This document shows positions 1-64,000 of a stretch of DNA of 64,000 nucleotides, one piece after another. A program made the position numbers and the translations under genes. How positions within the stretch are numbered: position 1 is the first letter of the stretch; every line of letters begins with the position of its first letter. The stretch is from a virus (taxonomy: Duplodnaviria; Caudoviricetes): positions 10,200 through 74,199 of IMG/VR virus record IMGVR_UViG_3300050334_000106, one strand, 5' to 3'. Below the pieces are notes generated by a model, which had not been told where the DNA came from, searched no databases, and saw nothing but the letters and a program-made list of their open reading frames with translations.

Positions 1-77
1 ATTATGGTTACTCTGTAATTAAAGATATTAGTTTTCTTAAATCCATAACAATACATACAGATCAGAATAATTATTTT

Positions 78-1520
78 GTGGCAAGATTTATTTTAGAAGA
101 ATATAAAAATGATACAGCAGTTTTTTATAAATTATTGGAGATCATTAAAGGATTTTTAGTATATAAATCCATATATTTCTTTAGTACCGAGCAGAAAAAA
201 ACTATGAAATCAAAACTTAAAGGTACAATTGTGTATTTTGATACTCGTTTATTAATTCATGCTTTAGGATATAACCGGGACGAAGATAAACTTGCTACCA
301 GGGAACTGATACGCCTTATTTACGAAAGTGGTGGTGAGGTAAAGACTTTTTCTCATAATAAAGATGAATTAGCTGGAATCCTCACAAAATACGCCAGGGA
401 CAGAGATTCAAGAAATAGCTTGAGTCTTGATTATTTTAATGTTAATTGCTATGATGAAACTGATGTTATTCGGCTACGTGATTCACTATCAATAAATCTT
501 GAACGCATCAAAATTTATGTTGTTGATACTCCAGAATATGGTGTTGTAGATGGATCTGACGTGGATAATAAAGGGTTTTTAGATCTAAAAGAGTTAAAAA
601 ACAAACTTGAGCAAAATCTCAGAAATTTTGGGAAAACGCCAAAAGAAACTAGTATAGAGAAAGATATAGAGTCTATTTCGGCTATAAGCAGACTTAGAGG
701 AAGGGCCTGTCCCTATAGTATCGAGAATTGCAAAGCTATATTTGTAACTACTAATTCAATAATATTACGCACATTGTATGATCTTTATAGTGAACGTTTC
801 TCAAAAGGAGAAATATGTTTTGCAATAATGGAAGTTGATTTAACTGCTGTCCTATGGTTAAAGAGTTTTGACAAACAAACAAATTTGCCTTGTTTGAAAC
901 TTCTTGAAAATGCTTATGCTGCTTGTTGTCCTTCTCAAGAGGTTATGACTTCTTTTGTGGAAAAAGTCATCCAATTGGAACGTGAAGGTAAAATTTCTGA
1001 TGAAGAGGCTCTTTTATTAAGAACTCAACATTCAGTTAAACAAGATATTCTCGACCTTTCCGAGAACAATTTAAACAAAATTTCACCAGAATTAGTTATT
1101 AAAGTAAAAGAACGTTTCGTAAATGCAATTAGTAAAGAAAACCAAACTCGCATTGATGCGTTGGTTGAAGAAAATAACAAATATAAACAAACAAGAGCGC
1201 AAGCATATGATATTGCAGAGAAAGAGTCAATAGATGAAAGCTCATTATTTGAACGTAGGTTGACTCGCGCGTCTAAAATTAGCTTTGGAATCATTGGGAT
1301 TGTATCAATAGTACTAACTGTTTATAGTTGCGTTTTTACAAATATTAGCCTAATTGCTTTAAGTATTCTTATTGTAATTCCTAGCGTTATTGGACTTATA
1401 GATACTCTTAAATCTAAATTTGGTATTGTATCGAAATATATTGTGCGAGCTAAACAGAAGCGATTTGATAAATTATATAGTCAAAAGATGAAACAAATTG
1501 ATCGATACTATTCACTATAA
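78..1520 (+). CDS. PIN-like domain protein with C-terminal double TM anchor (5' end probably outside window)
   Basis: Frame is open from position 3. PIN-like motifs YFDTRLL, KDIESI and FVTTN; two hydrophobic segments near the C-terminus; AT-rich. Confidence 0.55.
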   Translation: MARFILEEYKNDTAVFYKLLEIIKGFLVYKSIYFFSTEQKKTMKSKLKGTIVYFDTRLLIHALGYNRDEDKLATRELIRLIYESGGEVKTFSHNKDELAGILTKYARDRDSRNSLSLDYFNVNCYDETDVIRLRDSLSINLERIKIYVVDTPEYGVVDGSDVDNKGFLDLKELKNKLEQNLRNFGKTPKETSIEKDIESISAISRLRGRACPYSIENCKAIFVTTNSIILRTLYDLYSERFSKGEICFAIMEVDLTAVLWLKSFDKQTNLPCLKLLENAYAACCPSQEVMTSFVEKVIQLEREGKISDEEALLLRTQHSVKQDILDLSENNLNKISPELVIKVKERFVNAISKENQTRIDALVEENNKYKQTRAQAYDIAEKESIDESSLFERRLTRASKISFGIIGIVSIVLTVYSCVFTNISLIALSILIVIPSVIGLIDTLKSKFGIVSKYIVRAKQKRFDKLYSQKMKQIDRYYSL

Positions 1521-1587
1521 TATAACTCAATATTCCAGTCTTGTCATATAATTTTTAATTTAAAAATTGAAATAGTATAATAATATT

Positions 1588-1612
1588 AGCACCTCTAAGA
1601 AGGTGCTTTTTT
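1588..1612 (+). terminator. Intrinsic terminator
   Basis: AGCACCT-ctaaga-AGGTGCT followed by a T run. Confidence 0.75.
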
Positions 1613-1646
1613 AATGCCCAAAAATTAAAATCAAAGGAGTGATTTT

Positions 1647-2387
1647 ATGATTCAGTTAACCGAAAAGCAGCAAGAAATTATTGATTCTCCTGCCAGAGTA
1701 AAGCTTGCCATAGGCGGATACCGCAGCGGCAAAACAATACTTGCGATAATGAACCTATGGAACAACATGAAGCAATTTAATAGTCCTTCCTTTAGAGGAA
1801 TATTTCTAGTAAATAGCGATAGCCTTGTAAGATATTCTTTAAGAGAATTTAAGAGAGTACTTCCTGCTGCTAGCATTACTGCCATAATGAATGAGCATGG
1901 AAATGTGCTCATAAAGACTAAATTAGGGAGAATTGTTATCGCAAAAGAGCTTGTGCCTGTAAATTTTGATAATATCACAATCGACAACGCGTCAAGCAAT
2001 AAGTATGCCAATCCAGAGATTTTAAAAGCATGGAGTAAAATTTATATCACCGGTCATCTACCTGATGATATCGATAATCAGTTTTTTAAATGGTGGCTTA
2101 AAGAATATTTCTCTGATACGGATGGGGTTTCTGCTTTTAGAATCACGGAAACCTTTATGGATGTCCATGGCAAAGAAGGTGGTTTAATTTCTGTCATTGG
2201 CATTAACCGATTTAACAGAGGCTATAATGCAATACCTGATTATGTGGATTATGGTTCTGAGGAAAGACGGCAGCAAATGTATAGACGAGAATATCTTGCT
2301 GAATTCACAGACAAAATTGAAAATAGTGAAATCGGTTTTGATTTTAAGGCTCCATACTCCATGGGCTTTGACAAAGCTAAAGAATAA
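1647..2387 (+). CDS. Truncated terminase large-subunit-like ATPase paralog (no nuclease domain)
   Basis: LTEKQQEII, Walker A GGYRSGKT, Walker B-like ITIDN. The C-terminal YRREYLAEF matches YRQDYLAEF of the next ORF. Confidence 0.65.
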   Translation: MIQLTEKQQEIIDSPARVKLAIGGYRSGKTILAIMNLWNNMKQFNSPSFRGIFLVNSDSLVRYSLREFKRVLPAASITAIMNEHGNVLIKTKLGRIVIAKELVPVNFDNITIDNASSNKYANPEILKAWSKIYITGHLPDDIDNQFFKWWLKEYFSDTDGVSAFRITETFMDVHGKEGGLISVIGINRFNRGYNAIPDYVDYGSEERRQQMYRREYLAEFTDKIENSEIGFDFKAPYSMGFDKAKE

Positions 2388-2437
2388 ATAATATTTCAGC
2401 ACTAATGAGAGTGCTTCTTTCATTGGTGGTGATATCT

Positions 2438-4000
2438 ATGCCCCGAAAAGGCGGTTCAGTAAGTATTATAACGCAAAAGAACGAAAAACTTATTCAGCAC
2501 TCAACAAGTGAGAGAGTTGCTATTTGTGAACAGTGCGGGAAACCATTCACCCAGATTTACCGCTCTGAGTACGATTCTTACACATCTTTCAGAACATGTG
2601 GCTCTTGTCGTATGGCAAATGCTCGGGGCGGTATCAACATTGCTGCTGATTATACTCCGCATTGGGGCCAACAGTTAATCCATGATTCAACTGCCAGATT
2701 TAAAGTAATTGCAGCTGGAGCTCGTTGGGGTAAAGACCGATGTTCAATCATGGAAGGCATTGATTATTTTATAAAATGCCTCAATGAGGACCGTGGTTCT
2801 GACATGGTCCCTCATGCTTTGTGGTGGATAATTGCTCCTACAGAAAAAGTTGCAAACCAGAACTGGCGTGAGCTTACGCACAACCTGCCGAAAGAAATTG
2901 TTGTTGATGTTTCCAAAACAACAAGAACCATTGAAACAGTAAATGGCGGTGTTATTGAAGTCCATTCTGCATACGATCCTGAAGCTCTGGTCGGTGTTGG
3001 TCTTGATATCGTCACAATAACAGAGGCTGCCAGAATTGCAGATATGGAAGATGTATGGTCAAACCTTGAAGCCCGTCTTAATTCTCCCGGCCGTGGCCTT
3101 GAGGGAAAAGGTGGAGTTGCACTGATCAACTCTTCCCCGCTCGGGATGAATTATTTCTATAAAATGTGGAAATGGGGACAAAAAAGCACTTCTGATTGGG
3201 ATCCCGATTGGGAAAGCTGGCAGTTCACTACTTGGGATAATCCCTATATGGCCGAGAGAGGTAATCAAATTACAAAGAACGGCCGGACATATCGTGAAAA
3301 CCTTGAACGCAGAATGTCTAAGAATAGATATCGTCAGGATTACCTTGCTGAGTTCATTGCTGATATAAATTCCGTTTTCCCGAATTACGAAAGAGTCATG
3401 ATAAAAGCACCTGCAGGCTTGACCGATGAGCAAGTCAATGAATTCTGGCGCAAATGGGAAGAACCTGAACCATTCGAAACATATACAATCGGATATGACC
3501 CGGCTTCAAAGGGTGATGGAAAACCAGCTATAATCAGAAACAGCAAAGGCCGGGTTGTTAAGATAGATCAAATGGTTGGTCTTGGTTGGGATTCACAGTG
3601 GGACAGAATAGCCTTTTATTCCCGATTATATAACGGAGCTTCAGTTAATTTTGGGCAGACTGGTATCGGTGAAACCATTGGTTCACAGCTTATAAAAAGA
3701 GGGTTAACGGTCTTCCCTATCAACGAGCAAGGCCGAAATAAGGAAAAGCTGGTTGATGATTTCTCTATTGTGGTTGAGCAGCAATGGTGTGAAATCCCTT
3801 GGAGCCAGGAAACAGAAAATCAGTTAAAAGGTTATATCTCAGTGAATCGGCCCGGACAGTCAACACAATATCATAACGGAACAGATAGTGACTACGACGA
3901 TATTGTCAGTGGTCTTTATTTTTGTTTTGCTGACTTTCAGGCTCCTGCATTGGTCTTACCAGGTATGTTCCGGATGAGCGGTGTTGTGAGGGCAAGTTAA
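2438..4000 (+). CDS. terL: Terminase large subunit (N-terminal Zn ribbon, ATPase, RNase H-like nuclease)
   Basis: CxxC...CxxC, AGARWGKD, ITEAA, NSSPLG, IGYDPAS, DYDDIV; upstream of the portal. ATG 2438 follows a GGTGGTGA RBS (ORF track starts at 2405). Confidence 0.9.
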   Translation: MPRKGGSVSIITQKNEKLIQHSTSERVAICEQCGKPFTQIYRSEYDSYTSFRTCGSCRMANARGGINIAADYTPHWGQQLIHDSTARFKVIAAGARWGKDRCSIMEGIDYFIKCLNEDRGSDMVPHALWWIIAPTEKVANQNWRELTHNLPKEIVVDVSKTTRTIETVNGGVIEVHSAYDPEALVGVGLDIVTITEAARIADMEDVWSNLEARLNSPGRGLEGKGGVALINSSPLGMNYFYKMWKWGQKSTSDWDPDWESWQFTTWDNPYMAERGNQITKNGRTYRENLERRMSKNRYRQDYLAEFIADINSVFPNYERVMIKAPAGLTDEQVNEFWRKWEEPEPFETYTIGYDPASKGDGKPAIIRNSKGRVVKIDQMVGLGWDSQWDRIAFYSRLYNGASVNFGQTGIGETIGSQLIKRGLTVFPINEQGRNKEKLVDDFSIVVEQQWCEIPWSQETENQLKGYISVNRPGQSTQYHNGTDSDYDDIVSGLYFCFADFQAPALVLPGMFRMSGVVRAS

Positions 4001-4135
4001 CAAGTTAATAAATTTTGCATGCCGTGAATAACGGGGACTTAGTTATGGGTCCGGCCCAAACCTCCAGGCCATCCTTCCTACGTGCGGCATGCATTTTACA
4101 TATTTGGAGGTCAAATAAAATTAGGAGGCGATTAT

Positions 4136-4462
4136 ATGGAAAGTGAAAGAACTAAAGCTGCCAGAGAAAGGCTTACCCAATCCATAAAAAATGCTAGTCC
4201 AGAAACAAGGAAAGCTCTCAAAGAAGCTCTGGAAGAAACCAGGAAACATTTCCAGAAGCCAGAAGTCATTCAAGAATTATCATCAAATCTGAATAAAATT
4301 AAAACCGCTTTTGACAGCGGGAAGGTCAAAAAAATCACTGAGCAGTTTAAAGTAAAACATGGTCTATCTGGCAGCACAAAGTTGACTGATGATATGAAAA
4401 GAAAGCTTGTTGAAGAATTGGTAAATGGAATTATTGGAGGCGGACCCCATGAAAAAATGTAA
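4136..4462 (+). CDS. Hypothetical protein
   Basis: AGGAGG RBS before ATG 4136; basic helical ORF. Confidence 0.6.
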   Translation: MESERTKAARERLTQSIKNASPETRKALKEALEETRKHFQKPEVIQELSSNLNKIKTAFDSGKVKKITEQFKVKHGLSGSTKLTDDMKRKLVEELVNGIIGGGPHEKM

Positions 4463-4569
4463 TTTTTGCTACCTAAAAAACGCAAAGCCGTGTTATGAGT
4501 GTTCGGCCTGTATGAGCGGAGACGACCACTTTAGACCACTTCCCAAAGAACTAACGGAGGTTGACGAAA

Positions 4570-4842
4570 ATGAAACTGAATCTTGATAATAATCTCCTCG
4601 ATTTAAGAGGAGCTCCGCAGGATAAACTTCTGTGCGAAATACTGGCCGATATTTTGGCAACATCAAGCACAAGCCGACCAGCTCAGACTATGGCCTGGGC
4701 TTATGACCTGATAAAGAGTGGTGAAATTGAGATTTCCAAGGATGATATCGCCTTTATCGTTGACCTTATAATAAGGAGCCAGAGTTTTATTGATTTGGCA
4801 AAGGCTCAGTTGCTTGAAGAAATAGAAAAGCTGAAGGATTGA
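4570..4842 (+). CDS. Hypothetical phage protein
   Basis: GGAGG RBS; directly upstream of the portal. Confidence 0.65.
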   Translation: MKLNLDNNLLDLRGAPQDKLLCEILADILATSSTSRPAQTMAWAYDLIKSGEIEISKDDIAFIVDLIIRSQSFIDLAKAQLLEEIEKLKD

Positions 4843-4852
4843 AGGTGATAAA

Positions 4853-6277
4853 ATGGCCTTTTGGAACGACATGTTTGCAAAGAAATCAAGGGATGCTCCT
4901 CAAAACATACCGCCTGGCAGACGAACCCAAATTGGCAATGGTTTTAATACTACGCTGTCCCCTCACAGGTCAAGAACTTATGACACACTAAAAACATTGC
5001 GACATATACCAGAGGAAGCTGAAGCTGTAAACTTTCTGAAAAGAGTTAATCCTGATGTATCAATGGCTGGATGGAACTTTATTCGTTTGGCAAATCAGGG
5101 GCATGAAGCTCAGTTCTATGCGCTTGATGGCAAAACCCGACTCACTGATGTCGAAAGCCAGTGGCGTGATTTCGCAGCCCAAATAAATGAAATAAGTAAT
5201 TCCGGATTAGATGGATTGCTTGATCAGGTACATGGAAGCCATTTTTTTAGAGGTGCTATGGGATGGGAAGTCGAGGTTAATGAGCGACGTAATGATATAT
5301 ACGATATCCACCCGGTTATTCCCCAGACCATTGAATGGGAATTGCTTGATGTGAAGGGCCGAAAGAAATATGTCCCCTACCAATGGAACATGACTGAAAA
5401 GGTTTATTTAGGACCAAATCAGGCAAACTTTTTTTGGGTACCTGCAGATCCTGAAATCGGTGACCCACGCGGCACATTAAACATGACACCGGTTCTACAG
5501 GCTATTGACTTCCAGATGCAAATCCTTCAGGACCTGCAAGCCGTGCTCCATCATCAAGGATACCCCAAGAACGATGTATCCATGGATATTGAAAAGATGT
5601 ATGCCCTCTGCCCTGCTCACATAAAAAACGATGCTGTCAAGCTTGAACAGTGGTTTCAAAAGCAACTTGACAACATGATTCACTCACTTGAAACTATGAA
5701 TCCTGATGCGGATTATGTGCATTTCAGCGATACAACAATTAATACGAATCAGGGTGCCAATGCTGCTCGAAGTCTTGACGTAAGGGCTGTAAACGAATTA
5801 GTTGATACTCAAACGCTATCTGGTTTAAAACAGATGGCTATTTTTATGAACAGGAACCAAGGCGTTACTGAAAGTTGGGGCACCGTCCAATTCCGCATAT
5901 TTTGTTCGGGGATTGCTTCTTGTCAACGCGGCAGCAAACGGCTTGTTGAGGAAACCATGCGGCTCTGGTTAAGAGTTAAAGGCATTCAGGCTATTCCGGT
6001 GTTTAAGCATAACACAATTGATTGGAACTCCGAAGAACAGCGTATGACTGTTGAAAAAATGAAGCAGGAATTCTATGCGATTGCTGTATTGATGGGCTGG
6101 GTTGATAATGATGTGGCTGCCCAGGAAGTCATGAAGGTGCAAAAAGCCACCGGGAAGCCTAGTGAAAATATTCGGGCAACTTTTAGTTCGGGAGGTGGTA
6201 ACAGTGGAAATGACAAACATTCGGGGACAAAACTTCAATCAGATGTTTCCAAAGCCAACATTGATTCAATGTCCTAA
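4853..6277 (+). CDS. Portal protein
   Basis: 474 aa between terminase and protease; portal-like motifs (DPRG...PVLQAI, HQGYPK). Confidence 0.85.
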   Translation: MAFWNDMFAKKSRDAPQNIPPGRRTQIGNGFNTTLSPHRSRTYDTLKTLRHIPEEAEAVNFLKRVNPDVSMAGWNFIRLANQGHEAQFYALDGKTRLTDVESQWRDFAAQINEISNSGLDGLLDQVHGSHFFRGAMGWEVEVNERRNDIYDIHPVIPQTIEWELLDVKGRKKYVPYQWNMTEKVYLGPNQANFFWVPADPEIGDPRGTLNMTPVLQAIDFQMQILQDLQAVLHHQGYPKNDVSMDIEKMYALCPAHIKNDAVKLEQWFQKQLDNMIHSLETMNPDADYVHFSDTTINTNQGANAARSLDVRAVNELVDTQTLSGLKQMAIFMNRNQGVTESWGTVQFRIFCSGIASCQRGSKRLVEETMRLWLRVKGIQAIPVFKHNTIDWNSEEQRMTVEKMKQEFYAIAVLMGWVDNDVAAQEVMKVQKATGKPSENIRATFSSGGGNSGNDKHSGTKLQSDVSKANIDSMS

Positions 6278-6401
6278 ATGTGGCGGCTGTATGATGGATT
6301 ATGCTCCTGGATTCAAATGCTATACTTGTGGATTTGAACAACCTCCCGTTTTTACGAAAACATCAAGTCATACAATGAAAGAAGGTGATAAATTTGAGTA
6401 A
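6204..6401 (+). CDS. Small Zn-ribbon protein overlapping the portal 3' end
   Basis: GGAGGTG 6191-6197 then GTG 6204; CPKC...CYTC. Confidence 0.55.
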   Translation: MEMTNIRGQNFNQMFPKPTLIQCPKCGGCMMDYAPGFKCYTCGFEQPPVFTKTSSHTMKEGDKFE

Positions 6402-7818
6402 ATTCGGAGTACCAACGGAACAGCAGTTGACTAAAATAAATAGGCTTGCCAAAAGAACCTTGTCAGCCGATGAGGTTTTTGCATTTTCAGGGAAATCCGC
6501 CGGTGACATCATGATACCTGGTAGGTATATAAGACTCAGTCCGGAACTTCTAAAGGTTATGATTGACGACGCCCAAAAGGGTGTATCATTCATGTTGAAT
6601 CATAACTGGAGCTCATTTGGTGGCATACAAGGTATTCCTTATGGCAAGGTATTTGATGGAAGGATCGAACAGAGCACGGCAGATGGTGAAACCGTCTCTA
6701 TGATTCTTGACAAATTTATTGTCAGAGATAACGAAACTGTGGACGGCGTTTCCAATGACGCACTCATTAAGAAGATTGAAACTGGCGTATTGTCTGATAC
6801 TTCAATAGGTTGGACTACCAATGTAATGACTTGCTCCGTTTGTGGCATGAACTACTACAGTAGAGATTGTAGTCATTGGAAAGGTCAAACCTATGACTTG
6901 TCAGATGGAACAAAGAAACTATGCACAGTAACTGCTATGCCCCCTTCCTTAATAATTCCTTATAACAATAATGCCCTTATGGAAGAAAGTATTGTATGGG
7001 ATGGTGCTTATCCCGGCGCAATGGTAACACAGGCAAAGCATGGAGATGTAATTGAATTGCCGACAGGCAATTTTACGGTCATTCAAGATAAACTTGAATT
7101 GCCTGAAAATACGTCGTTTTATGGCAAATATCATAACGGTGATATTGTGACCATGGTGAAAAAATCAGAACATAAAAAAGTGTTTACTGGTGGGAATGTT
7201 ATATCTGACGATGTGTTATCCTTGAGAACAGCACATGAACTTGAAAATCTTGTAAAGAAAACAGGCAAAGCCGGTAAAAGCGTATGTCAAGCCTTAAAAT
7301 TGAAAGGTGGTGAAAAACCAATGAATGAAAAGTTAAAGAAAATGCTTGAAACCTTGGGAGTTTCCTTTGAGGAAGGTAAGACTACCATGGAGGAATTGTG
7401 CAATCAGATTGCTGAAAAGTTCGAGGCTCTTCCGCCTGCCGAACATGCAGAGCATTACATGACTCAGGAACATGCCAAGGAAAAACTCGGCAAAGAACTC
7501 TCTGCTGATGAGCTCTTGAAGCTTGCAACTGATGGTCAGTGCTTTGCGTCACAGAAAGCTGAGTATGATACATACAGGCAGCAGACTATTGACAATGCCA
7601 TTGCAATGGGTGTTCGTGCTATGGGCAATGACTTCCCCGTTGATACATGGAAAGCTACATTTGCATCCATGGGGAAAAAGGCCATTGAAGATATTACAAA
7701 AACTTGGGAAACTCAGGCCAAAGCTGATATACCGGCAGGAAGATTAACAAATCCGGAAGCAAATAGCCAGAAGCAATCGCAGTCAATACCAGAAGAAATG
7801 TACCAGGTGGGAAGATAA
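6394..7818 (+). CDS. Prohead protease / scaffold protein
   Basis: Between portal and capsid; FMLNHNW, DTSIGW and EESIVW protease-like motifs; charged helical C-terminal part; TTG 6394 after AAGGTGA. Confidence 0.75.
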   Translation: MSKFGVPTEQQLTKINRLAKRTLSADEVFAFSGKSAGDIMIPGRYIRLSPELLKVMIDDAQKGVSFMLNHNWSSFGGIQGIPYGKVFDGRIEQSTADGETVSMILDKFIVRDNETVDGVSNDALIKKIETGVLSDTSIGWTTNVMTCSVCGMNYYSRDCSHWKGQTYDLSDGTKKLCTVTAMPPSLIIPYNNNALMEESIVWDGAYPGAMVTQAKHGDVIELPTGNFTVIQDKLELPENTSFYGKYHNGDIVTMVKKSEHKKVFTGGNVISDDVLSLRTAHELENLVKKTGKAGKSVCQALKLKGGEKPMNEKLKKMLETLGVSFEEGKTTMEELCNQIAEKFEALPPAEHAEHYMTQEHAKEKLGKELSADELLKLATDGQCFASQKAEYDTYRQQTIDNAIAMGVRAMGNDFPVDTWKATFASMGKKAIEDITKTWETQAKADIPAGRLTNPEANSQKQSQSIPEEMYQVGR

Positions 7819-7833
7819 TTGAAGATCAATACA

Positions 7834-7857
7834 AACCGCTTATGGGCGGTTATTTTT
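7834..7857 (+). terminator. Intrinsic terminator
   Basis: AACCGC-ttatgg-GCGGTT + ATTTTT. Confidence 0.6.
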
Positions 7858-7892
7858 ATGCTCTGAAACAGAGTGGAAAGGAAGTGTTCTAA

Positions 7893-8321
7893 ATGCCAAG
7901 AGGTGGAATTTCATTCGAAAGTATAGGCTTTCACGCGACAACATATAAGGCCGGTGCAGGAATAAAAGCATTGGTTGCTGCTGGTGGATTTGACACCAGA
8001 ACTGGATTGCCTACCGGGAAAGACCTTGTAAAAGACTTGCCGGTTGTTATAAGTGCAGCAGGTACGGTTGACCTTGGAACTGATGGAGATACAGTATTCG
8101 GATTTATTGATATCTATGAATTTGATGGTTACTGTTCCGTTCAGGATGCTGGATATCGCACAGGTGTGCCCACTACAGCAACTGCACCAACTGTCGGCAA
8201 AATCGTAGCACTAGACGGTGCCGGCAAGGTCAAGGATAGTGCCACAACTGCAAAATTAAGAAATCCGGTTTTTGTTGAGGTAGATGCCACATCAAAGACT
8301 GCAACTGTATTCATCGGTTAA
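7893..8321 (+). CDS. Head decoration/cement protein
   Basis: Small G/A/T-rich protein immediately upstream of the major capsid gene. Confidence 0.6.
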   Translation: MPRGGISFESIGFHATTYKAGAGIKALVAAGGFDTRTGLPTGKDLVKDLPVVISAAGTVDLGTDGDTVFGFIDIYEFDGYCSVQDAGYRTGVPTTATAPTVGKIVALDGAGKVKDSATTAKLRNPVFVEVDATSKTATVFIG

Positions 8322-8340
8322 TTGAGAGGAGATGATATAA

Positions 8341-9429
8341 TTGGCTATTTTACTAAAAGAATTGCATGGCGGGCTTTATAAGCAAGCTCACGAACAGGGA
8401 ATAACATTCTCAGCATTGCTGGAAAAAGAAAATCCCTCCAAGCCGGACAGTAAGCTTGATGCTTATGAGAGGCTGATGATGGAGGCAGGAATTCTCCCAC
8501 AGTCCAACCATTCTAAGAATGTTTTTGCTTCATCTGTTGAAGCGTTCTATCGCACCGACGAGAATAAAGCACTTTTCCCTGAATATGTTGCAAGGACTCT
8601 GGTTAAGGCGATGACGGTATTCCCGCTTTATAATTATCTTGTGGCTAACAGGTTCGGTATTGATGGTAATGTCTACAGTGCTACATACCTCGACCTTGAT
8701 GATGCTGTAAACAAGAAGGCTATGCAAATGAAGCGTGTCACAGAAGCCGGTGACCTTCCGGTTGCTAAATTGAGACTTGGAAAGTCTGCCATTCAGTTCT
8801 CAAAGTACGGAATGGGTGTTGAAGCTTCCTATGAGGCTATACGCAGAATGAGTTTGGACCTTTTCAATATTCATATTAGAGCTATCGGAACCTACGCTGC
8901 TGATAATAAAGTTGCAGAAATTCTTTCAGTTATCAAAGACGGTGACGGCAACAGCAATGCTGCTCCGGTGGTAAAGACAAGTGACCTTGATTCAACTGCT
9001 ACTGCGGCAATTTCGAAAGATGTATGGATTAAGTTCCTGCTTTCATTCTATCCTTACAACTGCAATACCGTGGTTGCAAATGTTGATGGATTGCTCCAGA
9101 TCCTCAAGGTACTATACCCGGCATCTGAAATTGCAAGTAAAATGGACGAATTGCTTGCCAACGGATTGAAGGTGAGTACGGTCCTTCCTCAGAATCTGAT
9201 CGCAAATACAACACTACTCTATAGCCCTGAGATTGAAAAAATTAGTGGCAAAGAGGTTGTATACGGAATTGATAGAAACAACACTATTGAGGAAATATTC
9301 GAACTTGGCTCCACAATTAATGAGGCTGATAAGTTTATCAAAAACCAGACTCAGATCATGACAGTATCCGAGAACAGTGGATTCAGAAAGATTCTCAAAG
9401 GTGCTTCTAAAATTCTGAGTATCCAGTAA
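8341..9429 (+). CDS. Major capsid protein
   Basis: 362 aa, position, HK97-like segments (VTEAGDLP...KYGMGVEASYE); TTG start after GAGGAG. Confidence 0.85.
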   Translation: MAILLKELHGGLYKQAHEQGITFSALLEKENPSKPDSKLDAYERLMMEAGILPQSNHSKNVFASSVEAFYRTDENKALFPEYVARTLVKAMTVFPLYNYLVANRFGIDGNVYSATYLDLDDAVNKKAMQMKRVTEAGDLPVAKLRLGKSAIQFSKYGMGVEASYEAIRRMSLDLFNIHIRAIGTYAADNKVAEILSVIKDGDGNSNAAPVVKTSDLDSTATAAISKDVWIKFLLSFYPYNCNTVVANVDGLLQILKVLYPASEIASKMDELLANGLKVSTVLPQNLIANTTLLYSPEIEKISGKEVVYGIDRNNTIEEIFELGSTINEADKFIKNQTQIMTVSENSGFRKILKGASKILSIQ

Positions 9430-9447
9430 AAAGGGGGTGCCTCCCCT

Positions 9448-9876
9448 ATGGCAAACAAGATTTTAGTTGATATGGGTTGGCAACAGAGAATACGGGATAA
9501 ACTGGGCGTTTTTGACTCATACCTCCTGGATTCAGTTATTGAACAACCAGACCATATAACCGTGGCAGAGGCGAACATAATAGCACAATTGCCCGATTAC
9601 AGCAGTATTACGGATGATACCGCAAGGGTTTATCTTGAAGCTGCCGTAGTTTGTGAGTGCGCTGCTTTAATATGTCCCTCCCTTCCTACCCGGTTACCTA
9701 CAAAAGAAACTGGCCCACACGAAAGCCATGAGCTTAATGTGGATTGGGAAAAAACAAAAGCTGACCTTGAGGTGGAGCGGGATGTATATATTGGGAAGGT
9801 TATTGAATTGGCCTTTCCTGAATTGTCCCCTCCTCCCATGCTTCATTTTACAGTAACACATCCGAGGCGGTGGTAA
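9448..9876 (+). CDS. Head-tail adaptor
   Basis: Position after the capsid gene; size; helical pattern. Confidence 0.6.
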   Translation: MANKILVDMGWQQRIRDKLGVFDSYLLDSVIEQPDHITVAEANIIAQLPDYSSITDDTARVYLEAAVVCECAALICPSLPTRLPTKETGPHESHELNVDWEKTKADLEVERDVYIGKVIELAFPELSPPPMLHFTVTHPRRW

Positions 9877-9877
9877 T

Positions 9878-10462
9878 ATGTCATATGCCGGAAACAATCT
9901 ACGGGCTCGTGGACAGAGTTGTACTATTCTCCGGGACCCTGCTATCAACACGAAAGTTTCTATTAAACGGTCAACAAAATCAAGCCACGACCTCGGCTCG
10001 AGGGAAGCATATTGGGAAGGATTAATTCTATCTGATGTTGCTCTACTAAGTGGTGAAATCCTTCAGATAGACGGCAGCAAGTACCTGGTTCAGTCAACCA
10101 ATCCTGACCCGGCATCCGGTGAAACTGCCTTGTTTATCGCTAAATGCAATGCTGTTATTCAACATAAGAGGTATGTTGAAGATGTTGACGATAACGGAAA
10201 TTTGATTCAGGAGTGGCAGACGCTTCACTCCGATGTACCTTGCTATGGTGAAATAATAACCTATCGGCTCCGGCAAGAAGACCCAGGACTATTGGACAGC
10301 ACAAAATATACTTTTCAAGTCCCTAAAGCCCTGGGAGTTGTTTTACTTGATAGGTTTGTATACGGTAATGGTCCGGATAATAAATATCAAGTTTCAAGTA
10401 TTGATGAAATTGGAATGTCTGGTGTATCAAGAATTCAACTTGAATCTGATACCCGGCCATAA
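9878..10462 (+). CDS. Head closure / head-tail joining protein
   Basis: Position; beta-rich two-repeat pattern. Confidence 0.5.
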   Translation: MSYAGNNLRARGQSCTILRDPAINTKVSIKRSTKSSHDLGSREAYWEGLILSDVALLSGEILQIDGSKYLVQSTNPDPASGETALFIAKCNAVIQHKRYVEDVDDNGNLIQEWQTLHSDVPCYGEIITYRLRQEDPGLLDSTKYTFQVPKALGVVLLDRFVYGNGPDNKYQVSSIDEIGMSGVSRIQLESDTRP

Positions 10463-10484
10463 ATAAAATTTGGAGGCGAATTTT

Positions 10485-10757
10485 ATGACAAGAAGAAATA
10501 ATGCAAAGATACCAATACCGGGATTACCGGAAAGAATTCGATTATGCAGAGAAAAGTCCGGATACTCAATGGATAAGTTGATAGTGCATCTCGGGATAAC
10601 AAAATCTGCTTATAGGAACTATGAAACTGGCGAAGCTGAGCCATGTCTTGCTATCCTTGTTAAAATGTCATTGCTGTTTGGCGTTTCTGTAAACTTTTTA
10701 TTAGGAATTAAAGGTGACGAATTGCTTGGGAAGATAAACCCTGAGGAGGGCCTATGA
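10485..10757 (+). CDS. XRE-family HTH protein inside the neck module
   Basis: ERIRLCREKSGYS...LGITKSAYRNYETGEAEP...LFGVSVNFLLG. Confidence 0.85.
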   Translation: MTRRNNAKIPIPGLPERIRLCREKSGYSMDKLIVHLGITKSAYRNYETGEAEPCLAILVKMSLLFGVSVNFLLGIKGDELLGKINPEEGL

Positions 10758-11137
10758 GCGAAAAAGAATTGTATGCTGAATATCTCGGCGAAGGCTATCA
10801 CGCCAAACTACGGCATATGCTGACTGCTGATGAAACCCTTCTTCCTAACAGGATTATTGATGCCGATTTAAACATCCGTGGTATGAAACGGCTTGTTGCT
10901 CCAGCTTTGGAGAGAATGAACATGACAGGCAATAAAATTGATGATGAGCGAAAATGGAACCAGCTTTCCTCCGCCGCATTATATTATCTGGCTGGTATCC
11001 TATGCATGGCTATGAAAAGTCGTACCTCTGCCTCACCTTTTAATGTGCCAAAGTACAAGAAACCTTGGGATAAAAAACAGGCTGGTTATATGCAGAAAGC
11101 AAATCTATTAATGGAAGGACTGAGGCAAATGGGATAA
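10754..11137 (+). CDS. Second head-tail adaptor-like paralog
   Basis: GYHAKLRHMLTADETLLPNRIID aligns by eye with GWQQRIRDKLGVFDSYLLDSVIE of 9448..9876; ATGA overlap with the XRE gene. Confidence 0.5.
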   Translation: MSEKELYAEYLGEGYHAKLRHMLTADETLLPNRIIDADLNIRGMKRLVAPALERMNMTGNKIDDERKWNQLSSAALYYLAGILCMAMKSRTSASPFNVPKYKKPWDKKQAGYMQKANLLMEGLRQMG

Positions 11138-11181
11138 GGTTTGATTCAACCGGCTGTATTGCTGCACTAAAGCTTGAACTC

Positions 11182-11670
11182 ATGACATCCATGAAGCAAC
11201 TCCAGCAGGAACTTCTTGCCGAAGCCAAACAAGGAATGCTCACATCTGAAGGCGCTGAGGACTTAGAAGCTGATGATATCGGAATTGTGGCAAATGTGAT
11301 TATAGCCTCAATTGTCGGTGGTCCGTGGGCTGTACTTGACGAATGGGGCTATGGTTCATTGATGGACCCCAATAATCCTGCTCTCGAAGATTACAAAAGC
11401 AGTGGCATGTGGAATCCGGCCCGACGCGATAATAAAATCCGAAGCAGACCAAAGCAACCTGGGCAAACCGATATTTTTGGCAATTCTGTTGACGGCAGAG
11501 GAAAAGGCGGTCATGACCTTGAGGCAGATGGGAAAGTCCAGCCACAACCTCCATCTCATGCGCTACAAACTGCTTCAAGGTGGATGGCTAATGGCAGGAT
11601 GAAAGAAGTAATACAAAACACTATTAAAACCTTTCCTTTTGGAAGGTTTTTTATTGTGGATAAAAAATGA
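11182..11670 (+). CDS. Neck / tail-completion protein
   Basis: Position. The frame is open upstream (GIRFDSTGCIAALKLEL), so the true start may be near 11131-11134. Confidence 0.5.
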   Translation: MTSMKQLQQELLAEAKQGMLTSEGAEDLEADDIGIVANVIIASIVGGPWAVLDEWGYGSLMDPNNPALEDYKSSGMWNPARRDNKIRSRPKQPGQTDIFGNSVDGRGKGGHDLEADGKVQPQPPSHALQTASRWMANGRMKEVIQNTIKTFPFGRFFIVDKK

Positions 11671-11686
11671 CTTTGGAGGCGATTTT

Positions 11687-12676
11687 ATGGGCAGACCGGC
11701 AGAGGCGAGAATGAGGGTCGAGAGAGAATATGGTAAGCCAATCAAAGAATTAATGCAGGAATTGTATATCGACAAAAACATGCATAGTTCCGAGATCGCG
11801 AAATTATTAGGCGTAACTATAACACCAATTTTAAAATGGTGTAAAGCTTCGGGAATATCCATAAAACCTAGAGGTGGCAGAATTGATTTTCCTGAAAGCC
11901 TATATCCGCAAATGTTCAAATTGTATCAGGATGGTTTATCGTCTGCCGAGATTGCCGAAAAATTTGGCTGTTCAGATAACACTGTTCTCTCTGCAATAAG
12001 AAAACTTGGCGGGCACATTAAAACGCCGCGTGAAAGGGTTAAACGTACCTATACTCTAAACGAAAGTTATTTTTCAAATATTGATACGCCTATGAAAGCA
12101 TATTTTCTCGGATGGGCCGCTTCCGATGGATGTGTTAGAAAAGACAAAGATGGATATTCTTATAGACTAAAAATTCACGAGAAAGATATTGAAGTTATCC
12201 ATATGTTTAGGAAAGAAATCAGCTCGGATTCGCTTATTTGCTACGAAACCATGGCGAACGGAAACAAAGCGGCTTTCATCAAGGTATATTCGGCGCAGTT
12301 TGTTGACGACTTAATCTCTCGCGGCGTAATACCGAACAAAAGCAAAGTCATGTCTGCCCCGATTGGCTTGCCTTATGAACTGGAAGGACATTTTATACGA
12401 GGATATTTTGATGGCAATGGGTCTGTTATGTATTCACATAAGGGAATGAATTTTCTTAAAATTGAGTTTTCGGGTGCTACGCCAATAATTGAATGGATTG
12501 CAGAGAGCATTCAAAATCATACCGGACTCCCTAAAAATAAGGTCTGCATGCGTGAGCCATACTTCTCTACCCTATCGTATTCATGTTCAAAAGTATCTAT
12601 CATCAATAGATTCATTTATCCGACTGAAAATGAGTTTGGCCTGAATCGCAAGAAAATTTTACTTTTTACCGCATAA
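11687..12676 (+). CDS. Free-standing LAGLIDADG endonuclease with N-terminal HTH repeats
   Basis: Two motifs, AYFLGWAASDGCV and HFIRGYFDGNGSV; two HTH-like repeats; own RBS and terminator. Confidence 0.85.
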   Translation: MGRPAEARMRVEREYGKPIKELMQELYIDKNMHSSEIAKLLGVTITPILKWCKASGISIKPRGGRIDFPESLYPQMFKLYQDGLSSAEIAEKFGCSDNTVLSAIRKLGGHIKTPRERVKRTYTLNESYFSNIDTPMKAYFLGWAASDGCVRKDKDGYSYRLKIHEKDIEVIHMFRKEISSDSLICYETMANGNKAAFIKVYSAQFVDDLISRGVIPNKSKVMSAPIGLPYELEGHFIRGYFDGNGSVMYSHKGMNFLKIEFSGATPIIEWIAESIQNHTGLPKNKVCMREPYFSTLSYSCSKVSIINRFIYPTENEFGLNRKKILLFTA

Positions 12677-12689
12677 CAATTTTCATGTT

Positions 12690-12713
12690 GGCCGCCTGCA
12701 AGCGGTTATTTTT
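12690..12713 (+). terminator. Intrinsic terminator
   Basis: GCCGC-ctgcaa-GCGGT + TATTTTT. Confidence 0.55.
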
Positions 12714-12731
12714 ATGCCCTGAAAGGTGGTG

Positions 12732-13154
12732 ATGCCTTTGTACAATCCTTCGCAGGACCTTACGGCCGTACAGTCAATTTTAAAATCTGATTCATCCATA
12801 CTTGCCTTACTTGATCTTATTGGCGCAACACCTGTTAATATCGCAAAACGAATTATAAAGCGTAGCCAGTGGAATGACCTTGTTGGAAGTGATAAACGAT
12901 TATGCGTATATTTCCTCCCTGCTCGTAGAGCCCGCAACGAAAGTTTTTTTGAAGAAATCATGGAGATCGATTGTCATGTGCCGGCTATCGAAGATTACAA
13001 GGCTTGGCAGGTTCAGGAGCAGATTTTTAAATTACTTCACAAGAAAAAGGTAAATAGCAGATATATTTTTGCAGAGCCTCCGCTTGGTGAACTCCCCACC
13101 ATACCAGGCTTTTTTTGTTGCGGGAGCAGATACAGATTTTACAGAAATCTTTGA
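12732..13154 (+). CDS. Tail terminator protein
   Basis: Directly upstream of the tail tube gene; typical size. Confidence 0.6.
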   Translation: MPLYNPSQDLTAVQSILKSDSSILALLDLIGATPVNIAKRIIKRSQWNDLVGSDKRLCVYFLPARRARNESFFEEIMEIDCHVPAIEDYKAWQVQEQIFKLLHKKKVNSRYIFAEPPLGELPTIPGFFCCGSRYRFYRNL

Positions 13155-13167
13155 AAGGATGTGTTTT

Positions 13168-13950
13168 ATGCAACCAATTTATTTTTCCAAGGCTGGAAAA
13201 CTTCAGCTTAACAAGTACGTGAATGGTATCCCTGTAAGAAGTGCTACCACTTCATACTTCAGGAATGGTGCTGTGCAGCAGATTACACCCAACATCACAA
13301 TTAATGGTTCACCAATCGCTGATGGTAATAGCCTTTGGAACGCTGCAAATCCGGATACCAGTATCGAAGGTACTCTGGCAGTCCAGTTGGGTTTTATGCC
13401 TCCTGAACTTTACGCCTTCATTATGGGTGATACTTCCGAGGAATTGACTAATGCTTCATTCCCTGTTGTGGATGAAGAAATCATAGTTCCGATGAAAGCC
13501 CCTTATACGGTTAAGCTCAAGCATGAGCCAATTGTCAATACTCCATTCCTGCTGGTCGATAGAGATGCAAAGGCTTGGGAGTCTGCAACATCAACAGCGG
13601 CAGCCGGTAAATATCTTCTTGATGGAGACGAACTTGAATTCGTAGCCGCAGATGCAGGTAAAGCTTTATTTGTCTCTTACGATTATCAGGCAGCTACTGC
13701 CACTAGGTTTGGACTTCCAAAAACTCCAGTCAGACCTGCATATCAACTTATCATATCCTCTGAGGCCACAGGTGAGGACGACACATTGTTTGAGGCGGCT
13801 ATTGTTGTTGATAAATGTAAGGTAATGGGTTCAATCAATCCGCCACAGCAGGGCGGTACCCCTCAACCGGTTACAGTTACCTTTACAATTTTGAAGCCTC
13901 GTGGCAATAACAGAGCTGTCGATTATACAGTAACCCCTATAACTGCATAA
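13168..13950 (+). CDS. Major tail (tube) protein
   Basis: Position; ATG 13168 after GAAAGGA; ends PQPVTVTFTILKP. Confidence 0.75.
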   Translation: MQPIYFSKAGKLQLNKYVNGIPVRSATTSYFRNGAVQQITPNITINGSPIADGNSLWNAANPDTSIEGTLAVQLGFMPPELYAFIMGDTSEELTNASFPVVDEEIIVPMKAPYTVKLKHEPIVNTPFLLVDRDAKAWESATSTAAAGKYLLDGDELEFVAADAGKALFVSYDYQAATATRFGLPKTPVRPAYQLIISSEATGEDDTLFEAAIVVDKCKVMGSINPPQQGGTPQPVTVTFTILKPRGNNRAVDYTVTPITA

Positions 13951-13963
13951 GGAGGAATAATTT

Positions 13964-14290
13964 ATGGGTAATGTAACTGAAAAGACACCTATTTCCTTCG
14001 GTGTAATGGCTGGGGAGGGTGAGTCTTTTGTTATCAACGAAAAAAGCTACACCGTAAAGCCTATGCTTGTCGGTGATGCTCTCAGGTTTGCAGAAGATGG
14101 GTTATTTATCGATGTTCAGCTTTTTAATCTCGGAAACAAAAAGGCCAAAGCAAAGCTTGATGAATACCTGTCCAGGTACTGCATTGATGAAAATAATGAA
14201 TCAATGTCAATTGAAAAAATCACTGCTGATAACTGGAATCTCGTCCATTTAAAGCAGTTTGTTAAAAAGTTGGTTGATATATCGGGCTGA
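13964..14290 (+). CDS. Tail assembly chaperone (G)
   Basis: Between the tail tube and tape measure genes. Confidence 0.75.
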   Translation: MGNVTEKTPISFGVMAGEGESFVINEKSYTVKPMLVGDALRFAEDGLFIDVQLFNLGNKKAKAKLDEYLSRYCIDENNESMSIEKITADNWNLVHLKQFVKKLVDISG

Positions 14291-14580
14291 CGGAGGCCCC
14301 TTCTGGAGACAGTGGAGGGAATGAAAAACCGCCACCTACTGATTGGGGTGTGACTTATACTCGACTCCTTGATGCCGGGCTCAGATATGATGATATTCCC
14401 AAGAGGACGCTTCCTCAAATCAAAGCCATTCTCGGAGAATGGTCCGAGATACGGGTCAACATTCCAAATATCTTTGGCGCAACGGCGACAGCTGCTCCCC
14501 CTCCCCCGCCTCCAGATAGCGGGCCTCCAAAGGTAAGTCAATTTGCCGCTCTTGCTGGCATGTTCGGCGGAATCCATTAA
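14278..14580 (+). CDS. Tail assembly chaperone extension (T), probably reached by -1 frameshift
   Basis: The -1 frame is open from 14278 and overlaps the chaperone stop; DWGVTYTRLL...Pro-rich tail. Confidence 0.6.
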   Translation, partial: YIGLTEAPSGDSGGNEKPPPTDWGVTYTRLLDAGLRYDDIPKRTLPQIKAILGEWSEIRVNIPNIFGATATAAPPPPPPDSGPPKVSQFAALAGMFGGIH

Positions 14581-14597
14581 AAGTGTGGTGATTACAT

Positions 14598-17500
14598 ATG
14601 TCAGACGATTCATCTATGGTTAAAATAATTGACACATTGGGCTTGGACTACAACCCTGCAATCCAATCTACTATCAAATTTGAGAAAACTATTACTGACC
14701 TTCAGACCGAGCTTTTGGCTTTAAAGGCCGCCGCAGGACACACAGCTAAAGATATAAACATCTCGTTTGCTGTTGAACTGAGTAAATTAAAATCCCAGGG
14801 ATTCGGAATATCGGTTAAGGATGTAACCCAATCAAAAGTCATACTTGACCAATATGGAAATACACTAAAAAATATCAGTGAAGAAGCTTCAAAAGCAAAA
14901 GAATCAATCAAGCAAAGTACATTATCATCTATGGACGCTCAAGCAGCATCTATTCAACAAAGAGTTTCTGCGAAAGGTTTAAGTGAAGAATATAAACTAC
15001 AAGCCGCTCTTATACGGAACCAAGTTACAGTACTCCAAGAGAAACTGGCGGCAGAAGGCAAATTGTCAGCTGAAGAAATTAAGCAAACTGTTCAATTGAA
15101 AGAACAGCTAAATATTCTTAAATCACAAACCCGGGCAAGTATTGCAGATGATGCGAGTAATCCCAATATATTTACTCAAGGCTTCCAGCGTCGTGCCGAA
15201 TGGTTTATGACAGGAAGCCTTTTCTTCGGGGTTACCAATGGTGCGAAAGATGCTGTAAAAGCAATATCTGATGTAGAAATGGGTATAACTGAAATCGCCC
15301 GTGTAATGGAAGATTCAACTTTCCAGTTTAATCAATACAGAGACGACATAATACAGTTTGGTGTTGATTACGGCCAGACCTTCGACAATGTTCAGGATAT
15401 AGCTCTTAGGTGGGCACAGGCTGGTTATAATGTATCGGATAGTTTAGAAAATACTCGGACATCTCTGCTTGCACTAAATACTGCCGAACTCGATGCAAAA
15501 GCAGCAACAGAGGACTTGATCGGTATAATGGCTCAGTGGCAATTGACTTCTGCCGACTTACCTTTGGTATTGGATGAAATCAACAAGACTGCCGATGACT
15601 TCACTGTAACATCTCAGGATCTTGTAGACGGCCTGCTCCGCTCATCAGGAGCGGCAAAAATAATGGGGCTGTCAATTGAACAGACCATTTCCCTGCTTAC
15701 TGTCATGCGTGAAGCTTCCGGAAGGACTGGACGTGAAGTTGGTAATGCCCTTAATTCAATACTTTCATATATCCAAAGGCCTATCGCTATAAAAACTCTT
15801 GAAACTAATGGAATTCAAGTATTTGCTGATGCCGCTAAAACTCAGTTCAGGAATGTCATGGAGATATTCCAGGATATTGCTGCAAAATGGCCCACACTAT
15901 CTGCAGATATTCAGGATGGATTCGTAAAAGCAGCAGATGATGCTGGTCTTTACAATGAAGAGCTGGCAAATGCTATCGGGACACAAGAAGAATGGAATGA
16001 TTTACAGCAGAGAGACCTTGCTCAGGCTGCAGCTGGTGTCTACCGTAGAAATTACTTTATAGGCATGATTGAAAGATTGTCTGGAGCTCAGGAAGTACTT
16101 AATAACATGACTGATGCCGCCGGGTATTCTATGGTCGAAAACGAAAGAACCATGGATACCCTGGAGAAGAAATATCAATCCTTACAGGCTGCTGCTACAC
16201 AGTTGGCAGTTTCTATGGGTGATGCTGGCATGACAGGTGTTCTAAAAGGCTTGACTGATGCTGGTACCGGAACATTGGAACTGCTTAACTCTTTGGATCC
16301 TAATCTGAGAAATTTCATTGTATTGTGGGCGGAATTAGCTGCTGTCATAAAAACCTCCCAAATGGCGCTGAGACTTATTGGTGTTGAATTGCCAGTAATC
16401 GCTTCATTAACAACGGGCATTGCAGGACTGAAAGCTGCTGTCACTGGGCTAGCTGCAAGTGTTAAAGGATTCTTTGTTGCAAACTGGCCATTACTTGCTA
16501 TAACCGGAGTTGTCGCGGCCATTGTAGCAATTGCCTCTGCTATTAAAAAAGCCGATGAGGAACAGAAACAATTTATTGAGAGCACAAAGAAAAACATTGA
16601 ATCTCTGACGGATCAAAAAACCGGCTTACAACAGTTATCTTCCGAATACGAAACCCTGAAATCGAAGGAACAGAACTTAACTGCTACTGCTGACGAAAAG
16701 ATCAGATTGCTTGAAGTTCAAAAGGAATTGGTTTCTCAGTATGGTGTTTCAATATCTGGTATTAATGCAGAAGGTGAGGCTTATTCAGATTCCATAGAAA
16801 TGATTAAACTCAGAACGAAGGCTCTTGAAGATGAACTCGCAGTGGAACAAAAGAGGCTTGAGACTGCTGTTCAGGCTAAAGATAGTGATGATGTTTCAAA
16901 GCTAGAGGATTCAATCAAAAAGCGAGATACTGCCTATAAAAGCCTCCAAGAAACTCAACAAAAAATTGCTGATATGCAAAAAGCACTTGAAACTGGAGGA
17001 AAAATCAATCTCGGTTCAGGAATTGTTTATAATGCTTCTAACCCAGAACAGGCAAAGTGGTTAAAATCTTCTATTGAGTCTTATAGTCAAGTAGCTTCGG
17101 AAATAGAACAAGCATACACTAAATTCAATAGCAAAATATCTGATATTTCAAAAGATCGCCAGCAATTGCTTCAAAACGATGCCTCATCAATTATTAAGCA
17201 ATTGCAGGATAATGGCACAAAGGTATCCGATTCAGCTCGAGCCTTCGCCTCCGAATTTGCAAAGTCGCTGGCATTGCATCCCAAGGATATTCAGTCTCAG
17301 CGGGATGCCTTAAAGGGTTTTATTGATCAAATCAACGATTCAGACTTTGATGAAGCAATACAGAAATATAACGATTTTAAGGCTAAAGGTGATAATGTTG
17401 GTATTGATAATGCCTCAAAAGTAATTATTGAACTTACCCATGCTTTTGCCGCAGGCAAACCTGAACTTGATAATTTCGTTTTGACCATGGAATCAATGTT

Positions 17501-19676
17501 CGGTGACAGCTCCACCATTAAAGCAGCCAACAGCACTCTCCCGGTATTTGCGAGTAATTTATCCGGCCTCGCTTCAAAGTTCTCACAGAACACTTCAGAG
17601 ATTAAAAATCTGAACAATGTTATGAATACCTTGAACAAAAAGGAATCTCTGTCAGCTGAGCAGGTAGCTGAATTGCTTATTCAATATCCGGAATTAGTTG
17701 GCGCCATCCACGAAACTGCCGACGGGTATACTATTGAGTCCTCCGCTCTTGAAATACTTAGACAAGCAAGGATAAAGGAACAGGCTGATGCTTTAAAGGC
17801 GGAACTCGGAATAACAGAGGTTACCACAGCGGAACTTGGAAATCGGCTAAAGGTATACGGTATAGAAATAAGCGCCATAAAAACATTAAGTGACGCTCGA
17901 AATGCTGCGGCAAATATATCAGGCCCTCCTGAAAATTTACGTGGCATTATTCCTGATGCAGCCTTTAAAAGCACGGATGATTTAAAGAAAACTCTTTATG
18001 ATTATGGTGAAGCGCTGGATTTAATTAATTCTCTTCAGGACAAAATTTCAAATCCGAAATTTGGAGTTTCAAGTAAATCTGGCAGTTCTAAAACCGAGAA
18101 CAAAGCTCTGGATAATGCTTTGAAGCAACTTGAGCACCGCAAGAGGATGTCAGAGGAAACCGTTGCATCAATTCAGACAGAAATAAAAGAACTCAACAGG
18201 ATAAATTCTCTCTATGCCAAAACCGCAGATGAGCGAATGGATATGGACGAGCGTATTTATGATGCTGAAAAACGACTCAAAGACAAACGTCTACAGAATT
18301 CTGTAAATTGGATATCTGAACAAAAAGAGCTTGGGAAAATGTCTGTAGCTCAGGAAATTGCTGCTTGGGAAAATGTTCTGAAAACCCAGAAAAATAATAA
18401 TGAGGCTGTAAAACAGGCTACCTTGAATTTGTATAAACTTAAGTCTCAGCTTGCGGAAGAAACTACTCAGAAGGAAACAAACAGTATTGAGCACTGGGCT
18501 AAAATAGGTGTTTATAGTGTTCAACAGCAGATTGATAAGTATAGAGAACTCTACAAGGTCAAGGCTAAAGACCAGGCTGAAGAATACAAGCGCACTGAGA
18601 ATTTGTTTGGTCTTTATAAAGACCTTCTGGATGAGCAACAAAAATCCATAAAAGACGCATATGACGAGCGGATTAAGCAAATTGAAAACGAAGCTAAGGA
18701 AAAGAAAAAGGCTCAGGAAGAAATAATCAAGGGCATTGAAGCTGAGGAAAAAGCTCTTGATAGGCTTGAAGTTGAACATGACTATGCCAATGAAATGGCC
18801 GAGCTCAGAGAGCAGCTTGCATATTGGAGTGTCAGAACTTCCGAAGAAGCTCGGCAAAAGGTTGCTGACCTCAACAAACAGATTGCCGAGAAAGAGCATG
18901 ATCATGAGGTTGAGCTCCAAAAGCAAGGACTTGAGGATAAAAAGCAGACTGCTCAGGACGCAATTGATGCAATTGAAAAAGCAGCAACTGAAGAAAAAGA
19001 GAAATGGGAAACTACTTATAAACTTATTGAAAAAGCCTTTGATGAACACAGCGCGGATATCGTAGCCCGAGCAGGTGCTATGTCAAAAGAAGCTTATCAG
19101 CAATGGGTCGATAATTATCTTACTCCCCTTCAGAATGCTCTTAAATCTGGGGATTTAGGTAACTTTGAATCAGTGACCGGCGGCTTGCAAGACTCTGTAA
19201 ATGCTCTCCCCTCCCATGACTGGGGAATGTCGGATGCTGATTATCAAGCCTTTATGTCAAACGGTCAAAGATGGGCTGACCTTCACGCGCAGGGACATAA
19301 GCCGGCAGACAACAAAGAAATGCAAGGCCTACATGCTGCTAATGATGAACTCCGAAAAAAGTATGGACACAACCCTGCCCTCGGTGAAATGCCAGAATTC
19401 CATACCGGTGCAGAGACACTATCTTATGGCATTGCTAATTTCAAGCCTGGGGAATTAGTCTTTCCTCCCCACCTTTCGACTGACCTGAAAACAATAATTC
19501 AATATGCTCAGGCCGGAGCTTTTAGGCAATCTGGTTTTCAATCTTCAACCACTGATAATCGAAAGCAGGTGCAATTCAACGGGCCTTTGTTGCATGTTGA
19601 AAATATGAATATGGAAGATCAGGCGGATGAGCAAAGCCTTGCAGGTGAATTAAAAAGAGCTGTTGCCCGAATTTAA
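14598..19676 (+). CDS. Tape measure protein
   Basis: 1692 aa, helical/coiled-coil, TP901-type core (AQAGY, DEINKTADDFTV, GNALNSI), hydrophobic mid-segment. Confidence 0.92.
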   Translation: MSDDSSMVKIIDTLGLDYNPAIQSTIKFEKTITDLQTELLALKAAAGHTAKDINISFAVELSKLKSQGFGISVKDVTQSKVILDQYGNTLKNISEEASKAKESIKQSTLSSMDAQAASIQQRVSAKGLSEEYKLQAALIRNQVTVLQEKLAAEGKLSAEEIKQTVQLKEQLNILKSQTRASIADDASNPNIFTQGFQRRAEWFMTGSLFFGVTNGAKDAVKAISDVEMGITEIARVMEDSTFQFNQYRDDIIQFGVDYGQTFDNVQDIALRWAQAGYNVSDSLENTRTSLLALNTAELDAKAATEDLIGIMAQWQLTSADLPLVLDEINKTADDFTVTSQDLVDGLLRSSGAAKIMGLSIEQTISLLTVMREASGRTGREVGNALNSILSYIQRPIAIKTLETNGIQVFADAAKTQFRNVMEIFQDIAAKWPTLSADIQDGFVKAADDAGLYNEELANAIGTQEEWNDLQQRDLAQAAAGVYRRNYFIGMIERLSGAQEVLNNMTDAAGYSMVENERTMDTLEKKYQSLQAAATQLAVSMGDAGMTGVLKGLTDAGTGTLELLNSLDPNLRNFIVLWAELAAVIKTSQMALRLIGVELPVIASLTTGIAGLKAAVTGLAASVKGFFVANWPLLAITGVVAAIVAIASAIKKADEEQKQFIESTKKNIESLTDQKTGLQQLSSEYETLKSKEQNLTATADEKIRLLEVQKELVSQYGVSISGINAEGEAYSDSIEMIKLRTKALEDELAVEQKRLETAVQAKDSDDVSKLEDSIKKRDTAYKSLQETQQKIADMQKALETGGKINLGSGIVYNASNPEQAKWLKSSIESYSQVASEIEQAYTKFNSKISDISKDRQQLLQNDASSIIKQLQDNGTKVSDSARAFASEFAKSLALHPKDIQSQRDALKGFIDQINDSDFDEAIQKYNDFKAKGDNVGIDNASKVIIELTHAFAAGKPELDNFVLTMESMFGDSSTIKAANSTLPVFASNLSGLASKFSQNTSEIKNLNNVMNTLNKKESLSAEQVAELLIQYPELVGAIHETADGYTIESSALEILRQARIKEQADALKAELGITEVTTAELGNRLKVYGIEISAIKTLSDARNAAANISGPPENLRGIIPDAAFKSTDDLKKTLYDYGEALDLINSLQDKISNPKFGVSSKSGSSKTENKALDNALKQLEHRKRMSEETVASIQTEIKELNRINSLYAKTADERMDMDERIYDAEKRLKDKRLQNSVNWISEQKELGKMSVAQEIAAWENVLKTQKNNNEAVKQATLNLYKLKSQLAEETTQKETNSIEHWAKIGVYSVQQQIDKYRELYKVKAKDQAEEYKRTENLFGLYKDLLDEQQKSIKDAYDERIKQIENEAKEKKKAQEEIIKGIEAEEKALDRLEVEHDYANEMAELREQLAYWSVRTSEEARQKVADLNKQIAEKEHDHEVELQKQGLEDKKQTAQDAIDAIEKAATEEKEKWETTYKLIEKAFDEHSADIVARAGAMSKEAYQQWVDNYLTPLQNALKSGDLGNFESVTGGLQDSVNALPSHDWGMSDADYQAFMSNGQRWADLHAQGHKPADNKEMQGLHAANDELRKKYGHNPALGEMPEFHTGAETLSYGIANFKPGELVFPPHLSTDLKTIIQYAQAGAFRQSGFQSSTTDNRKQVQFNGPLLHVENMNMEDQADEQSLAGELKRAVARI

Positions 19677-19685
19677 CGAAAGAAG

Positions 19686-20192
19686 GTGTATATATTGTAT
19701 GAATTATTTGAGAAAGTGGTTGATTCGGTTAAACCTGCAGTGGCCCTATTGTGGGCAGGAATAACATATTTAATATTCCCGGAACAAAGTTTTATTGCCT
19801 GGTGTATTGCGTTATGGGTAGCTGTGGTTCTTGACCTGTTAACAAGATGGTTTGCCATCTTCTCTAAAAACGGAGGGGTAGCAAAATCTCTGAAAACAAA
19901 AGCCTGGAACTCTGAAACCATGTTTCACAAGACTGCAATAAAAATCGTTGCATATCTGGTAATACAGATCCTTGCGGGCTTATCAATGAGATTTGTGGAC
20001 ATCCCATATATTAGTAATATAGTGGCGACGGTTATTTATTCTTTTCTATTCTTTCGTGAGTTTGCATCAAACATTGAAAATCTCATAGATGCTGGGGCTG
20101 ACTATTTACAGCCCCTCCTGTTTTGGGTAAAAAAGAAAGAATCCGCAGTCTTGGATAAGGACAAGGAGGGTGATAATAATGAGCGCATCTAA
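19686..20192 (+). CDS. Holin
   Basis: Several TM segments; REFASNIENLIDAG motif; overlaps the endolysin start. Confidence 0.8.
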   Translation: MYILYELFEKVVDSVKPAVALLWAGITYLIFPEQSFIAWCIALWVAVVLDLLTRWFAIFSKNGGVAKSLKTKAWNSETMFHKTAIKIVAYLVIQILAGLSMRFVDIPYISNIVATVIYSFLFFREFASNIENLIDAGADYLQPLLFWVKKKESAVLDKDKEGDNNERI

Positions 20193-20889
20193 GACAAATC
20201 TTGGGCTTGTTGAACATGCTCAAATGGCCCTCTCTCAGAATTGGGGGTACACACTCGGCACCTGGGGGCAAATACTTACCCCGACAATTCTGGAACAGAA
20301 GCGTAAACAACTGGGAGATGGGATTGAACAATATCTCGACTTTATAAAAGAACACTGGCTTGGCCAACGCACAGTTGACTGTATTGGGTTGTTTAAATCA
20401 TATCTTTGGTGGACACCTGCGGGACCGATATACGATTCCAAAACGGACCTAAATGCTGACGGCACATATACTGCTGCCAAAGTCAAAGGCCCTATTTCAT
20501 CAATCCCCGAAAAAATAATTGGGCTTGGTGTTCGTAAGCCTGGTCACATTGGAATCTACATTGGTAATGGCTGGGTTATTGAAAGCAAAGGTACAAAGTA
20601 TGGTGTGGTTAAAACTCCACTCAAAGGATCCGGAGCAACAGCTTGGACACATTGGCTAGAATACCCGTTTATTGAATATGTAAAGGAGGAATCGAACGTG
20701 GGAAAAGCATTTAAAGATGTTGAGGACAGCCGCTGGTCTGCAAAACATATCGAAGCTGCAAAAAAACTTGATTTAATCGCCGGCAATAAGGACGGTACTT
20801 TTAATCCCACAGGTCCCTTAACCCGAGAACAGGCCGCAGTATTAATGGTTAACCTGTATGAAAAGGTAACCGGAAAGAAGGTGCTATAA
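20179..20889 (+). CDS. Endolysin (NlpC/P60/CHAP-like) with C-terminal SLH domain
   Basis: VDCIGL and GHIGIYIGNG; FKDV...WSAKHI...AGNKDGTFNP...TREQAA. Confidence 0.85.
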   Translation: MSASKTNLGLVEHAQMALSQNWGYTLGTWGQILTPTILEQKRKQLGDGIEQYLDFIKEHWLGQRTVDCIGLFKSYLWWTPAGPIYDSKTDLNADGTYTAAKVKGPISSIPEKIIGLGVRKPGHIGIYIGNGWVIESKGTKYGVVKTPLKGSGATAWTHWLEYPFIEYVKEESNVGKAFKDVEDSRWSAKHIEAAKKLDLIAGNKDGTFNPTGPLTREQAAVLMVNLYEKVTGKKVL

Positions 20890-20890
20890 A

Positions 20891-21256
20891 ATGATTAACA
20901 CAGCTTTAGGTATTATTTTGGCAGTGGCAATAACGGTTGAACGGCTTGTTGAGTTGGTGAAACCTTTGTTCCTAAAGGCCAAAAAATTTTTTACGAAGAA
21001 AAACTCTTCTGAACTTACCGTCTCAGAAAAAATAGCAATAACCATCCTTGTCGGTCCTGTGATTACTTTGATTGCTGGGGTTCTAGGTGTACAGGAAGTA
21101 TCACCTTTATATGGTGTTCCTCATATGGCTCAGCAGATTATAATTGGGCTGCTTGCATCCTTTGGAAGTAATGTGATACATCCGATTATCGGACTTGTTG
21201 CAGCATTTAAGGAAGCTGCTGAAGGACTGAAAGATAAAAATATCTGGGATAAATAA
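20891..21256 (+). CDS. Second holin-like membrane protein
   Basis: Three hydrophobic segments; follows the endolysin. Confidence 0.6.
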   Translation: MINTALGIILAVAITVERLVELVKPLFLKAKKFFTKKNSSELTVSEKIAITILVGPVITLIAGVLGVQEVSPLYGVPHMAQQIIIGLLASFGSNVIHPIIGLVAAFKEAAEGLKDKNIWDK

Positions 21257-21268
21257 ACTTGATTTAAT

Positions 21269-21294
21269 AGGCCGTTCCTATGGGGGCGGCTTTT
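21269..21294 (+). terminator. Intrinsic terminator
   Basis: GCCGTTCC-tatg-GGGGCGGC-TTTT. Confidence 0.65.
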
Positions 21295-21318
21295 ATACTT
21301 TATAAAGGAGATGAAACT

Positions 21319-21843
21319 ATGCGCGAACATGGAATCGGAATTGATGCTGTTGCAATCGGTGCGGGTGTCGGAATTAACGAACATGCAAAATGGCAACCAA
21401 AGTGGATTATAGAAAAATACGACGAAAACATGAGACTGTATGAAGTCGAAGAAATAGATGGAAACCTACTATTAACTGAAGGTATCAGCGAATTTATGAA
21501 GGTGGCCTGTGGCATAGGTGGAGCTACGGCTTTTAGTAATGCAACTGCTTACATAGGTGTAGGTGATGGGACAGCAGTAGCTGATTCTTCTCAGACGGGC
21601 CTTTTGGGGGCGAATAAAACATATGCGCCCATGGATGCTACTTTCCCCTCAGTTTCTAACAATACTATGACTTTTAGGGCCACATTCGGTCCGACATCCG
21701 GAAATCATAACTGGCGAGAATTTTCCGTTGCGAATGGAAACTCTGATGCCGCGAAAAACCTCAACCGCAAAGTTGAGACAGCACTTAGAAGTAAAGCGGA
21801 GCCGGATACTTGGGTAGTGCAGCTCCTAATAACAATATCTTAA
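21319..21843 (+). CDS. Virion/tail structural protein
   Basis: RBS AAGGAG; beta-rich (FRATFGPTSGNHNWREF). Confidence 0.55.
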   Translation: MREHGIGIDAVAIGAGVGINEHAKWQPKWIIEKYDENMRLYEVEEIDGNLLLTEGISEFMKVACGIGGATAFSNATAYIGVGDGTAVADSSQTGLLGANKTYAPMDATFPSVSNNTMTFRATFGPTSGNHNWREFSVANGNSDAAKNLNRKVETALRSKAEPDTWVVQLLITIS

Positions 21844-21858
21844 GGCAGGTGATATTTT

Positions 21859-23700
21859 ATGGCTAAAACTAATTGGCAGGATCCCAACTCCGGAGAAATT
21901 CTATCAACTCATATTTCTGGATTACAGGAAGCGGTGGGTAAAATCGAAAAGTCGATTGGTATAGAAACTGTTTCGGAAACTTCTATACCATTATCAGAAG
22001 TGTTTATCTCAAATGATGACCGTTGCAGAATCTATCAGGCACCTGATAACAAAAGAAACTGGGTAATCTCCCCTGCCCCAATCATTAAGAAAAATGGAAC
22101 TATTATATCATCTGATTTTGTTATTGATTATGGTGGCGGAGCTGTTATATTTACTACTCCTATTCTGGAATCTGACGTTATAACCACCGATGCAACTTAT
22201 ACTATCTCATTTGAAGGAAAACAATTATCAACAGAAAATTATAGTACCGAAGAAAAGGATAAGCTTGGAGGGATTGAACCTCAAGCCAACAGATATACTC
22301 ATCCGAGCGCCCACCCTGCCAGCATGATTGTTTTAGCCGATAACACTGATGTCGAGACGAAAATAAATGAGATTGAGTCAGATTTTGAGTCGCATAAGTC
22401 GGAAAGTGAGACAAATTTTGATGAGATATTTTTAAAATTAAATGATTTGATGAACTATGGAGTAAAAGCAAGCCGACCGACCACAAACCTGTATCCTGGC
22501 AGACCATATTTCCAGACGGATTTATTGCCTAATGGGAAACGAATTGAATGGAATAATTCATTTTGGCAATATTCTGACGGGTCACCTGTTGACACAATTA
22601 ATATTGTAGATGGTAATATATACACTTCTTCAGCATTTTACGCCTTACAAACATTTTCAGCGGGAGCATCAACAGCACAGCAAACAGGGATTAATATGTC
22701 AAGAGACTTAATTATGTATATGGACGTGAAATTAGCTGACATTACATCAGAATTTTTTAATGTAATTATGGGCACGCTTAGTACTCCAATGAAATTAAGG
22801 ATAGGATTTGGATATGATTGGACTACAGGAACGGCAGATGGTGTCAGTATATCCGCCAAAGATGAAGTAAATGGAGCTACTTATAAATTTGGCGCACATG
22901 ATTTTCAAAGTGCATTTACGAAAATTATTATTTGGTACGATAAAAAGTGGGGATATTTTAACATTTATTTGAACAATGTTTTACTTGGTTCATATAAGCC
23001 TGCTGCCGGGGGAGTAAATCCATCAACAGACATCACTAGAATTATAACTACGGTAGGTGGAGCAAGCACATTAATATCAATGAATTATTATTATATGTGT
23101 ATGCCTTTAGTTTGTGCCATTGGTGATAGCATAACGGCTGGTGCCACATTACATGCTCCTAATCCCGATTATTATCCCGGAGTAGATACATACCAAGGTT
23201 ATCCTAAGTTATTGAGTGATTACCTGCAAGCCCATAACATAAAAAATTATTTTGTTGTAAATAAAGGTGTTAACGGGGAAACATCAGACCAAATAAAAGC
23301 TAGATTTAATACCGATGTTGTTAGCACGGGGTGCAAATATGAGATTGAAATGGGTGGACTAAATGACCATCAAACACACGCTAATGTAAATATTAGCACT
23401 CAAAACATGAAAGACATAGCAGATACAGCATTAGCAAACAATATTATTCCTATCATAATTGGAGTAACACCAACGAAAATAGGTTCTCCTGGGAACAGTC
23501 ATCAGTGGTCAATAGATTTGCATGAAGCCGAAAAAGGTGCATATAGTGCATATACTTATGCAAGCGTATGGAAAGCATTGCAAGACCCAAATAATCCAAA
23601 TGTTGCTGATGATTCTAAGTTCACAGATACGGTACATTTGAATGAATTAGGGAATGAAGATTTAGCAGCAGCAATAGAAAGTCGCTTTGTAATACAATAG
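21859..23700 (+). CDS. Tail fibre / receptor-binding protein with C-terminal SGNH(GDSL) hydrolase
   Basis: MAKTNWQD N-terminus; SGNH blocks IGDSITAG, NKGVNG, GGLND and DTVHLN. Confidence 0.75.
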   Translation: MAKTNWQDPNSGEILSTHISGLQEAVGKIEKSIGIETVSETSIPLSEVFISNDDRCRIYQAPDNKRNWVISPAPIIKKNGTIISSDFVIDYGGGAVIFTTPILESDVITTDATYTISFEGKQLSTENYSTEEKDKLGGIEPQANRYTHPSAHPASMIVLADNTDVETKINEIESDFESHKSESETNFDEIFLKLNDLMNYGVKASRPTTNLYPGRPYFQTDLLPNGKRIEWNNSFWQYSDGSPVDTINIVDGNIYTSSAFYALQTFSAGASTAQQTGINMSRDLIMYMDVKLADITSEFFNVIMGTLSTPMKLRIGFGYDWTTGTADGVSISAKDEVNGATYKFGAHDFQSAFTKIIIWYDKKWGYFNIYLNNVLLGSYKPAAGGVNPSTDITRIITTVGGASTLISMNYYYMCMPLVCAIGDSITAGATLHAPNPDYYPGVDTYQGYPKLLSDYLQAHNIKNYFVVNKGVNGETSDQIKARFNTDVVSTGCKYEIEMGGLNDHQTHANVNISTQNMKDIADTALANNIIPIIIGVTPTKIGSPGNSHQWSIDLHEAEKGAYSAYTYASVWKALQDPNNPNVADDSKFTDTVHLNELGNEDLAAAIESRFVIQ

Positions 23701-23859
23701 GATAATATCACGTTGTTATATACAATTAAATATAACATCTTAAATTAACATTTAGGCTCATTGATAGAGGGCATTTTTCATGGCTTGAGTTATCATGGTA
23801 CTTTATGGTAAGATTGCTATCAAGATGGTTGAATATGCGAGATAAATTTAGATTGTTCA

Positions 23860-24186
23860 TTGGATATATTTCATGTTATTGTAGGGGTGCTTATGGATTT
23901 AAAGAAAAAGAAGCTATATGTGAACATTACTGTAGCAATTGTAGTAATATTATTCCTAATATTGTTTTTTACTGACCACTTGGCATTAGCAGTTTCTATA
24001 TTATTTATGTCAGGTGGGATATTAGGGTTAATAACTCGTAATATTGCTAATTACAAAGCATCGAATAATTTTCCTTTTTCTAATAAGACAGTTAGTTATG
24101 ATGAAAATAGTATAGCTGGTCCATTATTAAATATAGGATTTTTGATACTTGGATTGATAATTTTTTTTATCAGCTTTCAGTTATAG
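23860..24186 (+). CDS. Small membrane protein (moron)
   Basis: Three hydrophobic segments; AT-rich; followed by a terminator. Confidence 0.6.
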   Translation: MDIFHVIVGVLMDLKKKKLYVNITVAIVVILFLILFFTDHLALAVSILFMSGGILGLITRNIANYKASNNFPFSNKTVSYDENSIAGPLLNIGFLILGLIIFFISFQL

Positions 24187-24212
24187 GTTATTTATAGAAT
24201 TTAATTCTATTT

Positions 24213-24242
24213 GGATTACTCAGAAATGGGTAGTCCTTTTTT
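24213..24242 (+). terminator. Intrinsic terminator
   Basis: GGATTACT-cagaaatg-GGTAGTCC + T6. Confidence 0.7.
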
Positions 24243-24270
24243 ATATTTACATAATCCTAAGTGAGGTGAT

Positions 24271-25350
24271 TTGATGGCTAAATATAATTCTTCAGTGTTT
24301 TATAATAGAAAAATCCCTAACGGTGGAGCTAATTATAATTCTGCGCCGTATATGATAATTGTAATTGTGGCAGACAATGGACATAGTCTTGATGAAATAG
24401 AAAACATAATTGCTTCTATAAATGAATCTGACTCAGCATCCGGCTCAGACTCTATAATTCTTGTTTCCAATATTGAACTTGTTGATCAATCTGTTTCAGC
24501 AAAGGATTCGGTTTCCCTTACAGTGCATGTTGATATACCTGATATTGCTGCCGGCAACGATATTGTATTGCCCATTAAAGCTTCGGTACCGATTCAGGAT
24601 CTCGGAATGGGTGTTGATAATATTGGAGTGGTCGGCGCTTTTTTCGTCATTGACTCAAATAATATACTGCAGCCGTTGGGCGTTTTAGTGTTAAAAGACA
24701 GCAGACTTGAACTCCTCCCTTCTACCCGGGACAGCACGGACGAAATACCGGGAATGCATGGCGAATTCGACTTCGGTACTGAATTCAATTCCCGCGCTTT
24801 TGACCTTCATGTTGCAACAGATGAGGGTTATGCCCCACTGGATAAAGCGCTACTTCAAAGACTCTTCGCTAAATATCTGGATCCCACCAAAGGTGCAAAG
24901 ACTTTGATCTTCTCTGATGACATTGAAAAAACATATATAGTCAAATATTCCGGGAAGATTGATATAACACAGTACCCTTCTTGGTTTGAGTTTACTTTGC
25001 CCTTTAAAATGTCAAACCCGTTTATAATAGGCTCAATCGAAAAAACCTTGACCGGTAGCGGAACTTTGAAAAACAACGGAACCTTCGAGACCTCGCTAAC
25101 AATAGAAATAGCTGGGCCTGCAACAAATCCGTCGCTGGTAATCGGTGGTCAAACGTTATCATACGCTGGCGTAATACCCTCTGGCCAGACGTTGTTCATT
25201 AATTCAAATGGCGGTTCAGGAACTGTAAAGCTTGGCGGAGTAAATGCTTTGTCCGGATATAATGGCATATTCCCTTCCCTACAACCTGGAAACACAAATG
25301 TTACTGCCGGAAGTAATGTCATAATACGTTGGAAAGACAAGTGGTTATAA
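24271..25350 (+). CDS. Distal tail protein (Dit) with N-terminal extension
   Basis: EIPGMHGEFDFG, LIFSDDIEKTYIVKYSG and F.MSNPF Dit-type motifs. Confidence 0.8.
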   Translation: MMAKYNSSVFYNRKIPNGGANYNSAPYMIIVIVADNGHSLDEIENIIASINESDSASGSDSIILVSNIELVDQSVSAKDSVSLTVHVDIPDIAAGNDIVLPIKASVPIQDLGMGVDNIGVVGAFFVIDSNNILQPLGVLVLKDSRLELLPSTRDSTDEIPGMHGEFDFGTEFNSRAFDLHVATDEGYAPLDKALLQRLFAKYLDPTKGAKTLIFSDDIEKTYIVKYSGKIDITQYPSWFEFTLPFKMSNPFIIGSIEKTLTGSGTLKNNGTFETSLTIEIAGPATNPSLVIGGQTLSYAGVIPSGQTLFINSNGGSGTVKLGGVNALSGYNGIFPSLQPGNTNVTAGSNVIIRWKDKWL

Positions 25351-25362
25351 AATAGTAAGGAG

Positions 25363-27138
25363 TTGATATTCTTGGAGATTCCAAAATACATTGAAGTAAG
25401 AACAGTTAGTGGCCAAAGGGCTGCTTTTTTATCTCCAAATGATGAAGGAAACAATATAAAAGACTGCTTTATTGATTGCAGACTAAATGGCGAAAGCACA
25501 CTTGAATTTTACATCCCTGCAACATCTGAAAAGATGGCTGAACTCACACCTGAATGTCAGATATGGGCAGGTGGTAGAGTTTATACACTTCTTGGGCCAG
25601 AGACTTCTGATACTACCCGAGACGATAAGAACAGGCTTTGGGCAAAGTTCATGGCCGTTGAACGCTGGAAGCAGCTTGAAACAAGTTTTGTTGAGCCATC
25701 TATTTCAAATGATCCTTCAGCTGCTCCTCCTGCCGACTTAGCAGTTATTATCGTTGGTGGCGGTACAAACTTATCCGGAGGGCTATATCAAACCGGTACA
25801 GCAGCACATGCTTTATACGCCATTCTGCAAGGTTCAGGCTGGACCATAGGAACTTGTGATGTCACCGGCATCCATGATCTTGAGATGGAGAAAACAAGCC
25901 GTCTGGACCTTATAAGAGAAATACAGAACACTTGGGGCGGATATCTGGTCTGGGATTCAGTCAATAAAAGAGTCAGCCTCCGTTCCGGGAACACTTGGCA
26001 AAATTATACCGGCTTTCAAGTGCGGTACCGCAAAAATCTGAAACACATCACCCGAACCCAGAGCAACAGAATTATCACAAAACTGTATGCTTTTGGTCAT
26101 GATGATTTGGATATAGCTTCTGTCAACGGCGGCATAAAGTATGTGACCAACACCAGTTACACTCCCCGGGAATACGTCGGCATCTACAAAAACCAGGACA
26201 TTTATGATGCCCAGGAGCTTAAAGAAAAAGCTGCAGCAGAACTTTCTTTAATATGCCGTCCTCAATACAAATACACCGTCAAAATGGTTGACCTCAGAAC
26301 CCTCCCTGAGTATTCCCATGAAGATTTTACAGTCGGTGACATGGTTGATGTAGTTGATGAGTCTGTCGCTCCGGAAATGCCCAGAGTAAGGTTAATCAGG
26401 CATAAGTATAATGTTTTTAAACCTTGGATTTGTGATCTTGAAATAGGCTCCCCGACGGAAAGGCTTGAAGAGGATCTGAAGGCAGCATTTAATACAACAT
26501 CATTTATTGATAATATCTTTAAGGGAAACGGCCAGCTATCCGGATATAGTATCGAAAATCTGACCATTACAAATGCCAAAATATCCGACCTGTCAGCCGA
26601 TAAAATAACGGCAGGAACCATCACTGCTACAATAAGTATCAACGCTCCTAATATTTACGGTGGTTCGATTACAGGCGGAACAATCACCGGAGCCTTAATC
26701 AGAACTGCTGCAAGCGGAACCCGGCTAGAAATGACAAGCACAGGCTTAACCAGTTATGCAACAGGTTCAACAAAGACAGGGATATCCCTGACAAATAACA
26801 GCAGCATTGGGCTTGGGGATTTGCAGTATTATTACAACAATGTTCTTCAAGGAGGCCTGCAATATAATACCAGTGATTCAATGACGTTGTATTCACGAAA
26901 TGGAAATTCTATTGATTTGTCTTCTGATAAGGATGTCAATCTTTCTCCAAACAGAAGTGCAAGTGCCAAGGGAAGAGTTACAGGTATTTTATCAGACAAT
27001 CATAATCAAGGAAATCATAATCATGGTATTTCTGCAAAAACATATCTTGCAACAGTAGATCCCGTAACTGGCGATGTTAATGGAATGGTTGAGTGGATTC
27101 CAAGTGGTGGCTTTACTCATAATCATGACATATATTAA
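25363..27138 (+). CDS. Tail-associated (Tal / prophage endopeptidase-type) protein
   Basis: RLNGESTLEF, YRKNLKHITRT, IITKLYAFG, VGDMVDVVD. Confidence 0.8.
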   Translation: MIFLEIPKYIEVRTVSGQRAAFLSPNDEGNNIKDCFIDCRLNGESTLEFYIPATSEKMAELTPECQIWAGGRVYTLLGPETSDTTRDDKNRLWAKFMAVERWKQLETSFVEPSISNDPSAAPPADLAVIIVGGGTNLSGGLYQTGTAAHALYAILQGSGWTIGTCDVTGIHDLEMEKTSRLDLIREIQNTWGGYLVWDSVNKRVSLRSGNTWQNYTGFQVRYRKNLKHITRTQSNRIITKLYAFGHDDLDIASVNGGIKYVTNTSYTPREYVGIYKNQDIYDAQELKEKAAAELSLICRPQYKYTVKMVDLRTLPEYSHEDFTVGDMVDVVDESVAPEMPRVRLIRHKYNVFKPWICDLEIGSPTERLEEDLKAAFNTTSFIDNIFKGNGQLSGYSIENLTITNAKISDLSADKITAGTITATISINAPNIYGGSITGGTITGALIRTAASGTRLEMTSTGLTSYATGSTKTGISLTNNSSIGLGDLQYYYNNVLQGGLQYNTSDSMTLYSRNGNSIDLSSDKDVNLSPNRSASAKGRVTGILSDNHNQGNHNHGISAKTYLATVDPVTGDVNGMVEWIPSGGFTHNHDIY

Positions 27139-27151
27139 AATACCCAGAGAG

Positions 27152-27817
27152 TTAATTCTCCAGGTATTTATCTAAAAAGTTTATATTAAAATAGGTATAT
27201 CCATTATAATTAACGTAATATTTGGGATTGGCATTTTGAGTTTCCAATATTAATATTTTGTTTTGATATAATTTTCTTATGCCTAATTTTTCACGTTCTA
27301 CTGAAATATTATTGAATTTGTGTAAATCTTGTTCACTGACATAAATATTGTCCTTGTATTTTATAGCTTTATATTTATTGTTGTAAGTAGTTGTTTCAAT
27401 ATTATCATTATCAGTTAAATTAATTGGATTAGAATTTTTAACAGCTTCAATATCATTATAATCAATATTAGGGTCTTGATTCTGATTGATTTCAGGCACA
27501 GAGAAATCTGGCAGACCGCTGTTTGTTTTCTCGGACTCAGGAATCGCAGGTTCAGCTATGGTTGTTGAGCCTTCTATGGTTTTTATCTCAATCTGCTTTT
27601 TCTCGCTGTTGAAGTTTGCATCCACTCCTGCAGCCTTCAGGTCGGCAAGTTTAATGTATGTGGATCCTTTTATGTTGTAGGCTTCGATTGTGGATTTAAT
27701 CCCGTCTACAAGTATGGGAAATGGGCTCGGCACTGCTTCAAGCTTAATCGCTGCAAAAGTTGTAAGTGAAAGTGATAGTATTACCCCGGTTAATAGACCA
27801 GCTATATATTTTTTCAT
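27152..27817 (-). CDS. Secreted protein with copper-amine-oxidase N-terminal (stalk)-like domain
   Basis: Signal peptide MKKYIAGLLTG...TFA; ILVDG...AYNIKGSTYIKLADL. Confidence 0.65.
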   Translation of the reverse strand: MKKYIAGLLTGVILSLSLTTFAAIKLEAVPSPFPILVDGIKSTIEAYNIKGSTYIKLADLKAAGVDANFNSEKKQIEIKTIEGSTTIAEPAIPESEKTNSGLPDFSVPEINQNQDPNIDYNDIEAVKNSNPINLTDNDNIETTTYNNKYKAIKYKDNIYVSEQDLHKFNNISVEREKLGIRKLYQNKILILETQNANPKYYVNYNGYTYFNINFLDKYLEN

Positions 27818-27924
27818 AGAATCGCCTCCTAGTTTAAGTATAGCCAATATTGGAAATTTTATCAAATATTTTATTGAATACCGATAACATTTAGGATAAA
27901 ATGGAGAAAAAAGGAGGTAGTATT

Positions 27925-28560
27925 GTGCGAAATTTTAAACAATTGATTGCAGGAATTGTTATTGGTGCAGTTGTATTCGGGGCTATTCCTGTAATGGCTA
28001 CGAATGGAACAAAAAACATATCTGCAGTATTCAAAAACATAAAAGTTACGCTTGATGGGAAAGAAGTAAAGACAAGTGCAGAGCCGTTTCAGTATGCTGG
28101 AAAGCTTTATGTTTCAGTTGATTTAATTTCTCAAATATCTGGCGCAAAAATTAATTATAATTCAAATAATAATACATTGCAGATAACCGTTACATCCCCT
28201 CGTGATACTGACTGGAAGGAAACTACTTCTAGTCTCCTTAATAGAACTAATGATATTATAAAGCAAGATAATAAACTGGATGTTTCTAAACACAGAGAGA
28301 TAGCTGTACTTGCTAAAAAAATGAATCCAATAAGGCAAGATTCGGAAGCATATATACCTCCAAAAGGTAGAGAAGATATATATACACTTCTAAAAGAGTA
28401 TATCAAGGCAATCGAATCAAAGCTGAATGCTAGAGCCAAAATCGGCATGTATAGAGAATTTAAAAAATATGGTGAAGAATTATCAGCAATTGATGATTTT
28501 AATTTCTACAAAGAAAGAGCTGATTCTATGCTTAAATCATTTAACAAAAACAACAAATAA
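27925..28560 (+). CDS. Secreted protein with copper-amine-oxidase N-terminal (stalk)-like domain
   Basis: Signal peptide; IKVTLDGKEV...EPFQYAGKLYVSVDLIS. Confidence 0.65.
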   Translation: MRNFKQLIAGIVIGAVVFGAIPVMATNGTKNISAVFKNIKVTLDGKEVKTSAEPFQYAGKLYVSVDLISQISGAKINYNSNNNTLQITVTSPRDTDWKETTSSLLNRTNDIIKQDNKLDVSKHREIAVLAKKMNPIRQDSEAYIPPKGREDIYTLLKEYIKAIESKLNARAKIGMYREFKKYGEELSAIDDFNFYKERADSMLKSFNKNNK

Positions 28561-28573
28561 AATGGCAAAGGGG

Positions 28574-29107
28574 CTACTCACCCCTTCCCTCCATTATCTC
28601 CATAACTTCCTGATATGTGTCCACTGTAATTTGTGCAGCCGATATCATCCGTTTTATACTAAAATCATGAATCCTTTTTACGTGACTGACACTGAAGAAT
28701 ATTTCTTCCTTTTTTAGTTCCATAGTAACATCCTTCCATGGTGTTTCAGAGCCATCCTCAGAATATCTTAGCTTCAGTATAGCTTTCTGAATTTTTGTCA
28801 GCACCTTCATTCCTGCATTCAGGCTTTCAATTACATTTGACAGTAGATTCACATCTTTCTGAAGCTGTTTTATATCCGACCTGGTTGAGTACTGAATTTT
28901 TAAGGCTATTTTCCCGGTTTTATCTGAAACAGAGCCAGTTGCTGGGATGCCACCTCCAGAACCCGAACCGTTCATATATGCGGCATAAATGCTGTCATCA
29001 ATATTTTCTGCAAGTCTCTCAAGTTCAGATTTTATGCTTTCATGTGCCGCCTTTATAATTGGCAAGTTCTTTATTAAACTTTTTATTTCCTCTGGCCGTA
29101 TAAGCAT
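28574..29107 (-). CDS. ArpU/RinA-like late transcriptional activator
   Basis: SDKTGKIA motif; C-terminal sigma-region-4-like HTH; last gene of the leftward arm. Confidence 0.6.
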   Translation of the reverse strand: MLIRPEEIKSLIKNLPIIKAAHESIKSELERLAENIDDSIYAAYMNGSGSGGGIPATGSVSDKTGKIALKIQYSTRSDIKQLQKDVNLLSNVIESLNAGMKVLTKIQKAILKLRYSEDGSETPWKDVTMELKKEEIFFSVSHVKRIHDFSIKRMISAAQITVDTYQEVMEIMEGRGE

Positions 29108-29126
29108 TTTTATGACCCCGTTTCTT

Positions 29127-29723
29127 TTAGGCTATAGATTTCAAAATATCTTCAAGAGCTGCCTTTACCTTTGTCATATTTTCTTTCAAGGTTTTATTCT
29201 CTCTGGATAAGGATTTGTTTTCCTGAAGGATAAATTTAATTTTTGTTATGATCTCCAGTTCTTCGCTTACATTATTTGAAGTCTTGGCATTAGGCTCAGA
29301 TTTCTCACTTAATCCTTTCTGCGACATGGGTTCCTCTGAATTCTGCTTTTTCTCACCGGCTACAATCTTTTTCAGTTTATTATTCGATACATAATTCGCT
29401 ACGCTGCTTGATGGTACGTCAAATTCCTTCGCAGCTATCCTGTATGCTTGGGCTGTAAAACCATGCTCTGTACATATTTCAATTAGTCTTTCCCTATTTA
29501 TTTTAGTCATTTCTATACCCTTTCTGACCATTCCAGGGACGGTAGCTATCCCAGGTAGTCTATCTGTTTTTATTTTAATAGGTGGTCCATATTTCTCTAT
29601 TTCTTCAGATGTCATTTTTCTTGTTATTGCTTCACCGCTCTTACGGTCCTGTCTGCCGTCCGGATCAACTTTAAATCCGTATGTCGGCATAAAACCATTA
29701 CCTATGGCCATGTAAATCACCAT
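29127..29723 (-). CDS. Hypothetical protein
   Basis: Co-oriented, overlapping ORF in the operon. Confidence 0.55.
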   Translation of the reverse strand: MVIYMAIGNGFMPTYGFKVDPDGRQDRKSGEAITRKMTSEEIEKYGPPIKIKTDRLPGIATVPGMVRKGIEMTKINRERLIEICTEHGFTAQAYRIAAKEFDVPSSSVANYVSNNKLKKIVAGEKKQNSEEPMSQKGLSEKSEPNAKTSNNVSEELEIITKIKFILQENKSLSRENKTLKENMTKVKAALEDILKSIA

Positions 29724-30165
29724 CCCAATTCCAGAGCCGCTGCATACCTTTGACAGGTATAGGCTCCGGCAGCATCTTGACGTTTGCCAATTCCCATGCG
29801 TATCTGCCCGTAGTCCAGTCTCCGAATTCTAGTTCTGGTGGATAAATTGTTATCGCCCTGCCCGCTTCATCAATAATGAATCTTGAACCATCAATACTGT
29901 TTCTGTGCATCTTCCAGCACCCAACCAGCTCAGCCGTGGCTATAATACATCCCCTGGGCAAATCATCCGGGTCTATTATGCCAAGTGCCGCTCTTACTTT
30001 GTCGACTATGCATCCTATAGCCTCCCATATACTGCTGGGTCTCTTAGCCGCTGCATGTATCGCTATCACCCCTCGGTACTGGGTAGCCCATGACCTAGTT
30101 TCATATTTTTTAGCCTCGCAAGCTATAAGAGATGCCCACGGTTGCCAAATTGTTATTGCTTTCAT
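29698..30165 (-). CDS. ASCH-domain protein
   Basis: MKAITIWQPWASLI...KKYETRSW...RGVIAIHA. Confidence 0.9.
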   Translation of the reverse strand: MKAITIWQPWASLIACEAKKYETRSWATQYRGVIAIHAAAKRPSSIWEAIGCIVDKVRAALGIIDPDDLPRGCIIATAELVGCWKMHRNSIDGSRFIIDEAGRAITIYPPELEFGDWTTGRYAWELANVKMLPEPIPVKGMQRLWNWDGDLHGHR

Positions 30166-30213
30166 AGGTCTATCTATCCTCTCTTCTTATTTTTATGATA
30201 GAATTAAGACATG

Positions 30214-30250
30214 AAAATACCGCATTTCGTCTGAATATGCGGTATTTGTT
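30214..30250. terminator. Bidirectional intrinsic terminator
   Basis: AAATACCGCAT / ATGCGGTATTT inverted repeat. Confidence 0.65.
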
Positions 30251-30278
30251 AGTATCTCCTATTTTTTTAAAAGTTCTA

Positions 30279-30983
30279 TTACGGGACTTTTTTGGCCTGC
30301 TCTTTCTCTTCTTTCAATTTTACTATACTTTGAAGTCTTTGTTGTCGTTCAAATCTATTTATATACCAATCATTGATAAGTGTTTCTATCAATTCAATCA
30401 AAAGGCCTGCTTCCTCAGGTTCTACATCTATCATAAAATTTATATCCTTTTCCATGTGTGCCCCTATATTCCCTACTTTTCTAACTGCATCAATAGCATC
30501 CCAAGTTAATGGATCAATTTTGTCTTTTATGGCCTCAATCTCATCAACAAGTCTTGACTTATTGATTTTCCAAAAATCCCTTATCATTCCCTGTAAGCAA
30601 CGCCTCGAAAGAGTCGCAGATGCCTTGGGGCTTAACTCTTTAATTAAGCAAGCCTCTGAATAATCCTCTAAAATAGGAGTTGGTATATAGTTAGGAAAAA
30701 TTTTTGCAAGTACACCCGGAAGCAAATCCCAATCTTTAATATGTTTTACTTTACGCCACTGTCCACCCACCCATTTTGCTGAATACAAGTTGGCATAAGC
30801 AGATAATTCTAAACATTCAGGATTTGGGCAAACTATTAACATTGAATTTAAAGCTATATCCCCTTGTTTATTTTGAATATCACATAATAAATCATTTGTC
30901 CTTAAATTTTTATCAGTAATGGTAGTATCATGATTGCAATAGGGACATGTCCACCTAAATGGAACACCGGTTGGCATCATCAT
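30279..30983 (-). CDS. DUF4145-like protein with Zn-binding N-terminus
   Basis: DYSEACLI...ASATLSRRCLQ...DAVRKVGNIGAH. Confidence 0.75.
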   Translation of the reverse strand: MMMPTGVPFRWTCPYCNHDTTITDKNLRTNDLLCDIQNKQGDIALNSMLIVCPNPECLELSAYANLYSAKWVGGQWRKVKHIKDWDLLPGVLAKIFPNYIPTPILEDYSEACLIKELSPKASATLSRRCLQGMIRDFWKINKSRLVDEIEAIKDKIDPLTWDAIDAVRKVGNIGAHMEKDINFMIDVEPEEAGLLIELIETLINDWYINRFERQQRLQSIVKLKEEKEQAKKVP

Positions 30984-31147
30984 AAGTATTAACTCCTATT
31001 TTTATATTTTTTCTATAGTTTACCAATATAATATAAAATAAATAGCAGAAATTCAAGTATAAAGATGGAAGGTTGTACAATCTGTATATACCGCACTATT
31101 CAGTTTTCAAAGATCATGCATTTCCTGTTTTCTATTCAAACTGTGAT

Positions 31148-31297
31148 TTAATCTACAAGGCGTTCTTTGATACGCTTTAATTTTTCATCACTGGATATCT
31201 CTGTATCGTTAATAATGTTTAAAAGCACTGTTTTCAGACTCTCAGCCTCATTTTTTACATTTTCAATTGTTTTAAAAAGGTTCCACATATTAACCAA
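31148..31297 (-). CDS. Small hypothetical protein (49 aa; not in ORF track)
   Basis: GAAAGGAG RBS, TTG start, MVNMWNLFKTIENVKNE... Confidence 0.45.
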   Translation of the reverse strand: MVNMWNLFKTIENVKNEAESLKTVLLNIINDTEISSDEKLKRIKERLVD

Positions 31298-31424
31298 TTA
31301 AATCCACTCCTTTCCGTTGTATTCGACTTATTTTGCATATTAATTGCTATTTATTGTAAGAATATACTTTTTGATGTAGAATGTTGTTATAACCCAAATT
31401 CATACACCAGAGGAGGTGTTACAT

Positions 31425-31562
31425 ATGCCATCAACAGGAGAAAAACCGGGCAAAGGTTCATATCAGTGTAAAAAATGTGGACAAATTGTCAGATTGGATG
31501 ATAGTACTGATACTTTGCCCCCATGTCCTAAATGTAATGGTACTGAGTATTATAAGGTTTAA
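31425..31562 (+). CDS. Small Zn-ribbon protein (45 aa; not in ORF track)
   Basis: GGAGGTG RBS; MPSTGEKPGKGSYQCKKC...LPPCPKCNGTEY. Confidence 0.75.
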   Translation: MPSTGEKPGKGSYQCKKCGQIVRLDDSTDTLPPCPKCNGTEYYKV

Positions 31563-31691
31563 TTACTTATAAATTGCTCAATAGCTTCGTCTGAGTAGCC
31601 AAATACTCTCCCGGGCGCCCAATGTTCATAACCTGTATTTGGCTTTTCAGTGAAGCCCTTTATAATAATCAAGCATAAATTATATATATAT

Positions 31692-32357
31692 CTACAAAGC
31701 TGTCCATGCATCCGAGGCAATTTTATCAATCTTATTCTTCAGATGAAAATTAAATGCTTCTTGAAGCGATAGTCCATTCCGTGATGCCGTTGAATATAAT
31801 GTAGGTAATTTTATTCCAATAAGTCTACACGCATCCGTAATACATAATGAGCATGAATTAATTTTAATATTTTTATTTCTCCGTGTGTTTCTCATTTGCT
31901 TTTTATATGTTGCCCAAATGCAGTTATCTTTGGAATACCCCTTGTTTACATCAATTCTCTCTAAAGTTAACCCCGGAGAATAGCTTTTAAACATATCTTC
32001 ATAGAAGTTCTCAAAACTGCTCTCCCATCTATTACAAACTTTAATTCCTCTACCTCCATAATCCTGGTATGTTTTTTGCTTTGGATCATTGCATCTTCTT
32101 ATCATTGCCTGCCATACATAGTAAAATCTTGTATGTGACATATGATGTTTGGAATTGAGATTCTTTACTAAATCAAGTTTCATACATCCGCATGATTTTG
32201 TGTTTCCAGATATAAGAGAATTGGAGTCAATTGTTACTATATTTCCACAACTACATTTACATCTCCATAATGCTTTCCCATGTTTATTGGAACCAACTCT
32301 CTCAATTATGGTTAACTTTCCAAATACCTTATTTTTAAGATTTTTCGCTTCACTCAT
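31692..32357 (-). CDS. HNH-type free-standing (homing) endonuclease
   Basis: WRCKCSCG...KSCGC, YGGRGIKVC, LERIDVNKGYSKDNC. Confidence 0.8.
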   Translation of the reverse strand: MSEAKNLKNKVFGKLTIIERVGSNKHGKALWRCKCSCGNIVTIDSNSLISGNTKSCGCMKLDLVKNLNSKHHMSHTRFYYVWQAMIRRCNDPKQKTYQDYGGRGIKVCNRWESSFENFYEDMFKSYSPGLTLERIDVNKGYSKDNCIWATYKKQMRNTRRNKNIKINSCSLCITDACRLIGIKLPTLYSTASRNGLSLQEAFNFHLKNKIDKIASDAWTAL

Positions 32358-32374
32358 CTACACATACCTCAAAT

Positions 32375-32794
32375 TCAAAATGGGAGTTCGTCATCCTCGG
32401 AGCCATCCATATGGTAGTATCCATCGCTAGATGAGGTATTCTCATTTTTCGACATAGAACCGCTGGGATTGTTATTCTGCTTAGTACCAGTGAAAAATGT
32501 TTCCTCACACACAACCTCAGTAACATAATGGCGTTTGCCCTCGTTGTCTTCCCATGTTCTGGTCTGAATTCTACCAACTACAGCTACCTGCTGGCCTTTT
32601 ACAAAATATTTGCCCACAAACTCAGCTGTTTTATTCCAGGCAACTATGTTTATGAAATCTGCTTTGGGCTGGCCATCCTGTGCGAATCGTCTGTTTACGG
32701 CTAGGGTAAAGCTTGCGACAGCGGTGTTATTTCCGGATGTGTATCGCAAGTCCGGATCCTTTGTTAATCTTCCCATCAAAACAACCTTATTAAT
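32375..32794 (-). CDS. ssb: Single-stranded DNA-binding protein (probable ATT start)
   Basis: INKVVLMGRLTKDP...ADFINIVAW...GRIQTRTW...DDELPF. Confidence 0.95.
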   Translation of the reverse strand: MNKVVLMGRLTKDPDLRYTSGNNTAVASFTLAVNRRFAQDGQPKADFINIVAWNKTAEFVGKYFVKGQQVAVVGRIQTRTWEDNEGKRHYVTEVVCEETFFTGTKQNNNPSGSMSKNENTSSSDGYYHMDGSEDDELPF

Positions 32795-34550
32795 ATGACA
32801 CTCCCCCTTTCAATTTCTCAACAATCTTGTTCATATGCTCCGTAGCCTTCTGCTGAGCCAGCATTTTATCTTGCTCAGTTTCGGCCTTGTCCCCCATAAT
32901 TCCAATGAACTGGGAAACCTTAAGACCAAGGAATTCCTGAATTGTTTCATCTGTGCCTTCCTCGGCAACCAGATAATAGCTAAGTATTGAATCCATTGTT
33001 TCATCAACGCCTATTCTCTGTATCCTATCTTCGGCTTGACTGTGAATTGCAGGTGACCAATCTAGTTCACCAAAGGCGCAGCATGTTGCACTCTGCAACC
33101 CATCAATGCCTGCAGCAGCCCGGAGAGAAATGCAACAAATATTTGTCTCCCTATTTTTAAAAGCCTGCACAGATGCATCTTTTTGATTTACAGTTTCTTT
33201 GCCAGTTATGAATACAGGATGAAATTCCTTTAGTTCTTCTTTGTAGATGTCCCAGACCGCATGGTGATAAGCGAACAGCAAGACTCTTTCCCCTGCTTCA
33301 AGGAGCATTTTAACGAATGTTGCAACATATGGAGCCTTTGCAATACCTATAGCCTGCCTGGTTTCATTCACTATATCTCGGGACATCCTGCCTCGTTCAA
33401 AGTGGTCTCTGATGCTGTCAATAATCATCGCTTTACTGACCGCAGACTGAATTAAATTGCTATAAGTGCCTGTATCAAAATCAATCGTCTGTACGACCCG
33501 GCGTTTTGGTGGGAGCTCTTTGAGCACGTCCAGCTTTCGACGTCTGAGCATAAGGCCTTCACGTCTCAGGTAATCACCCAGTAAATCTGGATTCTTGACC
33601 ACATCAGAACCGTAACCAAAACACCATTCACGAGTAAATGAATCCCAGTCTCCCAAGCAGTGATACTCTATTATATTCATTACACTCCAAATCTCACCGC
33701 CACGGTTGTAAATTGGCGTCCCAGAAAGTCCAATTACATTCTCACACCTGGAAGCTACCAGGGATGCTGCGCTGTATTTCTCTGTGCCGGTATGCCGCAA
33801 CTCCTGGATTTCATCCAATATGATGGCCTTGAATTTCATTTCAGGAAGGATGTTTTTCCATCCTCTTAATAGAAGATAGTGAATGATATATATGCTGGCC
33901 TCTGGTAACCTGTACGGCCTCAGGCCCTTAATGATGTGCACGGAATCTTTTTCATTTTCCTCAAATAAGGAAACCTCTTTTCGGGGAAGCTTTAGAAACT
34001 TGTTTATCTCTTTCTGCCAGTTGCGAATTAAGTGAGGAGGCACAATTAATAGGGCTGGGTAACTTTCAGTTGTAGCCAAGAAGGAAAGTGCCTGTGGGCT
34101 TTTGCCTAAACCCATTTCGTCAGCCAAAAGAGTCCGCCTATTGTAGAGCATGAAAGTATGTCCTTCTTCCTGAAATCCACGAAGTTCCCCTGTAAAATCC
34201 ATGGATGGTTTTATCTTTTGTGGTGATGCGTTAAGCTCGTTTCTTTTTAGTACATGTTCCACTGCCTGTTTGTAGGAATTATCCCATTTATCAGAATCTT
34301 CTATATTTAAGGGATACCTCTGCATAAGCCAATTCAGGTCACCATTAAATCTCTTTGTGTTATTAAACTTCACGACTCCCGAACCTCGCACCGCACTCCC
34401 GGGGAAAAGTCTCTTTGCTATATCAATTACGCAAGGTTCACCATGGATTTCCCATGCATCACTTACAGAGTCATAAACAAGGGTTCCATAATAATAGTCA
34501 GCAGTTTCTACTTTATTTAAATATGCCGGTATCATAGTGCAATCCCCCAC
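32790..34550 (-). CDS. SNF2-family helicase
   Basis: LLADEMGLGKS, ILDEIQ, SGTP, QAEDRIQRIG. Confidence 0.92.
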   Translation of the reverse strand: MGDCTMIPAYLNKVETADYYYGTLVYDSVSDAWEIHGEPCVIDIAKRLFPGSAVRGSGVVKFNNTKRFNGDLNWLMQRYPLNIEDSDKWDNSYKQAVEHVLKRNELNASPQKIKPSMDFTGELRGFQEEGHTFMLYNRRTLLADEMGLGKSPQALSFLATTESYPALLIVPPHLIRNWQKEINKFLKLPRKEVSLFEENEKDSVHIIKGLRPYRLPEASIYIIHYLLLRGWKNILPEMKFKAIILDEIQELRHTGTEKYSAASLVASRCENVIGLSGTPIYNRGGEIWSVMNIIEYHCLGDWDSFTREWCFGYGSDVVKNPDLLGDYLRREGLMLRRRKLDVLKELPPKRRVVQTIDFDTGTYSNLIQSAVSKAMIIDSIRDHFERGRMSRDIVNETRQAIGIAKAPYVATFVKMLLEAGERVLLFAYHHAVWDIYKEELKEFHPVFITGKETVNQKDASVQAFKNRETNICCISLRAAAGIDGLQSATCCAFGELDWSPAIHSQAEDRIQRIGVDETMDSILSYYLVAEEGTDETIQEFLGLKVSQFIGIMGDKAETEQDKMLAQQKATEHMNKIVEKLKGGVSY

Positions 34551-34894
34551 AGTTTGTTCAATCCCAGGGAAACACAGGGCTTCCCGTTTATCTCCCTGGG
34601 GACATCCATATTCTTTTCTATTACAAGAATAATTCCTTTAACCCGGTCAAACTCTGCATATCGTTGTAGTTGCCCTATTGCCTGAGCCTTATTGGGCTTT
34701 CCTTTCTTCACTTCAATAGCAATTCCGTTCCTGAATGTAAGGAAGTCAACCCGATTTCGTGGCCCTAGCTTGCATTCCCTCTCGTAGTGTATTTCAGCAT
34801 CAATAAGCAACTTTTCAATTTCTGCTTGAAGATCGTATTCCTCGTTAACAGGATTAATCCGTAACGTTTTGAGAACATCTATTATTTGTTGCAT
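34532..34894 (-). CDS. PD-(D/E)XK-like nuclease
   Basis: RVDFL...IAIEVKK...QLQRY. Confidence 0.6.
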   Translation of the reverse strand: MQQIIDVLKTLRINPVNEEYDLQAEIEKLLIDAEIHYERECKLGPRNRVDFLTFRNGIAIEVKKGKPNKAQAIGQLQRYAEFDRVKGIILVIEKNMDVPREINGKPCVSLGLNKLWGIAL

Positions 34895-35381
34895 CTTGAT
34901 CTCCCCTTTCCAATTCCCCGAGCCACTTATTCAAATCATTCTTCAGCACCAGATTATCTGTTGATTCCATATATGCTCTTAACGCGGCTCTGGCGGCCGG
35001 GTCTTTATCAGGCCTTAATACAAAACATCCTTCTACCGGCTCATTATTTCTTGCTTTAAACACCCGGTATTTTACTTCAAGGCCAGTATAATCACTCTCA
35101 TATAGAGTTGGGAGAGTTACGGGTCTTTTCAAAAACCCTTTAAAAGTCCTATTTCTTATTGCATATACAAGCCAATCGGCTATTATCAATGCAGCAATGA
35201 AACCAATTTCAAATACTATAAATCCAACCGGAATAACAATAAATGCCCACCATTTAAACACGGCTATTGCAACAACCATATCTGTAATAATAAGCAATAG
35301 TCCCACGGCTCCAATGCCTATTAAAAATAAAATCTTAATAATTTTTTCAAGCATTTTTCTCATCTCCTTTGCTGGCTTCAA
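34854..35381 (-). CDS. Hypothetical membrane protein
   Basis: Two TM segments; FVLRPDKDPAARAAL. Confidence 0.55.
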   Translation of the reverse strand: MKPAKEMRKMLEKIIKILFLIGIGAVGLLLIITDMVVAIAVFKWWAFIVIPVGFIVFEIGFIAALIIADWLVYAIRNRTFKGFLKRPVTLPTLYESDYTGLEVKYRVFKARNNEPVEGCFVLRPDKDPAARAALRAYMESTDNLVLKNDLNKWLGELERGDQDATNNRCSQNVTD

Positions 35382-35658
35382 ACGAAACTTTACTAATTGC
35401 TTTTAAAGTCCCGCTCATTTCGGATAACTTCAACTGTAACCCGTCATTTTCAAAGAGAATTTCCCTGACGCAATCTGAGAGTTCAGAACTGTCCTTCCCA
35501 TGATTGTGAAGGTAGAATCTACAGAGTTCGATTTCCTGCCGCTGAACCTCAATGGTATCAATTAAATCGCGAATATCGCCTGGGCAACATATTTTGTTAT
35601 AAAACCCTGTCTTTAATGCGTGTTTAATGACTTCCAAACTATTTTTATTAATTATCAT
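35347..35658 (-). CDS. Hypothetical protein
   Basis: Operonic ORF with RBS. Confidence 0.55.
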   Translation of the reverse strand: MIINKNSLEVIKHALKTGFYNKICCPGDIRDLIDTIEVQRQEIELCRFYLHNHGKDSSELSDCVREILFENDGLQLKLSEMSGTLKAISKVSFEASKGDEKNA

Positions 35659-35674
35659 ATTTAATTCAACCTCC

Positions 35675-36145
35675 CTATATCGCCCATTTAACTGGTTTCA
35701 AATCTGCCTTAAGATATAGTGGATGCTTGGGGTGACCATCTTTTGTCAAACCGAGATACTGTAATTTATCTTCAAATATACGAATTATTTTTTTATCCCG
35801 ATTATGCAGATTCCCATGCGTTCCCCAAGCTGCGATAACAATATCTGAATTATTCACAGTGTCGAAAATATATTGATTATTTAAAGGCCCGATTGGGTCT
35901 GATACAATCTTTAATTCCGTAGGGTTCGTAGCTCGGTAAGCAAACAGATTTACAACCTTTATCCCACCGTAACCCCAGCCCCTGGCATAATTCATGCAGC
36001 GGCGTATTGTTGGATCATCCTCATCCGCATCTGCTGTGGAAGGATTTAGCATTATAAACACCACCAGAGGTTTTGATTCATCCCATATCCGCCAGAGCTG
36101 ATACCGGTACTTGCCTGTTTCATCTATGATTGCACCTTTAATCAT
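35675..36145 (-). CDS. DUF1643-family protein
   Basis: FIMLNPSTAD...DDPTIRRC...VNLFAYRAT...HPKHPLY. Confidence 0.9.
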   Translation of the reverse strand: MIKGAIIDETGKYRYQLWRIWDESKPLVVFIMLNPSTADADEDDPTIRRCMNYARGWGYGGIKVVNLFAYRATNPTELKIVSDPIGPLNNQYIFDTVNNSDIVIAAWGTHGNLHNRDKKIIRIFEDKLQYLGLTKDGHPKHPLYLKADLKPVKWAI

Positions 36146-36956
36146 TCATCTTCAACCTCCTCATACATTCAGGCCATTCTTGGATTGGATAGCGCTCATA
36201 AAGTGGACTTTTTACAAATACCGGGACATTCACCTTCTTGCATTGGTCGATTATAGATTGCACATCTTCATCATTTGGGGGCTTATTTGGATTGGTCTGC
36301 TGGCCGATGATAACTAAATCAGCATATGCCAGCGTGCTTAAATCTTTCGGTGTTTCAAGCAAAGGCTCTATTGAAACAAAATAATGACTTCTGTGCGGTC
36401 TAGGTGTATTTATACAGGCAAAGGGGTCGCCTTCTTTCGTCACCGTGCTTCCAAACCAGAAATTCGGTTTATCCGGTACTCCTTTGCCGCCGTTCAGTTC
36501 ACCATATCTCTTCGGGTTCTTCGTAAGAAATAAATATGTGTGCCATGGAGCTCTTTCACAAGCCTCAAAAACTTCCTGAATCCATGAATCTGGCACCCAT
36601 TCCCCGAACAAGTCTCCCATGTATACAACACCGATAATGCTTGGTCGCTTGATTTTCTGAGGCTCATCGAGGCGATAGCGATGAAAAGTGGGAGTGAAGC
36701 CGAAGGGATAAGGCGCCTTTATTCTGTTGCCGTGTTGCGGTATATACCTGGTCAATGGCGCATTAACCACATATAATCCTCCATCTGTTCGCTCCCAACT
36801 TCCGTCATCTAGGCGGTCAATATCTGCGCCCCCAAATCTATGCGCTATCTTCTTCGCATAACAATATTGATCTTTACACGAATGCATACAACCTGTGACG
36901 GGATTCCACGTATAATCCAGGTACTCTATCTTTTCTTTGTCTTGTTTATTCATCAA
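36138..36956 (-). CDS. DUF5131 (gp37/gp68-like, radical-SAM-related) protein
   Basis: TWNPVTGC...C...CYA, MGDLFG, FLTKNP, FVSIEPL. Confidence 0.85.
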   Translation of the reverse strand: MMNKQDKEKIEYLDYTWNPVTGCMHSCKDQYCYAKKIAHRFGGADIDRLDDGSWERTDGGLYVVNAPLTRYIPQHGNRIKAPYPFGFTPTFHRYRLDEPQKIKRPSIIGVVYMGDLFGEWVPDSWIQEVFEACERAPWHTYLFLTKNPKRYGELNGGKGVPDKPNFWFGSTVTKEGDPFACINTPRPHRSHYFVSIEPLLETPKDLSTLAYADLVIIGQQTNPNKPPNDEDVQSIIDQCKKVNVPVFVKSPLYERYPIQEWPECMRRLKMND

Positions 36957-37227
36957 TGTTTTCCCCGTCTTTCTTTAACAAAAATCTCTTTTCAACTACT
37001 GCATAGATACTCTTTACCACGCATTTCCGTGGCATTTGATAATCTGGAAGGACAGCACCGGATGAATAGTCTATTACATAATCAACCCCATTGTACAATT
37101 CAACACCTTCCAAAGCCTCTTGAATTTGCACAAGATTAGGTTCTTGCAGAAATTCAATCTCGTCTCTAAGTGAAGGCTCTCCGCTGAATCTCTGAACATA
37201 ACACTTAACAACATATTTAATCTCCAT
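36946..37227 (-). CDS. Hypothetical protein
   Basis: Operonic ORF with GGAG RBS. Confidence 0.55.
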   Translation of the reverse strand: MEIKYVVKCYVQRFSGEPSLRDEIEFLQEPNLVQIQEALEGVELYNGVDYVIDYSSGAVLPDYQMPRKCVVKSIYAVVEKRFLLKKDGENIDE

Positions 37228-37230
37228 AAA

Positions 37231-37818
37231 TCACTCCTCCGCTCCTAACACATAAACCTCCAGCATCTTCACGCCAAACACCCGGCAGGCGTTCCCATCA
37301 GCCATATACACATCAATGCAATTCCGCTTAATAGCGCCACCCCGGTCCTTGACCACAAAAATCCCTTTATTCGGTGCATCTCGGAAGTATGGTATGTAAA
37401 CTCTTGTCCCGAATTTCAACTCCGGTCCGGCGGCAACAGTGTACCATTCCTCGACCGATTCACCGCTGGCCGTAATCCCATACAACGGATGATTTGGCAG
37501 CTTCCCACATGATTCCACGGATAGATCATAGGCCGTTACCCTCATTCTTCGCACATCTGCGCTACCCCGTGATATTTTGTTGTCAAGCTCATTACGATTG
37601 GTTTCGACTTTGGATGATAAAACATCTATTTGCTCTGTGATCTTGGCGATATCTGATGATATGGATGGCAGTACTTCAACTTGTTGCTGCAAGACTTCTA
37701 TTTGCTCATTTATAACATTTATATTTTCCTGATTTTCAAGTGCCAAGCTATTGTACTTGGCCAACAAAACCAGCATCAGTGCAAGTACACTCAAGATTGC
37801 TATATCTTTTAATTTCAA
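37231..37818 (-). CDS. Membrane-anchored 3D-domain (peptidoglycan-acting) protein
   Basis: N-terminal TM, coiled coil, VTAY...TASG...VAA...KDRGGAIK..CIDVYM. Confidence 0.85.
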   Translation of the reverse strand: MKLKDIAILSVLALMLVLLAKYNSLALENQENINVINEQIEVLQQQVEVLPSISSDIAKITEQIDVLSSKVETNRNELDNKISRGSADVRRMRVTAYDLSVESCGKLPNHPLYGITASGESVEEWYTVAAGPELKFGTRVYIPYFRDAPNKGIFVVKDRGGAIKRNCIDVYMADGNACRVFGVKMLEVYVLGAEE

Positions 37819-37823
37819 TCTCC

Positions 37824-37970
37824 TTACTCCTCCCTCCAGAACGCTTCCCACTCTTCTGGTGTCGGCTCCGGGATCTCTTCTTCAACCGGATAATATTTCT
37901 CCAACAACGAAACCGGTGGCGGGTGGCCATAGTGGTTTGTGTAAAACTCAATATATTGCTGTCTATTCAT
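37824..37970 (-). CDS. Small acidic protein (48 aa; not in ORF track)
   Basis: MNRQQYIEFY...EWEAFWREE; TGATG overlap with the upstream stop. Confidence 0.55.
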   Translation of the reverse strand: MNRQQYIEFYTNHYGHPPPVSLLEKYYPVEEEIPEPTPEEWEAFWREE

Positions 37971-39004
37971 CAAGTCCAACTCCCTTCAAGGCCTAGTTGA
38001 TTATTGTTCTGAGCTTTTATCCAAGGTTCATATTCCTCAAAACTACACTTGGTATAAATCCTTCCATTTATCCAACGAGCGAAATGATGATGCTTTTCTG
38101 ATATATAAGTCTTGTTGTAAGGCATCACATACGGGTTAATGTTCATTTCTCTGAGCCTACGGAAGCGATACATATCCTCCTCAAAAGAAGTATTGTAACA
38201 AGTTAGCATAAAACACATCTGTTTCCAACTCTTAACATACTGCTTGAAAAGTTTAATGCCATCTAATATCTGATTCTCAAACAACATCAGGTCCCAAGCA
38301 TAGTGTATGCTGCGTAAATGGCTTACTTCTGATAACGCCTGAGCTATTTCCGGGGTCAACAGTCTGACATCAATACCCTGTGTAATGTCTACAACCAGCT
38401 TTCTGTCCCGGATCTCGTGTAACTTTTCGATGCAGTCAGGGTCTGCCGTCAAATTGTTATCATATAATATCAGGACATTTGACCTCGGATTGAGGAGGTC
38501 ATTTATCTCGGCCACATGATGGAACTCGCCTTCTTTCTGCCTGACTCCACAGAATCCACATTCTTTCCTGATACAACCCCTGCTACTAAATCCCATCCCG
38601 GCATTCACAATCTCAGCAGCCTTATGCTCTTTGCTCCTTTTTGTGGCAATACCACCCCTGATTCGGGGCAGTATATCTGAAGCTTTGTATAAATCGTAGT
38701 CAGGCTTACAGGCTTCAATTTCAGGCGGCAATTCAGTATGTGTAACCTCAACAAATCTTCCCTTTTCATTAACTATGAAATCCCATCCAGTCCCGCCAAT
38801 TTTAATTTCTGCTCTAGGATATAATTGCATTATCTTCTCGGCCTTTGACCGGCTCCAAGTAAACAAGACAGATATATATACTTTATCTGGCCTATCACAG
38901 GTGTTCAGATATACGGTGTCACCCAGCGCCTTATGCCAAGTTGAAAGTTTCATCAAGGCCAAATTGGGAAGTTTCCCGTCTATATCAATCAATAATACAT
39001 TCAA
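37970..39004 (-). CDS. Radical-SAM-like protein
   Basis: LLIDIDGKLPNLALMK; GCIRKECGFC cluster motif; DNNL, QGIDVRL. Confidence 0.75.
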   Translation of the reverse strand: MNVLLIDIDGKLPNLALMKLSTWHKALGDTVYLNTCDRPDKVYISVLFTWSRSKAEKIMQLYPRAEIKIGGTGWDFIVNEKGRFVEVTHTELPPEIEACKPDYDLYKASDILPRIRGGIATKRSKEHKAAEIVNAGMGFSSRGCIRKECGFCGVRQKEGEFHHVAEINDLLNPRSNVLILYDNNLTADPDCIEKLHEIRDRKLVVDITQGIDVRLLTPEIAQALSEVSHLRSIHYAWDLMLFENQILDGIKLFKQYVKSWKQMCFMLTCYNTSFEEDMYRFRRLREMNINPYVMPYNKTYISEKHHHFARWINGRIYTKCSFEEYEPWIKAQNNNQLGLEGSWT

Positions 39005-39115
39005 AATATCACCATCCCTATAATAATGGCTGAAACCCAATGAAAAACAAGAAACATCACCGTTGAGCCTGTTATACCCCAAAATCGCTTATCGGCTTTT
39101 TGCATAATTCTGATG

Positions 39116-39463
39116 CTATTCAGCATAAGGAATATCATTATCGAAATCCAGATCATTTGTGCTGTACTGTTCACCTCTAGCGGCTCCTTTCATGATATTT
39201 ATACAGAAATCATAAGGCGCCACTGCGTACTTAACTTCTTTTTCAATATCATACTCGTGCGTATTTAATCTTACGTTTTGAGCGACTTTGTTTTTTGTTC
39301 CCTCAATTTGCTTTATAACCTCGTCAATATCAAAAGTAGTAGGCTGGTTATCGACTATTGCCATTACTGCATCAAAGAAAATTATCTCATGCAACTGTTT
39401 GCAGTCAGACTTTGCTGTCTCAAGTGATTTTATTAATACTCCCCTACTTATCAAGTCTCTCAT
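39116..39463 (-). CDS. Hypothetical protein
   Basis: MRDLISRG...PTTFD phage-type motif. Confidence 0.6.
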   Translation of the reverse strand: MRDLISRGVLIKSLETAKSDCKQLHEIIFFDAVMAIVDNQPTTFDIDEVIKQIEGTKNKVAQNVRLNTHEYDIEKEVKYAVAPYDFCINIMKGAARGEQYSTNDLDFDNDIPYAE

Positions 39464-40386
39464 CCCAATACCTCCATTTCATCACCAAAGAAATCAAATA
39501 ACGACGGTACTTCAGCTGAATTTTCAATTGCTTTTAGAAAATCCACCGATTTATTAAACCAGCTTTCTTTAAGTTCAATCCCTATACCTTTTCTTTTCAT
39601 GTCCACAGCTTTATAGGGAACGCTTGCAATTCCTGCAAATGGATCAAGTACCGTATCGCCCTCATTGCTCCACAGTTCAATGCAATTCTGGATTGTATCT
39701 AACTGAAGCGGTACGATATGCCTTTCATCCTTTTCATCCCTTGCTATCTTGGCATTAAGCGTATTTGATTGATCGATGTCCATCCAAACAGGCTCGGCTA
39801 CCTTTTGCCATTTATCAACTGGATAACTTTCATTTGTGTGAATAATTGGATTTGCATTCACTCCTGGCTTTCTAAGAGTAACTATATAGTCAGGCAGTCC
39901 CATTCTGGACATAGCAGAATCCTTTTTTAATTGCTTATGCAGCAGGCCTAATGCGTTTGTCCTAACCATTTCAACAACCGGGGATTTACGGATTGTAACT
40001 CTACTGTGATAGATAAAACCTACTCGTTGAAACATTCTTATAAGCAGTCCCGGGAAGTCTTTTAATCCTATTTCTCCGTCTCTTTCTTTCATCAATGGTA
40101 CGTCCGTGCAATGAAGTGAGATATTTCTGCCTGGCATTGTTACTCTGTATAATTCTTTTGCTAAAAATCTCATATGCCTGATAAATTGCAGGTCGCTCTT
40201 GGAATTGCCCATATCTCTATCACTATTCGAATATGTGTAAAGCGATAAGAATGGCGTTGAAGTCAATGTATATCCTATTGAATTGGCTGGAATGCCTTTG
40301 ATAACCTCAACATTATCCCCGTTATACAAAACCCAATTACTGCCATGCGCTTGATTTAGCACTTTCAATTCGCCACCCCCAACCAA
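39460..40386 (-). CDS. Amino (N4-C/N6-A) DNA methyltransferase
   Basis: Motif IV-like TSTPF, VLDPFAGIAS, GIGIELK. Confidence 0.85.
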   Translation of the reverse strand: MVGGGELKVLNQAHGSNWVLYNGDNVEVIKGIPANSIGYTLTSTPFLSLYTYSNSDRDMGNSKSDLQFIRHMRFLAKELYRVTMPGRNISLHCTDVPLMKERDGEIGLKDFPGLLIRMFQRVGFIYHSRVTIRKSPVVEMVRTNALGLLHKQLKKDSAMSRMGLPDYIVTLRKPGVNANPIIHTNESYPVDKWQKVAEPVWMDIDQSNTLNAKIARDEKDERHIVPLQLDTIQNCIELWSNEGDTVLDPFAGIASVPYKAVDMKRKGIGIELKESWFNKSVDFLKAIENSAEVPSLFDFFGDEMEVLG

Positions 40387-41747
40387 TCCGGCAATATCAT
40401 TTCAACCTGCGGATTGTAGTCTATTGTTTCCCTAACCGTTCCATGTACTTCTGCTGTCAGTATCTCTTGCGTATGTTTGACCATTTCGGATATCATGCGG
40501 TCAGAATCTCTTTCCTTCCGTTCAATATTGGCTTTTACGGCTCCTTCGGCTTCAGATATTACAATGTATACGTTAACTCTTTCCTTTCTCCCAAATCTCC
40601 AGCAGCGGCGCACTGCTTGATAATACTGTTCATAACTATCGGATAACCCCGTGAATATTTCATTTCCGCAACTTTGCCAATTCAAGCCCCATCCAAATAT
40701 GGATGGCTTACTGACTATTGCCCTTATATTACCTTTTGCAAAATCAACGGCAGTCTTAATCTTATGTTCCGTGCTGTCGCTTCCCCTGACCTCAACTGCA
40801 TCCGGGATAGCTTTCCTCAATGCTTCCGACTCAGCGTTTAAATCGCACCAAACGATTACCTGTTCTTTTATGCCATTGGCTATTTCGGCCACCTTTTTAA
40901 CTCTCGATTCCAAACTTTCATATCTTGCTTTCCTGCGGTCTTGCAGCGTTTGAGCTGTCTTCACAAACATGCTGTATGGATCTATTGGGCTTTCAACAAC
41001 AATTTCATGCAGATTCAGCGGCGGCAACTCGAATCCCTCATCTGGATATCCTAAGTCTGATGGCTTTTGGAGAACAACCGCCCATGAAGCCACCCACTCC
41101 CAAAATTTATCCTCCGCGTGTCCCTTAAGCCTCCATTTAGCGGTATCTCCGCTGTCGTGCACGAAAAACATTGCCAGCATTTCTGAACGGCTCATTACAC
41201 CCAGGAACTCAGCATGATTCCCTATTTCCATGTAATCGTTTGGGGCCGGTGTTGCGGTATACTCAAATTTGTATGGCGTATCCCGGAACATATCAATAAT
41301 CATATTGCGGTATTTTCCATCAAAAGATTTCAATATGCTGGCTTCATCCAGAATCACACACCCGAATTTGTCCGGATTGAAGTGTTGAAGCATTTCATAA
41401 TTTGTAATGTTTATCCCCGGTTTAACATCCGCCTGAGTTCTGCATATATTAGTTTCAATATCGAACTTAATACTCTCTAAAACGGTCTGATGGGATACTG
41501 CAAGGGGTGCCACAAGAAGAACATTTTCTTTAGTATGCTGATAAACTTGTTTCCCGGCTTCAAGCTGCATTGGAGTTTTGCCCAGTCCACAATTTGCCCA
41601 CGTTGCAGATTTACCTTTTTTCAAGTTCCACCGAGTAATATCTCTTTGAAAATCAAATAATTTAGGATTCAGATTCTCCTTTGCAACGTTGAATCCTGAA
41701 GACAATACAGATATTTTTTTCTCTTCCAGAAATTTTAAGTATTCCAT
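40365..41747 (-). CDS. SNF2/DEAD-like helicase
   Basis: CGLGKT, ILDEAS, TATPAPND, QAVRRCWRFG. Confidence 0.88.
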   Translation of the reverse strand: MEYLKFLEEKKISVLSSGFNVAKENLNPKLFDFQRDITRWNLKKGKSATWANCGLGKTPMQLEAGKQVYQHTKENVLLVAPLAVSHQTVLESIKFDIETNICRTQADVKPGINITNYEMLQHFNPDKFGCVILDEASILKSFDGKYRNMIIDMFRDTPYKFEYTATPAPNDYMEIGNHAEFLGVMSRSEMLAMFFVHDSGDTAKWRLKGHAEDKFWEWVASWAVVLQKPSDLGYPDEGFELPPLNLHEIVVESPIDPYSMFVKTAQTLQDRRKARYESLESRVKKVAEIANGIKEQVIVWCDLNAESEALRKAIPDAVEVRGSDSTEHKIKTAVDFAKGNIRAIVSKPSIFGWGLNWQSCGNEIFTGLSDSYEQYYQAVRRCWRFGRKERVNVYIVISEAEGAVKANIERKERDSDRMISEMVKHTQEILTAEVHGTVRETIDYNPQVEMILPDWLGVAN

Positions 41748-41758
41748 ATCTCAGCTCC

Positions 41759-42862
41759 CTATTTTGTTCTAACCGGAAGAATCATGTATCTGTAGTTATC
41801 GCATTCAGTTGGCATTATGAAGGCCGGTGCCAGTTCTCCAGAAAATCCTAGAGTAGTATTTTTATCTGATACATGTTTCAGGCAGGTTATAAATCTACGC
41901 GGGTCAAGACCAATTTTGATATCTTCTCCAGCAACATCACAGAATATTTCTTCATCAAATGAGCCTTTTTCACTCTTCATTGTCAATCTTATTGAATCAG
42001 CCTTTGATATTATCTTGAGTGGTTCACTTACGGTTCCCTTTGGGCCAGTATCAAAAACCAACAGTGCTCTTTCCAATGATTGAGTAAGTTCTCTTGTATT
42101 AACACAAACCTGTGTTTTGAGATCCAAAGGTGCATATCGTTTATAATTCATATATGTACCTTCGACCACTCTTACAGTTACTCTCGTGTTATCAAAAGAT
42201 ATTAGTGCCAAACTGTCTGATAGATCTATGTTCAATGTTCCATCACCAGTTATTGACTTTGTAACATTTTCAAGGGACTTGCCACACAGAAGTATGCTGG
42301 CATTTGAAGAATCAATTTTAAACTTTTGCCAAGCTACCATATACCCGTCAATTGCCACAACATCCGCACATCCGTTTTCAATATTGATTTTTATTCCGGT
42401 AAGTGTTGGTTTTTCTTCGCCTTCATATACCGCGAATGCTACACCATTTATGGCTTCAACAAAGAGCTCCTTGTTAACTTCGAAACTGATTTTGCTTGTT
42501 ATATCCGGGACCTTTGGATACTCAGCTTCTATAACTGCCATTTTCATAACAGCTTTACCAGCTTCCAAGTTCATTTTTTTATCTTTAACAAAAATGTCTA
42601 TCTCCTCGTCAGGCATTTTTCGAACAACATCACAAACCATCTTTGCATTTACTATGGCACTTCCGGAGCTTATTACCTCACACTCTATCGTGTGCTCTAT
42701 TGTCGATTCCAAGTTATTTTTTATAAGCTTAAGCTTCCCTTCCTGGGCTTCAAACAATATGCATTCTAGTATTGGCTGTATTACTTTCCCTGCTGTCGGC
42801 ACCGCTTTTATCACCGTATCCAAAGCTTGAACAAGTACGTTTTTATCAATTGCGATCTTCAT
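41759..42862 (-). CDS. dnaN: DNA polymerase III beta sliding clamp (phage copy)
   Basis: QPILECILF, VAIDGY, YMNYKR, ERALL, YMILPVR; about 367 aa. Confidence 0.88.
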   Translation of the reverse strand: MKIAIDKNVLVQALDTVIKAVPTAGKVIQPILECILFEAQEGKLKLIKNNLESTIEHTIECEVISSGSAIVNAKMVCDVVRKMPDEEIDIFVKDKKMNLEAGKAVMKMAVIEAEYPKVPDITSKISFEVNKELFVEAINGVAFAVYEGEEKPTLTGIKINIENGCADVVAIDGYMVAWQKFKIDSSNASILLCGKSLENVTKSITGDGTLNIDLSDSLALISFDNTRVTVRVVEGTYMNYKRYAPLDLKTQVCVNTRELTQSLERALLVFDTGPKGTVSEPLKIISKADSIRLTMKSEKGSFDEEIFCDVAGEDIKIGLDPRRFITCLKHVSDKNTTLGFSGELAPAFIMPTECDNYRYMILPVRTK

Positions 42863-44948
42863 CCCCAAAATACCTCCTGACCTCATCTATTTTACCGCTT
42901 ACCCATATTTTCAGATTCGAGAACCCCCAATGGACATCGCCCAGCAGATTCGGCATAAGCGTCTCTAATAACGCATTTCCAATCGCTGTCGCTGTCTGAA
43001 CCGGTACCGCATTGCCGATATACTCCCGGGCTTTTCCGTCACTACAATCTATCAATTCAAATGGCGTTCCATCCTTCATAGTTCTTGGGAAGCCCTGTAA
43101 CATTGCCATCTCATATGTGGTGATAGGTCTATGCCAAGTGCCATCTACCGCAATAATTATGTAGATACCTCTGTCATCTGGTCCCGGGATTCTCGGGTCT
43201 GCCACCGCAGCTGCTCCTGCATGAATATCTCCACTTGCTGTTACCGTCTTAGCAGGTTCATCCCAATCCATCACACCGTAGTTTCCAGCTCCTGACCATT
43301 TCCGAGGATCTGCCACTGCTGCCACTGAATTTGAACTGCTCACACTCATATTCCCGGTTATTGTGTTTATTGGTTTATTCCAATCAGCAATTCCATATAA
43401 CCCGGGCCGTGATTCACAATGTATGCGCTTGTCTGCCACGCAAAGTGCTCCTGACTGAACATCAGTTTGACCTATGACTGTACTTGAAGGTTCCTCCCAT
43501 GGTATAACCCTGTACGTTCCCGGATATCGCCCATCTCGTTTATTTAACCTAGGGTCAGCTACTACCGTTCCTCCATTGGTTGGCCCTGTTCCGGACGTGA
43601 TTGTCCCAGCGGGATTGTCCCAATCGGTTACTCTAAAACAATGATTAAAGTGAGGAGATTTATCTATTCTTGGATCTGCCACAGATACCGCGCCATTGGT
43701 CGGACCATTTCCACCTGTGATAGTTGGCCCCGGCTCATTCCAATCAGCCACTTTGCAAAGGTTAGCATATTTCGGTATCTTCGTGTCTACGCTTTCAGGT
43801 TCTAAATAATCATCATCTTCAATCTCACCTAATAAATCCGTACCGAAGCTTTCAGCAAATCTCTGAATATCCGGGTCTGCATATATGGGAGCTCCGCTTC
43901 CCAATCGACTTCCTGTTACCGTCGGGCTCGGTTCATCCGCAGATACAACTCTGTATTTATTGCCATAACCCTGAACGAACTCAATACGCGGGTCGGCGAC
44001 TGCTGAAACTCCTGTGCTCTGTCCAACTCCCTTTGTAGAAGATGTAACCGCATTTGAAGGTTCATCCCAGGGAACAATTCTCCAAGCACCTTTCCATTGC
44101 TCTCTACCGAAATTCTCAAGTGCTCTCCAGTCTTTCCCGGCTGGTATAAGAGCCAGTCTTTCCCATGTTCTCCATGCAAGATTTGGAATCCGGTGCATTT
44201 TGCCACCTCTAGCCGTGTCACCAGGCATTGGCAACGGACCTAAAATGTCACCGATAGACTTAAGCGGTAATTCTGGAGGTTCAAACACAAAGTCCGGAAC
44301 CTTCTCAACAAATCTTGAGATATGTAGATATCTTACTCTGTGCTGTCCAAGTCCTCCCCATTTTCCACAATCATATAAGGCTTCATGAAAAACATATCCT
44401 CGAGGTGATAACATTGTTCTTATGCCCTTAAGTGTCTTGTCTCCCCTGCCTTTATCGCGTATGCCAGGGACATTTTCCATCAGTAAAATAGGAGGTAAAT
44501 CGTCAAACCAGGCTTCAAGTACAAGCTCATATATTCTTAATGGTAATTCGTTTAACGCCTGATACTTTGGCAACTCTGCCGTTTTTTTTGGCAATAGTCG
44601 GCTATTCCCTTTGCACGGCGGGCTCATGACAACCACATCAGGCCGTTTATTGATAAGTTCTCTCAGTTTCTTAGGAGTTAATTCTTCCCACTCAGGTCCT
44701 GGCTCATGGCCGTAGAACATAATGTATTGCCTTCTGGTAAAAAGGTCTAAGCAGATAGCTTTATTGCCTGTTATTCTCTCAAAGTTTTTGCAGGCTACTG
44801 GGTCAACATCTATTCCAACAACTGTTTTAAATCTGCCTGTAATGCCTTTATATTCATGCCTGGATTGTTCAAGTCCCAAATCCTGGCCTCCCACTCCACA
44901 GCAGAAACAAGCAACATATAATTCCATTTCATTATTTGTTAAATTCAC
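42846..44948 (-). CDS. C5-cytosine DNA methyltransferase with seven internal repeats
   Basis: FCCGVGG, SPPCKG, MENVPG, QHRVR, IGNAVP; repeats W.EP..TIT...AVADPR. Confidence 0.9.
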   Translation of the reverse strand: MNLTNNEMELYVACFCCGVGGQDLGLEQSRHEYKGITGRFKTVVGIDVDPVACKNFERITGNKAICLDLFTRRQYIMFYGHEPGPEWEELTPKKLRELINKRPDVVVMSPPCKGNSRLLPKKTAELPKYQALNELPLRIYELVLEAWFDDLPPILLMENVPGIRDKGRGDKTLKGIRTMLSPRGYVFHEALYDCGKWGGLGQHRVRYLHISRFVEKVPDFVFEPPELPLKSIGDILGPLPMPGDTARGGKMHRIPNLAWRTWERLALIPAGKDWRALENFGREQWKGAWRIVPWDEPSNAVTSSTKGVGQSTGVSAVADPRIEFVQGYGNKYRVVSADEPSPTVTGSRLGSGAPIYADPDIQRFAESFGTDLLGEIEDDDYLEPESVDTKIPKYANLCKVADWNEPGPTITGGNGPTNGAVSVADPRIDKSPHFNHCFRVTDWDNPAGTITSGTGPTNGGTVVADPRLNKRDGRYPGTYRVIPWEEPSSTVIGQTDVQSGALCVADKRIHCESRPGLYGIADWNKPINTITGNMSVSSSNSVAAVADPRKWSGAGNYGVMDWDEPAKTVTASGDIHAGAAAVADPRIPGPDDRGIYIIIAVDGTWHRPITTYEMAMLQGFPRTMKDGTPFELIDCSDGKAREYIGNAVPVQTATAIGNALLETLMPNLLGDVHWGFSNLKIWVSGKIDEVRRYFGDEDRN

Positions 44949-44952
44949 TTAA

Positions 44953-46257
44953 TCACTCCTCGTCTATGTCTGGGTCAAAATCCGGCTCATCTGCAACCCA
45001 GGTATTATCTTTCAAAACCAATTTATCAATTCTGTCAAAGATACAAGGCCGCGTTTCGAGCAATTCTTCCGTAGTCTCAAATACATCAAATAGACTCAGC
45101 AAGCCATTTCTTTTTGCGACCTGAAGCTTTCGGATTTCATCTGCCATACCCTTACGCATGAATGCTTGCCACTGTTTATTGTGAGTCCTCCGGAGCATAG
45201 CCATGTGATTATTCTGATAGAGTAGATCTGTCCCGCATCCCATACAGCCATTACGGGGTATCTTGTGGAACACTTTGTTTTCATCCGTCCAGCCCATATC
45301 ATATAGGCTGGAATATGGAACATTGTAACGGTGTATATATGCCCATATGTCATCATCAGTCCAAATGCTTATGGGATTGCAATGCCAGAATGAATGACCA
45401 TATTTCTCAAGATGTGGCCGGGAAGATTCAAAGAGGTATCCACGGGAAATGAAATTCGTTTGTCTTGACCGCGACTCCGCCGCCATTAAGCCCTTAAATA
45501 TAACATCAACGTCAAGTTCAGCTTGAAGTCTTTCGCTCGGTTCCTTCTTTAAAGTGTCACAGCAGGCCTGAGAGATTTTCACCTGTCGAAGTATATCGTA
45601 ATAGGCCAGCAGTTGAGGGTCCTCTGATTCACTCTGAGAAAATTGCAGGAAGCAATCTATATTGATTCGGTGTGCTTTTAGTTTTGAGAATGCTTTCCCC
45701 AACAGTGGCCATCCGTATTGGTCAACGCACCACCAGTAACTTTTTACCGTACCTTCTGGCCAAAAAAGTCTTTCTTTCTCAAATTTCTCTTTTAGATGTT
45801 CCGGACAAGCTGCTTCCAGAGCTGCCGTACTTTTTAACTTGCCGTCGTCTTTCAGAACCGTATAAAGAAGGTCCATGTCTATTAGGTACTGAAGTATTTC
45901 CTGCTGCGCTTTATATTTATAGCTCGGACACTCAGTCTTTAATGGGCAGGCTTCGTAAAAACATCCTTTTCCCCATTCCTTCCCGATCTGCCGGGCAAAT
46001 TTTAAGCATTCCGGATATTCAACACCAGTATTACCATAGATGATGACAGTCTTTTCGGCATATTCCGGGAAGAATGTTCTTATTAAGTGCCATAATACGA
46101 GGCTGTCTTTGCCACCTGAGAAGGCTATTGCCGCCCTGTGTTTACAAACTGAATATGCTGTATGGATGGCCTTTTTAGCCTCATTTATCTTATAATCCAG
46201 ATCTTTCTTTTGCTCTATTTCAAGGTCTTTATAACTGATATACATTAGTGACCTCAC
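44953..46257 (-). CDS. PAPS-reductase-family (PP-loop) protein
   Basis: IAFSGGKDS, CCDTLKKEP, NPISIWTDDD, RNGCMGC. Confidence 0.88.
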   Translation of the reverse strand: MRSLMYISYKDLEIEQKKDLDYKINEAKKAIHTAYSVCKHRAAIAFSGGKDSLVLWHLIRTFFPEYAEKTVIIYGNTGVEYPECLKFARQIGKEWGKGCFYEACPLKTECPSYKYKAQQEILQYLIDMDLLYTVLKDDGKLKSTAALEAACPEHLKEKFEKERLFWPEGTVKSYWWCVDQYGWPLLGKAFSKLKAHRINIDCFLQFSQSESEDPQLLAYYDILRQVKISQACCDTLKKEPSERLQAELDVDVIFKGLMAAESRSRQTNFISRGYLFESSRPHLEKYGHSFWHCNPISIWTDDDIWAYIHRYNVPYSSLYDMGWTDENKVFHKIPRNGCMGCGTDLLYQNNHMAMLRRTHNKQWQAFMRKGMADEIRKLQVAKRNGLLSLFDVFETTEELLETRPCIFDRIDKLVLKDNTWVADEPDFDPDIDEE

Positions 46258-46613
46258 TCATTTATAATTCTTGATACTGTATCCAGCCAGTACGCTGGAG
46301 GTTCCAGTCTGACAAATACCCTTTGACTGATTCTGAGGCAAATGAACTTCTTTGGACTTAAAAACCGTCCAGCATATATTTTGATATCCTGTTCCCATTC
46401 ATCAATGCTTTTGGTAGGGTTAAGTTCAACCGTTATACTCATCTGATCCCATATTTTGGCCATTCTGTTTAGTACCTGAGCTAATGCTATTTCAGCCCTG
46501 TCCCTATTCTCTGGAGTCTCCGCCATATATTTTGTGCGCTCATATTCTTCTGCTCTTCGCAGCCGGTCTTTAAGATTTTCAAATTCCATAATAATTTTTG
46601 TGTCCATATCCAC
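46254..46613 (-). CDS. Hypothetical protein
   Basis: Operonic ORF. Confidence 0.55.
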   Translation of the reverse strand: MDMDTKIIMEFENLKDRLRRAEEYERTKYMAETPENRDRAEIALAQVLNRMAKIWDQMSITVELNPTKSIDEWEQDIKIYAGRFLSPKKFICLRISQRVFVRLEPPAYWLDTVSRIINE

Positions 46614-46616
46614 ACC

Positions 46617-46808
46617 TCAAAATGGAAGCTCTTCTCCGTTGTCGTCGTAATATTTACCGGTTTCCGGCTCCCAGGCATCACCTTGTTGTTCGCCGGTAGC
46701 AGTTCTTCCAAGTAATCTATTCAAAACCGCCCTTGGGATACACCGATCAATGATTTCCCTGTATTGCTCATAATAATCAAGATCAATCATCGGCATCTTG
46801 CTCGTCAC
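46617..46808 (-). CDS. Hypothetical protein
   Basis: Operonic ORF ending EELPF. Confidence 0.55.
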   Translation of the reverse strand: MTSKMPMIDLDYYEQYREIIDRCIPRAVLNRLLGRTATGEQQGDAWEPETGKYYDDNGEELPF

Positions 46809-47337
46809 CTTCTTTAAGCATCGTTTTTGATAATCCAGAAATGAGCTTTTTTGATGAATCCGGTAGCATGGAGTATTCTTTTATTTGCTGAACCCTTGCA
46901 GAATAACTGCGCATGAAATTGGACTGAATGACTGTTTCAAGTTGCTTTGTTTCAAGGAGAGCCCATTCTCGGAGCTGCCCCGGACTACCGACAATCTTTT
47001 GAAGAACGGCAGGGAGGTTATTGAAATTTTCGGTTGCATTGTAATATGAGATTGCATTTTTAATCTTTGCCCAAGCCTCAAATTCAGTAGGCGCTGGAAG
47101 TTGAGTTAGTTGAGCAACTTTCTTTTTTATATCAGCCGGAACAGGAGGAAATTCAAGCGTGCAAATTACTGCATGGACTGCCTCGGTAACAATTTTTGCG
47201 TTGTCATCTTTAAACAATACTGCCCATAAATTCAATGCAGCCTGCTTTTCATCTGAGGTCTTATTTGCATAAAACCTCGGGTATGCAGTCTCAAGAATCA
47301 TCATTATAGTCGCTGTTTCCTTTTTGGTCATGTTCAT
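46783..47337 (-). CDS. Helicase loader/inhibitor (SPP1 G39P-like)
   Basis: MTKKET..IM.IL..AYP...LW...F...FPPVPADIK; follows the initiator gene. Confidence 0.75.
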   Translation of the reverse strand: MNMTKKETATIMMILETAYPRFYANKTSDEKQAALNLWAVLFKDDNAKIVTEAVHAVICTLEFPPVPADIKKKVAQLTQLPAPTEFEAWAKIKNAISYYNATENFNNLPAVLQKIVGSPGQLREWALLETKQLETVIQSNFMRSYSARVQQIKEYSMLPDSSKKLISGLSKTMLKEGDEQDADD

Positions 47338-48094
47338 TAGCCTCCTCTACTAAATCTACAAAACTCACATTCTTACCCTGTTTTTGCTTTGGTGCATCTC
47401 TGCCCTTTTTGTTTCCGCGTTCTACCTTCTTTGCTCGATACTGTTCAAGTGTCTTAACATTCTGGGATATGGAATTATCAAGCACCTTTTTAGCCCAGTT
47501 CCATTTATTATCCATGCCAAGGCTGTCTTTAAGTACCTCTATAATCATTTCAGGCTCTAATCCATCAATATCCATAGCCTGAGATATCGTCTCAGCTTGA
47601 AAAGGAGTAATAAGTCCAATGTTCTGGTTAAAAAATCTAAATACTTCGCCCTCGCGCGCGCGTTCTTCCTCTTCTTCTATAAGGTTAGGTATAGGAGAAG
47701 GTGAAGGATAACGGTGTTCTTCGGTACTTTGCGGTGATTGCCGGTGTTGCTCGGTGTTTTGCGGCGAAATGCGGCGCTTTTTTTCAGGGATGTAAGTCTG
47801 ATATTTATAGAAGGAACTCGGTGGGAAACTCAACATTTTGCCATCAGACTTAACCAGCCCAAGCTTTATCATCCCATCAACAGCCCATTGGATATCTTCC
47901 TCTGCTTTATCTGTGCGCGCTGGCATAACTTTGTTTTTAATCTCAAATGGATCTGCAGTTATCAGGCAGGTATCCTCGGCATGTGGGATCATCCATGTAT
48001 AAAGGAGCGCTGCAAAGTCGCCGTATTCAATCGCCAATTTGTTAACAGCTTTATCTATTGAAATCTCAGTTGAAATATATCTGCGTCTTGCCAT
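47291..48094 (-). CDS. Replication initiator with DnaD-like domain
   Basis: ALLYTWMIPHAED; FFNQNIGLITPFQAE...WAKKVLDN. Confidence 0.8.
   Translation of the reverse strand: MARRRYISTEISIDKAVNKLAIEYGDFAALLYTWMIPHAEDTCLITADPFEIKNKVMPARTDKAEEDIQWAVDGMIKLGLVKSDGKMLSFPPSSFYKYQTYIPEKKRRISPQNTEQHRQSPQSTEEHRYPSPSPIPNLIEEEEERAREGEVFRFFNQNIGLITPFQAETISQAMDIDGLEPEMIIEVLKDSLGMDNKWNWAKKVLDNSISQNVKTLEQYRAKKVERGNKKGRDAPKQKQGKNVSFVDLVEEANEHDQKGNSDYNDDS
47712..47781. repeat. Iteron-like array (candidate phage origin) inside the initiator gene
   Basis: CGG(T/C) recurs at an exact 10-nt period seven times (47712, 47722...47772). Confidence 0.6.
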
Positions 48095-48168
48095 TTACAT
48101 ACCGCCTTTATGTTGATGGACAGGGGCCTCGACCTGACCCCGCCATCTGATCTATGTGAATTTTGGGG

Positions 48169-48924
48169 TTAATAAGGGAATTTTTCCAGTCCTACTTCCA
48201 GTCCGGGCTTAGCTATCCTTGGAACTATACCTGTTAAATCTGCAATTTCCTTAACCATGCGTTCTGCGTCTGCGTTCTGACTACTCAGATGTAAGAGAAT
48301 GATTTCCCGGCATTGGCTCAGGTCATTTGCTCTAAGGAAGTCTTTCAGTGTTTCAAGACTCATATGGCTTTGTAGTAGCCTTGGTTTCATTGCTTCATGG
48401 ATATAACCATTCTCAATATTCCAGTCCAGAGTTTCCTTTATATAGTTGCATTCAATCATGATATAATTGAGGCCAGTGAACTGATATTTGCAATAATATG
48501 AATCAGTTAGGAATAAAAGTTTTTCACCTGCTGGACGGTACTGAATAAGGAAACCTAAACTTTCAGGAGCATCATGCTCAGTGTCAAACGGCAATATATC
48601 AAAATCCGATATCTGAAACTTTTCTTTTGACCTCGCAAAGCTTAACCAGTACGAGTTACATGCCCAGTGTTCAATGTTCAATGCTTCACAGGTTCCAGTA
48701 CTTAGGTAAGTAATAATCCCCGCTTTCATCACGTCTAAGACTGCCTTGGAATGGTCCTTGTGACAATGTGTAACTAAGCACCCCTGAACACTTGACAAGT
48801 CAAATTCAAGTCTTTTTTGTATTTTCTTCCATGGAATCCCACATTCAAGCAGCAGGCTCCCTGTCGGTGACTCTAGGATATAACAATTGCCAGAACTTCC
48901 GCTTGCCAGCACCTTTAATTGCAT
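48169..48924 (-). CDS. MBL-fold metallo-hydrolase
   Basis: ASGSSGNCY, THCHKDH, HDAPE, LHLS. Confidence 0.9.
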   Translation of the reverse strand: MQLKVLASGSSGNCYILESPTGSLLLECGIPWKKIQKRLEFDLSSVQGCLVTHCHKDHSKAVLDVMKAGIITYLSTGTCEALNIEHWACNSYWLSFARSKEKFQISDFDILPFDTEHDAPESLGFLIQYRPAGEKLLFLTDSYYCKYQFTGLNYIMIECNYIKETLDWNIENGYIHEAMKPRLLQSHMSLETLKDFLRANDLSQCREIILLHLSSQNADAERMVKEIADLTGIVPRIAKPGLEVGLEKFPY

Positions 48925-49121
48925 TTCTCTGCCTCCAGTTTAATTCGATGATATTCCCTGCATTCCGGACATGTTATATTTCCATAGTTAATTGCACCAC
49001 ATACCGGGCAAACTGGGTGAAAATGCATACTAGTTTCAGTACAAGATAATAATGGACATGGCCCACTAAATGGAATGTATTTTTTAACCTTTTTCATATC
49101 AATACCCCGGCTCATCATCAA
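48915..49121 (-). CDS. Small Cys-rich protein
   Basis: CPVC, CPEC. Confidence 0.55.
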   Translation of the reverse strand: MMMSRGIDMKKVKKYIPFSGPCPLLSCTETSMHFHPVCPVCGAINYGNITCPECREYHRIKLEAEKCN

Positions 49122-49821
49122 TGGCCATTTGCTGTCCCTGGTCTTTTACCTCAACTTCCGGAACAGGCTCAATGTCAATAACCTCCATATTAGCCTTGGT
49201 TTTTATTTCCTCCTCGACCTGGACATCAACCGGTTTTTCTGACATTTCATCCTCGGTATACATAGCCCCAAGATTAGTCGGAAATGCTTCTCTCATGGCC
49301 TGAACAATTGCCACTTTACGAATCATAGTTGAGGGTCTGTCCTTCCACTGAGACTGTTTCTTGTCGTATTCGGTGAGTGATACCATTTGGCTGAATGGGA
49401 ATTTCTTGTCCTTACGGTATACTTTCGCCCAGCCTCCGACCAGCTTGTCAGTAGGCAGGTAAAATGTTCCTTCAACTTCAATCTGCTTACCGTCGCGTAT
49501 TATAATGATACCGGCCTGCAGCCCTTCATAGTCAGGATGGTTCTCAGCCCGTTTCATGAAAGCTTCTTTCCCAGTTACAATCTGCGCTTCGTTCCCAAAT
49601 TTAATAAGATATGCCTCATTAAGGAATGGATTCAATTTCTGATATTTACAGAGGTTCATGAACAGGACCAAATCCTGGTCGGTTATATTGGCATTCCCCC
49701 TGACCAAATACTTCCTTACGATTTCACCTGAAAGCTTGATTTCTTCATCTCCGACATTGTAGGTCATTACCTTAGTGTTTACCTGGTTGTTTAATGCGAT
49801 GGTTTGCTGTTCCTGTTTCAT
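49099..49821 (-). CDS. bet: Bet/RecT single-strand annealing protein
   Basis: LNPFLNEAYLIK, GGWAKVYRKD, MIRKVAIVQAMREAFP. Confidence 0.9.
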   Translation of the reverse strand: MKQEQQTIALNNQVNTKVMTYNVGDEEIKLSGEIVRKYLVRGNANITDQDLVLFMNLCKYQKLNPFLNEAYLIKFGNEAQIVTGKEAFMKRAENHPDYEGLQAGIIIIRDGKQIEVEGTFYLPTDKLVGGWAKVYRKDKKFPFSQMVSLTEYDKKQSQWKDRPSTMIRKVAIVQAMREAFPTNLGAMYTEDEMSEKPVDVQVEEEIKTKANMEVIDIEPVPEVEVKDQGQQMAIDDEPGY

Positions 49822-50037
49822 TTATTTATCCTCCTGCCTTACGGCTTTACAAATTACGTTTTTACGCTGGATTGCATTATAGGCCATCCTAAATTGCCAA
49901 CTCATAAACCAACCATTGTGAGTTAATTTGTGGTGCCAATACACGAATTCTTGTGAAGCTAATTCATCAAGGTTTGTAATTGGCTCGCCTTTTACGAACT
50001 TGCTGCGTGGTTTGCCCATGCTATCCCTCCCCTGCAC
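49822..50037 (-). CDS. Hypothetical protein
   Basis: Operonic ORF. Confidence 0.55.
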   Translation of the reverse strand: MQGRDSMGKPRSKFVKGEPITNLDELASQEFVYWHHKLTHNGWFMSWQFRMAYNAIQRKNVICKAVRQEDK

Positions 50038-50293
50038 AATTTGAGCATAGCGGCCCTATTTCGTTATCAACTGCTATTTGAATGAACTCAGCTTCATCCG
50101 GATGAATTTGAGCATTGCAGTTTACACAAAACTCCGTGCATTCCTCTTTGTATGCCTCATATGCATCTTGACAGCGGCATCCTTCACAAGCTGTATAACC
50201 ATTTGGCGCACCATGAACGCCTTTGGCTTCATCTGGCAGTGGACAGTATTTGCATAGTTCTTCGCCGTCAGTCAATTCTTCAATGGTTCTCAC
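50021..50293 (-). CDS. Cys-rich hypothetical protein
   Basis: Several CxxC motifs. Confidence 0.55.
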   Translation of the reverse strand: MRTIEELTDGEELCKYCPLPDEAKGVHGAPNGYTACEGCRCQDAYEAYKEECTEFCVNCNAQIHPDEAEFIQIAVDNEIGPLCSNCAGEG

Positions 50294-52339
50294 CTAATCC
50301 ACCTCCACGACCAATTTGCTGTACTTCTGCCTATCCTCGGCGATACGGATATCAGGCTTTATCAGGCTAATAACCTGGGATTCAGTCTCTGCAAGTTCAG
50401 TAATACTCTCCCTGTTATCTACAAAAAGTGGCACTCTGACTCCATAATGTTCAGACAAAGCATTTATAATGTCTATGCCGGCATTGATTCTCCCGGCAGT
50501 ATTTCCGTCGCCAAATGGAACCCATTTGCCGTTTGTGTTGACCATAGTGTCGCACACTTCCACCACGCCGCCGTTTTGCTGGATGTCGAACAAGCGGAAG
50601 CGAACATATTTGAATTTGGAATTCATTATGTCGGTGAGGGTGTTGGCCTTTGCTTTGATGAACTCGGTTATTAGGTTCAACTGGCCCTCCAGTTGGCTTT
50701 TCTGATTGGATAGGTCGCGCTCGGACTGTTTTAATTCTTCGATGCGGGCTTTGGCATTTTCGACTACCCGCTTATTGTTCAGGGCGCGATTACAGTTTTC
50801 AATATCAGCAGCTATAACTGCTTTGCGCTGTCTTGCCTCTGCCGTTGTATCTTCAATCGGTTTATTAAGCTCTGCTTCCAGTTGTCCTATTTTTCCGGAC
50901 AGCTGAGTATATTCAGCATCAATGGCATAGTCAGGCTCGGAAGTCGGCTGCTGCAATATAGTATCAATCTCTGCGATGCGTGAATTAATTGTTTCCAGGG
51001 CCTTTTCAGCCTTCTCAACTTCAGTTTTATAAACTTCAATATTTTTTTGTAGCTGCTCGATTTCCCGTTTTAACTGTAAACCGCTTTCCTTGTTACCATT
51101 TAAGCTGTTTTCGGAATATGATATTGAATCTTTTTTGGCCTTTTCAAACGCAGCGCGCATTTCATCCAACTTAGTTTCTCTATCACCTTGTGGCAGGCTT
51201 TGACCACATGTTAGGCAAATAAAGTTGCTTTCATCAGGATCAACAAATGTTGATGAGCGTTCATCCAACAACCTTTCGTGAAGCCTAGTCCACTGCTCGC
51301 GTAATTGCTGGAGCCTACTATTTTTATCAGCAATCCCTTTTTCAGCAATGGGTATCTGCCTTGCATAATCGTTTTTGTTGGCTTCTTGCTGATATTTCCG
51401 GCCCTGTAATTGGCTCTTTTCATCAACAAGCTTCTGGAGGTAGGCATTAGCTTCCTTGTAAATCCTACTCTTGATGTTCTCCAACTGTCCTTTAAGAGAG
51501 AATAACTCCTGCTGTTTTTTCTTATATGCAAGAACAACATTTCCAGCGTCTGAAATTTCCTGCTCTATGTCTGACAATTCAGTTTTCAACCTTTGGAGCT
51601 CGGCTTCTGTAGCTGTATAGTCAATGGCAGTTTCCGGTATAAGCCTCATATTTTCATTGATAGCAGGGCCAACCTTCTCAATTTGCTCATTAAGCTTTTT
51701 AATACTCTGGGCAATAATAGCTTTCCTATCTTCAATAGACTTTCCGTCCAGGACTTCCAGCAACTTTGCCAATCCCGGATTAGCCGCAATAATCTGTTCG
51801 TCAGTTATATCGCCGCATATTTCAAATAACAGCATCCGGCGTGACTGCCAATCGGTCAGTTTACCAACTTTATAATGCTGATTGAAATATAACGGGTTTG
51901 TGAGGAGCCGGAACGTTTCTTCACCAATAAGCTCATCGACCTTCCTTTTATATTCATTTGCACCGACAGGTACCTCGTCAAAGAAATACGCAATGTTATT
52001 TCCTTTATATTCCTGCTCCGTTTTCCCTTTGGGCTTAACCCAATTCTCGGTCAGAATCTTTTTGAGTTTTAGAGGCTTACCGTCCTTTGATAATCCAACC
52101 TCAACTTCTGTTTCCAGGAAATGAATCTCGTTTCCGGCTTCATCAAGCGGTTTTATTCCAAAATCAGCCTGATTGAAGCTATTCTTTCCGGATACTATCC
52201 ATACAAAAGCATCATAACAGCTAGTTTTATATGTAGCGTTATCGCCCAGAACGCTGATATTCTGTTCATTGGCATCAATCCGGAAATCCTTTATTCCTTT
52301 GAAGTTCTTAATTGCCATGTAGTTTAACCTTATATCCAA
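50294..52339 (-). CDS. SbcC/Rad50-like coiled-coil ATPase
   Basis: NFKGI, Walker A variant GDNATYKT, central CLTC hook, LFVDNRES. Confidence 0.85.
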   Translation of the reverse strand: MDIRLNYMAIKNFKGIKDFRIDANEQNISVLGDNATYKTSCYDAFVWIVSGKNSFNQADFGIKPLDEAGNEIHFLETEVEVGLSKDGKPLKLKKILTENWVKPKGKTEQEYKGNNIAYFFDEVPVGANEYKRKVDELIGEETFRLLTNPLYFNQHYKVGKLTDWQSRRMLLFEICGDITDEQIIAANPGLAKLLEVLDGKSIEDRKAIIAQSIKKLNEQIEKVGPAINENMRLIPETAIDYTATEAELQRLKTELSDIEQEISDAGNVVLAYKKKQQELFSLKGQLENIKSRIYKEANAYLQKLVDEKSQLQGRKYQQEANKNDYARQIPIAEKGIADKNSRLQQLREQWTRLHERLLDERSSTFVDPDESNFICLTCGQSLPQGDRETKLDEMRAAFEKAKKDSISYSENSLNGNKESGLQLKREIEQLQKNIEVYKTEVEKAEKALETINSRIAEIDTILQQPTSEPDYAIDAEYTQLSGKIGQLEAELNKPIEDTTAEARQRKAVIAADIENCNRALNNKRVVENAKARIEELKQSERDLSNQKSQLEGQLNLITEFIKAKANTLTDIMNSKFKYVRFRLFDIQQNGGVVEVCDTMVNTNGKWVPFGDGNTAGRINAGIDIINALSEHYGVRVPLFVDNRESITELAETESQVISLIKPDIRIAEDRQKYSKLVVEVD

Positions 52340-52350
52340 AATCCTACCTC

Positions 52351-52530
52351 CTATCTCTTTCTAGTCCCCAGAAGCAAGCTTTTCTTACTTGCCTTTAACT
52401 TATTGAAACCCTCAACTGTAATAACAGCAAAGCCGGTTTCAGTTTCGTTGACAAGATATTCCACATTTTCGCCATATCTTTTCTTAAGGTCGGCTATAGC
52501 TTCGTCTATATATTTTTGGAATTTACCCAC
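52351..52530 (-). CDS. Small hypothetical protein (59 aa; not in ORF track)
   Basis: GGAGG RBS, GTG start, fills the operon gap. Confidence 0.5.
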   Translation of the reverse strand: MGKFQKYIDEAIADLKKRYGENVEYLVNETETGFAVITVEGFNKLKASKKSLLLGTRKR

Positions 52531-52792
52531 CTACAATCCCTCCATTCAACCCAGCCCGTAAAGCACATTCAGTACACGCTGCTTTGACCTCAAAATTGTT
52601 TTTAATTAATTCCCGGTGCTTGTCGGATTCCCAGCAACTCTCACCACAGATTGGGCATTTAACCAATTTCCAATCACTCTGCGGCGGCTCCTGAATGTTC
52701 TTATATTTCGGCATACAGAGCATCCCTGTGTCTCCCGGCTTCCATGGCCATATTTTAGCTTTCACCCAAATCACCATCCAAACCGATTGCAT
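52523..52792 (-). CDS. Zn-finger hypothetical protein
   Basis: CPICGESC...CTEC. Confidence 0.6.
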   Translation of the reverse strand: MQSVWMVIWVKAKIWPWKPGDTGMLCMPKYKNIQEPPQSDWKLVKCPICGESCWESDKHRELIKNNFEVKAACTECALRAGLNGGIVGG

Positions 52793-53210
52793 CCAGCTTT
52801 TGCTGGAAGGCCTGCATAATTTCTATCGCCTGCTCCAGGTCCTTGGCATACCAAAGCTCATTTGACAGCTGCTGATTCAAGGCCCAGACCTCGTCTTTCT
52901 TTTTCTGAACCGTCTCCGTCCCTTCATCTATAAAGCCCTGTATTGGGCTTCCTTCCCTTATAGAATCATAGCTGTTATAGCGATCCTTCTGGCCCTGGGT
53001 ATAATCCCGAACTCTGTTCTCATAAACTTTTTGCCGTTCCTTTTCGCGCAACTCCTCTATAACTTTTACTGCATCATAGTATGTAGCCTCAATTTGCAGA
53101 GTCTCTTTGTTTCTTATCTGAGACATACAATATCTATTTTCATTTCTCTTGTCGGTTATTATTGAGTAAACCAGATGCAGAGCGCTTAACTTGTTCATAT
53201 CCTCCTCCAA
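52755..53210 (-). CDS. Hypothetical protein
   Basis: Operonic coiled-coil ORF. Confidence 0.55.
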   Translation of the reverse strand: MEEDMNKLSALHLVYSIITDKRNENRYCMSQIRNKETLQIEATYYDAVKVIEELREKERQKVYENRVRDYTQGQKDRYNSYDSIREGSPIQGFIDEGTETVQKKKDEVWALNQQLSNELWYAKDLEQAIEIMQAFQQKLDAIGLDGDLGES

Positions 53211-53400
53211 TCTCTCGTATTAGTGCTGCCACTAAGAGATACAGCAATGGTATTAACACCTCACCACCTGTCGCTTCATAGCCTCGAATATCATTTGCCA
53301 TAGCTGAGAATTTAGGAACCATCAAACAGGAAATAACAAAACCGATTACAAACAATGCAGTTCTGTGGGCTTTTAAATTGTTAACCTTCCTGTTTGCCAT
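53140..53400 (-). CDS. Small membrane protein
   Basis: Two TM segments; RGYEATGGE motif. Confidence 0.6.
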   Translation of the reverse strand: MANRKVNNLKAHRTALFVIGFVISCLMVPKFSAMANDIRGYEATGGEVLIPLLYLLVAALIREIGGGYEQVKRSASGLLNNNRQEK

Positions 53401-53890
53401 TTAAGCTGCCTCCCTCTTTAAGCTGAAGCCGGATATGATCTGCCAGAAGTGCAATAAACTCTGAATTTGTGGCCTTGTTTTTGCATGCAACGGAATATCC
53501 AAACAGGGAATCTAAGGCATTATAATTTCCCCTATCCCATGCAACCTCAATAGCATGACGGATAGCCCTTTCTGCTCTGCTGGCCGTGGTGCTGTTACTT
53601 TTAGCAATAACCGGGTACAGCTCTTTTGTAACGCTTTCCATGATTTTCGGGTTCTGAACTGCCAGAACTATTGCTTGCCGCACAAAGTTAAAACCTTTGA
53701 TATTACGTGGCATACTAATTTGACTGAGAAGATTTGTGACCTGTGTTTCCAGATCACCATCGCCTATTTGAAATGTTGGAGCGTTTGCCGGAATTTGTTC
53801 TTCTTGCTTTTTACCAAAAAGACTATTGAAATACTCATGCTCTGTCATCCTGATGGTAATAGTTCCATCATCATTAAATGTCTTTTGCAT
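53381..53890 (-). CDS. Spo0A C-terminal effector-domain protein lacking a receiver domain
   Basis: IKGFNFVRQAI...TKELYPVIAK...TASRAERAIRHAIEVAWDRG. Confidence 0.92.
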   Translation of the reverse strand: MQKTFNDDGTITIRMTEHEYFNSLFGKKQEEQIPANAPTFQIGDGDLETQVTNLLSQISMPRNIKGFNFVRQAIVLAVQNPKIMESVTKELYPVIAKSNSTTASRAERAIRHAIEVAWDRGNYNALDSLFGYSVACKNKATNSEFIALLADHIRLQLKEGGSLNGKQEG

Positions 53891-53987
53891 ATGATTTACC
53901 TCCAGATTTAGTTTTGAATTGAGCTAAGATTTGGTTTTGGGCGGCTCAGCTGCAGCCTGTCCACCCTCAGCATAAAATAAAATAATT

Positions 53988-54642
53988 AGAATACCCATGT
54001 AGCTTACTCTTTGCTTTCGGGTTTGGTAGGAAGGTGATTGAAATTCATGTTTTGCGGCAAGTGCACCATTTCGCAATGCTCCGGAGCAGCATATCCTTTG
54101 CCGGTTAGCCTATTTATTACCCAATGTACGTACAGGCACCCATTTCTGGGCCGTCAAACAAACACCTTTTCAGGTCGCTTTACATCTGAACTTCAATTTT
54201 TCTTCCTTGGGGCAGATACGCTCTGCCGGGCGTCGGTAAATAATAGTCATAGGTTTTACGTATTGCTGGGATACTCCCTTTGAGCCTTGCGGCACCGTCC
54301 GGCTACGTTATCCTATCGAACCTTAAAACGGCTGGGTGAATACGGTTTAATCGCGGCTCTTTAGCTATTTACGCACCCTCGCGATATGACTTTTGATTTA
54401 CCTATGTTTTCATTTAATCCGAGCTACCGTCCTTTACTTTCGGTGTATACCCCTACTTGCATACTTCGTATAGTTCAGACGCCTTTGGCATTTTTGCCAC
54501 AACGTTACTTTCACCTAGGATGAGCCAGTCAGAACGTTGAAAGATGGATGCTCTGGGGCAGTTGTCGTACTGCCGGACGGCAAGTTCTGGTGATTGTGAA
54601 CTTACAATTTCAACCTCTACCACCACGCATCTGGTAGGCTCC
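53988..54642 (-). ncRNA. Large ornate structured RNA, ROOL-like
   Basis: No convincing - strand ORF. Long-range helix 54606-54622 with 54024-54045; many GNRA hairpins; segments resembling recalled ROOL conserved blocks. Confidence 0.75.
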
Positions 54643-54698
54643 GCCGCATTTTATTGTTTATAAAGCCCGTTCAAAATGCAGTAACTATTCGGCTTTTG

Positions 54699-54781
54699 TA
54701 GAGAAAGTGAGACTCGAACTCACATCAAGGGTCAAAGTTTGTAGTGTACACTCCCTGCACTGTCCGTTGTGCTATTTCTCC
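54699..54781 (-). ncRNA. tRNA-like RNA with an expanded anticodon arm (not a canonical tRNA)
   Basis: GGAGAAA/TTTCTCT acceptor, GCAC/GTGC D-arm, GTGAG-TTCGAGT-CTCAC T-arm; 83 nt; no encoded CCA. Confidence 0.75.
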
Positions 54782-54896
54782 ATAGTTGCCGGTCTCTCCC
54801 GGCTGGTCACCTTTGTTCTGTACAACGGTTTAAACACTGTGCGCTACACTCGTTTAATCATGGCTCTAATCTCTGCACAGGGAACGTCCTGAGCGT

Positions 54897-55042
54897 TGGT
54901 TGGAGGAACAGGATTTGAACCTGTAATTGACATGATAGCCTCTGCCGCTTGCTAATCCACCGAAGTTCGGCGACTAAGGATTTGAACCTTCAAGCATGTC
55001 TCGCCCGGCTTGGTTTAGCGTATACCGTTTCGCCATCCTCCA
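54897..55042 (-). ncRNA. 146-nt tandem, domain-swapped double tRNA-like RNA ending in CCA
   Basis: TGGAGGA/TCCTCCA acceptor + A + CCA; two TTCAAAT T-loops; two D-loop-like segments. Confidence 0.75.
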
Positions 55043-55139
55043 ATGAAGGCGGCAGTCAACCGCCTTAAATAGTCCCTTGAATATAAAATTGTATATTATA
55101 GATTTTTGTCTCCGACTGTATCGGTGTCACCCATGCTAA

Positions 55140-55283
55140 CTAAGTAAATCCTGTTGGGTAATTGGCGACATCGGAGTGATTTATGGATCGATTCATCATT
55201 TCCTGGCATGAATGCCGGCTTATTATCACGATTAAAATCATATGCAGTAAATCAAACCAACTGTAACCGAATATTGCTCCCAT
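55140..55283 (-). CDS. Small peptide with hydrophobic N-terminal half (47 aa; not in ORF track)
   Basis: AGGAGG RBS; MGAIFGYSWFDLLHMILIVIISR... Confidence 0.4.
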   Translation of the reverse strand: MGAIFGYSWFDLLHMILIVIISRHSCQEMMNRSINHSDVANYPTGFT

Positions 55284-55413
55284 AATTCCTCCTACTTTTG
55301 TATTTGGTAGTTAATGGACAATTTGCTGATTAATATGGGTAATGTTATGCATAACGCATTTTGACCACCTCCCCAGGGGATGGTATCGGGCTTTAGGATT
55401 AACCCGCAAGAAC

Positions 55414-55908
55414 CTATAGCTGTGTCAGTAGGAGTTTACGCTCTCTTCTGTATATCCTGCTGATTTGGGCTTGTGATAACCCAACCGACTTAGCAACATC
55501 TTTTTGTTTTTCACCAGTAACAAGTCTTTTAAGAACCGGATAATTATTGAGTTTTGCTATTATGGATTTGGCGTTTAATTCACCGTCAAAATCATGTTCA
55601 TAACCCAGAGAATCCATTAGGGTGACTGTCTCATCTGCACCTTCAATGAATGAATCCAGCGAAAGCATATTTAAATATTTCTTTTGTTTTCTCATAAAAC
55701 AGCCGATTTCGTTTGAAATTACCCTTATTGCGTATGTAGCAAAGGCAAATCCTTGTGACTCATCAAATGTTTTACATGCCTTCCATAGGCCAATACGTGC
55801 TTCTGCAAGAATCTCGTCATACAGATGCGGATAACTGGTAAACCATTTCTTTGCGACATATGTAGTTAGTTTGACGTTATTATGATAGAATTCTAGAGCT
55901 TTAACCAA
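55414..55908 (-). CDS. Phage sigma-70-family factor (sporulation SigE/F/K-like)
   Basis: ARIGLWKACKTFDESQGFAFATYA...EI...RK; SLDS; QKDVAKSVGLSQAQISR. Confidence 0.88.
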   Translation of the reverse strand: MVKALEFYHNNVKLTTYVAKKWFTSYPHLYDEILAEARIGLWKACKTFDESQGFAFATYAIRVISNEIGCFMRKQKKYLNMLSLDSFIEGADETVTLMDSLGYEHDFDGELNAKSIIAKLNNYPVLKRLVTGEKQKDVAKSVGLSQAQISRIYRRERKLLLTQL

Positions 55909-55966
55909 TGGAGATCACCGCCTTTATTCATCAAAATTATAAATAGCGCTTATAAATACTTCCTCC

Positions 55967-57085
55967 TTAATTTGTATAATTGCACTTTTTCATTTTCTTT
56001 GAGAGCCAGTCAAGGCCTTTAGGAGTGACAAATACTTGTGTCCTTTGTTCGATTACGTCGCCTTTTTTGATAGGATTTTGCTTATGTACGAAATAACCAC
56101 TATCTACAAAGTTTTGATATGCTTCATAATCGCCACCTTTGCGGAACAATATTTTTTCAATGGTTAAGATTTTAAAGAGATTGTTTCTGCCAATACCCTT
56201 TATGTTTAATGTTTTGGCGGTTTCCTCGACAGTGAGATTGCCCTCTGAATTCATAAATGAATCAAACGAATTCGCTTTAGGAAGTAATTTTGCGTTTTCT
56301 TCCGCCAAATCAGCTGCAAGCCTGAGAGCTTCGGGTAATGTCTGTGGAATATTGAATTGCGGTTGAGTTTGTCCGAGAAAAGCAGCTGCAAGTACATCTT
56401 TTGCTTTAAGTTGGTATTCGATCAGCTTATCCCTAACTTCCGGATTTACCTTTGCTGGATTTATACCTGCAAGCCATAGTGGAAGAAATTCAAGTTCAAT
56501 AACAAAAGCGTTCTGCTTACCACCGTTTGAAGGTACCCCCAATATCATGGTGCCCTTTGAAATTGTTATATGTTCTCTGAGTTTGGCCCTTTGATTCTCG
56601 GAGTCGATACCTAATCCATTGCATATGTGATTGACCGAAACATATATTTTTCCTGTTTCATCATCTTTGACAGCGAGGAGATTATCTCCATTAAACTCAA
56701 CTTGCTTTACCATTAATCCTGCCACTACTTGTCCCTCCTTTTTGTTTTGAATTCCAAAGCTGATATTAATTGCACTTTCAACCTTATCCATAAGTTCAGT
56801 ACCTAGGTGACCCACATATTCTCTCAGTCTGCATTTATCGATTGTCCGGATCTGTTCCATGCAGACAATTGAATTTTCTCTTAAGCCACAACCGTTAATC
56901 TCAATATGTGTAGGAAGCTTTGGTTTATCTAATCGAGAGGTCATTGTAGCCACAATAACAGTTGAGCTATATTTATTACCAATATCATTCTGAACAATCA
57001 GTACAGGTCTGACACCGCCCTGCTCGGAGCCTATGTATGGATTGAGATCTGCGTAGTAGATGTCGCCGCGCTTTATTTCGTGCAT
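55967..57085 (-). CDS. MazF/PemK RNase domain fused to phage antirepressor (Ant N-terminal + KilAC)
   Basis: RGDIYYADL.P..GSEQGGVRPVLIVQND...EQIRTIDK.RL, then VEFNGD...GLG, then PQTLPEALRLAADL...GRNNLF. Confidence 0.9.
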   Translation of the reverse strand: MHEIKRGDIYYADLNPYIGSEQGGVRPVLIVQNDIGNKYSSTVIVATMTSRLDKPKLPTHIEINGCGLRENSIVCMEQIRTIDKCRLREYVGHLGTELMDKVESAINISFGIQNKKEGQVVAGLMVKQVEFNGDNLLAVKDDETGKIYVSVNHICNGLGIDSENQRAKLREHITISKGTMILGVPSNGGKQNAFVIELEFLPLWLAGINPAKVNPEVRDKLIEYQLKAKDVLAAAFLGQTQPQFNIPQTLPEALRLAADLAEENAKLLPKANSFDSFMNSEGNLTVEETAKTLNIKGIGRNNLFKILTIEKILFRKGGDYEAYQNFVDSGYFVHKQNPIKKGDVIEQRTQVFVTPKGLDWLSKKMKKCNYTN

Positions 57086-57099
57086 GACCTCAACTCCTT

Positions 57100-57423
57100 T
57101 CATAACTTTGATATCTTTTGGGCTTCTTGATAGGCTTTAATGAAGATTGCCGCTATTTTTTTAGCTCTTTCAATTTCGCTTTCTTTAATTGACATGGTAT
57201 TTTTATTAAGAATGACCATAACAAACTGACTTAATGATTGCTGCAATTTATCTATGCCATATTTACGATAGTGATTATATTCAGGAATAATACTTTTGAG
57301 CTTTGGCTTCAATTCCTCTTTTACATATTTGTGCCATGCTGTCATGCCTTTTTTCTCTGCCTTGATTTCTTCGAGGATTTCAGCTTTGATTTGTTCTCTT
57401 TCTTCTAAGGTCAAAGTGTTCAC
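57100..57423 (-). CDS. Hypothetical protein
   Basis: RBS; directly upstream of the MazF-Ant gene. Confidence 0.6.
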   Translation of the reverse strand: MNTLTLEEREQIKAEILEEIKAEKKGMTAWHKYVKEELKPKLKSIIPEYNHYRKYGIDKLQQSLSQFVMVILNKNTMSIKESEIERAKKIAAIFIKAYQEAQKISKL

Positions 57424-57483
57424 TTCCTTTCTTGTAAATTACTCCCATAAGTAGTAGAATTATGTCGAAGGGAGGTGTTTTCG

Positions 57484-57690
57484 ATGAGTGAGGCTTTAGA
57501 TCTTCGTTGTCCGTTCTGTGGGAATGTAGGTTACAGCAAAATTCAACCAGAAAATAATTCATCATTTTTTATCTCGACAGCCAACTATCAGGCTAGTCCA
57601 ACAAGTGCAAACCCCAAATATGGTATGCCTGTAAATATTTATGGTTGCAATAATTGCGGTACTTATATCCTAAGATCAATCAATACTTAA
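57484..57690 (+). CDS. Small Zn-ribbon protein (opposite-strand moron)
   Basis: GGAGGTG RBS; CPFC...CNNC. Confidence 0.65.
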   Translation: MSEALDLRCPFCGNVGYSKIQPENNSSFFISTANYQASPTSANPKYGMPVNIYGCNNCGTYILRSINT

Positions 57691-57857
57691 TCAGAGATTT
57701 CATCAATGTGTATTGGTTGAGCGAATTCTATTTTATTTGTATTAATTTCAGGGGTTACATTTATTAACTCCAGCAGCTTTTGAATTTGCGATTCAACGGC
57801 TGCTATTCTTTTTTCCAAGACTTCCATTTGTTGATCTGTTTTAGTTTTGCTTTTCAT
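57687..57857 (-). CDS. Small coiled-coil protein (56 aa; not in ORF track)
   Basis: GGAGGG RBS; MKSKTKTDQQMEVLEKRIAAVESQIQ... Confidence 0.5.
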   Translation of the reverse strand: MKSKTKTDQQMEVLEKRIAAVESQIQKLLELINVTPEINTNKIEFAQPIHIDEISD

Positions 57858-57895
57858 ACGCACCCTCCTTCGTGTTGCAATAGTTCCTTACTGGT

Positions 57896-58090
57896 TTATG
57901 CACCTTTAGCACTTTGATTTACTACAACCTTAGTTTCAATCCACTGCTCTATTTCTATAGTTTTAAGCAAAAAATCTCTTCCATTCGGTTTATATGCTCT
58001 TAATTCTCCGGCATGTATCGCTTTGTAAAAAACATCTTTGCCTATCCCAAAAGATTTAACAGCATCTTTAATTTTTAAAAAAGATTTCAA
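57896..58090 (-). CDS. xis: Excisionase-like (MerR/HTH_17) protein
   Basis: LKIKDAVKSFGIGKDVFYKAIHAGEL...IEQWI. Confidence 0.75.
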   Translation of the reverse strand: MKSFLKIKDAVKSFGIGKDVFYKAIHAGELRAYKPNGRDFLLKTIEIEQWIETKVVVNQSAKGA

Positions 58091-58092
58091 GT

Positions 58093-58311
58093 TTACGCCC
58101 CCCTTTTTGTAGGAAGCTTCGGTGATAAAAATTTACTTACTGGCACTTCTAATGCTCCGCAAATTAATTCAAATTCTTCAAATGTCATTTTTCTCTTTTC
58201 GTTTAAGGCTAAATTAAGTTTTGGAAGCGGAATATGTGTGTCAATTGATAGATTAGTTTGAAGTATGTTATTAGATTCTATGTATTCCTTTATCTTAAAT
58301 CCGACGCCCAT
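58093..58311 (-). CDS. Cro-like HTH regulator
   Basis: XRE-like HTH; first gene of the leftward lytic operon. Confidence 0.75.
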   Translation of the reverse strand: MGVGFKIKEYIESNNILQTNLSIDTHIPLPKLNLALNEKRKMTFEEFELICGALEVPVSKFLSPKLPTKRGA

Positions 58312-58337
58312 ATGTGTTACCTCCGTTTCTTGGTTTT

Positions 58338-58414
58338 TTCGATAACTTCGAATTTCATTTTCAGTATAATTCGTAATTTTCGAAATGTCAATAATTACTT
58401 TCGATATTTCCGAA
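58338..58414. promoter_or_regulatory. Three operator palindromes TTCG-N7-CGAA
   Basis: 58338-58352, 58370-58384 and 58400-58414, between cro and cI. Confidence 0.75.
58363..58391 (-). promoter_or_regulatory. Leftward (lytic) sigmaA promoter
   Basis: TTGACA-17-TATACT, overlapped by operator 2. Confidence 0.8.
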
Positions 58415-58422
58415 AATAATTA

Positions 58423-58451
58423 TTTACAAAATCGAAATTTATTGTTACAAT
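58423..58451 (+). promoter_or_regulatory. Rightward (repressor) promoter
   Basis: TTTACA-17-TACAAT with extended TG. Confidence 0.65.
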
Positions 58452-58485
58452 ATTTTTGGACTGATCAAGAAAGGAACATCGTAAA

Positions 58486-58833
58486 ATGGTTATGTTTGGC
58501 AAAAATATTAGAAAAGCCAGAAAAGATAAAGGTTTAACCCAAAGAGAGTTAGCCGACTTAATAGGTGCAAAGCATAATTCGATAAGTGACTGGGAAAATG
58601 ACAAGAATAGGCCAGACCCTGATTCAATCGAATTATTATTAGGAGCTCTTGGTGTTGATGCTAATACGCTTCTTGGGTATGATAATAAGCAGAACATTGC
58701 AAAAGACGCAGATGAATTAGCTACCAATGTACTATCAAATAAAAAAATCCAAAAAATGTTAACTTCATTATCAACCATGTCTGATTCAGACTTAGATTTA
58801 GTGATCTCATTTATTGAAAGGTTGAATAAATAG
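58486..58833 (+). CDS. CI-like XRE repressor
   Basis: IRKARKDKGLTQRELADLIG...ISDWEND. Confidence 0.9.
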   Translation: MVMFGKNIRKARKDKGLTQRELADLIGAKHNSISDWENDKNRPDPDSIELLLGALGVDANTLLGYDNKQNIAKDADELATNVLSNKKIQKMLTSLSTMSDSDLDLVISFIERLNK

Positions 58834-58849
58834 TTAGGATGGTGATTCT

Positions 58850-59977
58850 ATGATTATTACTGAATACAAACAGGGATCTAAAAAGCTTTTTAAATGTCGA
58901 TTCTGGTATTATAAAAATGGTGCCAAAAAAAGTAAGTGCAAACAAGGCTTTGAACGAAAAAAAGATGCTGAACGATGGGGAAACTCTGAAAAAGACAGAC
59001 TTGAAGGCCTTGAAATTGGCGCCGACAAAACAAAAGTAAAAGATTTTCTTGAACGTTGGATTAAAACAAAAGAGGATAAAATATCTCCAACAACATATCG
59101 CGGATACACGGTAAACATAAATCACATCAATAATTACATTGGAAACAGCCTAATTTTCAAACTTAAACTTATAGATATTCAAGAAATGGCCGACCAGCTT
59201 TCTAAAAAAGGTTTAAAAAAGAGAACAATTTCATACGTTATACGGACTCTTCATGTGGCTTTTGAATATGCCATTGAAAATGAAATAATGGTTAAAAATC
59301 CGTGCAATGGCGTTCAGCTTAAAGAAGATGAACGAAAATTTGAGTACAATATTTATAGTGCTGATGACCTTAGCAATTTAATTTTATCCCTCCGGGAACA
59401 GGAACATTACATTTATCCTGCCGTGTTATTAGGAGCAATGCGCGGTCTAAGGCGAGGTGAATGTCTTGGGCTCCCCTGGAGTGAAATTGACTTCGATAAG
59501 GGTATTGCCCACATTAAAAACAATTATGTAATAGTTGACAAAATAGAATATCATAAGCGCGTAAAGACTAAAGAATCCGATAGAACGATAGACATTAGTG
59601 GGTTTCTCGCTGCTGAATTGAAGGCAATAAAAGAACGGAATCAAAAGAATGGTATAATACAGACTTATGTATGTGAAATAGATGGACATCTCCCTGACCC
59701 TTCCCACATCTCCCGTGCACTGAAACAGTTCCAGAAGGCAAACAGCTTACCTATCTGTCGTTTTCATGATTTAAGACATACATTTGCTATGTTGCAGATA
59801 GAGTGCGGTACAGACCTAGAAACCCTAAAACGACTGCTTGGGCATAGTAAAATTGCTGTTACCGAAATTTACCTACATGAAAACATGAATATGAAGAAAG
59901 CAGCAAGTGCTAAAATAGACAACATATTAAAATTTGAGTGTGACAAAAGTGTGACATTTTCAGAAAAAAACGACTAG
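58850..59977 (+). CDS. int: Tyrosine integrase
   Basis: GLRRGE, FHDLRHTFA, LLGHS...EIY. Confidence 0.95.
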   Translation: MIITEYKQGSKKLFKCRFWYYKNGAKKSKCKQGFERKKDAERWGNSEKDRLEGLEIGADKTKVKDFLERWIKTKEDKISPTTYRGYTVNINHINNYIGNSLIFKLKLIDIQEMADQLSKKGLKKRTISYVIRTLHVAFEYAIENEIMVKNPCNGVQLKEDERKFEYNIYSADDLSNLILSLREQEHYIYPAVLLGAMRGLRRGECLGLPWSEIDFDKGIAHIKNNYVIVDKIEYHKRVKTKESDRTIDISGFLAAELKAIKERNQKNGIIQTYVCEIDGHLPDPSHISRALKQFQKANSLPICRFHDLRHTFAMLQIECGTDLETLKRLLGHSKIAVTEIYLHENMNMKKAASAKIDNILKFECDKSVTFSEKND

Positions 59978-60071
59978 ATCGTTGCTGGACTTCAAGATCT
60001 AGCACGTTCTCAATCCCTTTAGAATCAGGCGATACAGGAAATGGCCGAAAATTACCGATTAATATGAATTC

Positions 60072-60133
60072 CGACTGGAAATCGTGTGACGGCTAATACC
60101 CGTCCGAGAGTTCGAATCTCTCTCTCTCCGCCA
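60072..60133 (+). other. attR: 3' half of tRNA-Ser(GGA)
   Basis: CGA-CTGGAAA-TCG anticodon loop, variable arm, GAGAG-TTCGAAT-CTCTC, TCTCTCC-G-CCA; no matching 5' half. Confidence 0.85.
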
Positions 60134-60141
60134 AAATTTGT

Positions 60142-60172
60142 CTGAAAGTCCTTGTAAATCAAGGGCTTTCAG
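60142..60172 (+). terminator. Hairpin terminator downstream of the tRNA fragment
   Basis: CTGAAAGTCCTTG-taaat-CAAGGGCTTTCAG. Confidence 0.7.
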
Positions 60173-61099
60173 TGTTTTATACATCGAATAGGAGGTAGCT
60201 GATTATTTCAGATACCCACCTTTCAGTCGAGTAAATAAGGGGAGTTTCACCCCAAATTTTTCAACAGAGTCGGCTTCTCCCTTCTTGCTATACATAGGTA
60301 CTTTTTTACAAGCTCCTCCACACAGGGAGATCGTCATATGCTCATTCGTCTGGCTTGAAAAGACATGGCTGCCCAAGAAGGTAAGTTTGTTTACACATGT
60401 CAGAAAATATTTTAATAAAGCAGCACACTGTACAGGTCTCGTTACGATACGGGCATTACTTGGACATTTTGCTTAATCATTTTCAAATGAGAGGTTCTCT
60501 TTTTTCAAAGCTCATCTTATTTTATTACAGAAATGCTCATATATCGTACATTCACTGTCCAAAATACTGGAAGTATTTTTTTCGTTATTTGCTTCCCATT
60601 GATATTCTGTTGTGATACAATACTCATTGTAATATTCCCTTTTTAAGTAAAATAAGGGGTATTATTGTATATACAAACAATCCCAGGTCCAATTAAGGTG
60701 AGAAATTCCTTTAGAAACATGTAAAAAACTACAGTGAAATCAAATCGTAAGATCTTATATGAAAAACTAAGTATACGGTAATATTATGTCTTATCACGCT
60801 CTTTACAACCCGTCAAGTAAATGAAACTGCACAGGAGGTGGGATTTACCATTAAACCTTTTAACATAGTTTAAAACTTATACAATAGGCACATAGAAAAA
60901 GCAACAGCTACACTCAAAGAGATATACTTGCCTACCAAACTTATCAATCAAGTTCACCTTAACGATAAGCATAACAGAAGAATTAGACACAATAATACCG
61001 GATGACTTGATCCAATAAGAAAACTCGACGCATAAAATTTTGAAACTAGTAAAAGGACTATGCTTAAAGGAATGAGAGTTTAATAAGGGAGGAGAATTA

Positions 61100-62092
61100 A
61101 TGAATCGGAAAACATTGTATATGCAAGATCCGATTGTAAGTACATATACATCATATGGAAGTTTATTTTCTATAATCCAGGATAAAATGTGGCCATGGGT
61201 TTTTAATAATTTTATTCAAATAAGATATGCTCGTGGGTGGAAAATATATGCTTTTGACAATCATCACATGTTTTTGAGTAATTGTCCAAATATTGCATAC
61301 TATATATTACCGCAAGGTATAATAATAAATAAATGGAATAAATCCTTAAAAGAACTGATTATTGATTCGGTAAATTCCGATTATTATCTATTCTTATACG
61401 TGGATCGTTATTATATTTCTAAATCAGATTATTACTTAAACTATCATTTCCCACATGAAATCTTTATTTTTGGTTATGATTTGGAAAAGGATATAGTCTA
61501 TATTGCAGATAACTTGCAAGGTGGTAAATTTATTAAGACTGAATGTTCATTTGAAGAAATTGAAAATGGTTATTGGCATGTAAAAGGTGATTATACTTTT
61601 CTTATAGATGTTCGGTTATTAAAACTCAAAGATGATATTTCATCTAATTTCGATTTGGAACAGGTACGCTTGGGATTAGATAGTTATCTTCATTCTAAGA
61701 GAACAGTTGACTTATTAGACGAACAAAAATGTGATTTTGGATTTGATGCAATCAATAGACTCTTTTGGGAACTAGAGAATCAATCAAAAGAAAAAGCTGA
61801 AATTGATATACGTCCATTTCATTTATTGTATGAACACAAGATATTAATGGAAATGAGAGTTAAGTATATGGTTGAACAAGGATACATATTAGATAATTGT
61901 AATTTAATAAGGAACTTATCTGATTTAAAAAATGATTATTTCTCATTAAGAAATATGCTCATAAAAATTAATATAAAAAGAGATTCTAAGATGATGCGCG
62001 ATATAATAAATAAATTTCAACTCAATATTATAGCTGAAAAAAGCTTGATTACTAATCTGCTACAAACCATAACCAGCTCTACTCCAATTTAA
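61100..62092 (+). CDS. BtrH/C39-peptidase-like hypothetical protein (host side)
   Basis: LFLYVDRYYI...HEIFIFGYD...VYIAD, a papain-like H...D pattern. Confidence 0.45.
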   Translation: MNRKTLYMQDPIVSTYTSYGSLFSIIQDKMWPWVFNNFIQIRYARGWKIYAFDNHHMFLSNCPNIAYYILPQGIIINKWNKSLKELIIDSVNSDYYLFLYVDRYYISKSDYYLNYHFPHEIFIFGYDLEKDIVYIADNLQGGKFIKTECSFEEIENGYWHVKGDYTFLIDVRLLKLKDDISSNFDLEQVRLGLDSYLHSKRTVDLLDEQKCDFGFDAINRLFWELENQSKEKAEIDIRPFHLLYEHKILMEMRVKYMVEQGYILDNCNLIRNLSDLKNDYFSLRNMLIKINIKRDSKMMRDIINKFQLNIIAEKSLITNLLQTITSSTPI

Positions 62093-62295
62093 AAATACCC
62101 CAAATGACTATATAATTGAGAGTGATGCTATAAAGCAGACAATATGTTCTATCCACTTCGGAGAGAGATAATTATTAAATATTTAAGCTGAAAGATGAAT
62201 GGAAAACAAATAGGGAATTTAGTATTTATTACAATCTCTTATCACTAATTTTTGCTTCATGGTTCTATAAAAAGAAATTGCAAAATTATTAACTC

Positions 62296-63345
62296 ATGCA
62301 TTGGAGAGAGATTATGAACTATTTATTATATTGTGCTTTTGGAGAGACTAAATATATAAATATGGCTGTTTATTCCATACTATCTTACATTAATTCTTAT
62401 GGTAATCCCGGCAAAGAAATAAGCCTCGTAATATTTACCAATAATGTTATCCCTTTTAAAAAGGCATTATCGGAATACGAAGGGAATATCATATATGAAA
62501 AAATATCAGATAGTACATTAGATGACTGGCTTAATGGGACTAATTACATGCCCAGGCTAAAAATTAAATCCCTGCAGTATTTTTTTGAAAAGTACACTGG
62601 GAATGTACTTTTTATAGACTGTGATACCTTCCACATTAAGAATATTGAACATCTTTTTGATAAAATAAATGATAATCGTTTTATCTTATTTTCAAAATGT
62701 CCCTCAATAAGAGAGTATTTAAAGTTCCTTGGTGAATATTTCAAAAAATATCCAACGGATTTTCCTTTTTCTCTATATAAGTTGTGTCTCGACTTGGAAA
62801 AGACAGGTTTTATAACAGATGGGCAAAAAAAATACTCTATATCTTTATCCTTCTGTGAATATAATTCAGGTGTGATTGGAATGAATGCTAAATATTTACC
62901 TCTTCTTGATGAAGTGCTTAATTTGTCTGATATTATTTATAAAAAATATCACTATTGGTGTGCAGAAGAATTTGCATTCTCTTATGTGATAAGCCAAATT
63001 CAAGAGATAGTAACCTGCGAAGATTCAATATACCACTACTTCAATGATAAATGGTGTAGATTTATTTTAGCAGATTTATTCGGATGTAATGATGAAAATG
63101 ATATAGATGAGTTTGATAAATATTTAAAGCAGAATAACCTTGCATCCTTAAAAGGCAGCATTGATATCAATTGTGAAGATTTACCGTTCCTAATACAATT
63201 TGTACGTGAATATATACTAAAATTGGGTACTGATATACTACATTTTTTTTATTTCACTGATGATTCTTATCATGCATTTGTTGTAAAAAATTTCAAAACA
63301 TACAAAAAAATTGAGCAACTTATGAAAGCACAATCCCATCTTTAA
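62296..63345 (+). CDS. Glycosyltransferase-like (GT-A) protein
   Basis: YINMAVYSILS, LFIDCDT (DxD), YNSGVIG, EEFAFS. Confidence 0.55.
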   Translation: MHWREIMNYLLYCAFGETKYINMAVYSILSYINSYGNPGKEISLVIFTNNVIPFKKALSEYEGNIIYEKISDSTLDDWLNGTNYMPRLKIKSLQYFFEKYTGNVLFIDCDTFHIKNIEHLFDKINDNRFILFSKCPSIREYLKFLGEYFKKYPTDFPFSLYKLCLDLEKTGFITDGQKKYSISLSFCEYNSGVIGMNAKYLPLLDEVLNLSDIIYKKYHYWCAEEFAFSYVISQIQEIVTCEDSIYHYFNDKWCRFILADLFGCNDENDIDEFDKYLKQNNLASLKGSIDINCEDLPFLIQFVREYILKLGTDILHFFYFTDDSYHAFVVKNFKTYKKIEQLMKAQSHL

Positions 63346-64000
63346 TTTTTACAATTCTATCTCCGTATTTTACAGACTCCATAGAATGTGTAACTTGTAT
63401 GATAGTTTTTCCCTTTTCTCTATTAATTCTTTGTAAAAGGTTCATAATATCCGTTCCTGTTTTGGAATCCAGATTTCCAATCGGTTCATCCGCCAATATA
63501 ATATCCGGACTGTTTATTAATGCTCTTGCGATTGCAACCCTCTGTTGTTCACCTCCGGATAATTCTCTTGGTTTATGCTTCATTCTGCTTTCGAGACCAA
63601 CAATGTGTATAATTTCATCCAGTTCCTTTTTGTAAAACTTCTCTCTTTTACCATCCAGTAGTAAGGAAAGCATTATATTCTCTTCTACATTTAAATTTGG
63701 TATTAAATTATAGAATTGAAATATAAAACCAATATCCTTTCTTCGCATGGAACTTGCTTCCTTATCTTTCATACTTGAAATACTCTTGCCTTTTATTTTT
63801 ATTTGACCTGATGTTGGATTATCAAGCCCACCGATCAAATATAGAAGGGTGCTTTTCCCAGATCCCGATGCGCCCATAATCGATATAAACTCACCTGAGT
63901 ATATATTTAAGTTTACATCACAGAGTACTGGTAGCTCTACCTGGCCTAATTTAAATACTTTATGTAATCCAATTACTTCAATAGCTTTATCATACGGCAT
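63320..64000 (-). CDS. ABC transporter ATP-binding protein (LolD/MacB type)
   Basis: GASGSGKST, LSGGEQQRVAIARAL, ILADEP, VTH. Confidence 0.95.
   Translation of the reverse strand: MPYDKAIEVIGLHKVFKLGQVELPVLCDVNLNIYSGEFISIMGASGSGKSTLLYLIGGLDNPTSGQIKIKGKSISSMKDKEASSMRRKDIGFIFQFYNLIPNLNVEENIMLSLLLDGKREKFYKKELDEIIHIVGLESRMKHKPRELSGGEQQRVAIARALINSPDIILADEPIGNLDSKTGTDIMNLLQRINREKGKTIIQVTHSMESVKYGDRIVKIKDGIVLS

Follow-up and report, generated by a model that had tools for sequence, protein, structure and literature searches.

Modular structured RNAs, best read as new and narrowly distributed, beside tRNA-like genes in the early arm of a clostridial prophage

Large structured phage RNAs encoded beside tRNA genes, such as ROOL and GOLLD, which assemble as RNA-only homo-oligomeric nanocages, are abundant, and to our knowledge their function has not been established. 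The locus analysed here raises the question of whether a prophage early arm encodes another RNA of this kind. The window, a 64,000-nt stretch of an IMG/VR provirus in which prophage DNA has ~42% G+C and the host DNA on its flanks ~31%, had been described from its letters alone as carrying one ROOL-like RNA of ~600-650 nt on the minus strand, starting at 54642 and closed end to end by a 599-nt helix. Part of this description stands, as there is ornate, structured, minus-strand RNA in the early arm directly downstream of tRNA-like elements, but a single RNA closed from end to end is not supported: in related prophages the RNA falls into three modules, each closed locally and found independently of the others.

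The RNA block lies on the minus strand inside a 1.5-kb gap of the early arm, between the upstream gene of a phage sigma-70-family factor (55414-55908, minus strand; Pfam Sigma70_r2, PHROG 351) and a downstream gene for a Spo0A C-terminal DNA-binding domain, Spo0A_C (53381-53890, minus strand; Pfam PF08769, E = 5.8e-36). The early-arm gene order takes in the integrase (58850-59977, plus strand) and a MazF-antirepressor fusion (55967-57103, minus strand), with recombination genes coming after the Spo0A_C gene. Within the gap, a conserved 47-codon ORF (55140-55283, minus strand) separates the sigma-factor gene from two tRNA-like elements, also on the minus strand, of which the one at 54900-54962 scores 21.8 bits with the Rfam tRNA model and the other, tL2 (54699-54781), scores 44.8 bits.

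Direct searches for relatives of the gap returned little. BLAST gave no match among 50,697 GenBank phage records, and a sample of 400 genomes of the class yielded nothing relevant. IMG/VR was scanned with three patterns, exact or degenerate, for 0 matches, and a pattern scan of JGI metagenomes gave 6 matches in two sequence groups, all unrelated and alike in the pattern alone. In the order to which Ruminiclostridium hungatei belongs, BLAST over 149 genomes turned up partial matches in two, G032 and G069. Sigma-factor and Spo0A_C homologues served as the productive leads to contigs with the same prophage layout, and the relatives total 14 related prophage loci, including an R. hungatei prophage; the loci of more distant Spo0A_C relatives (L004-L012) are devoid of the modules. 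Below, W denotes the window copy, L-numbers related loci and G-numbers genomes.

Gap-by-gap pairwise comparison of these loci revealed sharp block boundaries. The conserved RNA starts at 54581 and not at 54642, because L031, L043 and L044 match the window from 54581 onward (88%, 92% and 80% identity, respectively) and not upstream of it; 54582-54642 is part of a separate, poorly conserved segment, X (54582-54698, minus strand), which contains small local hairpins and is present only in W, L029 and L042. Module D5, a self-closed multi-helix RNA of ~178 nt (54404-54581, minus strand; alignments A5 and A9, covariance model R1), is carried by eight phages (W, L031, L043, L044, L042, L029, L033 and G069), and module Mid, an optional extension of ~172 nt found only downstream of D5 (54232-54403, minus strand), by five (W, L031, L042, L043 and L044). 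A punctuation hairpin, H1 (54204-54231, minus strand), and the ~187-nt core of module D3, whose first base it abuts (54022-54208, minus strand; alignments A4 and A8, model R2), occur in ten: W, L031, L043, L044, L042, L041, L029, L026, L030 and G032. D3 is found without D5 or Mid in L026, L030, L041 and G032, D5 alone in L033 and G069, and D5 together with D3 in L029; where Mid is missing after D5 (L029, L033, G069), a hairpin directly follows D5 in L029 and L033. L042 has D5 and Mid split from D3 by a 93-codon ORF (2884-3165), and L030 has an HNH/AP2 endonuclease gene (5175-5594) inserted after D3. None of the three modules is present in L028, L032 or the R. hungatei prophage (L002), in which a 186-codon ORF without a family match (3288-3848) replaces them. 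As far as these loci can be read, the gap behaves as a hot spot of cassette exchange with protein genes inserted at module boundaries, and the comparison shows the predicted modules to be swapped as cassettes among related clostridial prophages. The trio may still act as one unit, because in four phages D5, Mid and D3 run on without interruption, at 80-92% identity and with the same boundaries throughout.

The surroundings of the block have features of their own. Downstream of D3, a weak hairpin (CCC...GGG) is followed by a U-rich tract (53969-54021, minus strand), and the 3' end of the island may lie here. A scan for consensus terminators and promoters was negative over the block and did not call this hairpin and tract either. 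Both are kept in the relatives compared, including L028 with no D3, and in L030 they come after D3 and before the inserted HNH gene. The leader at 53891-54021 is common to most Spo0A_C-type relatives and contains a further hairpin (53939-53966, minus strand) with a conserved GCTGCAGC loop, the stem of which differs among W, G032 and L042 with pairing retained. The phage Spo0A_C protein consists of the DNA-binding domain alone, without a receiver, and its nearest non-phage relatives are host Spo0A proteins; Spo0A being the master regulator of sporulation, the phage protein may mimic or block the host sporulation decision. The product of the 47-codon ORF, called in 7 relatives (5 aligned) with 49-60% identity to the window copy, is small and hydrophobic, with the pattern MGAIFGYSWFDLL...NHSxVxxYPxGFT. 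In the 55967-57103 product a P22-type antirepressor (P22_AR_N + KilAC) is fused with a MazF/PemK endoribonuclease domain, and no adjacent MazE was seen in the window; L032 is the reverse, with a MazE-like gene and no MazF domain. An RNA antitoxin for this fusion was considered and dropped, because phages with near-identical MazF fusions, such as L028, have no modules. G069 is a Mu-like prophage with a Mu Gp27 homologue. Its D5 follows a NusG-paralogue gene at a distance of ~230 nt (L022 6171-6665 and 6898-7077), and the possible ribosome-binding sites of the next ORFs come ~20-65 nt after it, a position that hints at a link to transcription elongation control.

The assertion that the block is non-coding is upheld. 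Each sense frame of 54022-54581 on the minus strand contains 7-15 stops and shows no codon periodicity, and in relatives the substitutions are spread evenly over codon positions and the indels measure 1, 2, 5 and 10 nt; a small ORF in the block was considered and dropped because it has no coding signal. Fold z-scores are -2.2 for D5, -2.05 for Mid, -3.0 for H1 with D3 and -2.9 for the whole block; the full 655 nt originally proposed give -1.44 (single sequence).

Compensatory change in the relatives is most extensive in the two outer modules, shared ancestry inflating the counts in so small and close a set of relatives (effective numbers of sequences 1.15-1.29, at which the shuffle control overstates significance): D5 in A5 (5 sequences) has 45 pairs, 17 of them compensatory, with 93.8% of cells paired, 0/500 shuffles as high and 0-3 compensatory pairs in slid controls, and D3 in A4 (6 sequences) has 56 pairs, 11 compensatory, with 96.1% paired, 0/500 shuffles as high and 1-5 in slid controls. 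The picture for D5 is the same with eight sequences. Eight of its pairs are mainly G.U, which on the opposite strand would read A.C, and therefore fit RNA on the minus strand only. With covariation well above both controls, D5 and D3 are thus shown, as predicted folds, to be structured minus-strand RNA. Model R1 scores D5 at 163-212 bits in 8 phages and model R2 scores D3 at 182-237 bits in 10; run over the same 149 genomes of the order, the two models recovered only G069 and G032, plus an H1-like hairpin in G101.

D5 opens with H1' (54557-54574), a variant of H1. Mid is closed by GGTAAATCA/T(G/T)ATTTACC and is nearly invariant, the informative changes being limited to one hairpin pair (GC/AU/CG) and a GNRA loop (GCAA/GAAA/GUAA). 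In D3 a long closing stem, in which AGGAAG..TTGAAGTTCAG pairs with CATGAAyTTCAA..CTTCCT, encloses a four-way junction and is followed by RCCA. One arm of D3 ends in a hairpin (~54085-54100, minus strand) whose loop is self-complementary in all three variants, CCGG, CAUG and CGUG (wobble), and could be a site of RNA-RNA dimerisation. A canonical 11-nt GAAA tetraloop receptor in D3 was dropped as a candidate because CCTAAG varies among relatives. In the RNAalifold fold of the four full-length copies, D5, Mid, H1 and D3 all close within themselves, the sole long-range element being an unsupported 4-bp helix, so that D5, Mid and D3 are shown, on predicted structure, as three separately folding RNA modules in succession.

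This local closure bears on the helices from which a single RNA had been deduced. The complementary segments are all present on the minus strand where they had been placed, and several of the local ones are borne out by the relatives: four of the six pairs of CAACGTT/AACGTTG change on both sides, and ACCT-GAAA-AGGT and GCC-GCAA-GGC have invariant stems with the GNAA loop kept (GAAA, GCAA, GGAA in the former; GCAA, GAAA, GTAA in the latter). CGGC/GCCG and ATCGCG/CGCGAT are invariant and so give no covariation, the former being compatible with pairing, and CATAGGT/ACCTATG loses two pairs in L031. The long-range helices do not hold. For the 599-nt closing helix (54622-54606 with 54045-54024), the 5' strand is present in only 3/10 D3 carriers, whereas the proximal strand AAGGAAG..TTGAAGTTCAG (54208-54186), with which its 3' strand pairs locally, is present in 10/10. 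That 3' strand reads GAAC or GAGC in every relative and GAAT in the window, a change that strengthens the local pairing (G.U to G-C) and breaks the distal one (A-U to A.C). The distal strand has local partners of its own, TGGTAG with CTACCA at 54629-54634 and ATTGT/ACAAT in a local hairpin of segment X. The proposed GTCTGAACT/AGTTCAGAT pair likewise dissolves, each strand sitting in its own local helix: GTCTGAACT in D5 helix 6, with compensatory changes, and AGTTCAGAT in D3 helix 3, which varies almost on one side only. The energy of the end-to-end duplex was matched in 82/500 shuffles and that of the best long-range duplex anywhere in 54/100, so that these duplexes are no better than those of shuffled sequence. 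A convincing closing helix was in this case a chance match removed by relatives, which is a caution for reading structure from a single sequence.

What the modules share is the hairpin at their boundaries. In the window H1 has the form GCCCG-[stem ending GA]-GCGTA-[TC stem]-CCA, the sole strict match in the 64 kb, and the base after its CCA is the first base of the D3 closing stem. The general form, GyCCG-[stem ending GA]-GCnTA-[TC stem]-CCA-AG, marks module boundaries in 13 relatives as well as in the window, with 11 different stems, all perfectly paired: before D3, after D5 in L029 and L033, and before the leader in R. hungatei and L032. Four of the seven pairs of the H1 helix (A4 helix 1) are compensatory. 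The D3 closing stem is in turn followed by A/G-CCA in 10/10 copies; H1 is without a discriminator base between stem and CCA, and D5 is without RCCA. In G101 a DUF1256 (YyaC-like) gene ends in its stop codon immediately before a near-identical hairpin of the H1 type, GCCCG-GTGGGA-GCATA-TCTCAC-CCCA (L046 ~1510-1545, minus strand); this prophage region is unrelated and also carries an antirepressor gene, and the H1 motif is therefore wider than the D5 and D3 modules.

Two known systems invite comparison with H1. In lambda-type nut sites, boxB is a hairpin bound by protein within the early operon. H1 is similarly short, its pentaloop and closing pairs are conserved on a variable stem, and it is repeated in an early operon, but an antiterminator resembling N or Q was not identified, the loop sequence is unrelated and the flanks of H1 are conserved up to the stem. 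The other comparison is with phage tRNA islands and the substrates of RNase P. Bacterial RNase P cleaves hairpin substrates, reading and pairing with a 3' RCCA, and its non-tRNA substrates include hairpin model substrates and pre-4.5S RNA (PMC11143913). The gap likewise has putative stable-RNA genes in tandem, CCA or RCCA after stems and a CCA abutting the next module, but none of the tools used sees a tRNA shape in D5, Mid or D3, and H1 differs in its missing discriminator base.

The tRNA-like neighbours are themselves unusual. tL2, with 44.8 bits, is above the Rfam tRNA cut-off of 29 bits and has normal acceptor, D and T arms, with an oversized anticodon arm, 22 nt where the model expects 11; ARAGORN accepted neither element in the window and called tL2 homologues 'tRNA-???'. 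tL2 is ~90% conserved across 7 phages, with an encoded ACCA end in several, and ends 117 nt upstream of the D5-Mid-D3 block. The order of the two elements is swapped in L030 and L032, and the equivalent gap of L033 carries a real tRNA-Ser.

Membership of known families was examined with Infernal. Against the 4227 families of Rfam 15, cmscan of the window matched only tRNA at curated cut-offs, and at E<=10 with permissive filters the 1.3 kb at 53700-55000 gave tRNA-like matches and no ROOL, GOLLD or other family. The ROOL model RF03087 (cut-off 99.1 bits) had no match in the whole record, a result of little weight as the control genomes were equally without one, and seven related loci matched tRNA in Rfam 15 and neither ROOL nor GOLLD. 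The ROOL-like blocks of the preliminary description therefore find no backing in any search, and the block belongs to neither ROOL nor GOLLD; the fallback of that description, a new class, survives, the modules being absent from Rfam and covariation present. The likeness to ROOL is one of setting and size. ROOL RNAs occur in prophages, often near tRNA genes (PMC5737381), and D5, Mid and D3 similarly make up large, ornate, non-coding prophage RNA adjoining tRNA-type genes, with 560 nt against ~580 nt for ROOL if the block is one RNA. ROOL, however, has one intertwined fold of mean 581 nt with six multistem junctions as well as three pseudoknots (PMC5737381; bioRxiv 10.1101/2024.12.08.627333), its 5' and 3' regions being intertwined and co-evolving (bioRxiv 10.1101/2024.12.08.627333), whereas the block consists of three serial, locally closed and separable domains without a covariance-model match, seen in no more than about a dozen prophages, all clostridial. 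GOLLD has a constant 3' domain and a variable 5' part (bioRxiv 10.1101/2024.12.08.627333), and here too a phage RNA beside tRNAs has a conserved 3' and a variable 5' part (D3 in 10 phages, D5 in 8, Mid in 5), a pattern that is not itself membership. Unlike GOLLD, many examples of which exceed 800 nt, the block has 560 nt, no Rfam match, and 5' modules that some phages lack altogether or carry with a gene between them and the 3' module.

Several explanations have to be weighed against these data. A highly diverged member of ROOL, beyond detection by the RF03087 model, would account for ~560 nt of prophage RNA beside tRNA-like genes and for the ROOL-like blocks named in the preliminary description; this reading is effectively refuted by the absence of a match at E<=10 over the 1.3 kb, in the whole record with the ROOL model and in the seven relatives, and by domains that are separable, unlike the intertwined regions of ROOL. 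It is highly improbable that the block is a feature of the DNA, either what is left of decayed genes or a miniature transposable element bounded by inverted repeats at its termini. Segments do come and go among relatives, and the supposed closing helix might pass for such terminal repeats, but the repeat lies off the module boundaries, for which the transposable element was dropped, and is missing in most carriers; no coding remnants are present, and strand-specific G.U pairs with compensatory changes argue for selection on RNA structure. The one-RNA proposal, in revised form, makes D5-Mid-D3 a multidomain RNA of ~560 nt like ROOL or GOLLD, possibly assembling into RNA-only multimers, with the shorter forms reduced or decayed. 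The contiguity of the modules in four phages, with the same 5' boundary and 80-92% identity, is in its favour, as are a size and tRNA-like setting resembling those of ROOL (PMC5737381), the GOLLD-like constancy of the 3' domain against a variable 5' part (bioRxiv 10.1101/2024.12.08.627333) and the D3 loop that is self-complementary in three variants. We nevertheless regard it as unlikely: the domains close locally with no covariation-supported pairing between them, long-range complementarity does not exceed chance, other phages have D3 or D5 well conserved on its own, and L042 places a protein ORF between Mid and D3.

A further reading, which we judge unlikely, makes the modules cis-acting leader elements (processive antitermination, riboswitch-like or mRNA-stabilising) that govern how far transcription reads through into the Spo0A-domain and replication genes, with H1 as a protein-binding hairpin akin to boxB. 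All modules are in operon orientation upstream of a gene, D3 directly precedes the weak hairpin and U-rich tract, D5 ends ~20-65 nt before a ribosome-binding site in L033 and G069, and in G069 it comes after the NusG paralogue; moreover, the H1-like hairpin of G101, from a prophage region that is unrelated, comes directly behind the stop codon of a gene, and H1 combines a conserved loop with a variable stem, which is often a property of protein-bound hairpins. The modules are, however, dispensable, in that L028, L032 and the R. hungatei prophage keep the flanking genes and the leader without them, and in L030 and L042 other genes lie between the modules and their supposed target. No alternative terminator or antiterminator pairing was found, and a gap that also contains tRNA and tRNA-like genes suggests genes for stable RNAs.

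D5, Mid and D3 are on the best reading new, narrowly distributed structured RNAs, and we give about even chances to 54022-54581 being the distal part of a modular prophage RNA island that is co-transcribed with the tRNA-like genes and probably cut into separate RNAs. On this model the island would be transcribed together with the early lytic operon as far as the weak hairpin and U-rich tract at 53969-54021, and the host tRNA-processing machinery would cut the modules into separate stable RNAs. Because the CCA of H1 abuts the D3 stem, which is acceptor-like, and RCCA follows that stem, one RNase P cut at the H1-CCA/D3 junction could make two ends, the 3' end of H1-CCA and the 5' end of D3, and the RNAs so released would act in trans during host takeover. 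A bolder extension, which we hold to be quite improbable, has D5-Mid-D3 as a new modular class of large phage RNA, matured by RNase P at this junction, whose released modules mimic tRNA ends and either decoy or titrate tRNA-directed enzymes or defences of the host, or assemble by way of self-complementary loops into RNA-only complexes like those of ROOL and GOLLD.

The feature is thus real with its boundaries redrawn, and comprises new RNA families of narrow distribution in a niche of known type. They are carried by about a dozen prophages, with one module each in 2/149 genomes of one clostridial order, which keeps their broader significance modest unless they prove to have a function. The locus adds unrelated families of structured RNA to the genomic niche of ROOL and GOLLD beside tRNA-type genes, in the form of exchangeable cassettes with a common punctuation hairpin, whose CCA and RCCA ends suggest a concrete and testable tie to tRNA processing.

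Follow-up and report, generated by a model that had tools for sequence, protein, structure and literature searches.

The window analysed here (64,000 nucleotides, positions 10,200 to 74,199 of IMG/VR record IMGVR_UViG_3300050334_000106) encodes, on its minus strand, a 372-aa protein in which an EndoA-type MazF/PemK domain is joined in frame to an antirepressor module (55967..57085; ATG 57085 to stop 55967-55969). Carriers of this fusion are a family of Clostridial temperate phages. From comparison of their sequences, the fusion is tentatively interpreted as a conserved two-product early gene, which would be silenced by the repressor and would supply a self-limiting RNase acting on early transcripts as well as a free antirepressor. 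No description of a MazF/PemK-antirepressor architecture was found in the literature on MazF/PemK-antirepressor/KilAC proteins and on phage-encoded or orphan MazF.

Domain structure and recurrence of the fusion

Pfam searches identified three domains in the open reading frame (residues in 378-aa numbering): PemK_toxin at residues 11-116 (E 3.8e-33; PF02452 profile positions 1-109 of 109), P22_AR_N at residues 134-244 (E 1.4e-31), and ANT/KilAC at residues 268-373 (E 7.8e-23). These domains are encoded on the minus strand by 56756..57073, 56372..56704, and 55985..56302, respectively, and no antitoxin-family domain was detected in the chain by Pfam search. The C-terminal 250 aa represent a full P22_AR_N plus KilAC protein, which also matched PHROG 524 and 63 ('anti-repressor Ant') and shared 73% identity with a free protein from Ruminiclostridium hungatei that is annotated as an antirepressor. 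The entire fusion protein was identical to database protein P0001. Its start codon is preceded, with an 8-nt spacer, by the Shine-Dalgarno (SD) sequence AAAGGAG (57094..57100, minus strand), and the GAAAGGAGnTGAGGTC-ATG motif at this position was kept in nine of 12 relatives. An alternative start at ATG 57103, which would yield a protein of 378 aa, is disfavoured: it lacks an SD sequence, and relatives begin at the equivalent of 57085. In an AlphaFold2 model of the full-length protein (pLDDT 65, pTM 0.33), the domains appeared as three beads on flexible linkers, with residues 111-121 as a disordered linker and, as weak evidence, no confident interdomain packing. Because the domains were separate and confidence was low, this model was uninformative on mechanism.

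A PDB sequence search with the MazF domain retrieved Bacillus subtilis EndoA/YdcE (4MDX, 4ME7, 1NE8) with an end-to-end match over residues 4-114 (E 6e-38), at about 65% identity over the whole length. The domain contains the motifs GGVRPVLIVQND and VATMTS, and Arg26 and Thr49 (372-aa numbering; codons 57010-57008 and 56941-56939, minus strand), at the catalytic positions, aligned with EndoA Arg25 and Thr48, both of which are essential (B. subtilis numbering; PMC10893535). Both residues were invariant in an alignment of 19 fusion proteins, and the RNA-groove motifs GSEQGG-R-P and LEQIRTIDK were invariant or almost so. The complete in-frame MazF, Ant-N, and KilAC arrangement with retained catalytic residues that the first-pass annotation had described is thus borne out. 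Between copies, dN/dS of the MazF part was 0.04-0.17 with synonymous sites saturated, and the MazF module is under strong purifying selection. Chromosomal MazFs of Clostridia were 57-68% identical to the fusion MazF domain, and in a quick tree the fusion clades nested next to them. With 65% identity to EndoA, the domain is likely to share its specificity for U^ACAUA.

The same annotation had called for a search for this fusion in other genomes, and among the best 120 matches 22 or more protein clusters, with identities of 33-90%, proved to contain it. Metagenome sources and one relative in R. hungatei indicate Clostridia as the host taxon; a scan of genome contigs yielded, among the matches listed, chromosomal MazFs only. 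Twelve independently assembled fusion loci were examined in detail and had a common gene order: integrase and repressor, then, divergently, a cro-like gene, a small HTH gene, the fusion, a sigma factor, and Spo0A-C. IMG/VR searches with the phage sigma factor gave almost no relatives. Downstream of the same MazF module, six kinds of antirepressor module were found. Relative to the window, locus L001 encoded an Ant part of 96% identity and a MazF part of 76% identity, while L169 combined the closest MazF part (88%) with an unrelated Ant part. A single MazF clade (SH-aLRT 98, quick tree) bore five distinct downstream architectures, and locus L173 carried a plain Ant without MazF in the same slot. 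Among the best 80 P22_AR_N-type Ant loci in JGI metagenomes, 79 encoded free proteins lacking a MazF domain.

These data bear directly on whether the fusion is a functionless accident, in which a recent stop-codon loss, raised earlier as the alternative, or an assembly error joined mazF to a neighbouring ant gene. The linker does resemble a translated intergenic spacer that still holds the RBS and start of the ant gene. However, the frame was open and in phase in all 12 loci and in the 22 or more clusters, saturation of synonymous sites separates the copies, and the fusion has outlasted exchanges of its downstream module. Moreover, no split mazF-ant pair occurred beside 159 stand-alone MazF relatives (79 IMG/VR and 80 genome loci), of which just one, L084, had an Ant-like gene nearby, upstream of MazF. 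The comparative data therefore refuted an accidental origin, which retains practically no probability.

The internal start and the early operon

At the domain junction, the SD sequence AAGGAGGG (56733..56740, minus strand), which is translated as the linker residues K-E-G, lies 7 nt before an in-frame GTG (56723..56725, minus strand). AAGGAGGG at 56740-56733 was the best anti-SD match of the entire open reading frame. Initiation at this GTG would yield a free antirepressor of 252 aa, exceeding the free homologue P0007 by four residues. This arrangement, which had been noticed in the window alone, proved to be conserved: an RBS with an in-frame start, GTG in 11 cases and ATG in one, was present at the junction of all 12 fusion genes. 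In 11 of them the junction contained the top SD-like 10-mer of the open reading frame, with the start 6-8 nt further on, and in 11 of the 12 open reading frames the junction was the sole site to combine such an SD sequence and start. All 11 genes with valine at the junction used GTG, even though this is the rarest valine codon (12.7% of valine codons). In L003, L007, and L172, SD sequence and start were retained despite a differing linker peptide. Since the RBS and in-frame start were kept in every gene examined, synthesis of two products is likely, with plausible predicted masses of about 42 kDa (full-length) and 28.5 kDa (free antirepressor).

The fusion is gene 4 to 6 of a cro-side operon whose PR-like promoter faces the repressor gene. 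This predicted promoter (TTGACA-17-TATACT, 58363..58391, minus strand; 11 of 12 consensus matches) precedes a cro-like HTH gene (58093..58311, minus strand), the first of the early operon, and likely drives the transcript of the fusion, for which no promoter-like site of its own was detected above background. Further genes of the operon encode a small, excisionase-like HTH_17 protein (57896..58090, minus strand; Pfam) and, next after the fusion, the phage sigma factor (55414..55908, minus strand). On the plus strand, a PRM-like sequence (TTTACA-17-TG-TACAAT, 58423..58451; consensus match only) precedes a gene for a cI-like repressor (HTH_3, 115 aa, without peptidase domain; 58486..58833), which is followed by the integrase gene (58850..59977). 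Its place in the cro-side operon and the lack of a separate promoter-like site suggest that the fusion should be silent in a lysogen. An Rfam scan of 53800-58500 returned only a tRNA-like match.

By position, the fusion lies where an ant gene is normally found, behind cro. Nevertheless, comparison of the window with L001 revealed that their repressors (115 aa versus 232 aa) and cro-like proteins had no BLAST match to each other, whereas the Ant parts were 96% identical. Antirepression of the phage's own cI is therefore doubtful; Ant probably targets something other than this repressor, and the antirepressor label for this part of the protein is weakened.

Antitoxin candidates and distribution of UACAUA sites

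For a type II toxin, an accompanying antitoxin is expected. As anticipated from the first inspection, no mazE gene was identified: the 74-kb provirus record contained nothing that matched PF04014, and with a custom MazE profile of the Clostridial EndoAI type neither the window nor any of 11 related loci gave a match at E < 0.6. Genes upstream of the fusion were not conserved between loci. An AbrB/MazE-family gene 1.8 kb downstream of the fusion in L003 was discounted as an antitoxin because the same gene also occurs in L173, which lacks MazF.

A 107-aa open reading frame upstream of the fusion (57100..57423, minus strand) had been put forward as a possible novel antitoxin, which would make the locus a conventional type II toxin-antitoxin pair whose toxin carries an extension. 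Its stop codon lies 14 nt before ATG 57085, and the gene for its one homologue among 5.8 billion proteins (P0122, 55% identity) likewise immediately precedes a MazF fusion, that of L088. However, this arrangement was confined to two of the 12 fusion loci; at the same position, the other ten, including L169 with the closest MazF part, either lacked a gene or carried a small one of no relation to it, HTH_17-like in most cases. The modelled 107-aa protein was a generic three-helix bundle, for which a fold search found neither a PDB match nor an antitoxin-like, DNA-binding fold. A role as antitoxin is thus not supported and very improbable.

EndoA-type MazF recognizes UACAUA, a specificity that is conserved across Bacillota (bioRxiv 10.64898/2026.08.06.743204; PMC10893535). 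Among 60 hexamers of matched composition, UACAUA ranked second in the early operons, with 33 sites in 25.8 kb, and last in the lysogeny genes, with a single site in 14.8 kb; downstream genes had seven sites in 33.7 kb (0.21 per kb). Relative to synonymous shuffles, sites were in excess in early genes (18 observed, 5.9 ± 2.0 expected) and in fusion genes (13 observed, 5.5 ± 2.0 expected), together 31 observed against 11.4 expected, or about threefold. Lysogeny genes showed the opposite deviation (one observed, 5.5 ± 2.0 expected), and the reverse-complement control was flat. The P values of these shuffles overstate independence, since the fusion loci are related. The 5-mer UACAU showed no genome-wide bias (z = +0.95 in the early/replication arm and -1.0 in the structural arm), and the 6-mer was likewise neutral in the structural genes (five versus 4.2).

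In the window, sense-strand sites were located in the cro-like gene (58284-58279), in the sigma factor gene (55864-55859 and 55738-55733), and in both parts of the fusion gene, while the repressor and integrase genes had none. One of the fusion sites lies in the MazF-coding part, upstream of the internal start (57032..57037, minus strand; codons Tyr17-Ile18); the other, in the KilAC-coding part (56083..56088, minus strand), is common by descent to six fusion genes. For the presumed motif, this distribution speaks for cleavage of early RNAs of the phage itself. MazF-less sister phages exhibited the same bias in weaker form (1.65-fold, versus about 2.7-fold in fusion phages). The excess of the fusion phages was only marginally larger, and host MazF alone could have shaped the bias. 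Among possible hosts, Lactobacillus and Streptococcus are without MazF.

Possible roles of the fusion

In a lysogen, the prophage repressor would hold the fusion gene off and would thus do the job of an antitoxin at the level of transcription. Infection or induction would bring about synthesis of both the full-length MazF-Ant and the free Ant. A MazF dimer would then cut UACAUA-bearing RNAs, among them host mRNAs but above all its own early transcript (cro-like gene, fusion, and sigma factor), so that toxin synthesis would be self-limiting, whereas lysogeny mRNAs would escape. In effect, the early lytic operon would be braked or timed at a post-transcriptional level, either as an early shut-off of the T4 RegB kind or as a phi3T-like push toward lysogeny, while the internal start would keep supplying free Ant. 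This more specific version, in which negative feedback by an antitoxin-less phage MazF on its own UACAUA-rich early operon spares the site-free lysogeny mRNAs, Ant synthesis persists after cleavage of the toxin-coding 5' part, and the RNA-level brake or timer on lysis-lysogeny is a phage-encoded counterpart of the arbitrium-exploited host MazF circuit, is possible but doubtful. The two-product reading does not explain what is gained by physically joining RNase and Ant, and a MazF that destroys early lytic mRNAs and a pro-lytic antirepressor seem at odds in one polypeptide.

Involvement of the host's EndoAI/MazE, which would neutralise or be soaked up by the phage MazF domain, is compatible with the two-product reading and not exclusive of it, but is rather unlikely. 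The activity of the fusion, and that of any host MazF released through titration, would in this case reflect how much MazE the host contains and hence its growth state, with the fusion inactive in healthy cells and released in stressed or stationary ones. Besides the lack of a phage antitoxin, the similarity and phylogenetic proximity of the fusion MazFs to chromosomal MazFs of Clostridia (see above) point in this direction, as does in vitro cross-neutralisation by MazE-bs of the non-cognate MazF-sth, which is 65% identical to MazF-bs (PMC10893535). In phi3T, moreover, phage proteins bind host MazF and thereby steer lysis versus lysogeny (PMC10769878). Titration alone, however, needs no catalytic Arg and Thr, yet both are invariant.

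That same invariance, extending to the nearly unchanged RNA-groove motifs, and a dN/dS as low as for an enzyme make it improbable that the MazF domain is a non-nuclease scaffold for dimerisation or RNA binding of the antirepressor, with long and short isoforms differing in oligomeric state. Such a scaffold would suit the obligate dimerisation of MazF, the conservation of a layout with two isoforms, and the finding that six Ant-type modules accept the same N-terminal addition; the 79 MazF-free proteins among the best 80 P22_AR_N-type Ant loci speak against it. The exchangeable C-terminal modules would equally be expected of a sensor in an arms race, and the combination of a toxin and a protein-binding module in a single chain, with no separate antitoxin, recalls fused toxin-antitoxin systems known to work in this way (CapRel, as cited in PMC10440598). 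Here, Ant/KilAC would inhibit MazF in cis and free it when bound to a trigger, for instance one of the proteins of a superinfecting phage, and abortive infection would protect the lysogen population. A defence gene must be on in the lysogen, however, where the fusion should be silent, the structural model showed no confident contact between the domains, and the internal start would yield a sensor without a toxin. Such a defence role is quite improbable.

Several known systems resemble the fusion in part. EndoA/EndoAI of B. subtilis (4MDX, 4ME7) and other Bacillota MazEF systems belong to the same fold and family as the fusion domain, with about 65% identity and shared catalytic Arg and Thr. 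Chromosomal MazEF, however, resides in an alr-mazEF-rsb neighbourhood, whereas the fusion is located in a phage early operon without mazE upstream or anywhere else in the phage, and its C-terminus, unlike that of EndoA, continues into a 250-aa regulator. Nested, in-frame dual-start genes are known from phages (lambda S107/S105, lambda C/Nu3, and T7 gene 4A/4B). Like these, the fusion has a conserved internal SD sequence and start, and its predicted long and short products share their C-terminus; unlike in these, what is added at the N-terminus is an entire enzyme domain.

T4 RegB is an early endoribonuclease without antitoxin, which inactivates phage early mRNAs including its own. RegB and the fusion MazF, the latter a predicted RNase, are alike in being toxin-fold proteins of an early operon that lack an antitoxin and whose motifs, in the present case presumed, are concentrated in early transcripts, an arrangement by which such an enzyme would limit its own synthesis. 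They differ in that RegB, an enzyme of a virulent phage, has a RelE/YoeB-like rather than a MazF fold, recognizes GGAG within ribosome-binding sites as its cut site, and stands alone instead of being joined to a regulator. In phi3T, host MazF degrades most phage mRNAs but not the repressor-holding operon, which promotes lysogeny (PMC10769878). The fusion phages resemble phi3T, in which lysogeny transcripts are immune, in having site-rich early genes and site-poor repressor and integrase genes. In phi3T/SPbeta, however, MazF is host-borne and the phages encode the inhibitors AimX and YosL, whereas the fusion phage encodes MazF itself, in the operon that is richest in its sites.

With the P22 Ant, KilAC (ANT), Bro-N, AntA, ORF6N, and Rha antirepressors, the fusion shares its slot after cro, but it adds a predicted N-terminal RNase domain, and its Ant part varies independently of the repressor of the same phage. 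Xre-Bro repressor-antirepressor pairs are two-component switches that were noted to be toxin-antitoxin-like (Makarova et al. 2009, PMC2701414); the fusion family, unlike these, has a classical toxin domain. If the feedback reading were true, this would be the first case in which the 'toxin' that such pairs lack is physically present.

The family presents an intact, strongly conserved MazF that lacks an antitoxin and is restrained, at most, by a prophage repressor and perhaps also through the sites at which it would cut its own message. The fusion connects the study of toxin-antitoxin RNases with that of lysis-lysogeny control, which have lately come together in work on Bacillus phages. Possibly of greater importance than this one protein is the wider observation that temperate Firmicute phages, with or without a MazF of their own, have loaded UACAUA into early lytic genes and purged it from repressor and integrase genes. 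This shared bias suggests widespread MazF-dependent control of phage decisions, which so far has been shown for phi3T-like phages.

Domain organization and internal start of the fusion gene

The fusion ORF runs on the minus strand from an ATG at window position 57085 to a stop at 55967 and encodes 372 aa. A Shine-Dalgarno (SD) sequence, AAAGGAG, lies 8 nt before this ATG; an upstream alternative ATG at 57103 has no SD, and the starts used in relatives are equivalent to 57085. Pfam searches identified, in this order, PemK_toxin (E 3.8e-33, whole profile), P22_AR_N (E 1.4e-31), and ANT/KilAC (E 7.8e-23), in agreement with the PHROGs assignments 'MazF-like growth inhibitor' and 'anti-repressor Ant'. 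Residues 1-115 aligned end to end with Bacillus subtilis EndoA/YdcE (4MDX, 4ME7, 1NE8; E 6e-38). In this alignment, Arg25 and Thr48 of EndoA, which are both reported to be essential for catalysis (PMC10893535), corresponded to the Arg of GGVRPV and the second Thr of ATMTS, respectively. Both its sequence and its catalytic residues place the toxin domain in the EndoA clade. The Pfam matches and EndoA alignment thereby confirmed the first-pass annotation of a MazF-like domain with catalytic Arg and Thr, read in frame into Ant-N and KilAC. Some close relatives (database proteins P0123-P0125, P0064, and P0184) carry two or even four MazF repeats per chain (250-471 aa) and may be single-chain pseudo-dimers.

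The linker peptide between the toxin and antirepressor (Ant) parts reads ...ISFGIQNKKEGQVVAGL-MVKQV.... Within it, AAGGAGGG (56740-56733) codes for K-E-G and is followed, 7 nt later, by an in-frame GTG at 56725, as annotated earlier with no strand stated; the strand is minus. The junction was the strongest anti-SD match of the whole ORF in 11 of the 12 fusion genes compared (the window and 11 further loci), and in the twelfth, at locus L172, it was second only to the ribosome-binding site of the overlapping next gene. The in-frame start that follows the junction SD at 6-8 nt is ATG in L172 and GTG in the other 11 genes. Although GTG is the least used Val codon in the fusion genes (35/275, 12.7%), it occupied the junction in 11 of 11 cases, and a simple scan found no other SD with an in-frame start in 11 of the 12 fusion ORFs. 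That the signal is kept despite different linker peptides and SD codon phases in L003 (K-E-K-G-V-K-V-V), L007 (K-R-E-A-K-E-V), and L172 (A-G-G-D-G-M) argues that the constraint at the junction acts on nucleotides rather than on the peptide. Free Ant homologues start within a few residues of the internal start: P0007 begins MVKQV and P0010 begins MEIKDLTVKQV. The junction SD and in-frame start, present in all 12 genes, support the earlier suggestion that both the fusion and a free antirepressor could be made, the likely products being 372 and 252 aa.

Recurrence and modular exchange of the fusion

A search for the same fusion in other genomes, as suggested by the first-pass annotation, identified at least 22 clusters, among the best 120 database matches, in which PF02452 is joined to an antirepressor-type domain (P22_AR_N, AntA, ORF6N, ORF6C, Bro-N, or pRha, with or without KilAC) at an overall identity of 33-90%. 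In all 11 further loci examined, the fusion occupies one slot, in the order integrase, HTH_3 repressor, divergent cro-like gene, small HTH gene, and fusion, usually followed by a sigma factor and, further on, by Spo0A_C and PP-binding genes. Synonymous sites in the MazF part were saturated between most pairs (pS 0.6-0.9), with dN/dS of 0.04-0.17 where estimable. When 1.84 billion representative proteins were searched with the MazF domain, the nearest stand-alone MazFs were at most ~66% identical, one partial match excepted, and no mazF-then-ant gene pair was found at the loci of 159 stand-alone relatives (79 viral, 80 genomic). These results rule out an accidental fusion, including the recent stop-codon loss that had been raised as the alternative, and indicate that the MazF-antirepressor fusion is real and conserved. 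It is uncommon: it occurs once among the 80 best IMG/VR MazF loci and likewise once among the 80 best JGI metagenome loci with a P22_AR_N-type Ant. The corresponding slot of L173, a phage without MazF, is occupied by a plain Ant. A quick tree placed the fusion MazFs in two clades, one of 14 members with good support (SH-aLRT 98) and one of 7, plus a single long branch, a topology compatible with a single origin.

Between the window and L001, the Ant parts were 96% identical and the MazF parts only 76%. The closest MazF to that of the window (88%) is found in L169, where it is joined to an unrelated AntA-type module, and five different downstream architectures occur inside the 14-member clade. 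Module boundaries were sharp and conserved at both ends, with GAAAGGAGnTGAGGTC-ATG at the 5' end in 9 of 12 loci and the junction AAGGAGGGACAAGCA-GTG at the 3' end. As judged from these sequence comparisons, the MazF part behaves as a cassette that is recombined, always in frame, before different ant-type genes. Since the near-identical Ant parts of the window and L001 are accompanied by repressors (115 and 232 aa) and cro-like proteins that share no BLAST match, a role of the Ant part as antirepressor of its own phage appears doubtful; its name derives from family membership only. Repressor-antirepressor pairs have been described as resembling toxin-antitoxin pairs (Makarova et al., 2009; PMC2701414); the present fusion family is exceptional in carrying a classical toxin domain. 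This phage family uses repressors that are unrelated in type. Most loci, among them the window (58486-58833, plus strand), encode short HTH_3-only proteins (72-144 aa), and L088 (416-1168) and L169 (2577-3338) encode LexA-like proteins with HTH and Peptidase_S24 domains (250-253 aa). Extra free antirepressor-type genes (pRha and ANT, or ORF6N), one or two per locus, lie upstream of the fusion in the same early operon in L088 (1809-2480) and L172 (1477-2289 and 2877-3644).

Early-operon position and absence of an antitoxin

In the 74-kb IMG/VR provirus record that contains the window, the plus strand carries the integrase gene (58850-59977) and the gene for the 115-aa HTH_3 repressor, from which a cro-like HTH gene (58311-58093, minus) diverges. 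It is followed by an HTH_17 gene, a 58-aa ORF, a 107-aa ORF, the fusion, and a sigma factor gene (55908-55414, minus). The two best promoter-like sites of the region, both consensus matches, lie back to back between the repressor and cro-like genes (TTGACA-17-TATACT, minus; TTTACA-17-TG-TACAAT, plus), and directly before the fusion no promoter-like site exceeded background. From its position, the fusion is therefore most simply assigned to an early lytic operon controlled by the repressor. On the opposite strand, the gap between the 58-aa and 107-aa genes holds a 71-aa ORF (57475-57690, plus) with two CxxC pairs (zinc-ribbon-like) and, just upstream of it, a weak promoter-like site (57432-57460).

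Downstream of the sigma factor gene, ~1.5 kb (53900-55400) is without a long ORF, and similar gene-free gaps occur in relatives (e.g., L001 5716-6778 and L171 5939-7231). The sole Rfam match there at E <= 0.01 was a tRNA-like element (54699-54781, minus; 44.8 bits, gathering score 29), which was not called by ARAGORN; ROOL and GOLLD gave no match. Beyond this gap lies a gene for a receiver-less Spo0A C-domain (53890-53381, minus; PF08769, E 5.8e-36), which is kept downstream of the fusion in all related loci. B. subtilis MazF was recently reported to be a non-lethal regulator, one that weakens the Spo0A response through cleavage of kinase mRNAs (bioRxiv 10.64898/2026.08.06.743204), so that the MazF fusion and the phage Spo0A_C gene may act on the same host pathway.

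The provirus contained one PF02452 match and no PF04014 match. A custom profile was built from MazE genes of the EndoAI type (ribbon-helix-helix) that precede mazF in Clostridial chromosomes. Run with filters off on all six frames of the window and the 11 other fusion loci, it returned nothing better than E 0.6, in line with the initial observation that no MazE-like neighbour is evident. The 107-aa ORF (57100-57423, minus), which had been proposed as a possible novel antitoxin, had a single homologue (P0122, 55% identity) among 5.8 billion proteins, encoded before the fusion of L088. Other fusion loci have unrelated small genes at this position, mostly HTH_17-like, or genes of 72 and 141 aa. 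The model of the 107-aa protein, a confident three-helix bundle (pLDDT 87.5), had no significant fold match in PDB. The ORF is therefore not a conserved toxin partner and, without an antitoxin, the locus lacks the operon feature that defines type II toxin-antitoxin systems. A small gene of the AbrB/MazE family (PF04014) directly precedes the conserved PP-binding gene in the fusion phage L003 (6964-7224) and in the MazF-less L173 (7928-8170); it probably encodes a regulator and not the missing antitoxin.

Distribution of UACAUA sites and proposed function

B. subtilis MazF is reported to have a strict 6-nt cut site, U^ACAUA, as do the enzymes of Listeria and S. aureus, and MazF to occur at >60% identity in 80% of Bacillota species, including Clostridium (bioRxiv 10.64898/2026.08.06.743204). 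UACAUA is also cut by MazF-sth, which is 65% identical to MazF-bs (PMC10893535), and is likely, from sequence relationship, to be the site of the fusion's MazF domain. The early operon of the window (2.9 kb) has five sense-strand UACAUA sites, of which the fusion and the sigma gene carry two each and the cro-like gene one. Outside the operon, six occur over the other 25 kb of this arm and five in the plus-strand, probably structural genes at 1-27200 (25 kb), with none in the repressor and integrase genes. Across 10 non-redundant fusion loci, with ranks among 60 composition-matched hexamers, early operons (25.8 kb) contained 33 sites on the sense strand (rank 2; median count 13) and 7 on the antisense strand (rank 39), downstream genes on the same strand 7 in 33.7 kb (rank 47), and lysogeny genes 1 sense-strand site in 14.8 kb (rank 60). 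Relative to synonymous-codon shuffles that kept each protein and its codon usage, sites were over-represented in early non-fusion genes (18 observed, 5.9 ± 2.0 expected, mean ± sd; P < 0.001) and fusion genes (13 and 5.5 ± 2.0; P 0.001) and depleted in lysogeny genes (1 and 5.5 ± 2.0; P 0.011), P values that are optimistic because the loci are related. The reverse complement did not deviate from the shuffles. Sites in fusion genes fall at different codons by lineage (e.g., Tyr-Ile of NPYIGS, Tyr-Ile of REYIGH, and a KilAC site), and 5 of 12 genes have one within the MazF-coding part, ahead of the internal start.

A repressor-silenced, self-limiting RNase acting on early transcripts is proposed as the most likely way in which the fusion works, a plausible mechanism. 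In the lysogen, the fusion gene would be silent because the repressor shuts its operon; upon infection or induction, both isoforms would be made. The RNase would then cut UACAUA-bearing RNAs, including its own early message, while the lysogeny messages would be immune; toxin synthesis would thus limit itself and place the early operon under a post-transcriptional brake or timer. More speculatively, and not in all copies, a cut in the MazF-coding part would stop toxin synthesis and could leave a fragment that still makes free Ant. The main rival, coupling of the fusion to host MazE, is compatible with this self-limiting RNase. T4 RegB acts in early shut-off on the way to lysis. By analogy, the fusion could similarly drive early shut-off toward lysis or, as in phi3T, push toward lysogeny.

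No description of a MazF-antirepressor fusion was found in the literature searched; the fusion combines two known kinds of protein, a MazF toxin and an Ant-type regulator, in an unusual and testable layout. The points added here are that the internal start is conserved at the level of nucleotides, together with the cassette mosaic, the lack of Ant/repressor co-variation, and the UACAUA architecture of the fusion loci, which is new in the present analysis.

A similar bias was found in phages without a MazF gene (comparison loci L178-L256 and L258-L336). Around ant in 70 free-Ant metagenome loci, UACAUA ranked 3 of 60 on the sense and 32 of 60 on the antisense strand, with no enrichment in the free ant ORFs themselves (rank 24). 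In 35 MazF-less Spo0A_C phages, ORFs upstream of and co-directional with Spo0A_C had 31 sites (18.8 ± 3.9 expected) and opposite-strand (lysogeny) ORFs 10 (15.2 ± 2.8 expected). The bias therefore extends to these temperate Firmicute phages in general, is only marginally stronger in fusion phages (~2.7-fold vs. 1.65-fold), and was presumably shaped by host MazF. It matches experiments on phi3T, in which host MazF degrades most phage mRNAs, spares the repressor-holding operon, and favours lysogeny, while the phage proteins AimX and YosL inhibit MazF and allow lysis (PMC10769878). These observations suggest a widespread tuning of phage transcripts to host MazF.
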